64,000 nucleotides of DNA from Octopus sinensis (GCF_006345805.1 NC_043012.1:46624001-46688000), one strand, 5' to 3'; positions 1-64,000 are shown, numbered from the stretch's first letter. Translations and numbers: made by a program. Notes: a model not told the origin generated them from the letters alone.

Positions 1-98
1 TGTATGCGTGTATTTATTTATATATACATACATATACATACATACATATATATACACATATATATACGCACACACATATATATATATACAAACACACT

Positions 99-130
<32 letters not shown>

Positions 131-924
131 TATATACGCATATACATGCATACATATGTATGCATATGTATAGAGGGTGCTGATTAATATCTCGATATTA
201 AACGATTTTTTCCGCTTATCAAGGCATATTTGCTCATGATTGGCATCTTCAGCTAGATTTATCTCACCCTATTCATATGCAATACTTTCTTGCTCCGTAT
301 TATTAAATGTTGAGATATATAGCAGCGAGGTTAAAATAGCCTATTTGTATAAGCTAACTCCTGCTTATATCAGAGAAACGATCATAAATATAATGTCTTA
401 GTTTTATCATAACATGATTCTAGACATGATTGTTGTATTCATATAAATTACTATTATGTGACGGTTCCTGCTGCCGGTCAGCCGGTCAGCCGGTCAATGA
501 ACACGCCGATAGCTTATATACGGAATATAGCCAACCAGGCAATATAGCAAAATACGTTACATAATAACCCTCGACTTACGCTCAGTCGAAAATTCAATTC
601 TAATAAATGTTTTACCTTGATAGGTTAATACATATATGTATTGTAATCATAACTGTGATTTCAGCGTTTATGCGCTAAAATATATGGAAAATACAAATGG
701 TTGTTTGCATTGCCTTATGTTTAGCTTGCACACGGAGAATTGTTTTTAAAAACTACCAGGTCAGCGGTTTTGTCATAATACATAAACCTGACTAGCGTAT
801 CTATGAAACATTACCTCTTTCTCTAATCAATATGCGTGAGTTTACATTTCTAGATAAAGGTGGGTACACATACGCACACAAACACACACACACACACATA
901 CACACACAAAGACCCACGCGCACG

Positions 925-965
<41 letters not shown>

Positions 966-1815
966 TGTATATTGCATGTGTAATAAGAAGCAAAGTAAAA
1001 CGTCAAGACACATCCCCTTGCATCTTCACTGAGACTGAGGTGAATCGTTCAATTATTGATTTATTTGTACCTCACGGCAATCCAGTGTATTGAAGATCTT
1101 TGGTTTTGTTTTTCGAATTTTGTTTTTGTTGTTGTTTTTCGAAAAACTTCCTATCCTACATTTTGTAGAAGAACAAAACATAACATACACAAGTTGAAAA
1201 CAAAGAATAAAAAATAAGCGCAACGAATGTGAGATCTTTTGTAAAATACTCGAAAAGAAGATTTCCAACAAGTTGCAGATAACCTATTAAAATATATTAA
1301 ACTGATTTTCAAGACAATGGTAAAATATCAAAATAACAGTTCAAGGATCAATTTCAAAATTTATGGAAAAAGAAATTTCATGAAAAGCATTGAAGTCTAT
1401 TCTGGATTATAAAAAAATAATTGTGAACAATTAACTGAATCTCTTGAACTGAATTATTGTCTTAGATTGACATTTCATTCAAGAAACTATAAGATCATAT
1501 TTTTTTTTTATTTCAATGATTTATAAATCTGCACTGTATACTGTGGGTTATATGAAATATGATGACCATCGACGCTAGAAACATATCGATTCCGATGTCG
1601 ATTTTGACGTACGATTTATCTACTTCGTCCATCCACAATATAACTATTCATTGATTTGTCAGTGATTGAATATTCCATTAAGTATGAAAATGTAAGCAGA
1701 ATGCTTAAAACATTCCTAATTCAGAAACCAAGTGGCACAAGTGATTGCTGATATATCAACTATTGTTAATCAGTCTGTTTCCCACAGAGGATGACTTTTC
1801 ACGTACGTAATAAAG

Positions 1816-2420
1816 TACAAGGGTTGTACCCAAAATAAACGGGAAGTTTGTAATATTATTTTATTCACTTAATTTCACATGTTTACATTTTTATCGCTTT
1901 CAAACTATTCTCCATTTGAAGCAATGCATCGGTTCAGACGCGTGTTCCGTGCTTAGAAGCAGTCATAGAACTCTTGCAAAGTGATGCCTTTTAACGCCTC
2001 CATCGATTTTTTTTCACTTCTTCCACATCTTCAAAATATTTTTCTTCCAGGAAATTTTTCATTCGGGAGGCAAAAAAAATTGCAGAGAGCAAGATTGAGT
2101 AAACAGGGATGGTGGACAAACAGGGTCATCACATAAGGCAGTGTGCGAAGGTACATTGTTGTGATGAAGCCACCACTCACCACCAGGCCACTGGTCGGAG
2201 CGGTTTCGTCCCGCCACGTCTCGCAAACGCTTCTGAACTACCAAGCAAAATGTCTAGTTAACAGATTTACCAGATGTAACAAATACTGTGGGGACAATTC
2301 CTTTCGCAACGATGATACAAATCAACATCGTCTTGGCATTGGACTTCATATGACGCACTTTGGGGTGGGGTGGGGGGCTTGGTGACAGTCATTGCTTCCG
2401 TTGACTTGATTGCTGCTTCG
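1816..2420 (-). mobile_element. mariner transposase relic (3' part)
   Basis: TIR-like TACAAGGGTTGTACCCAAAATAAACGGGA at 1816. The minus strand gives WWLHHNNVPSHTAL (cf. mariner HHDNAPAH), followed by a frameshifted HPPYSPDL/DFFL-like segment. Confidence 0.7.
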
Positions 2421-2452
2421 TTTCCGCGTACACAGACACAAAGAAACTCACT

Positions 2453-2494
<42 letters not shown>

Positions 2495-3703
2495 CGCATA
2501 TATTCACAGTTTTTATTGTAAGTATTTACATGTTCGAGATTGCTTATTCAATTTATCTTAAAACTATAGAGCTCCAAACATAATGAGACCCTCGAAGTCT
2601 CCTTATAGGGATCCAGTTCTTCTGTATATTTGTGCGTGTGCATCTCTGTGTCTTTGTGCGTGTGTGTGTGTGTGTGTGTGTGTGCACCTATACGTGTATA
2701 GGAGTGTGTACATCTACGTATATACACACGTAGAAACATATACTTCATGCATGAATAAATACGTAGTTGCTGGCCAACAGCTATAATTTATGACAACCTT
2801 TTTCGCTACCCTCGTCTTACGGAAGTTGAAGCCCTGCCTCACTGTCAGGGACTTCACGAACAGAAATAAATCTCTATTCTCAAGCATAACGGTGCTTGAA
2901 CAGAGGCGGCAGATTCATGACCCAATACAACACCCTCCGTGCACCCTCAAACATGCGGAAGTTATAGAGACATGTATTCTACAATCTCTGACTCAACTGC
3001 TGTTACGATTACTGCAATACAAGGTCCACTGTCGGTTCATATTTTCTTTGAAATCCATGCTTTAAATGCTCAGAATCTAATAGGAAACAGAAGGCCATGC
3101 ACATTAACTTTGACAGTGAATAATACTGGTGCAATGCAAAGGTCACTCTAAATATTTAATGCCATAAATCTAGCCACAAGATGTAAGATAATAAACACTA
3201 CAAAAATCTCATGCATGTTTTATCCAAGAGTATCCTTCATTGGTATATATTTTAGAAATGCATATGCAAGTCCACACGCGCACACTCTCTCACACATATA
3301 CTCACGAATATATATATATGCCGATTTATACATTTTGAATAGGCTTTCATTTGCTAATGTTACCTACCATTTCACATTTTTCCCCTTTCATTCTGTACTA
3401 TATCCATAGATCACTTTCTTCATAGGTATTATTGCGGTAGTTGCCAATGTAATTTTACCGTAAATTTGAGAATAATCATTAATATTAATATAATATAAAA
3501 TATTAATATAAAATTTGAAGCAGATATATGTCTTTTTATAGAATAGTGTTCGAACATGCAGTATCAATAGAATAAAAAATATAGAAATAAGTGAAATATT
3601 AAATGCATAGCCATACTTGGGCACCGCCTTGAAGAATGTGTAGGCGAATGAATTGATCACTCTTTCTCTCTCTCTCTCACACATACATACATACATACAT
3701 ATA

Positions 3704-3739
<36 letters not shown>

Positions 3740-3790
3740 CAAACATACATATATATATATGCGTGTGTGTGTGTGTTTATGTGTGTGTAT

Positions 3791-4028
3791 TCTCTCTGTA
3801 TTCTTTTATTCTTTTACGTGTTCAGTCATTTGACTACAGCCAAGCTAAAGCAGCGCCTTTAGTCGAACAAATCGACCCCAGAACTTATTCCTTGTAAGAC
3901 CAGAAATTATTCTACCGGTCTCTTTTGCCGAACCGCTAGCTTACGTGAACGTAAACACACCAACATCAAGCGAAGGTGGGTCTAACAAAAATAGACACAA
4001 ACATATCTATATCTATATCTATCTATCA

Positions 4029-4121
<93 letters not shown>

Positions 4122-4144
4122 TTTCTCTGTCTCTCTGTCTGTCC

Positions 4145-4194
<50 letters not shown>

Positions 4195-4369
4195 ATATAA
4201 TATATATATACGATGGGCTTCTTTCAGTTTACATCTACCAAATCCCCTCACACAGCTTTGTTCGGCCCGAGGCTACAGTAGGAGGCACTTGCCGAAGGTG
4301 TCACGCAGTGGGACTGAATACAGAGCAATATTGCTCGGAATCAAGCTTCTTATCACACAGCCACGCCTA
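3791..4369 (-). mobile_element. tRNA-derived SINE family A, full-length copy with internal (TATC)n(TC)n(TA)n tract
   Basis: Same sequence blocks as the copies at 13973-14360, 31203-31637 and 48740-49120. Minus-strand box A (TGGCTGTGTGA) and box B-like (TTCAGTCCC) lie near 4310-4365. Confidence 0.9.
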
Positions 4370-5279
4370 GGAAAATGAGTTGGAAACAGTCAGAAAAGTT
4401 AAGGAATGCAACGGAATAAATACGCACTTGTATAATCTCTATTAAATTAATGCAGTCAGCTCTATTTATTAATATGTTAACTGATATCTTTTATTATATA
4501 CGGTAAACTGTGTCACTCCCATCCATGAAAATACAAAATATTTCTCTCAGTATCCAATTAAATATCCCCTGTTGAAAAGTATTATCCTTTAAGGGAGGAG
4601 ATTACAACTATTCTTAGATGTTAAATCCAGATAATCCGTCTTAAAGTAAACAATACTGTTAGTTTACGAAGATCCGGAATCACCTCGTAGCATATTATAA
4701 ATATAGATGCTCATTAAACTATATTGCTTCATTGAAGAGATTACGATATACTCTTGAGCTAATACTGCATATCCTGTCGGTTGGTATCTGCTATAACAAT
4801 GCGCGAATATAAACAAACCTAGTGGCAACATAAGCTGTATCGTGATTGTGATGAAATTAAACTTTTGTTATTAAGTTCCATTGTTTTAGTTTCTAGGCTG
4901 AGATCACGCAGCAGTTCATTCTGCCTCTATTTGTTCCAGTGTTAAAAAGATAACAATGGTTATTAAGTACCGTTGCGACTATATATACTTTCACCCGCAA
5001 ACAGCCAGAAAGGGGTTTCTTAGCAGATTCGTTAGAATATCTGACGAAATATTTTCCAGTAATAATTTAAGCCTATTTTTTGATACCAGTTGTTATAGAT
5101 GTCCATGTTGCATTTCATCAATTGGACATCGATAAAATATAATATCGGTCATATACAGAGGCTAATGAAATGAACTAAAATTGCTCCACCTCTCCAAATA
5201 CCTGGCATTGTGCCTAAATCGGAAAAATCACATTGTTGGTGCTGTTGCTTTTATTAGTGTTTTGGGTGTTGTTGTTATT

Positions 5280-5500
5280 GGTGATGATTTTGTTTCTAAT
5301 TCAGGCACGGTGTAGTCAATTTTGAAACAATGGCAATGGTTTATGTACGACTCCTGTACTTTACGGCTGCTTTATTTTATCGACGTGTCTAGGGATAAAA
5401 TTCAAAGACGATTGACCTCGACGGGATTTTGATTCTGGACGCAAAGACCCGGAAGATACACAGCAAAACATTTTGTTCTGCATCGTATCAGGTCTGCCAA
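5280..5500 (-). mobile_element. SINE family B, degenerate copy
   Basis: Reverse-complement similarity to 7422-7605 (ttttatcgac...gacctcgacgggattt...). Confidence 0.6.
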
Positions 5501-5599
5501 TGTGCTGTAGAAAATGTAATAACTATTACCATTTTTATCTTGAGTTACTTTTATCTTGAGTTACTTTATCTTTGAGTTACTTCCTTCCATCACGTATCG

Positions 5600-7270
5600 T
5601 CGGTTTGGAAACCACAATCCTCAGATTAATCAACCTAGAAGATGTTTATCTGTATTGTATGAATTTTTCCTAGTAGGGTTTTTTTAGTTCTCGTAAGGTA
5701 ATGTTTTCCATTTCTTTTCATTTTCTTTTATCCTAGTACTTTGATTACCGCTGTCTTGGTTTGTGTGGACATGTCTCATCATGTCAATCGCTCAGTCTCT
5801 AGGTTTTATCTACAAACAATTATACTATGAATTTAATTGAGATGTCACGGTCTGCTGGTAATGTCATAGCAATCAGCATGCATGTTTTATTGCAGACATT
5901 AATTATTATGTCCAGTTTCTTTGCTCTCATTTCTGTTTCTGTCAGAAGTGTTATGTCTCACAGGATAATAAAAGTATCATTTTTAGCAGCTGTTTCTCGT
6001 TTGGGGACGATATGGCCATTGATTTTTCTAAAGTTTCCAAGTATGCTACTCATTTTGCACGCGCATATTGTCCTGATGTTGTCCTTCCTTAAATTCGAAG
6101 TCTCTTTTCTCTGATTTTCTACGTAATCGAATATTTCACGTTTCTGCATATCGAGAATACTTTGTTCCAGTCAAATATCTATCGGCACCTTAGTTGGTTG
6201 TTTAGGCGTTGCACTCAGAGCGAGCAGAATTTCCTACAAGTACAATTTCAACACTTATGTTCATAATCCCATCATTTTTCTGCTAGGTCCTTATATTTTT
6301 TCAGTTTTCCCTCTTTCTATAATATCGACTGTATGTTTGTTATTTGTAAATTCACTGATTATGTATCAATTGCTTTCTGATTGCACGATTCATATCTTGT
6401 TTCTGTACTTGAATAGTAAGAGCACGCTCTACAAAGAAACCCCATGAAATCCTATAATTGTTATTATTAACCATGAGAGACATTTTCACTTTACCACCAA
6501 TTTTTAGATCAGAACTACATAAACCTAGTTAGCATCACACTGATTCCTTTCACCGACACAATTATGTATGAGTGTCTACTTTTATTGTGCTTAAATTATT
6601 GCTCCCGTGTAGAAGTCAGTAAATAATTTCATCGAATTTTCTAAATATATTTCATTTACTGTCTGAAATTATTAACTGTAGTCATCATGCCTTGTAATTA
6701 AACGGTTATAATTTGTGTGTCTTGCTTCAAGATCCCATCACTCAGCTAAAATGATTGCTCTTCGTTTCCACTCCCAGTGGCTCTTCCAGAATTTCGTCAT
6801 TTAAGTTTTCTATGTCCATCTAATAGGCTTACTGGACTTTCCTTCCTTGTAATGCTTCACTTTCACAGAACATCGGTATTTGTAGCCACAGATAATAATC
6901 TTACCTCGCTATGCACACCTTATTGGCACATAGATCCTATCCATTTACTTTTAGTAGTACGCATTATTTAGTGCCAACAGCTTTCAAATTCGTTGAAACG
7001 TTTCCTGTAGCCCCGTCATTACCCATCATAATAAACAAAGAGCTGGTTATGTCCTACGTATTTATTGCCTTGACCATGTACCTTCCGTTAGATTTATTCC
7101 AAGCCCCTTCTTAAACTGTCCCTTGTATTCTTTGAAGATTTTCTTATTTCCCTTTGCATCACTGTATCAGTCTGCAGAACCTAAGTTTCTTGTATCATTC
7201 ATTGTTTTCGTTTCAGTCATCTGATACTGCTAAATCGACAATTTTATCTCATATGATTAAATGATTTTGC
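5600..7270 (-). mobile_element. R4/Dong-like RLE non-LTR retrotransposon remnant (RT C-terminus to RLE)
   Basis: Minus-strand pieces NGRYMVKAINT and AAKNDTFIIL*DITLLTETEMRAKKLDIIINVCNKTCMLIAMTLPADRDISIK resemble the ILWD..QTD....RPDI..D..VP RLE region. Many stops and frameshifts. Confidence 0.75.
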
Positions 7271-7312
7271 ACTCTCTGGAAAACTAATACGAAGCATGAA
7301 TACACACGAACC

Positions 7313-7313
<1 letters not shown>

Positions 7314-7362
<49 letters not shown>

Positions 7363-7368
7363 CCATCA

Positions 7369-7421
<53 letters not shown>
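7314..7421. repeat. (TCA)n(TTA)n microsatellite
   Basis: Directly visible. Confidence 0.98.
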
Positions 7422-7423
<2 letters not shown>

Positions 7424-7620
7424 GACGGTGTGCTAGCGGAATCGTTAGAACGCCGGGCAAAATGCTTAAGCGGTGTGCCGAGGTCGAGTTGCTTTTCATC
7501 CTTTCGGGGTCAATAAATTAAGTACCATTTGCGTACTAGCATCGATGTATTGACTGGTCCCCTCCCCAGAAAATCCAGGCCTTGTGCCTATAGTAGAAAG
7601 GATTGTTATTATTATTATTT
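7422..7620 (+). mobile_element. tRNA-derived SINE family B with (TTA)n tail
   Basis: aagacggtgtgctagcggaatcgttag...gccgaggtcgag...ggccttgtgcctatagtagaaaggatt then a TTA tail. Also present at 26891, 27155, 61510 and elsewhere. Confidence 0.85.
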
Positions 7621-7639
7621 GCACTACACCTCTGTAGTT

Positions 7640-8292
7640 TTATAGAAAACTGAATGCCCAAAGCTACATTTTGAGTGAAATGTTGATTTTAGTATTTTTG
7701 TCATAATGAGTGCATAATTGTTATGCATTGCCATCTAATATTAGTTTATATATGATGCATTTTGTATAATCTCTGAGCCTTAGATTTACAATTGTCTCCA
7801 TCAATAATTCTGAGTATTATCCCAAGACAATTATTATTTTCTGAATTGTTTCTATGTTCAATAATCATATATAATTTAAATATTTATGGATTTCTATATT
7901 TCTATGTTTATAGCTCTCAAAGTTTTTCGGTCTTTCTCAGAGATACGCTCTCATTCATTGCATTTAATACGTCAATTATGAAAGTTTCTGTCGACATTTA
8001 AGAAGCATCTAAATTTAGTTTAATATCTTCTCTATTGTATGTACTCGCATATCCTTCTGAATTGCTCAAATAAATTCGTTATTTATATTGTTCTCTATTC
8101 TATCTCCTTACCACTATAGTAACATGTTATCTCTGTTATGTAACGTCAACTCAACTACCTTAGTTTCATGAAACTGATTATGAACTTACTTGATATTATC
8201 ATAATAGTGCTCACTGAAGAACGACTGAGAAACTTGCAATAGTTATGTAAGACTGTTGAGCTTAGCCTTAGTGGTCGAAAACCTGTAGCAAA
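7640..8292. mobile_element. highly degraded Penelope-like remnant with hammerhead-like relic
   Basis: Minus-strand NLFEQFRRICEY resembles the PLE thumb RRIC motif. On the plus strand, CTGAAGA..GAC...GTCGAAAACCTGTA at about 8214-8287. Confidence 0.35.
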
Positions 8293-8295
8293 CGG

Positions 8296-8385
8296 CAGCA
8301 ACAACAGCGGTACCAGCAGCAGCAGCAACAGCAGCAGAGACAGCAACAGCAGCAGAGACAGCACCAGCGGTAGTAGTAGTAGTAT

Positions 8386-8430
<45 letters not shown>

Positions 8431-8620
8431 CAGCAGCAGTAGTAGTAGTAGTAGCTGCAGCAGCAGCAGTAGTAGTAGTAGTAGTAGTAGTAGTAATAGT
8501 AGCAGCAGCAGCAGCAGCAGTAGTAGTAGCAGCAGCAGCAGTAGCAGTAGTAGTAGCAGCAGCAGCAGCAGCAGTAGTAGTAGCAGCAGCAGCAGTAGTA
8601 GTAGTAGTAGTAGTAGTAGT

Positions 8621-8651
<31 letters not shown>

Positions 8652-8672
8652 CAGTAGCAGTAGTAGTAGTAG
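8296..8672. repeat. compound (CAG)n/(TAG)n trinucleotide microsatellite
   Basis: Directly visible. It explains the poly-L/Y/C ORFs. Confidence 0.98.
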
Positions 8673-11089
8673 TGTGAATGACATATTCTCTTTTATTTGG
8701 TTACCTCCATTTACTTCGTAACTTCGCATTCAACTAACATAAGATTTTTGCTACTTAATTCATTACAATAGAAATATCGACTCAATCGATATTCGTCATT
8801 CTGAAACTTTATACTCGTGTATCTATGTCAAATGTATGTGGTTTATTATTTTCGTTTTTGTCCTCTCGGTCGTTTTATTAACGTTAGTTATTGACCTTCA
8901 TAAAACTATAATACTATTTAGACATAGATCTTGAAATACATACTATAAAAGCAAAATTTGCATTTATATAGTTAGAAATAGTAAGTTGTTTATGTAAGGA
9001 AACGGCTTAGAGCATAAATTGTGAATGCGAAGGGTGGATTCCATCTATTTTATAAAGATCTAGTTAGATTTCCTTCACGTCCCTTGCTATTTGTTTTGTT
9101 TGCGCTCGTTTCTATAAAGTTATTCTTTTATTCTACAATACATTTCTATGTCAACGCTCACCTATTACACTAGTAATGCAAAAATATGAATAAACAAGAA
9201 GAATGTAAATAAACGAGTATAAATGTTTGTGTATTTATAATGACATTTTTTAGTAAATCCTAATTCTACGAAAGGGAATCTAAATTGGTTCACCTTTCTG
9301 TTTATCTTTTCTGCATTCCTAAAATGTAACATATTTACATGTGTCAAATATTTACATATTTTAACAGCAGTACCGCAGCATCGCTGCAGCTCTCGAGCTG
9401 CAACTAGTGAAAGGCTATACACTAATAAGCATAATTATTTTAAATACAAGATTCTCTGATCTTTGTCCAACATCCTTGAAATAGCTACCAGATACCGCGT
9501 CTCAAAAAAGAAGACATAATGGTCAAAGTAAACTGTAATACAGTATACAAAGAATATGATGGAGTTATCATAACTGCAATGTTTTTTCAGCACACGTGTG
9601 TCCTCTAGGTAAAAGTTAACATGAGGTTAAAATATAGCAATAGTAATGATTATCTGTTTAATTGCTTAAGATCAATATCAATAGGCTGCTGAAATTGTGA
9701 TGTTAATGAACCACCCAGTTTACTGTCTCGATGTCTATTACGTTTACATTCATAATGTACATAATACGCAGTAATGACGACGCATTTACTGCTGAACAAT
9801 AAACTGTCAAACAGTTTACGATGGAAATGGGAGATCTTTAAGAATTAGTATTGGTTATTTACTTACTCACATTTCATTGATAATTTTTTGAAGAAGATCT
9901 GCACATAAATAGCAACACATGCTCCTTATAAGAAATGCTTCCGGGGAAATGCAAACACTTGAAATATTTCTCTTACAAAATGTCGCAGTATACTATGACA
10001 CACATCAATTTATTACTATTAAATATATATCTTATTGTAATTATATTCTCTACATTCCAAGAAATCATAATCACAAATAACATGAGAACAAAAATGTATA
10101 TACCTCTCCGGGGTACTTTTGTTATGTCTCATACGTAACTGCTCTTGGAATAACTCTAACATGGATGCACCGAATGAACTGCGTCATAATATTCACGGTA
10201 AATACGTGTTTCTTATACAGAAATACAAGCATATATGCTCATATGAATGTGTATGAGCCTAGGTCTGCATAGACATATATTAACAAAATAATCATCGAAA
10301 GTCATCTCTTTAATTTAATTACATCCAGTAAATGGAACAAACATTCCTTGAGGCGAATGGATCCGTGTGATCAGAAATCACACCAATTATATATATTGCA
10401 GACTAGCTAAAGTTTCATTAAATATTATGATAATATGAGATATTGTAGTACTAAGTGTATTAGATAAATTCCATCAAGATATTTGAGTGTGCATTACGTA
10501 ATGTGTTGAGGATTTTATAAGATCAAAGGTTTGAATTATATACATTAACAAATGCCCCTGTATCCTTAATCAAATCGGAACGGTAAAAAAATATTAATAG
10601 TTTAGAAACAAAGAATATTAAAAATGATTCCTGAGAAGACACAGTAATCAATATAAAATCTCATTTTCCTTTGAAACAAAGTAAAATTCATATACGTAGC
10701 TTTGAATAGCTAAGGAGATAGGCAAACTACTGGAATTACAGTTACATTTTGTGTTGTTGATGATTTATGGGAATATAAAATCCATACAGTATATAGCTGG
10801 CGCGTTATTTAATCTGAAATCGAAAGACAGAAAAACAGTTGACTTGACTGGGATTTCAAATCAGAAAGTAAACAATGTTTGTGTAACTTTATTTAATAAC
10901 TAGATGGCATATTTCACCAGCGCCCTCTGCCATATTATCGGGTCGGTCAACAGGCTTTGCGTATAATTTAGTTAATCGAGGCCAGTTGTATATAACAGTG
11001 TCAATTGTTTCTCTCTTATACATATATGCATACATAGATTCATACATATTATATGTATAGATACATAGATGCATCTGTGGCAGGATTTC

Positions 11090-11225
11090 TCCTTTTTCTC
11101 TGATGAGTGGACTGGAGCAACGTCAAATGAAATGCTTTGCTCAAGGACGTCGCTCTGCCCAGAAATCGAAACCAAAATCTTACGATCACATGTGCAGCAT
11201 CCTAACCGCTAAGCTACGCGCCTCC
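11090..11225 (-). mobile_element. tRNA-derived SINE family C (5' part)
   Basis: Minus strand AGGCGCGTAGCTTAGCGGTTAG (box A) ... GTTTCGATTTC (box B), then gtccttgagcaaagcatttc. A related copy lies at about 25335-25560. Confidence 0.7.
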
Positions 11226-11342
11226 ATATATCATATACTCACATACATATATACACACACGAACAAACACACACATATACACTTACACACGCATATATAC
11301 ATATTCATATATAAATATAAAGAAAACACAAATGGGAATTTA

Positions 11343-11562
11343 AATTTACAACAGCTGTTTCGATAAATTTTATTGATGCATACATATATTCCATCGTTTT
11401 CAGGTAGAATTTCAGACAGATATCAAAAGGGTGATATGATATGATTGTATATCGATCGTGATGAATCGAAACAACATTGTTGGATAAGAGTTATCGTATA
11501 TGATATGATGTAATCTAGGAATACATCAATAAAATTAAACCGAATCAGCTATCGTAAAATTT
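11343..11562. repeat. degenerate inverted repeat, Penelope-terminus-like
   Basis: aatttacaacagctgtttcgataaattttattgatgcat pairs with atacatcaataaaattaaaccgaatcagctatcgtaaaatt. Confidence 0.6.
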
Positions 11563-11797
11563 GAACCTAATTTATTCTCTCTTTTTATATCTATACTACA
11601 CCTAGGATGCATCTATGGTTTAAATTGTATTTGGTAGTTACATATCTACAGTATCCTGCCAACACTTAATACCTTCAATAATTGTTTACACCTCTGTGAA
11701 ATTTATGATTTTGTACCTAGCCATATTGACACCCTATAAGTCTAGATTCTACTGAAGACTATAGCTAAATATATACACACACACGCACTCACATATG

Positions 11798-11880
<83 letters not shown>

Positions 11881-11883
<3 letters not shown>

Positions 11884-11919
11884 CGCAGGAGTGGCTGTGT
11901 GGTAAGTAGCTTGCTAACC
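11881..11919 (+). mobile_element. SINE family A 5' head (box A), separated from its body by an insertion
   Basis: AGGCGCAGGAGTGGCTGTGTGGTAAGTAGCTTGCTAACC. The SINE resumes at 13973. Confidence 0.92.
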
Positions 11920-13972
11920 CAGAATGCAACACTAGTTGGTCTGGACTGTTACAGTGAGAAGATGTGAGTTTCGGCTCCGCGAACAGAAAAAAAGAACAAA
12001 AAGAAAAATTGTCAATTATGGCTAGCTATAACGAGCAAAATACTGGCTTCTCAGCACCGTAACGGTGAATTGAGAATTTGTTTGAAAATTATTCTTGTGA
12101 ATTCTAGTGGGCGTATCTCGTCAAAAAAAAAAAGGAATAAGCCATTTGGATTACCTTTTTGGAGTATTATACAAACGATTCCCTGTCTGTGCTATTTGTG
12201 AGATTTTTCTTTTACTTTTCCCTTCTATTATTTCTTTCTTTCTAAAAATTTTTGGTTCATTCTTTTCATTACTTTAATTTCAGTTTCCTTCCCTTTCTTT
12301 ATTTTGTTTTATTTTTATTCGGTTTAAATTTTTGGCAGACTGTATTTTGAACTACTTTTGGACTGTTCTTTGACATGGCAGACAAGGAACTTAACAAGAA
12401 AAACTCTGTCTTAGAGTGGGAAATTAACCCGCCTAAACAATGGTTAAAAGATATGGAAGAGAAGACGATGGTACTTAGAACATATTCTAAAGTTCTTAAT
12501 TCCATCACCGTCTTCCCAAAACAAGTCATAAAAAATGAACTTAAAGAACATTTGTCCTCTGTAAAATATATATCCCGTGGTGTCAAACATGCAACCGTAT
12601 GGTTGCTGTTTGACAACGGGGAAAAGGCCCGCCAGTTTGCGAGTCAGCCTTTAGAAGGCAAGGAAATCCTGTATCTCCCGTCATATTGTGGAAGAAAATT
12701 AATACGAGCCTGGATATGTGGGCTCCCCCCGGGCACTGAAGCGGATTGGATTGAAGATACCATCCGACGGGGACTGGGAGATGGCGGGCCCAGGCTCTTA
12801 AATGTAAGAGTATTGCCGGCGGTCGATTGGGAAGGGTCAAAAGCGATGTTGACCCTGTGGACTCCATCGGCCGCAACAGAACTGGTTTTTCCAGATTTCT
12901 TGAAAATGGCTGGCTGCAGGTATCACGTGATACTTGTCGGACGTCCCCCAAAGTGTCACTCGTGCCTGCAGCCAGGCCATATTAAAAGGAACTGCTCCCA
13001 GGACCATGGTAAGGTCCTGGAACAGTCACCAGATGCCACCTCCCCTACCCGGTCAAAGGGAGAGGTGGATGTGGTCGAGGAGGTTTCAGCCTCCTCAACT
13101 CAAAAGGGATTAAAAAGAAAGAAGGCGGGCAACAATAGTTGCCCGCCGAAGGAACCTAAGGCTTCGGGAGGCGGGGGAGAGTCTCCGGACAAAGCGGAAG
13201 GGCTCCACTCTCCCGAAGTCAGGAAGAAAAGAATAAAAAGAAAGAAGAAGAACGAGTCATCTCAGCAGGGAGATGATGTGCCGACTGCATGTCCCGAAGT
13301 TGTGCCACCCACGGTGGAAGAAACCACTCCCACCCTTAAAGATGATCAATTAATTATCTTTTTCTACAAGGGCGGGGAGGTAGAAAAATAGTAGAAGAAC
13401 TTAAAGAAACAGTAGATATGCCCCTCACACGGGATCCCGAATGGCCTCCGCAGATAGCTGTGTAGGTCATAAGGTTTCCCTTGTGGGAAAGGCTTAAAGG
13501 ATTTGGGGAGGAGTGTCGCATATGGCCGGGTGGCCCTTATACGACTTACATGTCCTACATGAGTGAGGCATGGGAAATGGCGGGATGCAGGAACTCAAGC
13601 GGCATTGAAGATAATGATGAATATATCGATGGATGTATCGAAGAGTAGGAGGTGAAGACCCTCGTTACAGAGTTTGGAACCTCACCATATTGGACTATTT
13701 TGTAGTGGTTTATAACCTCAATTTTGTGTTTTAAGAAAGAAAAAAGAAAATATGTTAAGTAAGAGGTTTTAGTGCCTCCTCCTTGTAAAAGGTTCAAAAC
13801 CTTATATTGATTTTTTAAAAAAATAAAAGAAAATATGTTTTCGAGAAAAATCCAATCGGCGGGTGTTGGGTTTCGTCTCTCATTTATTCATTATAATTCA
13901 TTTTCATTCATTAATGTGTTTGTCCAGCCCGCAAAGTTCTTTGTACTGTCTATATGACAAATTTATGAAATA
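11920..13972 (+). mobile_element. ORF1-only non-LTR retroelement (L1/Tx1-ORF1-like, HAL1-like architecture)
   Basis: Flanked by a perfect 16-bp TSD AAGTAGCTTGCTAACC (11904-11919 and 13973-13988). It has one ORF1-like gene and ends in an AATAAA that overlaps the TSD. There is no RT or endonuclease. Confidence 0.85.
12375..13391 (+). CDS. ORF1/Gag-like nucleic-acid-binding protein (RRM-like N-terminus, CCHC zinc knuckle, basic low-complexity region), 338 aa
   Basis: CX2CX4HX4C knuckle CHSCLQPGHIKRNC at 12954-12995, preceded by VILVGRPP. Lys-rich tracts KRKK and RKKRIKRKKK. Probably once continued to 13648 through a 1-nt frameshift. Confidence 0.8.
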   Translation: MADKELNKKNSVLEWEINPPKQWLKDMEEKTMVLRTYSKVLNSITVFPKQVIKNELKEHLSSVKYISRGVKHATVWLLFDNGEKARQFASQPLEGKEILYLPSYCGRKLIRAWICGLPPGTEADWIEDTIRRGLGDGGPRLLNVRVLPAVDWEGSKAMLTLWTPSAATELVFPDFLKMAGCRYHVILVGRPPKCHSCLQPGHIKRNCSQDHGKVLEQSPDATSPTRSKGEVDVVEEVSASSTQKGLKRKKAGNNSCPPKEPKASGGGGESPDKAEGLHSPEVRKKRIKRKKKNESSQQGDDVPTACPEVVPPTVEETTPTLKDDQLIIFFYKGGEVEK

Positions 13973-14360
13973 AAGTAGCTTGCTAACCAACCACATGGTT
14001 CTGGGTTCAGTCCCACTGCGTGGCACCTTCGGCAAGTGTCTTCTACTATAGCCTCGGGCCGACCAAAGCCTTGTGAGTGGATTTGGTAGACAGAAACTGA
14101 AAGAAGCCCGTCGTATATATGTATATGTATATATATATATGTGTGTGTGTTTGTGTGTCTGTGTTTGTTCCCGCCCAACATCGCTTGACAACCGATGCTG
14201 GTGTGTTTATGTCCCTGTAACTTAGCGGTTCGGCAAAAGTGACCGATAGAATAAGTACGAGGCTTACAAAGAATATGTTCTGGGGTCGATTTGGTCGACT
14301 AAAGGTGGTGCTCCAGCATGGCCGCAGTCAAATGACTGAAACAAGTAAAAGAGTAAAGAG
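13973..14360 (+). mobile_element. SINE family A body (box B to 3' end)
   Basis: ...CCACATGGTTCTGGGTTCAGTCCCACTGCGTGGCACC... through ...GACTGAAACAAGTAAAAGAGTAAAGAG. Confidence 0.92.
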
Positions 14361-14364
14361 TTAA

Positions 14365-14411
<47 letters not shown>

Positions 14412-14665
14412 CGTGTGTGCGCGTGTGTGTGTGAATATAAGTAGAGATAGAATGATAGAGGGGGAGAGATACAGGAAGAGATAGAGAAAGATACTGAATT
14501 ACAAAGACAGAAGACACGTATAGGAGTATCGGATGGAAGTTAAAATTATATAATTCACAATAACAGCTAGAGTCCGAACTTTTGGGTGAAAAGTACACGA
14601 CTGTCAACGAAAGTTATAATTACTATTGCATATATACACTTGCGTGCGCTAGTTTACTTATATTA

Positions 14666-14720
<55 letters not shown>

Positions 14721-14803
14721 TTATATATCTATTTATTTATTTCTCTCTGTCTCTCTGTCTCTGTCTCTCTGTATATATATACATATATGTGTGTGTATAT
14801 ATA

Positions 14804-14834
<31 letters not shown>

Positions 14835-15692
14835 CATACATGTGTGTGTTCGCATAGCGACTAAAAGAGTTTGTAAGTATTTCGATCGAATGGTCCCTTT
14901 TAATAACAATGTTTTGGTGGTGGTGCTTAACCTCAACAGATACGTCAGGTTCTGTTTTTCACCAAGTCGGCAACATATCACGAATCTTCTGGAAAATATT
15001 CTTTTACGCATAGCCGTCTGCTCACAGGAATTCCAGTAGTCAGCATTAATGTAAATTTTATCATGCATAGACGTGCTCACAAAAGCTTGTGATTTGTTTC
15101 ATAAGGCCATGGACACCGTAGTAAATGTTAGTTTGAGAAGTACTTAATTTGGTGATTTCAGTGAAGCTACTCTAAACTATAAATGGTATCAGTTACTTTC
15201 AGGTTATTCTATTAGCAGTGTAAATAGGTTTAGCAATATCGGCTTCCAAGTGTGAATATAATGGCATGTTTTAATGTATCATGCTACGATAAAGATTTAA
15301 TGACTTGATCAGGAAAATTTAATAATTCCTATTGGTAAACTGTACCATCTTAGACTGCGTTAATAAATGGTTTCATATTACTACCCATTAAATTGAATCG
15401 TGTGTGCCATTGGTTTTCCTTTATGGATTTCGAAATAGAAATACAGTTCTTGTTCTTGATTATTTTTTTATTGGCTTCACTCACTGGTTAGCGTATGTGC
15501 TGTGCTAATGACTTCAAAGGTTTTATCGCATCGTATAGAACTCAATGCCTTACTATAGTCTTGTATGTATGATATACACTTCTATTTTTTTAATCCTCAC
15601 GTTATGCTGGTTTTACAAAAAAAAAAGGTTACAAGTGAAAATACTAGCTTGCAGCAGTAAATATTAACAACGATACATATATATATATATAT

Positions 15693-15776
<84 letters not shown>

Positions 15777-16157
15777 GTAGGTAAACGTTCATGTACACAC
15801 ACATACACAATTACACAGATACACATATAAATATGCCATAAATTTCGTGACTGTTTTGTCCCAAAATAAGTATTTTAAGAGAAAGTTCTCGTGCGATTTT
15901 TGAAAGGGAAATGTTGGTAATTCCAGTTGGAAAGTGTCAGTTATTGCTCTCATTCTAACGGCAAGACAACTAATATTATCAGTGGTACGACTACTTTTTC
16001 TCATTAATTTAATACGTTTTATCAAAGCTTTTAGCTCCAACAAACCGAGAAAGATAAGTCATGAAGTTATCCTTTATATTTCTGTTCAAAACGCTAAAAA
16101 TAGCTCCGAAATTACTTCAATATACATTCAACTATCATAGACAGGAAAGGAATATAT

Positions 16158-16237
16158 AGTCCTAGAGATATAAAAGACAAGTTGGTAGTCCTAGAGATAT
16201 AAAAGACAAGTTGGCAGTCCTAGAGATATAAAAGACA
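16158..16237. repeat. 29-bp tandem repeat x2.7
   Basis: Unit AGTCCTAGAGATATAAAAGACAAGTTGG(T/C). Confidence 0.95.
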
Positions 16238-16936
16238 TGTTTATTCGTATGTTTGTGCAGTCAAGGGTGACGTGGAGCTAACGAGATGTGACGCTTCATT
16301 TCAATACAAAGAAATTACATTTATCATCTGAAAAATGCAATAAAATTTAGTATACAATAAAATCAAATGTTATTCACAACATCAAGGAAACAAGAGAAAT
16401 AGCAGTGATACGACAATATCCATGACGACCCTGATGGGAAATTATGAAGCTAGAGCGAGTAAGCCTCTTCATTCTTACTTGACTTATAACACGTAGAAAA
16501 CACATCAGCTTCATATTATTCTTGGTCATTAAAAAAAAAAAAACCTGGGATGTGAGATTAATTAAGTTTGGATAAACAATCAAAACATACACAGGATTCC
16601 GTGGTTGAAATAAATTTAATCCTTGGCATGTTCGATTGAAATTATTAGGAGTTATCAATAACCATAAAATCATTAAATTGCATGCTTCTTTGAATCCTCA
16701 AATTTTCAGAAAACCTTATAAGAGTAATCTTTGCATATTGTGCACAATCGTGTCACGTTTGTCTGCCAAAGCTTGGGTTTCTTCGCATGTTTACTTCACA
16801 GCTCCGTGATGTTTTACCGTCCATCTTTCCTTCTATCTGCCTTTCTTTTCCTTTGTCCTCCCCAGAATTGAATAATATTCTTTACAAGGCATTCTTTGCT
16901 AATATCAACCTTTAATTTCACTCCTGTTAGAAGGTC

Positions 16937-16971
<35 letters not shown>

Positions 16972-18240
16972 AGAAATCAGCTATCGCGATACCTGGTGAG
17001 GAATGAGATACTTCAATATCAAAAACTTCCCTACGCATGCAATCAAACCGCGTCGAAGATCCCACGACCCGTCAAGACTTGACGGCCCAAGGCTTAGCAA
17101 GTGATTCTATCTCCTGTCCTGGCATAATGCATCTAAAATCACATTATCCATTATCTGCATGCACTAGAACTGTATACATTTGTTGGCCATTAAAATAATC
17201 CCACGAGATTGTTCATTTACAAAGTCATGTTATAGAAAAAAGGGGAACAAAGACAGAGAGAAAAGGAAAATAAATATATGGCGGTGCCCCAGCATGGCCA
17301 CAGCTCGTGAGCTGAAACTAGATAAAATAAAAATAAATATAAAAATAAATAAAATAAAATATAAAATATAAAATATAAAACTAAACAAAGAAAATAAAGG
17401 GCAAAAAAGGAAAGAAAATTCACAGTGACAACACTCTTCTCAATGCGTGTAACAATATTTTGCACCTGAAATTACTTGCAGTTTCTTTACTGATTATTTC
17501 AAGTCCTCCTACAGTCATTGCTATTGTAACCGTCTTCAGATGCTATCTTTGCTCCAACTACTGTCGGCATCTATCCACCGTTCTCTTTTGGTTTAGGTTT
17601 TCGCTTGAGTATTGATATTAGGAGAGAGGTCTGCCTGTTCAGAGTTAACTTTTTGGCAGAGCACCGTCTCTGGTTGTATGCCATTTTTGTTTTCATATCT
17701 TGAACGCCCCAAGCTCAAAGATACAAAATCGCCTTTATTTGTTTTCGAAGTTCTATTTCTGAACATATCTGGGTTTTTTATCTGTATTTAAAATGAGACG
17801 TGTTACGTGTCTCTTTTAGCTCGTTTAAACACTGTATGTTCTACGTCGTATTGTCCCTGTACGAAATGCATGGGTGTCTGTGTGAATCATATAAACATTA
17901 CATTTATGTGTATTTGTGTAGACATGAGACAGCATATACGATTATTATTTGTACTCACAGTATTTTTCTCTAGTGACATCGAATTCTCGCGTATTGTTTC
18001 AATTCTTGTATTGGCAAATCTCGTGTCCGCGTGTTGTTGTTTACATTTTCACACACTTGTCCTTCTGTGGCAACGTGCATCACAGTAACTGTAAGAGAGA
18101 AATATTTCGGGCGTCCTGAAATGACTTACATTAAGAAACAGCTTTCTTTCATATTTTTGCTGCTTTTGAAATCTTGTTTGCCGATGATGACACATTTAAT
18201 CCAACTTCGTACGGAGCTTGCTCTTACATGCCCGTCATGC

Positions 18241-18292
<52 letters not shown>

Positions 18293-18299
18293 GTTGTTG

Positions 18300-19010
18300 T
18301 TTTCTGGAGGACTTTCGGGCCGGGGTTACTGGACAATTTCCAGGAATCCCTGGTCTTGCAGGGCTACTGTGAGGAGTGGGGGTGTTCGAAAGAATCTGTA
18401 GGGGCACTGAAGTGCTGTCAAACGAAGGTTTTACGTGCAGTCTTCCAGTGGCGAGGCATTGCAGACTTGTGCAGCTTTGTCGAACATCTGTTGTCATGGA
18501 TCTGGTTTTCGGCCGAGTCCAGGATTGCCTCATCACCTTTCTTTGGCTGGGAATGGTAGGCAGTTCTCCTCTAACAGAAAAAGGTAGTGTGGTGGACGAG
18601 TTTGAATGGGTGCAAGACAGATACCTTCCTCTTCGGCCAAACCCCCGTTAACTATTACAAGTTCCATTTAAAAAGGAAAATGAGTGGAGAGGGGGAAGTG
18701 CTGCTCCTCCGTATTTTTTTGTAGAGAGGTTCATAAATGTGATTAGGTTGATTTGTATGAATGGGTCAGTTCTGGACATACATCTGTAGGTAATGAGGAG
18801 GAGAGATGAGCTTGTCTGGGGCGAACTTGGTGAGCAACCAGGATATGTGGGGTTCCTTGGTTGGCCCTGTGGGGGACATCCCGTCCCCACTTTGAATGTA
18901 CGTAGTGTTTAAATTTTGTTGATTTTGTTGTGTTTAAAAATTATACAGGTGTCTTTGTGCTAAGCTTGACTTGAGCCTTGTCTTGTATTGTCCTTTTTTG
19001 GTTTTGTGTT
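18300..19010 (-). pseudogene. GC-rich, possibly degenerate ORF1/CCHC retroelement relic
   Basis: Minus strand TGCACAAGTCTGCAATGCCTCGCCACTGGAAGACTGCACGT (about 18433-18473) gives a knuckle-like C..CNAxxHWKTAx only if two indels are assumed. It abuts (TTA)n at 18241-18291. Confidence 0.35.
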
Positions 19011-19019
19011 CGGCCACAA

Positions 19020-19150
19020 GTCTCAACTGGTACTTATTTTATCAACTCCCGAAAGGATGAGAGGAAAGTCGACCTCGGTGGAATTTGAAGTCAGAACCTA
19101 ATGAAATACCGCTAAACATTTCGCCCGGCGTGCTAACGATTCTAGGCGAC
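19020..19150 (-). mobile_element. SINE family B 5' part
   Basis: ctggtacttatttt...gtcgacctcggtggaatttgaagtcagaac...cccggcgtgctaacgattct. Confidence 0.85.
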
Positions 19151-19299
19151 TGAAAGTTTTACGATAGCAACACAAGTAGTAAGAGAAAAGACGAGGAGAA
19201 GAGGAATAGAGAGAGATAGAGAGGGGATACAGAAGGAGTGAGAGAAAGAGAGAGAGGAAACGAGGGAGAGAGGAGCTATATTGAGTTCTTTTCAATGGG

Positions 19300-20135
19300 A
19301 TTCCATTATGTTTTCAAAGAAGCGAGTGAGCTACAAAAAGGCAAAGTAGTATCGTCTGATGGTGTTACGCTACCCGATCGTGAGAAAACCAAGAATATTA
19401 AGACTAATAGATGTAAGTATCTGGGTATTTTGGAGTATGAGAAAATCAAGGAGAATGAGATGCAGGAAAGCTTTAACGGGAATGTATCGGAAGAACCAAA
19501 TTCATTATGGGAAGTAGACTCAATGGAAAGAACAAGATCAGGGCAATGAAACATATGGTCTGTTTCCATACTGTGATACAGCGCTGGTGTCATTAGATGG
19601 ACAGAGAACGAGCTTGCGGAAATGGATAGAAAAACCAGGTGATGACAATTAAGAAGGAACTGCACCCAAAAAATCGATGTTGATTGAATGCATGTACCTA
19701 GGTACAAGGGAAGAAGAGGTCTCTTAGAATGCAAGATCTTCGTTGCCAAACAGTCCTGTAAGTACATCAATTATTTGCTTGCCGCTGTTAGAAATAACAC
19801 GATACCTACCGAAAATGTGACGCACCAAAAAAACATTTAAGAAACAAGATGAATAACAAAGAATTAACAATTGGAGATCTGAGCTAAAGGCAAAGCTTTA
19901 TCTTGGCTACCCAAGATCTTGATCTGGAACTATCAAGCCATATTGATGAAAAATGGTGTAGACCCAAAGTGCCGATACTGCATCGATGGGATAGAAACAG
20001 AGTACAACCTAATCTCTGGACGTAAAGTTTTAGCCCTTGTAGAATACAGATCAAAACAGGACATAGTTGGCCAATATCTACACTGGATAATGTGTCGGCA
20101 TTATGAAATCAAAACTGCTGACAAATGCCCTAAGT
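19300..20135 (+). mobile_element. R4/Dong-like LINE remnant (RT C-terminus and zinc-knuckle region)
   Basis: KYLGILEYEKIK, YSAGVIRWTENELAEMDRKTR, HVPRYKGRRGL, and DPKCRYC..IET...LISG...EY...QDIVGQYLHW.MCRHY. Confidence 0.8.
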
Positions 20136-20399
20136 GTCAAGAAGACACTCGACAAGAAATGGAAAGAAAATTGAAAGAGGATAATGAAAGAAAAACATGT
20201 AATAGTAACAAATACACTAGTACCACCACCAACAACAATGCAATCGTAATTCCTTCGTTATTAACTGCATTAAACACTTTAATGTTAAAATACCTGGGTT
20301 GACAAGTCAAGCTTTATTAAGAACAAGAGGCGAGGAAAAGATTAATTTGAATGAATTCGTTAAAAATTTGATAATTCAGAATACATAAACAGAAAATGC

Positions 20400-21320
20400 A
20401 GAAAGCATTTAAGACAAGATATAATTAAACTTTAAAAAAAAATACGCCTTAAATGTAATCTTTCCACACACAGTTTTAAGAACTCTCTGGTCATGATTCA
20501 TTAGAATCTATGAAGAAAAATACATCCTGCCAATGTTTCTAGTTGCATGCACGAAAATCTTCATGAACATTTTGGGTATCGGACTGCGCAAAATATCTTC
20601 CCCATTATTCACCATACCTCGTAGTTGTTCATAGGCAACTACTGTTTCGACACGAGTTATCTAGCATATGAGTGTTCCACAAAATTTAAGTCCCCTCCTT
20701 TGGGCATTACAACAGGTTTCTTCCAGTTTTTGTTGCCTATTTAGATATTTTGCTTTGCTCTCCGATCATGAATGAAAATGGAGATTTTAACTCACCATCT
20801 ACCGTTACTCGTAAAGAAATTTAGCGCACCCGTAGGCGCCCGTCTGTATTGTTGCTGTTGATCACAGTTAAAAGAAATATCCAAAGTGTCTTGTTTGTCT
20901 CTCTTTCGTACTATAATAAGCTACTACGTAATTCTAATAATATCGTGTCATTAGCTTGTCGTATGTACATCGAGTCTATCTCTTACTACCTCAATCAACA
21001 CATATTGTTTTTTAACAGTGAGACGTTGTTCATTCACACAACTGCAAACTTCATGGTGTCATGTCCTTTGGTATCCTTCCTTTATCTATTAAACAACTCT
21101 CTCTGTTCTACATCGATATTGTTTCGAACTTTCCCATTCCCCACTGGTCTAACAATTTACTCCACCGAGCACCCGCCTTACGTTTTATATAGGATGTTAC
21201 TACGACGGGCAATGGCTTAGGGATTATCATTGTCAACAAATAAAGAAGTGGAAACTGCTCCAACGTTTCCGATGCTGTTATAGCAACATTTCCAGGAATG
21301 CATCGTAGCAGTTGGTTATA
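20400..21320 (-). mobile_element. very degraded Penelope-like remnant (tentative)
   Basis: Minus-strand LDISF...YRRAPTGALNF resembles YRKPT. A hammerhead-like relic CTGGAAATG...GGAAACGTTGG lies at about 21259-21296. Confidence 0.3.
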
Positions 21321-21479
21321 TTGCTTTTGTTTTTAGTCCTTCAGTTATTTAGCAACCGAGTTTTCCCTTCTTTACCATCACGCTTATTTCTCTACTGGTC
21401 TACTTTAGATATATACACCTGGATCTTCTCGAGAACCGTGGTCGTTGAAAGTATAATTTTTCATTATCTCTTCTGATAG

Positions 21480-22050
21480 CATCTGTCCATAATACAATAC
21501 AGAGATGACAATGAGCGATGGATCAATGTCGCTGTCGCTGCTTTTATTTTGTATTATGAGACAAGACTCTGCCAGTGCGTGTTGTCTTTGTCTCTCCTTG
21601 CAATTAAACGTAGTCCACAGTTTCTAAATTGAAAGAGATTCTACCATATGACCAGTTTTTTCTTTTCTGGGTGGACACAATTCTCCACTACACATTCATT
21701 AGATCCTCATTTGATCGTCCTTACAAAAAAACAAATTGCATCTACAAATGTTAGTTGAATTTCGTCCTTGCTCATTCTAGAAAACAATGTCTCTCGTGAC
21801 ACACTGCCGTTTCACCTGTTTTTATGTCAGAAGTTTCTCTGTTTCTAGAATTTCTTCATTGGATACGACATTTCCAAAGCTACATCAGCAAAGGTCTCTG
21901 TTGTCACTGCTTTCTTTGTTAATATTCGGCAAGCCTTCACATCACTCTTATTCATATCAAGATCCATAGAAACATAATTATCTTTTGACTTTAAAATGTT
22001 TGTGCTCAGTTCTACTATATTTTCTTTTTTCTTGGTATTCTGACAAACTC
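21480..22050 (-). mobile_element. degraded APE-endonuclease region of a LINE (RTE-like)
   Basis: With frameshifts, minus-strand fragments HP.K...VDYV.IARRDK...SDSDIDPSLIV resemble the TW.HP...IDY...DH motifs. Confidence 0.45.
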
Positions 22051-22261
22051 TGAAAGCTTTTATTTGGAAGTCCGTCTTTTGAACAACATTCAAAATTGGT
22101 TTTTGTTTTCTTTTTCGCTTTTTTTTCCAAATAGCCAAGGCGAGAAGAAAAAATAGCTCATTCTTTTTAAAGCCACTCGAAAGTATTGACACAGAAAATT
22201 TAACCAGCCAATATGGAAAACAAAATTATCCGGATAGGAAACCATACTGAAAGGAAAATTC

Positions 22262-22268
22262 ACTACTA

Positions 22269-22317
<49 letters not shown>

Positions 22318-22331
22318 GCTACTACTACTGA

Positions 22332-22368
<37 letters not shown>

Positions 22369-22447
22369 ATTGCTGCTGCTGCTGTTACTACTACTACTAC
22401 TATTAAAATAATAATAATAATATAATAATAATAATAATGATAATAAT
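22262..22447. repeat. (CTA)n/(CTG)n/(ATA)n compound microsatellite
   Basis: Directly visible. Confidence 0.97.
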
Positions 22448-22454
22448 TTTGTCT

Positions 22455-22615
22455 CAAGCAGGCATTTTTGAGGAAGGACATAAATCAATTTCGTCGACTC
22501 CAGTATTCCGCTGGTATTTATTTTATCGACAGCGAAAAGGTGACAAGCGAAGTCTACTTCTGTGCAATTTAAATTCAGAATATAAATTCGGAAAAAAATG
22601 CCGCCAAGCATTTTA
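22455..22615 (-). mobile_element. SINE family B, degenerate copy
   Basis: ttcgtcgactccagtattccgctggtatttattttatcgac...aattcagaa...aagcattt. Confidence 0.65.
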
Positions 22616-22862
22616 CGAGTTGATGGAGTATTTATGACAATATTAGTACATTTAATGTTGAGCCAACTATGTATTTATATATATGTATGTATTTATTGTG
22701 TATATTGTTATGGTGAGGGATGATTATTTTCTTCGGCCATTTAAGCGCACACACCATATAATGCATGTGTTTAATAGTCACAGAAAATAAATACCATTCC
22801 GAAGTATAGACATATATATTCCAACACACAGATTTCATATCAAAACAAATACATAAATGCTA

Positions 22863-22958
<96 letters not shown>

Positions 22959-23046
22959 TATATCTATATATATATTCATATGTATGTATGTGTGTGCGTG
23001 TGAGTATGTGTGTATATGTATGTATGTGTGTGTGTGTATGTATGTA

Positions 23047-23458
23047 ATGAGGTGGTATGAAATATTTCCCGGGCTAGTTACGTTAAAAAAATACCTTATT
23101 TGCCTAAGTTTTAACATCACTTCCTTCGAAATATTCATCTTGCGCAGAAATACATCGGTCTCAGTGTTCTTGCGATTCTTGGAATCCAGGACTGGAAACC
23201 ATTTCCGTGAGCGATTCGAGGACCTACTGCGATTCGCTTTGGGTCTCTGCATTGGTGTTAAAACACCAACCACTGAGCTGCATTTTCATCTTAGGGAAGC
23301 GATGGCCGTCCGCAGGAGCTAAATCTGGCGAATAGGGCAGGTGCAGTAATGATACCATGTTGTCTTTGGTGAGTCAGTAAAGCTCAGTGACAGGGTGCGC
23401 TGCCATCGTGAAGAATCCAATTCTGAGTTCCACAGTTCCGGTCGCTTTCGCTGAATGC
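23047..23458 (-). mobile_element. mariner transposase relic (3' part)
   Basis: The minus strand encodes PYSPDLAP (23314-23337), then FPKMK. TIR-like ATGAGGTGGTATGAAATATTTCCCGG at about 23047. Confidence 0.85.
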
Positions 23459-24904
23459 TACACACACACACACACACATATGATATAAAGTAAAATCGTT
23501 ATCCCGGAGGAAATGCCGCTATGCATTTTGTCCAGACTGCTAACAATACTACCAGCTTAGAAATAATGTGAGGTCAATAATTTTGACCTTTTAGTGGGGG
23601 ACTCATCATGCCAGCTAAAAATGTTTTCCACTTGAAATAAATGTTTTATTTAATCTGGGCCACTGAAGTTCTAGAAATCCAACGTTCTTTTGCCTTTGTT
23701 ACCCAACAACTCTTTATTCCTTAACATTTATAATTTCTATACAGATTGATCAAGTTACCTCCCTTCCTCCTAAAAATACTTTCAGCGTAGAATTGATAGG
23801 AGACAAAATTTACCTGGAATATCGCAGTTAAATATGTGTTTGGAATTGGTTGTTGTAGATCATATATTGTTGTTTTATTATTCTTTTTCAGAAAATACAG
23901 CAACGATTCATGAAGCGCACGAGGTGCCAACAGTTTTGCAAGAAAAAAATTAAGAAAAAAGCAAACGATTTCTTTTGTGCATTTTTGTGCATTTTTATTT
24001 TATTTTATTTTTTTTGTTTTTTGTTTTGATTATTTCCTTTTTCTTTCTTAGCTTTGTTCGATTTTCATAAGCATTCATCAACACCGTTTACTTGATGCCA
24101 GTACACGCATTGAGTGGATTAAGTAAAAGTGTGCAGCTTATTAGACGAAGCTAGCACTTCGCTATTTACTTATTTCACCGATCACTGATAGATAAATAAT
24201 TATAGCCTGATATTTATGTATATTACCTTGATCTTTACTTGGGATAATATCTAATGCGAGAACAGTCGTTTTTTCACTTTATATTGCTTCCAAAGCAGTT
24301 CAGACAAAGTTTTGAATCATGTACTTCAACAGCTCCAGAGGTGACATTTCTAGTTCTATTCTGCTGCAATCAACTCTTCTTGTTTCCTGTATCAGGGTTT
24401 CTTTTCACAACATATAAGTTGCCAAAATGTGTATAATTTTCTTATCTACTTGAAATTCGTTATCGCTTATTTTCTGTTTAGATTTTAAGTTCTGTGTAGA
24501 TTTATGCTTTCTGTTGGTTCTACATTTTTCTGACAGCTGTCTGTTACGGCTGCCTCTCTGTTGTACATGTTATCTTCTCTGAATACAGAAAAGAACACTT
24601 TATTTATTTATTTTTCGTCATGTATTGAATCTTTCAGCTAACTTTTCTCTATTCTTCACTTATTATTCTTTCTACTCTTTACCTGTATAATCCTACCATA
24701 AATGTTTGTAGTATTCTTTTAGTGGTAGAACACACATCTCTTTTATTCGTAGTAAACAGAATAATTCTCTGTAGGATCTAAATTAGTAAATTCTAAATGA
24801 CCGCAGAATATTTATTTTATTTCTAAACTAATTAAGTATAAAATCATTTTGTTTAGTAAAACAACTAATATATTGACGTTTATCAGTATATTTATTCGGT
24901 TACG

Positions 24905-25255
24905 AGTTGAGTCGCACTGCGTGGCACCTTGGACAAGTGCCCTCTACTATAACCTCGGGTCGACTAAAGCCTTCTTAGTATATTTGGTAGACGGATACTG
25001 AAAGAAGCTCGCCGAATGTATGTGTCTGCGTGTTTGGTGTGTGTGTGTGTGTTTATGTTTGTCCCTCCACTACTACTTGACAATCTGTGTTGGTCTATTT
25101 ACATCCACGCAGTTCGACAAAAGAGGCTGATAGAATAAGTGCTATGCTTCAAGAAATAAGTACTGAGGGTCGATTCGTTCGACTAAAATTCGCCAGGGCC
25201 CCAAAAAGGCTCCAGTGTAGCCATAACCTGAGATAAATGAAATGTAGGATATAAA
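24905..25255 (+). mobile_element. SINE family A, 5'-truncated
   Basis: cactgcgtggcaccttggacaagtg...ttggtagacggatactgaaagaagc...gatagaataagt. Confidence 0.85.
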
Positions 25256-25334
25256 AGATTTATTTATTTATTTATTGTATTTCATTGTTTTACGAGTTAA
25301 TTTAATATGCTCATTTCAAGGAACTTATCTTGAC

Positions 25335-25560
25335 TTTTGGGTGATGGGCTCCCGAGCAATAAGTCTGGCCTTAGATTCTTGAACCAGGTGAAGCTTTCTG
25401 TTTTGAGTAAGACACTTCATTTCCCGTTGCAACTGAATATCAGCCACTGCCGAGAGGTAATCCTGCGAGAGACTGGTGACCCATACAAGTGGTAGTCTTG
25501 TACTTTTACTCACAGTCATTTAAATGCCACGAAACTAGAATATGCGGTAACCTAGTGGGT
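25335..25560 (+). mobile_element. SINE family C, degenerate
   Basis: ttgagtaagacacttcatttcccgttgc resembles the reverse complement of 11090-11225. Confidence 0.5.
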
Positions 25561-25599
25561 CTGTAGGTTCGAGTAAGTCTTTAAAATACATTTACAATA

Positions 25600-26830
25600 C
25601 CCTGTTTCTGTGTCGTTGTTTCATAAACACTTTGTTTATTACTGCTGAAATATGAAGAATTCTGTTTAGCATAATTCTTCTATTTCTGTTTGTTTAGCTA
25701 ATAGGTTATTTCCCCTTGAGTTTTTTTTCTTCAAGACCGATTTGGCAAGTTTTTCTGAAAGTTTCAAAACCATGTGTTCTTATGGAGCATACAATTTTAG
25801 ACAATATTCCTGATAACTATGGAGTTGACGAGTGGGATACACAACTACCAGGCTTTCCTGCACCTTCAAAAAGTTTCTTCTGTCGTAATTTCGGAATATT
25901 CAAGAACTAAAATTGAACTGAAGATATCATCGGGCAGGTTTTTCAGGCTGTAGACATTTGCTAGACTGGGTTTCTTTATTTGAATTCGCTCTTCTGGATG
26001 TAATGTTTAATAACTTAATCAATTATCTCTGAAAATTATCATGAACTCCACCGCTTTTTCTGTGACAAAGCAATTGTAACAACAAATATAAAATGAAAAT
26101 ACAATGACTCGCTAATATCTATATCTACTTCAGTCTTGTTTAGGATGTTGGTTAAATATTTAAGATGTTGGCTAATTGATTACAGTGAGGTTTTGAATGC
26201 CTCATTGTCTCATTGTGCTGGCTGCACATTCTGCATTTCGTTTTGGCGCCTGATACCATATTTTTGATTTTATCATTGTTTGTAGTCAGGAATTGGTTTT
26301 GTGCAGCGAGAAACACTCCTGTTTCAGGTTTTAGTCCAGAGCTTTTGAGCCATTCAGCATTTTACTTAGGTTCAATTCCTGTCTGGAAAACTTTGCATGG
26401 TATTGGCCATGGAGGGATTTTCCCTCCATTTCTTCAGTATATTTTGTAATTATGATTTCACGTTTTTCTTCGTCACTTTGATTATTTCTGCTATGTTTTC
26501 ATCTGAAATCAGTGTATCAGTGTAGCTTGTTTCTGTTTTGTATTTTGTCGCCTCATTAACGTTAGAAAAAAGCGTTTTCTTTTTCTCGTGTCGTTTTATT
26601 ATATGCAGTAGTCCCTCACATTTTGTTTCTAAGTATTTTCCTAGTTGGACTATTGTTATTTTATAATAGCCCTCTATCTGTATCACGCCACGGCCTCTTT
26701 CTCAGCGGGGTAGATATATTCTGTCTCCCACTGCTTTGGGGTGGTGACTTCGGTACACTGTTAGTAGCTTACTGGTTTTTCTATCTTGGTTTCTTAATTC
26801 TCTGATCTTCCAGTAAAGCTGTAATTTAGG
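25600..26830 (-). mobile_element. R4/Dong-like LINE remnant
   Basis: Minus strand has IYLPR(*)ERGRG then MIQIEGYYKITIVQLGKYL, a HG..WLKSSGLKPETGVFLAAQNQ-like block, and an RLE-region tail. Confidence 0.75.
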
Positions 26831-26890
26831 ACTGTATGACTTGCGTGTTTATCCCTATCATTATTCCTCCTCCTCATCATCATCATCATT

Positions 26891-27078
26891 CAAGGCAGCG
26901 ATCTGGCAGAATCGTTTGCACGCCGGACAAAAGGCTTTGTGCTATTTTGTTCGTCTTCAGGTCCTGAGTACAAATTCCACCAAGATCGATGAATTAAGTA
27001 CCAGTGAAACACTGGGGTCGATTTAATAGACTAGTTTCCTACCGCCAAATTTCAGGATTTGTGCTTTTAGTAGAAAGG

Positions 27079-27153
<75 letters not shown>
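26891..27153 (+). mobile_element. SINE family B with long (TTA)n tail
   Basis: aaggcagcgatctggcagaatcgtt...tagtagaaaggat(tta)n. Confidence 0.85.
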
Positions 27154-27154
<1 letters not shown>

Positions 27155-27155
<1 letters not shown>

Positions 27156-27348
27156 GAAGCCGGGAGCTGACTAAATCCCGAGGAAGCCGGAAAAACTTCA
27201 TAGCAGTATTTGGTTGTTCTTGTTTACGTTTTAGGTTCAAATTCTTTCGAGGTCAATATTGATTTCCACATTTTGTGGTCAATAAATTAAATTCCAGTTG
27301 ATTACTGGAGTCAGTGAAATTACTGGGCTTCTGCCAAAATTTGAAACC

Positions 27349-27402
<54 letters not shown>
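27155..27402 (+). mobile_element. second SINE family B copy in tandem, with (TTA)n tail
   Basis: gccgggagctgactaaatc...ttttaggttcaaattc...gaggtcaat...ccagttg. Confidence 0.7.
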
Positions 27403-27403
<1 letters not shown>

Positions 27404-29889
27404 GAGTTGTTGTTGTTGCTGCAGCAGCTGTTGTTGTTTTTGGTTTCTTTATTGTTATTGTTGTTTTTTGTTGGTGGTGGTAGTGGTACTAAACTCTTGT
27501 TTATTTTAGTTGCGATCGCTTTGGGAAGGTTACGCAATCGTTATGATTAATATGTTTAATAATATAGTTGGCAGTTAAAACTTCAAAGAAAATTCTGATA
27601 TATTAGAAAGACGTGTTACAATAAATTTGCCTTTGTAATGTATGAGAAGCAAAGACATGTCACTTCAACCAGCACTGAATAATCAATGGGCTTTTTGTTA
27701 GTTTTTCGATACTGAGTTGAAACCGCCTTGTGGGCATATAACAGAAAAGAGCAATACTTATTCGTTTGACCTCCAGAAACGATCTTTTAATCGATAGGTT
27801 CACTGAGGGTTCGTTCAACGCAGTACGTTCAGTATTGTAAATGCAATTACAAATTGAAGAAGAAAAATAATATATGTAATTAAGAAGAAAAAAGAGGAGG
27901 AAGATGAGAAGAAGAAGAAGTAGAAGGAGAAGAAGAAGGAGAAGGAGAAGAAGGAAGAAGGAGAAGAAGAAGGAAGAAGGAGAAGGAGAAGAATATAATA
28001 ATGATGATGATGATAATGATGACGATGAAAATAGATCAAACAAACAAGAAAACATACAAAAATAACTTCCTAATATATGTTTTAGTAAAATTTTGGTAGA
28101 CTGTAACCGTAGTATCTTTTGCAATATATGGATGTGTGTATGTATGTATGTATGTATGCATGCATGTATGTATGTATATATGTATGTATGTATGTATACG
28201 TTTGTTCTTGTGTGTGTGGTTGTGTAACGCACATACACGTTGTGTAACGCACATAAACGTATTGGTGCATGTACCTTTGCATGTAGGCGAATGATGAAAG
28301 ACAACGGTGAAACTCATTGTTCTTCAAACTAGGTCATCTGGGTTACACGCAGTACCTCAAATTTTCCCGTTATAAATGCAGCGAATCAATGATTTGTATC
28401 TTCTAAACCTCTACATACCGACGCACTTCATAATTTGCTATTCAAAGTAAAGTGCTTTAATAATAGCAAAATAAATAAATAAATAAAAATGGGACATCAA
28501 TGTTGTTAATAATATCAATATTTGCAGTATCATTTTCGAACTGCATTAACATACAGCTGTTATTTAAGCGACTCATTTAAACTGACAAATATTATCTTCG
28601 ATAAACAAGCATAGTAATGGAAATTACTGCTGTGTACGTTGTGCTTTAAAGAACTTTATCCACCGCCAAACTTTAATGAGAATGTCAGTGTAAGTTAATC
28701 TGATTGTTCTGTTTGCCGATCGTTATGAAGAAAGTCGTAAAAGCCATCTCAAACAATACATTATGTTCAGATAACATGTGTTAGATTTCGTGGGATACAA
28801 TTTGATTATACTGACCGAATTCTTTTGTTGATAAGGAGAAAATATGTAAAGAGTACTTTCAGATTAATTCAATGATAGTTTTAAAAGAAATGGCTTTAAA
28901 GTTTGCAATTATGTCCAGTATTTAGTTCAAGAAACATTGAGCGATATTGAAATTTCCATAATATAGAATATTTTGACGATCTAACTGTCTAAATTAGCTT
29001 AAACAATTAGCTTAAAATAACTATCTTTAATTTCGTAGGAGTCATAGCTAAAATTGCGATGGCCGTGGCAATTTGACGTCCTTAATAAATATCAAATGGC
29101 TTATGTGTCACACGATTAAAAAGTAATGACTCGACGAACCAAATGCAATACCTTCTTTGCGTCTTGCAATGTACATTATATTATATAAGTTCTTGAAATG
29201 CAGACAACAATAATACATGCGAACGTGGGTGCAACAGCATAAACACTAGGTCACGCGCCTTCACATACACTCACACACGAACATACGCACCCGCACACAT
29301 ACACACACACATACACATATTTATAAGTTAGTTAAAATATATGTTTGACATATTTCAACTGCTAAAAGGCAAATACACTGCAGTTATCGAGGAGAACATA
29401 TCCCTCCTATGGTAAAATGTGTGAAACACACACACTGTCTCTTCAGTGTCGTCATCTATCAAAGGCCGAGATACCGATGTTTCGAGCCTATTCACTCTTG
29501 TCAATGGGATGTACCTGAGATTGGCAACTCTGAACAGACTTATAAAGCAATAGCTTTATGTAAAATTCAGCCAACACATTGATTGACTTGTGCTAGTAGA
29601 TCGCCTGATCGACGAAAGATAATGAGATGTTTGCGCTAACCAGTGTTGAGGCATAGCCAAAATTCAGGTTAGTTAAATTATGTTGCCACGCCTTTTACCA
29701 CGAGAAAGATATTTCTCCACGGTAACTGCAGAGTATTTTCCTTTTAGCATTGGAAATATGTCACAGAGATTTCAACTGACCTAAATTTTGCTTACACCCA
29801 AATATTGCTATGTGTGAGTGTGTGTGTGTGTGTGTGTGTATGTGTATACTTATATATATACATATGTATGGATACATATATATATATAT

Positions 29890-30290
29890 ATGCATATAAA
29901 TCTTTTTCAGAATGAGATAAAAAGAACAAGGCTGTGAAGATTTTAGGACATTTATAAATAGGTCTTACAGCTGTTTCCAGGATATTAATTATATCCCTTC
30001 ATTGGAGACTGTGTGAGAAAATGGTTAAGCAGTAGTTTATTTAGATAAGATACGAAATAGCGAGTGAAGTGGAGAAATGTAAATAGATGTGAGATATGCA
30101 AGGATATTGCATTTGTAGATCCATTTATTAGGCAGAAGGAGACACTTTGTATATTAAAGCACAGCTCTCCAGCACTGCTAAATAAAACATCCATTTCTCA
30201 TTGGTACAACAGTTTAATACCACAGATAAAAGAGTATGATTACAATATACAAATATTACATGAAATAGAGAAATATAACTGATAAACATA
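29890..30290. mobile_element. Penelope-like terminus: inverted hammerhead relic plus GIY-YIG C-terminal fragment
   Basis: Minus 29962-30009 reads GTCT-CCAATGAA-GGGATAT..ATATCCT-GGAAA-CAGCTG-TA-AGAC. Plus-strand FIRQKETLCILKHSSPALLNK resembles the end of a PLE endonuclease. Confidence 0.6.
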
Positions 30291-31202
30291 AAATGTATGT
30301 ATATTATAATATAATATATTATGAGATAATATAATATATTATGAAATAATATAATATATTATGAAAAGATATAACATAATAATATAATATATTATGAAAA
30401 TATATAATATAACATAACAAAATTTTAAAAAGCCAATATAAAGCTAGCATATTAGTAAATTTACCAAAAAGTTACATCTATGTATAGAAGCCTCTTCAAG
30501 GCCCTTGTTAAAAAAACAGACGATATTCCATATTAGGACTCCCAATTTACAAAAAAAAATGCTGATTCAAAAAAATACATATGTTTAAAAGCGTGGGAGT
30601 TAATAATTTAAATACATAATAAATGCAATAAAAAGGACAACAAATTTTAAATGGATAAAATGATTAAGAAAAGAAAATTTACAACGGTCATAAAACGTTC
30701 TTATGGATCTCCAATAATATTAATCAAAAAGTATTTTAATCGAAAATAATCACTGGCCATTTTATAATATAATAATATCCATGTCTATATAATATATAAT
30801 ATATTAAACATTTATAGTGGAGTAGGAAATGTGTTTTATTTAAAATTACTACATATTATGATGAAAATGATAAATAAATAAGGAAATGTTTAATTCAGAC
30901 ACTAAATGCAATAAAAATTTTCTTAATCGACAATTCATTCACTCAATATATTACTACAAAATATGCTGATGTTAGACAAATGTATAGAGTTACGATTATT
31001 ATAAAATAATACCATTTTGTTTTTACATAATAATGATAATAATATATAAAGTATCGGAGTTTTACTTAGTTTTATAGAAGCAAATAAATGAAGTTAATCC
31101 AACATATTTATTCTGTACATTCATATATGTATACAAGTTCGAAAGAACATGATATGATGAAATATATTAAACTAAACTGGTACCACAATAAATATACATG
31201 TA

Positions 31203-31440
31203 TTCTTTTATTCTTTTACTTGTTTTCGTCATTTGAGTGCGGCCATGCTGGACCACCGCCTTTAGTCGAACAAATCGACCCCAGGACTTATTCTTTGCAA
31301 GCCTAGTATTTATTCTACAGGTCCCATTTGCAGAACCGCTAAGTAACAGGGACGTAAACACACCAGCATCGGTTGTCGAGCGATGTTTTGGGGAGGGAAC
31401 AAACACAGACACACTAATACACACACACTTACATATATGT

Positions 31441-31487
<47 letters not shown>

Positions 31488-31637
31488 AAACACACACACA
31501 CATATATATATGTATATATACCACGGGCTTCTTTTAGTTTCCCTCTACCAAATCCACTCACAAGAGTTTGGTTGGCCCGAGACTATAGTAGAAGACACTT
31601 CCCAAGTTCATAAGCAAGCTACATACCACACAACCTA
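31203..31637 (-). mobile_element. SINE family A copy (deletion in the tRNA head)
   Basis: Matches the other family A copies and carries an internal (CATA)n(TA)n tract. Confidence 0.9.
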
Positions 31638-31695
31638 TATGTATAATAATATATAATCATTCAAAAAATATATTTCTGTAAATTAGAGTTAATAT

Positions 31696-31983
31696 AAACA
31701 ATTGCAGCGTGGAAGGTGTTTATAAACCATTTAAGAAACACACAAAAATCGTTGGACTCACTTCAACATTTAAATTTAATTTGTCAAAATATTTTCGTCG
31801 CTTTGAGACCGCGACTTGTTCACTGACAAAACTTCGTGCTGCATGGAATTTTGTCTGTGAACAGGTCGCGGTCTCAAAGCGACGAAAATATTTTGACAAA
31901 TTAAATTTAAATGTTGAAGTGAGTCTAACGGTTTTGTGTGTTTCTGAAATGGCTTATAAACACCTTCCACGCAGCAATTGTTT
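31696..31983. mobile_element. ~290-bp palindromic (hairpin) element, copy 1
   Basis: Arms of about 140 bp: AAACAATTGCAGCGTGGAAGGTGTTTATA... / ...TATAAACACCTTCCACGCAGCAATTGTTT. Confidence 0.9.
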
Positions 31984-32042
31984 TCGTTACAGCACAATAT
32001 CTCAGATCAGGTCACTTGCTATGCAAGTACATCTTCGTAAAG

Positions 32043-32083
<41 letters not shown>

Positions 32084-32285
32084 CACACACACATATATAT
32101 ATGTATATATACACGGGCTTCTTTTAGTTTCCCTCTACCAAATCCACTCACAAGAGTTTGGTTGGCCCGAGACTATAGTAGAAGACACTTCCCAAGTTCA
32201 TAAGCAAGCTACATACCACACAACCTATATGTATAATAATATATAATCATTCAAAAAATATATTTCTGTAAATTAGAGTTAATAT

Positions 32286-32573
32286 AAACAATTGCAGCGT
32301 GGAAGGTGTTTATAAACCATTTAAGAAACACACAAAAATCGTTGGACTCACTTCAACATTTAAATTTAATTTGTCAAAATATTTTCGTCGCTTTGAGACC
32401 GCGACTTGTTCACTGACAAAACTTCGTGCTGCATGGAATTTTGTCTGTGAACAGGTCGCGGTCTCAAAGCGACGAAAATATTTTGACAAATTATATTTAA
32501 ATGTTGAAGTGAGTCTAACGGTTTTGTGTGTTTCTGAAATGGCTTATAAACACCTTCCACGCAGCAATTGTTT
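32286..32573. mobile_element. ~290-bp palindromic element, copy 2
   Basis: Duplicate of 31696-31983. Confidence 0.9.
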
Positions 32574-32632
32574 TCGTTACAGCACAATATCTCAGATCAG
32601 GTCACTTGCTATGCAAGTACATCTTCGTAAAG

Positions 32633-32740
<108 letters not shown>

Positions 32741-32833
32741 TATATATACATAATTAATTAGCTACATAAAAATTGCCGGAAATATGTACTTACTATAGAA
32801 AAGTTTTTGATCACGATACGTCTATTATTATTA

Positions 32834-32909
<76 letters not shown>

Positions 32910-33700
32910 ATAATTAATTTATCCTCCAGCGGTCCAACGTCCTCCAGAAAGGATTTTTTGAGTTCATGATAATCATCTTTTTCTAAGTTTATAACGTCTA
33001 TGTTTGTGTTTTTTATGTCTTTGGCCATCTTATACTGTTCAACCGATTTACAATTATAAATTTCTATTGTTAGTTCTGTGTTCGACGTGTTGTATACTGT
33101 GATGCATGAGAAGGAGGGGTCTTTTGTCGGGTGAGGTGTGCCTGCGTGTTTTTTTCTGTAGGGGGAGAGTCGGGGTTAGTGTCGAAGAGGGCGGGCGAAA
33201 GTATGGTGATTGTAGGGACAAGAGAGGGACTAGTGTCTGTTGGGGTAGGGAGGGAATATTTTATCTTCATTTTTTTCTCGTAACATCTGCGAATCCGTCA
33301 CCCGAAGATGCTTCATCGCCACCCAGTTCCTTGCTTAGGTTTGGTTGCACTGTTTTGTTTTCAGTCGTTCTTGTTTTTAATTTTTCTTTCTGACGTCCCT
33401 GGGGGTAGAGGTGCGGTCTGCTAACCAACAAGAGGGACCTCTGGAGTTTGTGAGAGAGGTGGAGGGCATTCGGCTCTAATGTGGCCTTTCTGTCCAAATT
33501 TATAACAATGTGCCTTCCTACCCTCTACTGTAACATGTAGTCGTGTGACGCTTCCCACTGGTATGGTGTCTGGTTTTTTTTTCTTTTAGAACTCGGGGGG
33601 CTGCCTGGATAAACATTCCCAGGCTTTGCCCTGTCAGTTCTGTAGGTGTGTTCTGGAGCCTTGGGGGATTGTTATTTCATCCTCCAAGCTTAATACACAT
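32910..33700 (-). pseudogene. degenerate ORF1/CCHC gene related to 12375-13391
   Basis: Minus 33537-33466 reads HVTVEGRKAHCYKFGQKGHIRAEC, aligning with HVILVGRPPKCHSCLQPGHIKRNC. Pro- and Lys-rich tracts follow, with stops and frameshifts. Confidence 0.7.
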
Positions 33701-34939
33701 ACATCTCCAAAAAGTTTTCAGAGTTGACCATATCAAAATGGTAAAGAAATGAGATTTGAAAAATATTGCCTTTCTTTTGCAGTCCAGTGTATATTGCCTC
33801 AAACAATAAAAATTCAGTTTGAATGAAAAAAACTTACAGATCGTTCCGTATAATACCTACTAATTTTGCCGCTAATGCAATTACCTTAAATAATGATGTC
33901 ACATTATAAATTTAGGGAGATTTATTGATACATTCGTTACTTTCTTTAACCATTATGTAATAAGCATGTGTACACATTAAATACTTACACACACATAAAT
34001 ACATATATACATATACGTATAAGCATACACACACACACACATATATATATATAAAAACACATATACACACACCCATGAATATATAAACATATATACACAC
34101 ACTTATACACAAATATATACAGGTGCATATACACACTTCCATATATATACGTTGAAATACAAAAATCTCTTCCGGTGAAGAGTTCCGGTCGCACTTACTT
34201 TGCCACAGGAAACGCAGATTAGGGCAGCAATATCAAACTGTCTCATTCCCAAATGCTACATATTCATAGAAGTTTTCCATGCCCATACGCTAATTGGTTT
34301 AGGAACCATCTTCTGGCATTTTTCAACGTTTCATGCCACGGAAAAAATTTAAATATGCATTAGAAGCAGCTCGAACATATAAGCAACACACATACACTAG
34401 GCGTGCGTGTGTTGTTAGTTCGCGGGTTGGCTGCGGTTTAGGTGTAAGGGAATATATTCTCAACGCGACTTGGGTTAAAAACACCTGCAAGTAAATCATA
34501 GGAAAACGAGGCACGTTACACCACGTCACTTCTCGAAGCAAAAGACATCGATGTTTCGCCATTGTTGTGAATTTTTGTAATGTCGGAAGGCCTTCTTCGG
34601 TATGCGACATTGAAAAGTTACAATAATTGATAAATATCAATGTTTGTTGCTCCGAGAAGGGATCAGATATGAATTGTCATGCTTGCCTATAACTTCCTTT
34701 CAGGCGCTTTTAACACCAGGCGCATTGAGAACGTATTCGCTTTTGCCTAAAGCGCAGCCAGTCCAGGAACCTAGTGTATATGTGTCCGATGACGGTCCTC
34801 CAAGAAGATTTCATGATATTTTCATTCGTTCGGTCGCCCTGAACAAAGCTGGTCCTCAAGCGGGAAATGACCATTCTTGAAGCGTGAAAACTACTCGTAA
34901 ACATGAGAGCCGCTTTCTAAGCTCTTTGAAGCTTGACAA

Positions 34940-35480
34940 CTTTGCGACGTTTGTTTTGAAAGTAGTGGATTTCTGATTGCAGCCCTCCCGTGAAATCAGG
35001 CTTTGTGCAGCTCCCAGCGAACAGTTTTTATGGAAACTGGGTTCTCTGAAATAATTTTGAGAGTTGTATCTTTGTGATCCTTTCTAATAATTCGCTTACA
35101 TATCCGACGGTCCCTATCTGAAAGTGTTGGTTTCTTCCGGAATGTTGCTTCGACAAGGAAGTTTTTCCCTCTTTCTCAAAGACTGTCATTACTTTCGAGA
35201 GAGTACTTCTTTATACACCAAACATTTCGGATGTTTTCGTTATGCTAGCGCCTGCCATACGAGCACCAACAATCCGATAGATTTGCGATGTTAATGTATT
35301 GTACTTTCCTATTTCTGACGATATCTGAAAAGAAACATCAATTTTAGTAAATCTTATTAAGCAACAATAATAATAAATCAGAAAACATAAAAATAAACCA
35401 CCTTTTGACGGTTCTATAGGTATTTCAAAATTATAATGCTATGATGCTAGGCATTTCCATTAGTTTGTCCAACCCTTGTA
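34940..35480 (-). mobile_element. Tc1-like transposon 5' part (TIR and paired-like DNA-binding domain)
   Basis: Minus-strand TIR TACAAGGGTTGGACAAACTAATGGAAATGCC at 35480. Protein IVGARMAGASITKTSEMFGV*RSTLSKVMTVFEKEGKTS...GR, and later ELHKA.FHGRAAIRNPLLSK. Confidence 0.8.
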
Positions 35481-35499
35481 TATATCAATATGTGTGTAT

Positions 35500-35682
35500 G
35501 TGTGTCAGTGTGCATGTGTGTTTGTCTGTGTGTGTGTGTGTTTGTCCACCCCAACGTCTCTTGACAACTGATACTGGGGTATTTATGCAACCGTAACTTA
35601 GTGGTTTGGCAAAAGACAACGATAGAATAAGTACTAGATTACAAAGAATAAGTCCAGGGTCGATTTCTTTGACTAAAGCCCT
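35500..35682 (+). mobile_element. SINE family A 3' half
   Basis: cttgacaactgatactgg...gtaacttagtggtttggcaaaag...gggtcgatttctttgactaaa. Confidence 0.85.
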
Positions 35683-35696
35683 TAATATATATATAT

Positions 35697-35761
<65 letters not shown>

Positions 35762-35874
35762 GTAAAAAGTGAAAAAACTACAGAAGGCCTGTTTTAAAAG
35801 GTTAAAAAATATATATTTGAGTCAATATGTCTGAAGAATATTATAAATTTTTTTCTTACAATGACATAATTTAG

Positions 35875-35913
35875 AAGAAAGACCGGTTTCGCGTTTAGCT
35901 TTTCAAATTTCTT
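35875..35913 (-). ncRNA. minimal type I hammerhead ribozyme motif, U3:A8 variant
   Basis: AAGAAA-T-TTGAAAA-GC-TAAAC-GC-GAAA-CCGG-TC-TTTCTT, with palindromic stem III ACCGGT and a GUC cleavage triplet. Confidence 0.6.
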
Positions 35914-36022
35914 ACGTCGTTATGTTTATGTTGAGCATAGTTATCGTTATGTTTATGTTGAAAAGAGTTCTAAATAAGGGGAGGTAATGAGTGATTTCTT
36001 CCGGTGTAAGGGAGATAATCGC

Positions 36023-36976
36023 TTAAAATTTTTTGCCTTTCCCTTGGTGTGAATTTCTCTGTATCAGTATGTTGGAATGGTTAAGTCTGGGCTTGTACTT
36101 TTCAATGAAGAATGTTTCCTTGTTTCCTTGTGTTGATGATCCGATAGCACATTGGTAAAATGGAAAGATTAAAAATTGTGGTAGTAGTTGCTTTGCGCAT
36201 TTCTCAATGTGCTCACTAAAAGGTATCATTCTGTATTCTGGGAATGCAATCTGTTGTCGATGCAGTGTGCATCTACGTCTTAGTGATAGTCCCATGGATC
36301 CCACGTAGTCTTGGTGGCAGCCCGAGCATTTTATGACATAAATTATGTTTTCAGAGGCACAAGTAAAGTTAGATTTGATCTTGAATTTCTGTCCCTCTTT
36401 GAAGAGGAATTCTGATCCTTCTAGTAGGTTTGGACATGTTGCACAGTTCGATCTACCACATTTTTTTACTTTTGCATCCGTAATTTCAGAAAACAATTTT
36501 GCCTTTGTGAGAATCTTTTTAAGTGATTTAGGTTGTTTGTAGCTTTTACTGATTTGGTGTATGTTTAGAATTTCTTTTAATTTGGGGTCCTTATGAAGTA
36601 TTGGTAAATTCTGGGTGATGATGGTGAAGGCTTCTTTGTTTCTGGGGTTGTATGTAGATATGTAAGGTAGTATTTTCGGGGAAGGTGTGTTGTTGTGTTG
36701 AACTTTTCTTAAAGTTTCTATGTTGATTTTTGTTGCACGTCTGATCCCATCCTCTATGAGTTGAGCTGGGTAATGTCTGTCAATTAGGGTGTTTTTGAGT
36801 TCTTGCAGTCTAAAGTTCCTGGTATTTTGTTCTGACACTATTGTGCATATCTTTCTTGCAAGGTTGAAGGGGATGTTTGTTTTAGTGTGTCTTGGGTGGC
36901 ATGAATTGAAAAGAAGGTATTGTTTGGCGTCTGTGGCTTTGTAAAAAATGTCTGTTTCTATTTTAAGGTTAATTTT
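36023..36976 (-). CDS. Penelope-like RT thumb and GIY-YIG endonuclease (5'-truncated, no genuine start)
   Basis: The frame is open upstream of the listed ORF ([39 protein letters not shown]). It contains [23 protein letters not shown]...LRRR...H (GIY-YIG) and [13 protein letters not shown]. Confidence 0.88.
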
Positions 36977-37084
36977 TTAAATTAGTATATCCATACATAC
37001 ATACATACATACATACATACATACATACATACATACATACATACATACATACATACATACATACTTACATACATATACGCTTAT

Positions 37085-37210
37085 ATATACGACGGCTTTC
37101 AGTTTCCGTCTGTCACAAGACTTTGGTCGGCACGAGGCTATAGTAGAAGAGACGTGCCAAAGGTGCCACGCAGTGCGACTGAATCCGGAACCATGTGGTT
37201 GGTCAGCACC
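37085..37210 (-). mobile_element. SINE family A 5' half
   Basis: acgacggctttcagtttccgtc...gtgccacgcagtgcgactgaatccggaaccatgtggttgg. Confidence 0.85.
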
Positions 37211-38044
37211 TATATATACAATTAATATGAACAACAGTTTGCAATGTTTCACCAAAAAGAAGAATTATAAATGTCACTAAATGCGACAAGGGTGTTAAAC
37301 AACTTCTAAATTGCTAGAAATAAGAGTTAAAATGCTCTAATGCTGTAGTTAACGCACAGGAACGAAAACATATATTCTAACAGGAATAATAATCGTCCAA
37401 AATGTGCCGATCGGAAATGCTTAATACTGACGCTTCAGTTTCGGCAATTTAGTATATTTCTATATGAACAAGTGGTGAGTTAATGATTTAAATATCAGTT
37501 TAGGCTTAAAAACAATACAGGGAATTAAGAATTCAAACCTGTAATATATTCTTGCCGAAAAAGACATTAAAAGTAAACATAACTAATATTATTACAATCG
37601 CTGTTAATGATTTTAGTTTGTAGCATTGAAAGACTTACTACGGATTGTTACACTTTGATTGTTCTCATATATTCTATTTCTAGACGAATCATGTGATCAA
37701 TAACTAAAATCAGCCTTACACAATGCATGACCTAAGCTATTCAAGAGACTTCAAAATAAGCAAATATCAATTCTTAATCCTTATGCCACAACTGTGTGTG
37801 CGTGTTTTTGTGTCACCTTATGTATAAAGATATATATATATATTTAAATGACGGATTATTCAATGCCTTATAGCAGGCTACGTGTTTATTAACATTAAGA
37901 AGAAAAGATTCTGGCAATATCTTCGAAGTTTCGTTTTGCTCATATTCATCACACTGGACTCGTTATAATTGTATTCCTTTGGATTTTATATCGTCTTTAG
38001 CAATTCCCGTCTTCCCTCCCTCTCTTCCTCCATCTATTTATCTA

Positions 38045-38113
<69 letters not shown>

Positions 38114-38973
38114 ATATGTCTATAATTGGTAGGTTATCAGGTGTGAGATATAAAAAGTACGGTGAGGGTATCATAGGAGGAAATTATGTATTTGTACTCT
38201 GCCGGTTGGTAGAAAGTTATATTAAAATGATTTATTTCTGCATTTGAAGGTTTGCCATAAATTAGAATACGAGTAGACCGGTGAGAATGCACGATATTTC
38301 AACTAAGCGTTATTAAAATAACAGACACGTCTTAAACCATGTTGCTAGTTTTGCTTTCATTTTGTGTCTGTTTTCGCCCCTTCATTTCCATACCTGCCTT
38401 GAATTTGATATATCAAAATAAGCCATTCGCTAATATGTACATGCTTATACGCATGAATATAAAAATACGTCTGGTTTGTATACATATATACGTGTATTTG
38501 TGTGCACCGTCTTTGCAATGTAATCTTTAAATCATTGCTTTTACTAATTTTATACTTATATCTATGTTTGTAATTTATATTTATTCATATGGCTTTGACC
38601 TGCTATCACTTTGTTGCCGATAAAATTAAGAAAAGATGCTTTATCTGAATTATGCCATTCTTGTTATCCTTCCAAAGGTGAAGATTTCTTACAAATTATT
38701 GAACAGTTTAGTGAGTATCAACTACAGCAACCACCCCACCGCGCACGCTGACAGTGTTCATCAACAGAAGTAACTTCCTCGCTCGATACCGAGACCTTCT
38801 TAACTATAATAAAATATATATCGTTTATATATGATTCCAAGTGGTTCGATTCTTAAGTCTCGCGCTGGACATGGAACGTATTGGGGAAGAGATGTGCCAA
38901 CCGTACAACTTCCCTCTCTCCTCTTCCCCCTCTCTCTCCAGCTATCTTATCTATCTATCTATCTATCTATCTA

Positions 38974-39052
<79 letters not shown>

Positions 39053-41299
39053 TATTTGTCTCATTCACTCTTGTTCCTTATTTCTTGAATAAAATATAAT
39101 GTTGAGCTAAACAATCGTAAGAAATCTCAAGATTATGTGAAATGATCAAGATAATCTATGACCTCAATATACCCTGAGCTATGCATTCTTCAGTGAGGTT
39201 GCTATATCGCCTTTCTGACCTTTGAAATTTGACTGCTGATCGATTTACTTCTTTGGTTTGCCTGAAAACCCATTTTCGTACGTGTCGGGCGACAAGATTT
39301 TAAATAACTTTACCAAAAGTTCATTTATCACGAGTTGGTGCAGCCATAGGTGAGAGCTGACGGTTAGAGAACGATAAGGTATCCTGAAAGGAAATCATTA
39401 CAACCCTTACTTCATATGTCATACCTCCATTTTATGCTATTTTATGATTATATCAGCATTCATCAGAAAATACAGAATAGTTACACTTAATTAGAAGCCA
39501 ATAAGTTTTGTATTTTGTGATTTTCATAAGCAGTGTAAGAGTAATATAAAGTTTGTAGTTGAAGAAAATTTGATCTTCCTTTTATTTTTCTATATAAGTT
39601 GTTTAGTATTTGTCATAATCGCGTGAGAGTGATATTCTTCAAGGTTTTACTATGTAGCAAACTTGATTATTCTGCATTTGTTTCATGTATTTTGGTTGAT
39701 CCTGTATATATCGACAGGGACTAAGGGAGCGTTTGCTGTAGAAAAATCCTTGTTTTTCACATGCCCAGATAGTGTTTCATATTGTACATATTTTTTAATA
39801 TATAGATGAGTTTAATATAAGGTTGGTGTGCGGACGTATCTAGTTGTTGTTATTGCTGTAGTCGTCTTCGTCATCATTGTTGTAGCTGTTAGCCATCGGA
39901 TTATGTACCATTAAGTAGTATAGGATTCAAAGACATTCTGGCTATGAAGATCCAGCCACATTTTAAACTGATCAGTTTTGTAAGCTGCTAGAAGGCCATG
40001 AGAGATACACTGCACAGTTAAGTATGACGCATCTAGTGAATACATAACGTTCTGTTTTTGGTTAGTGTGTGATTTATTGTCATTCCTTATAATATCATTC
40101 AAAAATAAGCCAAAATGTATGTAACATCCTTTGTACTGTTATGACGCTCTATTGTTGTCCGATCAGTTCTTTGATCAAAAATATTCCTTCCATGGGTACC
40201 TTTCCTTTATATCAGAATATCAAATAGTGAATAATTTGCTTTTCTTTTATTTGACAAGATGTAATTTGATTGTGAAGTAGTTATTGTTTTCAGAAGTTCT
40301 GGCGACATATTGCCTTGTGTTCACCAAAGTTATAAGATGAGTATATAAGCAAACTTACTTTTTTTTCCAGTTTACTTCTTAACGTCTCCTACGACTTGAG
40401 GAAAATGTATTTTGCTTTTGCGGTATATTGATATTTTTTATGTTTACGTAGATAAATCCGGCATTATTTTGTAATAGCTGTACCAACGGGAATGTTGGAT
40501 TTTCCAGTGTTAAAGGGCAGTTTATTTTTTAAACGGGATTCTACATAGGTAATATAAAATCCTAACAGTTGTCTAAGAAAGACATGATAAATGCCAAAAT
40601 CCGGATACATTTAGTTAACTTCAAGACGCTCTCAAAAACTTGGATGCAATACTTCTGAAGCCAAAAAGATAAAAAAAGAAGAAAAAAAGAAGTGAATAAT
40701 TTGATTCTATGATTTATTCGCGAATATTAACGGCGGACATATGCACAATCTCTTATATATGTAATAGAACATAGATGAGTGGCGTCGTCTAAGACAATTC
40801 GCAATTTTTTTCAGCTGCACATTAGTATAGTGTTGATAACTTTGATAATTTCTTAGGTAGAATTCTTAAGGTTTATACATGGGGTGAACTGATAAAATAA
40901 AAAAAAAATAGTAAAATGGGTCCATGCTTTGCTATATATCGTTATTGAATTACAGATTGGTAAGTTCTTCAGAACGAGGAATTTAGTATGCCAAGAATGC
41001 ATCACTACCTATTCGTGCTCACCGCGATAAGAATATAATAATATGAATGTTTATGTTGCGTATAATTAATAATTTTATGCCATAAAGCCAGCTATTGGAA
41101 AACATGCACCAAGCAATAGTGATAGACGGTTGCATATAGCCTTCAGTTCCTATAGATTATTGCCTATTGATGCACATAACAGTATTGATTAATATTGAAA
41201 GCAAGCAATGAGCGACGTGAATTGTTTTTTGTACGTAATAATCAGGGTTTTTGTTTGATGTATACAATACATCTAGCAAAAAGTCAATAATCAAAACAA

Positions 41300-43831
<2,532 letters not shown>

Positions 43832-43978
43832 GTGAAATAGAAAGATGAATAATCTAGTAGTAGATTAATCAAAAGTTTAACCGATACCTTAGTAGCAAAA
43901 TCACAGCAGTGAACAGCACGGTTGGAGGTACAACCATCTGGCTTGCAACCGTGCGTTGGTGCGGATAATTGAAATTAA

Positions 43979-44171
43979 AACATTATTGGTGAATTGAAGA
44001 AATGGAGCTGAACGCAGATTGAACAGAAATCGTTTTATTTCATTCTACACGTGTTTCGAAAGGCACATCAATCGGATTTTGGTAATTTGTGCCTTCGAAA
44101 CACGTGTAGAATGAATAAAACGATTTCTGTTCAATCTGCGTTCAGCTCCATTTCTCAATTCACCAATAATG

Positions 44172-44173
<2 letters not shown>
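43979..44173. repeat. near-perfect inverted repeat (arms of about 87 bp, 20-nt loop), Penelope-terminus-like
   Basis: The arms differ only by three 1-nt indels. Each contains GAAACACGTGTA followed by AATAAA. Confidence 0.9.
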
Positions 44174-44222
<49 letters not shown>

Positions 44223-44874
44223 TACATTGATAGATAGATAGATGCCTGTTCATACTTGCCGTTATATATTTTTCTATATGTATTTGTTTGTAGACTCTCT
44301 TCAGCAATGGCAGTCCTGAATTCACTTCAAGATTATTTAAATTGTTGCTTAAGGTTTGAAAACTGCGTCATGCCACTGAAATTTAAGGAAGATACAACCA
44401 ATACATACAAAGCGTGTTCGATTAAGTTTGAAGAAATGTGATGAAAAACATAGGTGAATGAAGACGTAGACGCAGTGAGCGCTCGGTAAGGAACGCTTCC
44501 ATGCTGTTTGCTGAGAGTTTACAGTAGAATTAATTAACTGGTTAAAAAATTAATCCTTGTTCAGATTATCGGTGATTATCGCCGATATTCTGTAGTACTG
44601 AGCGGTATTTTATTCTTGAATTCATGTGAAAGAGTAAGAGGAATTTCTTGGTGACACGATCCAAACAAGTGCGTTGTTGGTAAAATTTGGATATTTCTAA
44701 TTTAAAAGATATCTTTATATGTTTGGTTAAGTATAAATATATTGAATACAAGGAAATCATTGTTAACCTGAATAATACGAATATACATGTACAGAGATTT
44801 ACGTACATATATACACAGACCGACAGGCAAGTAGGTAGACATACATACGTCCATACATATACGTACAAAAACAT

Positions 44875-45180
44875 AAATTCCTTCAAGACAAGACTATATT
44901 CCCAGCAAAATTCATTTCGATACACTGAAAATAGGACAGCAACGAGCTTCCATAACTCTGTCTAGCAGTTGAAAGAAAATAACACCCGTCTTTTTAAAAT
45001 CGACTGGAAAATCTTGGGGAGAGCAGCACCATATTAGCATGGAGCGCATAGAGGCCCAGTGAGATGCAAATTGTCCCTGACTGAAAAATTGTTCATCCTT
45101 TTCCCTGAAACAAACGTTGGATCTTTTAAATTCCTGTAAATTCGTCACGAAGTATATACTTTGATTTTCGCATTTCAATT
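44875..45180 (+). mobile_element. Penelope-like GIY-YIG C-terminal relic (possibly Naiad-type)
   Basis: SFKTRLYSQQNSFR...TSF.NSV*QLKENN...IDWKILGRAAPY...RCKLSLTEKLFI resembles FKTR..H..SF...LS..IW.LK...I.W.I...Y...C.LC..EK..I. Confidence 0.7.
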
Positions 45181-45529
45181 CGATATTTTTTACCTAAAAC
45201 CTGCACCACTTTGTATAACATTCGTCTTTCAAGAAAACTTTCGACTGGATACAAAGTATATATTATAATTTTATTATTATTATTTTTATTTTTATTATTT
45301 TATTGTAACTTCTACTTTTTAATACACCTTTTATAAACCGTATGAAATTTTTCTTGTTTCTCTTTTTACATCACAATTTAGCCCATAGAACCTTTTAACG
45401 TTGACTTCTTGTGTAAACCTAAAAGAGCATCCACTATCGTCCAAAAATTTGTTTTATAGGTATCGAAAACCCGAATGGATTTTTAAATCATTTTTTTTAG
45501 TTATTGTTATTATTTTTTTAGTAGCGTCT

Positions 45530-45710
45530 TATTAAGGTGCCAAGGTGACAAAATCACTAGTGCGCCTTTGTTCCCGCTTTCAAATTCTCCCACCGGAGTC
45601 AACTTATTTTTTAGATAAGATAAGATACCGTGTTAGTGCGTATATTGAATTATCGACTAACACCATCTCAAAATTTACTGTATCTGTATCCGGATTAGAA
45701 AGCATTATTC
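45530..45710 (+). mobile_element. SINE family B, degenerate copy
   Basis: taaggtgccaaggtgacaaaatc...ttcaaattctcccaccggagtcaac...ttagaaagcattatt. Confidence 0.5.
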
Positions 45711-46569
45711 GCCTTCTTTCTTCATTGAAGTTACACCTAATTTAGAACAATCTCCCTTCATATTCCTCCATTTCCTATCACTTTCCGTACACATTCAAAT
45801 ATGTACGGAATTTCTAATTTTCAACAGATTTCAAGCATATTTCATTGCTGTAAGTTGTAACCCTATACAAGCTTTTGAATATGTAATAATGTAAGTGAAA
45901 TATATGCATTCTCAATATCGTATTGTTCTGATATTGTTCTTTCATATCAAAATATATTCCGACTGTTGTTATTTTTAATGAACCTCTTACTACTGATGTC
46001 ATATAATTGGTCCATTCATTTTGTCGTTTGCAAGGGACAGGAAACGAATTCATACTTTCCTAATTCATGGTTTTATAAATTAAAAATGAATTGTATATGT
46101 TTATTTCGATCAACATTTTCACAGACACACACACACAAACGCATGTAATCTATCTTGTCGTTCGTGATAATTTGACTGACTCAACAATTAATTTTCCACT
46201 ACTGGTCAGTAGGAATATTAAATGCAGTAGAACAATGTGGGAAAAATACCTATCTCAAATATTATAGTGTTATTCGACTCCTTGAATTTAGGACATTTGT
46301 CTCTAAATTGAATTTGTGCTGGTGAGAAATGCAAGTAATAAAAGTCAAACAATTTCCATATTTTAGAACTGAAGAGAACGAAATATGGGAATTGCAACAA
46401 CCATGAGGCCAAAAGCAAGTTATTAAATTGTATAGGGCAATGAGAAGAAAACAAATGATGCAAATAACACTTCATTGGTTTTCATCGACATAGATAATTT
46501 CCCAGGGGAGCTAAAATTCATTGTTATATAGGTCTTCTACTTTCTCAATTTTATTTTCAAGAAGCTATG

Positions 46570-46625
<56 letters not shown>

Positions 46626-46626
<1 letters not shown>

Positions 46627-46674
46627 TCTTTACTTTTTTACTTGTTTCAGTAAATTGATTGTTGCCATGCCGGA
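46626..46674 (-). mobile_element. SINE family A 3' end, separated from its body by the LTR element
   Basis: ctctttacttttttacttgtttcagt...gccatgccgga. The SINE resumes at 48740 (ctggagcatcgagcaaatcgacc). Confidence 0.85.
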
Positions 46675-48739
46675 TGTTGTGTGGACGCCCCAGACGATGA
46701 AGTAGGCTAACCCAATACGTAGATATAAAAGTCTAGACGTCGGGAATTGTTTAGAGGTCATCCGAACGTGGCGACGAGGATTTCGTAGATCACACAGCCA
46801 TTGTGTAGTATTGCGATATAACTGTGGCGATGAGGATTGCGTAGCACACACAGCCACTGTGCAATATTGCGATATAGGAGTGGCGACGAGGTTTCGAATA
46901 GTACCAAAATGGAAGAGTTACTGAAAGCAGATGTAAAACAACAAGAGCAGCAGCAACTACAGAAGTCAACAGAATTGTTACTGCTGTCGAGAAATACGAG
47001 AGAATCATTTTCGGCAGATGGTGTTGCAAATTCATTCGAATAATTTCACTACAATCCGGATAAAAGAACTACTTTTGATGCATATTAAAGACGATACGAA
47101 GACATATTCCAAGGGATGGTCTAGTGAAACGAAGGTAAGGCTCTTTTGTGAAATCTTGCTACTCCGGAACACGAAAGATTTTGTTATTTTATTTTGCCGA
47201 GAAAGACCATGGAATTGTGTTTTGATGAAACGATAAATATTTTGACTAATATTTTTAGTGAGAAAAGTTCGCAGTTTAACATTCGACGGGAATGTTTAAA
47301 TTTAAAGAAAAACGAGTCCGATGATTTTGAAACATGTGCCGGTATGGTTAAGGCTTGCGGAAGGTTTAAGCTGGAAGAATTAACGCCAGATATGTTCAAG
47401 TGCCTAATATTCGTTAAAAGGCTAGTGGCAATAAAAGACGCGGAAATTAGAAAAAGAATATTATCAAAGTTGAATCAAGATGTGAAACTCACTTTGCAGA
47501 AAGTGGCTGGGGAATGCCAACAATTAATAAACCTTCGAGATTATACAAGAAGATAGAAGACAAGAATAATAATGTACAAATGTGTAAAGAAAGTACAGAA
47601 AGAAGGCAAAATTTATGGTTGCGGAGGTGGACATTTGAGGAAAGATTGCCCCACTGGACATATACAGACGAAATGCCGGTCAGAGAAAATGGTAAAACAA
47701 GAAATTCTACGAAAAAAAATTATATCAGACAAAACCGAAAATTTGTGTTGGTAGAAATAAATGGGTTTCATACCAAAATTCAATTAGATACCGGTATCGA
47801 TAATAAATACGGCAACATGGAGTAAGATAGGCAGGTCGTTGTATAAAAAAAACTACTAGGATAGCCCACGGTGTGTCAGGGGAACGAGTTCAATTCTTGG
47901 GCAAAATTTCACCAGAAATAAAACTTAAAAACAGGACGCGGAAATGTAAACTAATGATATCTAAGAATACAATGAATCTGTTCGGGACAGATTTGATGGA
48001 AGAATTCGACCTGTGGGATCAATCACTGAATACATTATGTAACAAGGTGAATGCGTCACAGTCCGTGTCAGCGAAAGCATCGGAAAAAATGAAATTAAAA
48101 TTGAAAAACATGTACCCTGATATTTTTTCGAAAGAGCTCGGTATGTGTGAAAAAAAAAAAAAGTAAAGTTTGAGTTGAGAGAAAATGCGCTGCCGGTGTT
48201 CAAACCGAAAATGAATGTACCTTTTGCGACGTTAAATCAAGTTAAGAAGGAATTCAAAAGATTGGAAGACATGGAAGTAGTTGAAAATGTAGACTACTCT
48301 GAGTGGGCGGCTCCTGCGGTATATGTAAAAAAAAGAAGAACGAGGTACGAGTATAGTAAAACGACCAAAATACGAACACAAAAGGCGTTTAAACCAATTA
48401 AATAAAAGATATACCAAAAACCCAGAGAAGCGAGAAGAACCAATGGATTTATGGTATGATTTGTTACAGGTCCCAGAACCACAAGCAAAACCGATACGTA
48501 GGTGGAAAAGGAAAAGAAAACCTACAGAAATGATAGATATTAACGCTAAGAGAAAAAGATATGCCAGATTCTCACCAAGGAAATAAAATTGAGAAATTCG
48601 GGTTTAAAAAACTCAAAAGGGGGAGGTGTTGTGTGGACGTCCCCATACGATGAAGTAGGCTATCCCAATACGTAGATAGAGATGGAGAATTCTAGACGTC
48701 GGGAGTTGAGTAGAGGTTATTTGAACGTGCTATATAACA
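46675..48739 (+). mobile_element. internally deleted Ty3/Gypsy (Mag-like) LTR retrotransposon
   Basis: LTRs start TGTTGTGTGGACG at 46675 and 48627, and the 3' LTR ends ...TAACA at 48739. PBS TGGCGACGAGGAT, PPT AAAAGGGGGAGG, 5-bp TSD CCGGA/CTGGA. Protein pieces: gag (LTPDMFKCLIFV), knuckle GCGGGHLRKDC, protease LDTG, and RT start (YSEWAAPAVYVKK). Confidence 0.9.
46769..46892 (+). repeat. 56-bp tandem repeat, each unit starting with the PBS
   Basis: TGGCGA(C/T)GAGG at 46769, 46825 and 46881. Confidence 0.9.
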
Positions 48740-48913
48740 CTGGAGCATCGAGCAAATCGACCCCAGGACTTATTCTTTGTAAGCTTAGTACTTATTCTGT
48801 CGGGTTCTTTTGCCGAACCTCTAAGTTACGTGGGCGTAAACAAACCATCATCTTTTGTCAAGCGATGTTGGAGGCACAAACACAGACACACAATCGTATA
48901 CACACACATACAG

Positions 48914-48966
<53 letters not shown>

Positions 48967-49120
48967 GACGGGCTTCTTTCAGTTTCCGTCTACCAAATCC
49001 ACTCACAAAGCTTGGGTCGGCCCGAGGCTATAGAAGAAGACACTTACCCACGCAGTAGGATGAACTTGGAACCATGTGGTTCTTTAGCAAGCAACTTACC
49101 ACACAGCCACTCCTACGCCT
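48740..49120 (-). mobile_element. SINE family A body and head
   Basis: Ends ...cttaccacacagccactcctacgcct, the reverse complement of the head at 11881. Confidence 0.9.
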
Positions 49121-49871
49121 AATTGTTCTATATATATATATATATATATATCTATATATATATATATATATGTATATACAATTATATATTTATAATTATA
49201 TAATGGTAATTCCAAAGTTCATTGGCAACAGAAACAGCTGTTGGATGGGATGCAGTCTTTCTGTAAATTATTAATAAATAATAATTGATGCAGATCAATT
49301 GTTGTCCAGCAATGTTATCTCAATTTTCTAAGTTTTTTAATATAATTATATATAGATATATATAAGCATTTATGTATATATACTTATATAACACAATATA
49401 CATGTGTGTATATATATTTGTATATATGTAGACGGGTGTTCACAGGTGTGCGTTGATGTTTGTGTATGTGTGTGTTTTTGTGGATGGATAGATATCTGTG
49501 TATTGTAGTATACAGGAAACATTCTCCAATTTCAGTTTTGATGTCATTTATTAAGTATTTTCACATTCGATAGTGTACCACAAATTGTAAACAGTGCGTA
49601 CGTTTACCAGATTATGCATTACGATACTGACATTTAATGAATTGTCTTGTCGAACCATTATGAAAACGTAAATTTGTAAGTTGCGATCAGATGGAGAATG
49701 GCATTTCACTACAAATTCAAATCTGGAAATCATTTGTGGCGACGAGGGATTAAATAAGGTGAAATTTCACTTAACCTAAACTGAGTGATTATCATTTCAA
49801 GTACCGTTGTACTTAGAGAGTTGTTCTATAATATATACTTTTCAATAGAGTATATTAGTTGAAGATTCCAG

Positions 49872-49990
<119 letters not shown>

Positions 49991-51290
49991 TAAATTTCTG
50001 TTCTATTATTATCTTTGTAATTAATATTTTATTGGATCTATCGTGATTTTTTTTAGACCACTCCTCATCTACTTTTATTCTCTAGACATTCTGAAAGAGA
50101 TAATAATGCTATATTTTGTTGAAAAATCTTGCGTAGGGAAAGACAGTACCAATAGTCAACATTTATTTTTATTGTTAATATAAAGCACAGTTTGCAAAGG
50201 ATAAATTATTTGTTACACGAGGCAACGCTCCAGTCAGTTGTTTACTGATATTTCTGTACCAAATAGGCTACAAAACAGGGTCAAATGTTTGTTAACTAAT
50301 GATAGGACATCTATGAGAGGACTGTTTTAGACTTGACCCTTGGCAGGCGATGAACTTTACATATCTTCCTGTTATATAAATAATATCTCTAAGCTTATAC
50401 CTAAAACTAAAATACAAGCATTCATATAAATGGCATAAGTGACATTCCAAATAAAATACAGCGGGAGAAAAACATATACAGTATTACTACACATTCAGTT
50501 TTCAGACTAAAGAAACTGAATTAAAGACTTGTTCGGTCGTATATTTACACTCTCACTTGTACTGAAAAAATAAATACCAAATGTGTACAGATAATGTTTT
50601 AATCGACTCTTATTCGTTACAAAACGCTGTTCGTGCCACTGATCCAATCAACTGTATTCATTGTCTTTAACATTCTCTTACATTGCCAACAATATAGCAC
50701 GCAATACAAATGTATTTTGTCATTAGCTCCTATATCTTGAAAGTTCAGTAGTGTCATTAAAACTAACAAAACTTCTAACCTGTGTCTACTTTATTACGCG
50801 AAATTTGAGTCTTATAGAATTCCTCCAAATTAACTCTAGTATTTTGTAAAGAATAACAGATTAGTTTCTTTCCTTCTCACTAATGTAGGCCAGATAGATT
50901 GCCTGGACTGAAAAACTAGTATTACAATTTTGCAGAATCGTTTGAGCATCAGACAAAATATCTTACGAAATTACTTCAGATTATCCATGTTCTTGGTTCA
51001 AATGTCGCCAAGGCCAAAATTCCAATCAGTCACTTCATTGTCAGTGTAGAACTGGGGATATCTAAATCAAAAAACAAATACAACCCTTCAAAATTCAGCA
51101 CGTCTATATCTATTTGAAACTGTTAAATTTGGGCTCTGTTGCATAGAATATCCGCGTCTTCAACAAATATTGGCCAGGTAACCGTTCAGTAGGGAAAAGG
51201 AGAGAATACTATAGTATTCGAGTATATCCATGGCACGTTTATAAATCACTACAAACACCATCAATGAAGCGGACACTACTGTCAGTGCCT

Positions 51291-51432
51291 CGTCATCGTC
51301 ATCATCATCATCATCATCACCATCACCTTCACCATGATCATCACCAACATCATCATCATCACCATCATCATCATCATCCTCATCATCACCACCACCATCA
51401 CAACCATCACCATCACTACCATCATCATCACC
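51291..51432. repeat. (CAT)n/(CAC)n microsatellite
   Basis: Directly visible. It explains the poly-His and poly-Asp ORFs. Confidence 0.97.
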
Positions 51433-51959
51433 AGCAAAATCAACACAATAATTCGCACTCTTTCTAAACAACAAGGAAGCACCCTTTACCTAGGCCAAAA
51501 ACCTTGTGAAGGGGAGCGGAAATTGCCATTTTAGTTAAGGCTTTGACAGCAATTGCTCGGTAAGAGGCAGATAGTTCTATCTGAGATGCATATCTAATAC
51601 TTGACCTGTTTTGCTTCGAAGGTCAGAGACACTACTTAACGTTGAAAGAATGGAACAAAGGGTTAATTGTTTTGGGACCACATTGGAGATCTAGATCAAA
51701 GCGGAAGCAATGAAAATATGCCCTATCTTATGTACCAGTTCACTAGAATGGAACTGAGTTTTGCAGTTGAGAAGAGAAAGCCACGATGCCAAATATTTTG
51801 AGCCGAAAATTGCTTCAGAGCTTTCTGACCACAGAAAAGCAAGCATCTTTTACCTGACTGGTGCCTATAGCGAAAGATGTTGGAGGTGGGAGGCAGCACT
51901 GTGGTATTTCTTCTGTCTCACTACATTGTCAGTTGACATCTCGCTGAGGAAAACTTTCC

Positions 51960-52255
51960 ATTTTGTCCTTAGAGGACGATAAAATAAAGTACAGGATAAG
52001 TACTGGTGCCAATGGTAACTCGACTCAAATTTACTGGCCATGGGCCTAATTCGGAAATTATTTATGGAGGCGAGCTAGCAGAATCATTAGAGCATCCTAA
52101 AATATTTTGCATCATTGGTTCCGGCTCCGTCGAGGTCAATTTCGGCTTTCACATTTTCAGGTTTGATAAAATTAAATACAAATTGATCACCGGGATCGAT
52201 ATATTCGAGTAATCTCCTCCCTGAAAACATTGCTCGGATGTGCTAGATTATTATT
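51960..52255 (+). mobile_element. SINE family B fragments in tandem
   Basis: ggaggcgagctagcagaatcattag...ccgtcgaggtcaatttcggctttc...gggatcgatata. Confidence 0.7.
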
Positions 52256-53418
52256 AATTACTGCCATCGTAGGCACGCCAATTTCTGGGTATCTACTTGA
52301 AGCAAAGGGTTTTAATGTTTTCATTTACAGAGATATTGCTGATTTAGAATTCTGTCGGTATAAACTCAAGCAAAGAAAAAAAAAATTAGCAATTTCTGTT
52401 TTTTAATTATTTTTTCATTACTTTGTCTAAGCAAAATATTAAAAGCCATTACCGAATTTTCTAGCAGCACCCATTGAAAGGATACATTCAAAATCAAGAT
52501 TATCAAACAGAATACAACAAAAAGAACAAAACATATTGTACATCTTCTACGCATAAGTGATACAAGTCAAAAATAAAAATAATTGCATTTCCATTTAAAA
52601 GAAATACTACTAGTAGGAAGTATGCTAACGGCTCTTTTATAAACAAGAGCGACATCCGTGTCATGTATTGTATATATCAATGATGTGAATATAATTGATC
52701 TCAGCGGTGCTTATAGTTGCAAGTGAAGAATACTTTTGAGAATGGCAGTTTTTAATGTAATAAAACAGAAAACAGATAAAGACTTACTCTAGGAGAAGGC
52801 GGTGGTCTTCCAACATTATATTAGGTCGGAGTGTTTCTTCTTGGTTACGTATTACATAACATGAATTAACACAGAAATTTCACCACTTTCAGCGTTCTAA
52901 ATATGGCATAACTTCCAGACTGTCTCCGTGAAATACCAAGGAAAATTCTGTCAAGTAGCTTGGAATGTTTTGCGAACAAATGTCTGCTTGGTTTAGGGTT
53001 CAATAACTCAGCTATTAAACATGTTGAAATAGTGAAATGATGAAATAGTGAGGCAAACAAATACTTGTACACTGTTGACCACTATCCAGGTACAAAAATA
53101 CAGGTATGAGTGTCAGAAGCATCGGTAAGGATATTAACAATTGGGTTGTGTTTCTATGGCAGTAGGAGCGGGGGATGACAGAGACTATAGGACATATTTA
53201 GTTGACATGTGTATATATATAAATATATGTGTGTGTGAGCGTGTATGTATGTGTATGTATGTATATACATATATATGTGCGTGCATATATGTATATACAT
53301 ACACACACACGCAATCATACATACGTACATACATACACACACACACATATATATAATTATATATACTCGCTCACATATGTATGTATGTACGTATATATAT
53401 GTACGTGTGTGTGTGTGT

Positions 53419-53468
<50 letters not shown>

Positions 53469-56400
53469 GCATGTTTGTGTATCTAGGAAAATCAGGAAGC
53501 CTGAATTTAGTATTCGTTTATTTAATCTGTTATACATATCTCTATGCGATCACTACGATGAAGACCTCTTGATACGTCGAGTTTATAATTTGTCATCGTT
53601 GATTATTCAACGCAAAAATATGAGTAACTGATGAAGTAAATTAATACCAAACTCGTGCTACATGACATTCTCTCATCATATGTAGCATCCTTATGCTGGC
53701 CGCATACAAACGTATGGTCATTGACATGAAAATTACTTAGCGCTGCCGCCAGCAGAGTAAATCTGTCACGTTCCCAACACATCGGACATATGAGTATGTG
53801 TGTATGTGTGTATGTACGTACGTATGTACGTATGTATGTATATTTAACATTAACTTCAACACCGTATTAGACTTTAGAGCAGGTCGATTTTATTTTACTC
53901 TCGAACATTTATTTTGTTTTGGCTGTGAATTTTGAAATCCATTGTAGATTAGTGTTCTAAGGCAACTAGGCTCACCCCAGTCCCTGTTAGTGATTACTGT
54001 CAAATATCCGGCATTTTCCCACTTAATGTATTGTGTACATCTATGAATTTTATTAACTATGGAAATATTCTATTATGTGTTCAACTCATTAATTGTTTCT
54101 TGGGATGTATTATGCTAATTAAAAATTATTCATCCCAATAAACACAAGAAAATAACATATTTTCATGTTTTGTAATAATTTAGAAAATTTTGAGTGTGCA
54201 AAAGATTCATTTTCCGGAAATATTGTTTATGAATCCCAATCTAGCTTCTGCTGTTTAATTAAATTCATTTGCTTTAATTGGATTATATATTTCTAATTAT
54301 GCATTCTGTATGTTTTGGAAATAATATATTATGTTTGAATCCTTCTAATGTACATCTGTGTGTATGCGAAGAGCTGTAAATAAGGAAGATAAAACTAAAC
54401 ACGAAGCAAGAAATGAAATCTTGGAAGAATTTACAAACAAAGAGTAAACGGCCAAATATCAGACAAAAAGAATTAAAACAACAAACGGGCTTAAATTTCG
54501 TGAATGAAATTTTCCTAGGGAACAGAAATCAACTTTACAGCCTTTGGTTTTCATTCCTGCGCATACAAGTTCTCCTATGCATATTTTAAATTTTACACAT
54601 GTAAATTGCGTTAATTAAAATATAAATACAAATCTTATGTTGCTGATGTATTAGTATTCGAAAGACCCCAATAATGAAATAGTGAGTTCGTCTTACTAGT
54701 ATTTTATCCTGGGCATAATGTTGCATTCTATACTTACACCACCCACTAGTATCCACATTAATATTTAATATTTACTCATATTCTACAGTTAAATTTACAC
54801 AATAAATAGTGATTGGTTTTACATTCTTCCATAGTAATAGCAGTAAACAAATTAAAGCTTATCATTCAGAATTAGAGTCGTCGCCCATATTTTCTTAGAG
54901 AAAGTCAACTTTATTGACATAGATTTATAGTTAATTGAATCAACGTCTTTAGCTTTAAAATATTTAATTAGCCTAAATAAATTCACGAGATAGATGTAAA
55001 GCGGTAATGCTGAATTTAATTTCTGTGCAGATGCATGAATGATATTGTATGGCAACACTCAGCCTTATCTTTTTAAATGTTCTAAAAGAAAAAAAAGATC
55101 GCATTTTAGTAAAGTAATCGGAAATGTTAAATTTGATCAAGACACACACAAACACACATACATGCACACAAATCATTATATAAGAGGAGAGAAACAATGA
55201 CCATACCCCTCTAAAGGGCAGATCCTAACTGACGTAACAAAGTTCCAATTAATTAAAAGTGGAAATAAAACATCGGAAATTTGGCTCACGTTCCGAGAAT
55301 GTTGAATATGTTTCGACATTATCAGATCTCTTCCGTTAAGTAACATTGCACACACGTCGACCAAAACGGAAGTGAGAAGGGACTATACACATACGCAGCA
55401 TATGTATATATGCATGTATGACAGCACAGCATCTATTTTATGATTGAGAAAGCTGCTTATTAATTAGGTATGTAACAGTTCATTAAAATACTAAAAGAAA
55501 GCAATTATTAAATGCTTGACCGTCTGGAATTTTTTTATAAATTCAAGTTCCAAGAAATTTTCTATAATTTTGATTTCTGAACTTTATTGAGTTTTTGAAC
55601 TTCGATTTTTCACAAATTTAAATATTCGTTGCTTTAACTGCGAAGTACTCCATTTTCATTTGCAAGGTCTCCCACTCTCTCTTTCAATGTTTTCATTTCA
55701 AGTTTTATTTCGCTGTTTGGAAAACTGACAGTTTATTCTATAAATATATATGTAATGTAAGAATATTATTCATTGAATGAATTTTTTTTAATATACCGGA
55801 ATAAATTTTGTAAACAGATATACGAAGTGATTTTATTGTTATCGCTATTTGGAACGCTATATCCAGATCGATTTTGGCCATTTCGTTTTGTTAACTTAAA
55901 ACCCACAGGAGGGGCTTTTCGCTAAAAATAAATTGTAAATATTATTAGAGGAAAAGATAAACGATTCACGAGAGGTTTCGCTGTTGTTTCTCGCACAACC
56001 CAAACCAACCTCCGATCTCGCTCTCACATGTATTGATGTTTTTTCAATATTTTTCTTCCGTTAAAACACATTCTATGGAACGATGATGCCGAAGTACCAC
56101 AATCATGGTCTGTTGATGGAATATAAGCAACAAAAAAAAATGTGGTCAAATTTTTTATCCCAACCTCAATCAAGCGATGCCATGTGTGTGTGTGTAAGAA
56201 AAATCATTTTCTAACAGAAAAGTATGCTATTAAATAAATTATCCTTTACGTAACTCTGCGTTTCAATCATTGTGAATAAATGCCAGCAATGACATTCTGA
56301 GGTTATCCAATACTTTAATTTCTAAATAGAAACGATCGGGGACAAGGAGTGGGGTTGCAAAAAAATTCATAATTTCTCAAATTTTCTTTTTTATAGCATA

Positions 56401-57158
56401 TAAATGTATTTATGGGAGGTAATATTGAAAAACATCAATACATTTGAGACTGATAAAGAAACAAGGAAAGTTGTCTTTGCATGTGCAAGAAACAACAGCC
56501 AAATCTTCTTTAAATCACTCATTTTTCCTCTGAAAATATTAACATTTTCTTTTTACCAAATATAGGTCCAAAGTGGGATGATGAGAGAAGAGGGAATTGC
56601 AAAAAAATTTTTAAAAACTATTTTTCATACAAACATGTCTATCCACCAACCCCATCATTTGGAACGTCGTGGTTTAAAAAAAAATCGCTAAAATGCCCGT
56701 CAAAACAGAGCAGATATAACTTATTTGGTCTTCCTGATTCAAAACTCCGTTTTAATGAAACTCCTCTCCGAACTCCCACGAACAAATTTTTCCCAACAAA
56801 TTTCTTTATAATCGTAATCTATGCCACTTGAAAGGGATTTGTATAAACTTCCATTAAAAGATACTCATTTTCCTGAAAGTTATGGCGGAAAAAATTCGGA
56901 CCGCGTGAATTTTCCAAAACTCCTCTGTTCACCCCTCAGAAAAGATTTTTACACAAATCCCTATATACTCTGAAGCCACAATATCTAAGCGATATTTGTT
57001 GAAAAACTTGTTAAAAAGTATCCACTTTTCTGGGTGGTATGAGGCAGTAAAGACCTAGGCTTATACATCAGTAGTGATGCCCTTACATTTACACGATTTT
57101 TTTCATTTCATGTTTATTTCATTCATTGTTTGCAATGTTCTCTCTCCCTCTCCCCTCA

Positions 57159-57197
<39 letters not shown>

Positions 57198-58931
57198 GCA
57201 CACTACAAAGCTTACAGATGGGCTGCTGAAGTGAAATCTCTATGTTGCTTTGAGGGGAAGGTAAAACTTGACAAACTGCTCTCCCCACCTTTTGTTGGAC
57301 TACCGTGATGTTTGTTTAAAAACTTGAGATTATGATTGTGATGAATTGATGAAAGCAATATTTACTAAGCAAGTGAGCATTATACACATACATAATTAGA
57401 CGTAAGATATTTTAAAAATTATTATAATTGGGAACCAAATATGAAAATATTTTCGAGTGGCTAGCTGAAAACCGCCCGGGGGTCAATCGAAATTTATTGA
57501 TGAATTATTCAAAAATGTATTAACTTTTCTTTTGTGAAATTATTATGTAATCATCTTCAGTCTAAAAGTATATCTTTTAAAGCGTAAGTCTAAGACATTT
57601 TATAATGTGTCCGTAATTTAACCTAAATATTTTGATCAGAATGGTGCACATCTACCATTTACGTGTAATAATATACGACAGAAACAACGCATAATGTAAA
57701 TTACTGGCGAATTAATAAGCACGAATGCGTACACTTGAACTTTCTAAAGATTTTCGTCTGTGCTACATACAGTGTTACTTGACTTAGTACAACCATGTTG
57801 TAAAGCAAACTAGATTGCAGGAACAAAGATGGATTATATGTGCTCAACAGATAGCATGATGTTCTGGTTGAATACTTAGGGTAGGAAAATGAAACGATTA
57901 TAATGGGGGAAATAATTTATATAGAATGTCTTCTTGGCACTCAGATATCCCTTTCGGTTGTAAATAAATGTTCAAAACCACAATCATTCATTCCGTCAGT
58001 CACGAGCACTTAAGCGGAGATACACATTGATACGCACACACTTACACACACGTGCGTGCTCTCAAATATATGTCTATATTGTGTGTGTGTGCGTGTGATA
58101 CTGAAGAATGTGGGTGGATGCGCATTGTGCAAACACATATTTTACCTATGAGCCTGAAAACTATGCAACAAAGCAACTGTATGAAATAGCACAAACTGTC
58201 CTACTAACTGACGAGTTTGATTTATTGATTCCAAAGACTTTAAATGAGGAAAGAGGAAACGAAAACGAAAAAAGAAATAATGGGAAGAAAGGATAATGTA
58301 CAGAAATAGAAAAAAAAAAGAAAGAATATATAAGAGACAGTAAATACAAAATGTAAATCAGTGTAAAAATAGAAAACTATCTAAGAAATAGAATTAAAAA
58401 GAATGACAAAAAGTTATCACCAAGGCATCAGGTACAATCCGATTGTCGAAATTAGAATACGGTAAAATGTAGGCCATTGCAATATTTTCTCAAGGGTCAA
58501 TCATAAAAATACAGAGGTAAGAAATTCTAATGAAACAACCGCTCCTCTCTCCTAACTAATTATAGGTGTGTCATTTCAAAAATACACAAGTGTTCTATAC
58601 GATTATATAAACACAATACTGTAAGCCGGTGCGTATGTGTGTGTGTGTGTGTGTGTGTGTAAATATGTATATTGATATATGTGCATACGCACTTTTATAG
58701 TTCTTGTCACATGGTTACTGTTGCATCCTACTCTAACAAGGTGTTTCAAATCTTACAGCATGCAACTTGATGCAAGTGACCAGAGCAAGGCTTATCACGC
58801 CTACAGTCTGAGATCGTATACGGAAGCCCTAATGGATGATAGCGTTATGACTAATTTGCAAAGTGAACTTCAGTACTCTCTTGCTATTTTGAACAAAATG
58901 TTAATTTTATTTGCAATGAGGGACACTGATA

Positions 58932-60492
58932 CAGTGGGGGGAAATAAATATTCGTACATGTCAAAATTCTTCATTTACTTAATTTCTAATGAACATAAAT
59001 GGGATATACCAATACTATATTTGCATACACATGCAAAAACTAAGAATATGCAAAAGAAACTAATAAATTATAGTAACTAGTGAATTTATATACAATTATA
59101 AATATTTAGGGGTGAAAAAAGTATTCGTACAGAATATAAATAACTGATAATTCTGATTTAATACTTCGTAGCATAGCCATTATTCAGTTCCACTTCAACC
59201 AATCTCTTCTTGTAGTTCTTAATCAATTACTCGCATGTCTCTTTAGGAATTTTTTCCCATTTTTCTTCACAAATTTTCTTCAAATCTGCAATGCACGTTG
59301 GGGCTCTTGAATGAATCTTAATTTTTTAATAACGCCGCAAATTTTCAATAGGCTTCAAGTCAGGTGACTGGCTTGGCCATTCTAATAATTTTAAATTGTG
59401 ATCGGCAATCCATCTTTTTAGTAGACTTCGCCGTGTGCTTAGGGTCGTTATCCTGTTGTAGAATCCACCCTTCACGAAGCTGGAACTCTTCTACAGAGTC
59501 CCATAAGTCATTGTTCAAAAAACCTTTGTACATCTCTGCATTCATTCTACAATCTATCATATGTAAATTGTCAGTACCATTTGCAGAGAAACACCCCCAC
59601 ACCACTTTCAAACTTTACGGTAGGAATTGTGTTTATCGATGAATAGGCGGCACCATCTTTCCTCCAAACATGGCTACGTGAATTTCGTCCAAACAATTCA
59701 ATTTTCGACTCATCTGCCCATAGACTTTTCCCAAAATGTATCACATTTATCTTTATATACATAAATAAATTTTAAATGGGCATCTCTATGCCTTTTAGTC
59801 AACAGTGGAGTTTTTCAGTTCATTCCTATGAAGTTCATTGCTGATTTTCATACACTAGTCCATGAAGCTAACAAATCTTCTTGCAACACTTTTCTGGTGT
59901 TCATTGCATTTTTTCAATTCTTCGCTTCATTTTTCTTAAAGATCTAGGGGAAATCTTGCGTGGTTCACCGGACCTTATTCTGTTTTCAACAGTTCCTGAT
60001 TTTTTATATCTTTGAATAAATGGTAGAAAATGGAATTCAAAGGGTCTCTGATATTTCCTGTAACTTTAAACCTGCTTTCCACTGTTCAATAATTAACTTT
60101 TTTACTGAATTTGTCTTTACTTTTCGCCATCATTACGATACTACTTCATGTTGTCTGAGTGCTAAATGAAGAAGCTAGCATTTTGATACTTAAAAATGAC
60201 AACTGATAAGATTATTGGAACAAACGAGAAAGTTCTAGGAAAAAATATTTTAACAGTATTTTGTGACATAATAAATCGTACATTTATTCTGTACGAATAC
60301 TTTTTTCACCCATAAATATTTATAATTGTATATAAATTCATTAGTTACTATAATTTATTAGTTTATCTTGCATATTCTTAGCTTATATATGTATATGTAA
60401 ATATAGTATTGGTATATCCCATTTATGTTCATTAGAAATTAAATAAATAAAGAATTTTGATGTGTAGTACGAAAATTTATTTTCCCCCACTG
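58932..60492 (-). mobile_element. near full-length Tc1 transposon with ~205-bp IR/DR-type TIRs and TA TSD
   Basis: TA|CAGTGGGGGGAAATAAATATTCGTAC ... GTACGAAAATTTATTTTCCCCCACTG|TA. TIRs at 58932-59136 and 60285-60492. Confidence 0.95.
59158..60130 (-). pseudogene. Tc1 (DD34E) transposase pseudogene
   Basis: Starts MAKSK. Contains [27 protein letters not shown] and [12 protein letters not shown], and ends GYATKY*. Frameshifted. Confidence 0.92.
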
Positions 60493-60739
60493 TATGTTGC
60501 ACCCGAAAAATTCTTGCCGGCATCAATCAGTAAACTGTTAACAGAAGAAGCGCTCAAAAAGAAAAAAGCTGCAATAATTGATGACGAACTCTGAAACTTT
60601 TGGGGGAACATAGAGCCCTTCAAGTGCAACGTCAGCCTGCTTATAACTACAGCGTTAGTTATAATTTATACCCAATATATTCAGAGCTCCTCTACCAGTT
60701 TATGTTTCCCTGATGATCTGGTATTCAGCCTGAATGTTC

Positions 60740-61470
60740 AACGCTACTTACGATCTTGGTATACTCCTCTTCTACACTGATCAGGCTTTGTAACTGTTAT
60801 TTGGCGATAATTTGAAGAGCTTCTTAATCTTAATGCGGAAGAGTGTCTTACACTCGACGCCGATGAAAATAACACAAAACTGATTAATAACTTCAGTTCT
60901 GTACTATTTAGGTGTCTATACTCTTTCATAAAATTTACATATTCAACTTTTAGACCATGGGAAGCCAAATTAATATCTTTTGGGCTGAATAATGAATTAA
61001 ATCTCACTCTTCATAATACTTATTTTTCATTTCTGTTAGACAAAAATCCTTCAATTTGAATTTCATCATTAGCTCTGGCAATGCAATAAGAAGAATATGA
61101 ACGCATGACATCAGTGGTCATTCATTCTTAATATCGTCGTAACTACTGAAATTGTATCCTGTTTGTGGCAATTCAAGCAATCGGAACTTATTTGATCGAG
61201 AAGATACTTTTGAATCTGTAAATGTTTGCCAAAAATGCTGTTCACTTCGATGGTTTAATAGTTCATTTAATAGTTCAGGTCATTATCTTTGAGTCCGTCT
61301 GATTGGCGTGTTCTCCTTTATGCTCTCCGGCGCCGTTGTGTGTATATTTTCCTTGTGGAACTCGAGGCTTTCTTGAGTTCTACCTTGTGAACATTTTCGA
61401 CACTTAATTTTACTACACATCTCTCTATTCCTTTTAGGAAAAGTTATAAATATATATTTCTCCAATCAGT
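60740..61470 (-). mobile_element. BEL/Pao LTR retrotransposon relic
   Basis: LKVEYVNFMKEYRHLN resembles the BEL RT motif Y..FM.EY..LGH. CSKIKCRKC resembles the BEL gag Cys region. Confidence 0.55.
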
Positions 61471-61509
61471 AAGTTTTGATTCACCGTTCTGTGAGGTATA
61501 ACAATATTG

Positions 61510-61720
61510 GATTAAATTTTGTACAAGGCCAGCAAATTTGTGAGAAGGTGTAAGTCGATTACATCGACCCCAGCGCTCCAGTGGTATTTATTTATTAACC
61601 TCGAAAGGATGAAAGCAAAGTCGACCTCGGTTGAATTTGAACTCAGAACGTGAGAACGGACGAAATGCAGCTAAGCACCTTTCTCGGCGTGCTTAACGAT
61701 TCTGCAAGCTCACCGCCTTG
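61510..61720 (-). mobile_element. SINE family B, full-length
   Basis: aagtcgattacatcgaccccag...gtcgacctcggttgaatttgaactcagaacg...ctcaccgcctt. Confidence 0.88.
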
Positions 61721-61859
61721 TGAGGTATAATAACGTTGAAGCATGATCGAAGTTGTATCCGCTCTGCGAATATCAGTTATATTCACTGACACATTTCATA
61801 ATCAATTGATTTTAATTACAATTACTTGATACAGTTCTATATATAAGTAAGTGATAAGG

Positions 61860-62110
61860 AATTATGTACGTTATTTACATTATTTATATTAGACGGATAT
61901 TTGTCCTCATCTTGTTTGCTGTTACCACAATGTTTTGGCTCATATACACTCCAGCCTTCATCAGGTGTCTTGGCGAAATACTTCGGAATGAGAACCCGGC
62001 TTCGAATTTTCCCCAATATACCTCATGAAGACTGGAGGGTGTATCAGCCGAAACAAGATGAGGGCAAATATCCGTCTAATGTAAATAGTGTAAATAATGT
62101 ACAATTAATT
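61860..62110. mobile_element. inverted-repeat element with two opposed hammerhead-like motifs (Penelope-derived)
   Basis: Minus strand CTGATGAAGGCT...AGCCAAAAC (61932-61964) and plus strand CTCATGAAGACTG...CAGCCGAAAC (62022-62054). The outer arms pair. Confidence 0.75.
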
Positions 62111-62386
62111 GTTTCACTACACGAATTGTGCTCGTGCTCGCATTAATATTATTTTGTTATCTATTCGGTATCCCAGTAATACATACACACACACATACAT
62201 GCATACATACATAAACACATACATACAATCATACAAACATGCATACATACATACGTATCCTCATTGTTAACGATAGATAGATAGACCTTTAGTTAAATAT
62301 ATTCAATGAGAATAATATATACTGAATTTATTTTGAGTGCTCTATTGTATCAACGTATTAATACTATTAAAGTATTTATATATTTA

Positions 62387-62421
<35 letters not shown>

Positions 62422-63319
62422 TATAGATAGATACAAACATACATACATACATATATATACATACATACATAAATACATACATGCATACATGCATACATAC
62501 ATACATACATACATACATACATACATACATACATACATACATACATACATACATTGTTAACGATATCTTTCATATACAGTGAAATGTGCATTTTGAAATT
62601 TTCTGATGTGAAATCAGCATCGAAGTCACTTTAAATGTGACACTGAATAAACAACTTGTAAACACTTTTTAAAATTAGTTATTTGCTGAGACACAACCTG
62701 GAGATGAAGAGATGTATTTGGAGGCTGAAAAAGGATGCGATAGATTCAAAAGTCTGCAAGATGATTAGTCGATGTGGCCAGGCGGGCATGCTTCGGCATT
62801 TTGCACGAAAAGAAGAGATATCAAAAGCACTTTTTGAGGTAATGGATAGTTTCTGGTAAACTTAGACGCTCAAGTTGCGAGCCCAGTTGACTTATATTTT
62901 GAGAGCTATCAGATTTTCTTAATTACTCACTAAAAAGAGCTTCACCTTCAAATCCCTGGTGGAGTTCTTTTTGCAGAATATAAGATTAGCCTCATATCAA
63001 AGCAATCTGGCCTCAGTCTGTATGATGTTTTTTCCTTTTAGATGTATTTCAAAACAAATCAACACTAGTTTTATTGCAATGTAAAGCCAGTTAAAAAATT
63101 AACGTTCTTCAAAATCTAATAAGAATTAGTGCACTATATTTTTTACTCTATTTTTCTGCAGTGAATTTGCTAGGTTTCTTAATCAGAATGTTATTTGTTT
63201 ATTTATTTATTTAGTTTTGTAAATCCATGCTGGTTTGAATTTCTTCTGGCTTTGCTCTACTTTCAAAACTGCAAATAAGTGCAGCTGCATCAAGCTGTTT
63301 CTAAAGAGAGTTTCCATTC

Positions 63320-63790
63320 TTACAAATGAATATTTATAAATGAATACAAAAAAAATATACGAGATAGACGAAAGATGGAAGGGATGCTGGGAGCTGGCCA
63401 CGGATTTGGAAAGCCTAGTAATATTTCTATTAATAAAAACGACAAAAAGACCAGATTCAGTCATATAGGACAGAAAACGGAGAATAGTAATTTTGCTAGA
63501 ACAGACAGTGCCATGGGAAGAGAACATCGGCACTGCAGAGAAACGAAAGGAGAAGAGGTACAAAAAACTAATTGAAGAGTGCAGAGAACAGGGATGGTAT
63601 GTTGAGTATTACCACCTGGCAGTGGGCTTCATTGAAAAAAAAGGAGAAGGCTATTCAAAAGAAGATTTGTTTTTTCTAGCACGGAGCTGAGAAAACTAAT
63701 AAGAAGAGTACAGGAGGCGGTCGAAAAAGCCAGCTTCTATATATGGCTAAAGCGGGAAGACCAAAAATGGCTTGAAAGTCTTAATATGCT
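63320..63790 (+). mobile_element. Hero/NeSL-like RLE LINE 3' remnant
   Basis: RPDSVI*...VILLEQTVPWEENIGTAEKRKEKRYKKLIEECREQGW...AVG, then EAVEKASFYIWLKRED. This resembles PD...ELTVPWEE..A.ERK..KY. Confidence 0.75.
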
Positions 63791-64000
63791 GGCGGAAAAT
63801 AACATCACTAGATGAGATAAGCTGACATTGAATTAGCTTCGATGATTGACAGGCGACGGTCTCGTTTAGAGAATGCGTGGGCTAAGACTACGCGCCTTCA
63901 TTGGTCAGTTAAAGTGGAGACAGTGTCACGTGACAGCTTGCTGGGGCTGCCTTCTGGAGCCTATCAGCAGGTATTTAAAGGGAAATTTGACAAGACAATC

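Follow-up and report, generated by a model that had tools for sequence, protein, structure and literature searches.

A probable ORF1-only, non-autonomous LINE copy in the head of an Octopus sinensis SINE

The insert and its host SINE

We analysed a window of 64,000 nucleotides (64 kb) of the Octopus sinensis genome (GCF_006345805.1, NC_043012.1:46624001-46688000), in which positions are counted from the first letter (Table 1). A segment of 2,053 bp, 11920-13972, lies between two exact 16-bp direct repeats (family D13 of the direct-repeat listing). When this segment is removed the flanks form one SINE, which aligns through the junction with window copies at 49120, 4368 and 37208 (79% over 384 columns with the copy at 49120-48748). 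The repeats and the cross-junction alignment thus agree with the first-pass annotation, made from the sequence alone, which had described a 2,053-bp insert with an exact 16-bp target-site duplication (TSD) inside a SINE. The chance of such a 16-bp repeat in two 50-bp zones is ~3e-6, or ~4e-5 if only 14 bp count. By BLASTN, the insert is a single copy within the window.

Table 1. Features of the insert, its host SINE and the second family member in the 64-kb window.
Feature	Positions	Strand	Remarks
Host SINE head, 5' part	11882-11919	+	box A-like motif 11892-11902 and left target-site copy
Left target-site duplication	11904-11919	+	16 bp; direct-repeat family D13
Leader, T-rich (40% T)	11920-12374	+	455 bp; 11920 is the putative 5' end
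ORF1-type gene, 338 aa	12375-13391	+	RRM1 ~aa 18-105, RRM2 ~106-189, CCHC 193-209, basic low-complexity linker
Coding-like shifted frame	13385-13648	+	internal TAG 13463-13465; putative broken ORF1 C-terminal domain
AT-rich 3' region, no ORF2 start	13649-13972	+	324 bp; AATA, then AA of the right repeat
Right target-site duplication	13973-13988	+	direct-repeat family D13
Host SINE remainder	13989-14360	+	box B-like motif 14004-14014, body, inner microsatellite, tail
Second ORF1-family member	32906-33696	-	5'-truncated in RRM2; CCHC region, linker, C-terminal domain, then (TAA)n

The 3' junction can be read in two ways. An AATAAA is present at 13969-13974, as had been claimed for the end of the 3' region, but its last two A's are also the first two of the right repeat, so that the junction comprises either a 16-bp TSD and AATA or a 14-bp TSD and AATAAA. 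There is no A-tail in this one copy, in which AATA goes straight into the right repeat. The junction nevertheless carries the two marks of target-primed reverse transcription (TPRT), a TSD of 14-16 bp and an A-rich 3' end, with AA common to both sides. Two other classes of element were considered and rejected: an LTR element, as no terminal direct repeat other than the TSD occurs among 19 direct-repeat families, and a DNA transposon, as the longest 25 of 401 inverted pairs are microsatellites.

The insert separates a box A-like motif just to its left from a box B-like motif just to its right, both matched only under relaxed patterns. ARAGORN called no tRNA gene, Rfam gave no tRNA match in the empty SINE copy, and the predicted fold of an empty SINE head reached a z of only -1.1. 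The tRNA head of the earlier description, split between box A and box B, is thus carried by the box-like motifs, which make a tRNA origin of the SINE head plausible.

Elsewhere in the window, a 317-aa open frame on the minus strand (36023-36976) and a 139-aa frame on the plus strand (19883-20302) have no Pfam or PDB match, and a 134-aa frame on the plus strand (47152-47556) has no Pfam match. By eye we take these to be, respectively, similar to the C-terminal part of a Penelope-like element, to the zinc-finger end of an R4/Dong-type element and to a Ty3/Gypsy gag remnant; a minus-strand stretch at ~34950-35450 may, also by eye, be the decayed leader and start of a Tc1/mariner-like transposase. 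A ~590-bp tandem duplication at ~31600-32780, which may be real or a product of assembly, contains a MITE-like repeat that is nearly palindromic, together with an internally deleted SINE head.

The encoded protein and the age of the copy

Behind the leader, whose length matches the ~455 bp of the first-pass annotation, the insert holds a reading frame with its ATG at 12375 and its stop at 13389-13391. An AlphaFold model of the first 222 residues, built on a 23-row alignment, reached a pLDDT of 86.6. With Foldseek its top matches were tandem-RRM proteins (54 at E<=0.001; best E 2e-4), and with VIA-align residues 18-105 superposed on the La RRM (Z 8.3, rmsd 2.9, 81 aligned) and residues 105-188 on RRM3 of Mip6 (Z 8.2, rmsd 2.6, 75 aligned). 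L1 ORF1p was absent among the fold-search matches listed, which excludes nothing. Pfam recovered one zf-CCHC at residues 193-209 (E 0.002, below Pfam's cut-off), and a PDB sequence search returned knuckle matches only. The single RRM-like/CCHC frame of the earlier description is thereby sharpened to two modelled RRM folds and one CCHC knuckle, and the AlphaFold check proposed with it came out in favour of tandem RRMs. On the model, the protein has the architecture of a type I LINE ORF1p, for which RRM plus CCHC is the described layout (PMC5203782; this and the other papers are cited from excerpts). A 3'-end stem-loop of the insert was not borne out (z -0.46). The 3' region contains two imperfect 57-nt copies, 70% alike and 83 nt apart (direct-repeat family D5).

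Homologs of the protein possess a conserved C-terminal domain, and a candidate remnant of it is the shifted frame that overlaps the end of the ORF. Up to 13648 this frame has a GC content of 48% and a codon-position GC like that of the ORF, and against a five-row profile of the family's C-terminal domain it ranked 45 of 1,000 relative to shuffles. Two other tests of the focal shifted frame as the C-terminal domain were not significant, and its single-sequence fold was uninformative (pLDDT 39). These results hint that the shifted frame may be the family's C-terminal domain, and that the focal ORF was probably broken twice near its end, once near 13360-13390 and once by the further stop. At 10% divergence, the probability of the 337-codon stop-free run is 0.008 and that of identical repeats 0.034, rising to 0.25 and 0.43 at 2.6% divergence. 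Both features are thus unlikely at 10% and ordinary at 2.6%, and the focal copy is probably under 5-10% diverged, i.e. young in a loose sense. The earlier view of a largely intact ORF and a recent insertion accordingly keeps its second half, loosely, and is overstated in its first, given the shifted frame and the extra TAG.

Absence of ORF2 and a second, distant member

In LINEs, ORF2 normally sits close behind ORF1. Pfam, run in six frames over bases 1-1,881 of the insert's 2,053 with each stop written as X, detected only zf-CCHC and no reverse transcriptase (RT) or endonuclease, and the 324-bp 3' region (31% GC) has no plus-strand stop-free run longer than 48 codons. Both agree with the initial claim that the insert has no RT, APE or RLE sequence and no space for one. 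The unit is bounded by the TSD. The evidence supports a retrotransposed unit whose sole product is an RNA-binding protein of the ORF1 type and which depends on an ORF2 supplied in trans.

The window holds a second member of the same protein family, found on the minus strand from 33696 by the family profile (E 6e-16). Its C-terminal domain scores z 5.4-9.0 against homologs, with none of 1,000 shuffles reaching its score against three homologs and 2 of 1,000 against a fourth. Directly after ORF1, at 32905, it passes into (TAA)n, the GC fraction dropping from 0.40-0.47 in the member to 0.16-0.36 downstream. No RT or endonuclease was found there by Pfam in six frames down to 27001, in a search of limited sensitivity for a decayed ORF2, given that Pfam also missed the CCHC of this member. 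Its flanks are not SINE, and a candidate diverged TSD of 11-12 bp (33706-33696 and 32823-32812) has P ~0.03, post hoc. It is ~31-33% identical to its nearest homologs over 64-79 aa, and the focal protein is outside its best 14 matches. It is an old, decayed copy of another subfamily than the focal one. It meets (TAA)n ~25 codons before the end point of two homologs and possibly lost its 3' part later.

Both of the two ORF1-bearing copies in 64 kb therefore lack ORF2. By the logic of TPRT, ORF2 would normally be present in any 5'-truncated copy of a two-ORF LINE long enough to include part of ORF1, and the pair is thus unlike the usual leavings of 5'-truncating two-ORF LINEs. The second member also speaks for the proposal that the focal element is non-autonomous, keeps an RNP-like protein of its own and borrows ORF2 in trans. 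The alternative is a one-off event: a normal two-ORF LINE would have dropped ORF2, whether through an internal deletion, through splicing or because polyadenylation came early, and that single RNA would have been retrotransposed once. Just one copy of the focal subfamily was read in the window, and O. vulgaris has many full L1-Tx1 families (80 consensus sequences in the supplement of PMC13282606), as such an origin would have it; against it, the sequence behind the coding region is AT-rich and has no long frame, and the distant second copy is likewise without ORF2. We regard a one-off origin as improbable.

A protein family in Octopus

A phmmer search of 1.84 billion representatives gave 38 matches at E<=0.001, 22 of which form alignment A1; the 16 omitted are multi-knuckle matches, short fragments and the chimeric gene model P0010. 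Among 21 relatives looked up, 11 are from O. sinensis, O. vulgaris or O. bimaculoides and the other 10 carry no organism label. The latter lie on contigs of 614-2,412 bp, with one cluster at 1,849-1,930 bp; these lengths would suit 2-kb units but carry no weight here, such contigs being short anyway. The median pairwise identity in the family is 27% (237 pairs), and in the tree the only protein to group with that of the window is P0001 (100/100), the stem being long. Pfam found zf-CCHC in 8 of 20 homologs at E<=0.05 and an RT or APE domain in none; one of the 20 is a chimera with an integrase.

Further searches added no new relatives, nor any relative with an ORF2 next to it. Fused ORF1-ORF2 proteins of 1,092-3,115 aa numbered none among 4,521 candidates, in what was a weak search, and a profile search among proteins of 90-793 aa yielded nothing beyond three already-known family proteins. 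The contig collections yielded no DNA of octopus type: the SINE motif had no match in viral, genome and metagenome contigs, and protein scans of contig collections found no relatives in 123, 41 and 2 candidate stretches. One MAG locus (L001, one of 70 candidates) was rejected as a relative, with a family-profile E of 0.05 at best and phage-like short ORFs.

In the set P0001-P0028, eleven Octopus gene models contain all or part of the ORF1 family; one of them is named 'EPM2A-interacting 1-like' and one is fused to an integrase. These models are probably mobile-element frames annotated as host genes, and the whole looks like a diversified mobile family that is partly annotated as genes.

By its proteins the window is octopus-like: the closest relative of the focal protein, and the sole match in the first search, is a gene model annotated in O. 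sinensis (62% identity; three accessions for one protein). The domains of the two proteins are 64-71% identical and the linker 50%. An annotated relative with domains better kept than its linker is what one would see if the insert were a processed pseudogene of a domesticated, LINE-ORF1-derived host gene comparable to L1TD1. This relative, however, has lost the first Cys of the knuckle and ends at 281 aa, we regard 62% as low for orthologues inside one genus, and the third near relative is only a 45-aa fragment within the chimeric P0010. As the many deep paralogues and the decayed copy in the window also fit a mobile family, we consider a pseudogene origin very improbable.

The insert was also traced in sequencing runs. 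Of the 24 runs listed, 14, which come from 6 studies and bear 4 organism labels, contain 0.21-0.44 of the 206 words sampled from the insert, with six run rows of word shares <0.2 excluded; in none does the share reach half, and no RNA run is among those listed as containing the words. Compared with what one locus would give in a genome of 2.8 Gb, the share was 7-10 times as high in two low-yield runs from the same sample and 2.4-2.9 times as high in four other runs, and one low-yield run of a sample that otherwise has the words contained none of them. The word shares by themselves would suggest a multi-copy repeat and are silent on ORF2 and flanks; full-length relatives or the orthologous locus could also account for them, which is a further point on the side of a one-off event.

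Proposed mechanism and choice of site

Taken together, the insert is probably a copy of an ORF1-only, non-autonomous octopus LINE family that was moved in trans by TPRT. From the one close copy read, such a family would consist of 2-kb units. A master copy would be transcribed from its leader, the RNA ending at AATAAA plus A's. The two-RRM/CCHC protein would, to go by its fold, coat this RNA and may co-assemble with proteins of the helper. In TPRT, synthesis is primed from the bottom-strand end that borders the right repeat on its left. Here that site is T/AA, and it lies where the box A-like motif ends on its 3' side. To judge from the junction, a helper LINE's endonuclease would nick the bottom strand at this step, immediately 3' of the motif, and free a 3' end whose two T's would pair with the A's of the RNA and prime reverse transcription, which would leave no separate tail. 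A second cut 14-16 bases away would yield the duplication that is seen.

The junction fits an APE endonuclease of a loose L1-type taste combined with A-priming, and an APE-type LINE is the likeliest helper. Our best guess for its clade is L1-Tx1, which is plausible: in O. vulgaris, 13 L1-Tx1 families with 421 insertions have been active recently (PMC13282606, Table 1), and a helper class of this kind thus exists. BLASTN of the insert brought up no helper 3' end elsewhere in the window. The protein itself shows the RRM and CCHC of type I ORF1, a combination that is not specific to Tx1, and its nearest ORF1 look-alikes are spread over several families. In the Atlas its neighbours include unnamed CCHC clusters; ZCCHC3-type RBDs score 0.91 when the whole core is compared, whereas DUF4780 and PRE_C2HC come up with the RRMs and stay below 0.9; the excerpt of PMC10351740 states no link between ZCCHC3 and LINE ORF1.

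As to the choice of site, we favour chance combined with a weak T/AA preference, which is fairly likely to explain the landing in the SINE head, over targeting. In the targeted variant of this family reading, a Tx1-type endonuclease would recognise tRNA genes, or SINE heads derived from tRNA, by their box A end, and most copies would be found at this position with this TSD. Such targeting is doubtful even if the family reading is granted, and rather unlikely overall. It would agree with a cut at the box A edge, a region also used by Dada transposons (PMC8869645), with the many Tx1 families that favour transposons, U2 genes or microsatellites (PMC4494074), and with the small share of host SINE heads in the window (~0.5-0.6%; 5 sites of ~75 bp each). 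Against it, this is a single site picked after the fact, one of the five head sites is filled (four are independent), and the flanks of the distant second copy are non-SINE. The host SINE also covers at least 3.8% of the window, and a T/AA step with A-pairing already matches a loose L1-type cut. SINEs make up 11.6% of the O. vulgaris genome (PMC13282606). A published threshold for target preference is over 20% of flanks with one common repeat (PMC4494074); with two copies only, we have the focal one in a SINE head and the distant one outside. The fullest version, in which an old, diversified ORF1-only octopus lineage has long been without an RT of its own and the focal subfamily homes to the box A edge of SINE heads, is unlikely; if it held, a protein-coding non-autonomous LINE would be parasitising both its helper LINE and a SINE.

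Comparison with known systems

Non-autonomous LINEs that retain ORF1 are an established class that includes HAL1, HeT-A and Ag-Sponge (PMC5786205; PMC5753468). We found no cephalopod ORF1-only LINE in full-text searches of the literature or in the excerpts of PMC8967140, PMC9115989, PMC11203168, PMC4758252, PMC3706591, PMC8869645 and PMC13756887; Repbase, Dfam and the Zenodo library were outside the scope of this survey and may hold it. The focal element most likely belongs to a family of a known kind that has gone undescribed or unrecognised in octopuses.

Such elements escape repeat annotation based on RT and are annotated as host genes, as seen in 11 Octopus models among the 21 relatives. 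If the spread around 27% identity holds among members without ORF2, selection has maintained ORF1 in elements without any RT product of their own, which would allow a test of the role of ORF1 in cis. Targeting of SINE heads, if true, would extend the Tx1-type choice of targets to a SINE and offer a natural route to switching SINEs off; without it, the family is a modest addition.

The first-pass annotation had called the element HAL1-like, which holds for its way of working and not for membership. HAL1 (half-L1) of mammals, which arose several times (PMC5753468, PMC13756887), is likewise non-autonomous and codes for ORF1p only. It derives from mammalian L1, whose ORF1p consists of a coiled coil, one RRM and a CTD and belongs to Transposase_22 (PMC5203782), whereas the focal protein combines two RRMs with a CCHC knuckle and does not match Transposase_22 in Pfam at E<=1. 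The poly(A) tail expected of HAL1 is also absent from the one focal copy. The octopus element is hence likened to HAL1 by its way of working alone.

HeT-A (Jockey clade) and Ag-Sponge (CR1 clade) also encode one ORF1 protein and no RT. The ORF1 protein of elements of this type is thought to multimerise with that of the helper (PMC5786205), and ORF1-only elements account for ~40% of drosophilid telomeric families (PMC13534243). The focal element differs from them in its host, its interstitial position and its TSD of 14-16 bp.

For the targeting reading, the closest precedent by analogy would be TRE5-A.2 of Dictyostelium, which has no ORF2, depends on TRE5-A.1 for its mobility in trans and inserts at tRNA genes (PMC5633606). 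TRE5-A inserts ~50 nt upstream of tRNA genes, guided by a contact between ORF1p and TFIIIB, whereas the octopus insertion sits inside the SINE head. The Tx1 families Tx1L, Keno, Kibi, Koshi, Tx1-Mar and Dewa share a type I ORF1 with the focal element and insert into repeats or small-RNA genes (PMC4494074), and Tx1-Mar also moves the non-autonomous SINEU into the same target (PMC4494074; PMC3706591). Unlike the focal element, these target-specific families are autonomous and defined by their RT, and in the excerpts cited none of them has a tRNA-derived SINE head as its target, Dewa using a tRNA-Leu spacer. ORF1-only derivatives of LINEs have been described in Dictyostelium and in three clades, L1, Jockey and CR1; an octopus family, with its two-RRM/CCHC protein, would add a molluscan case.
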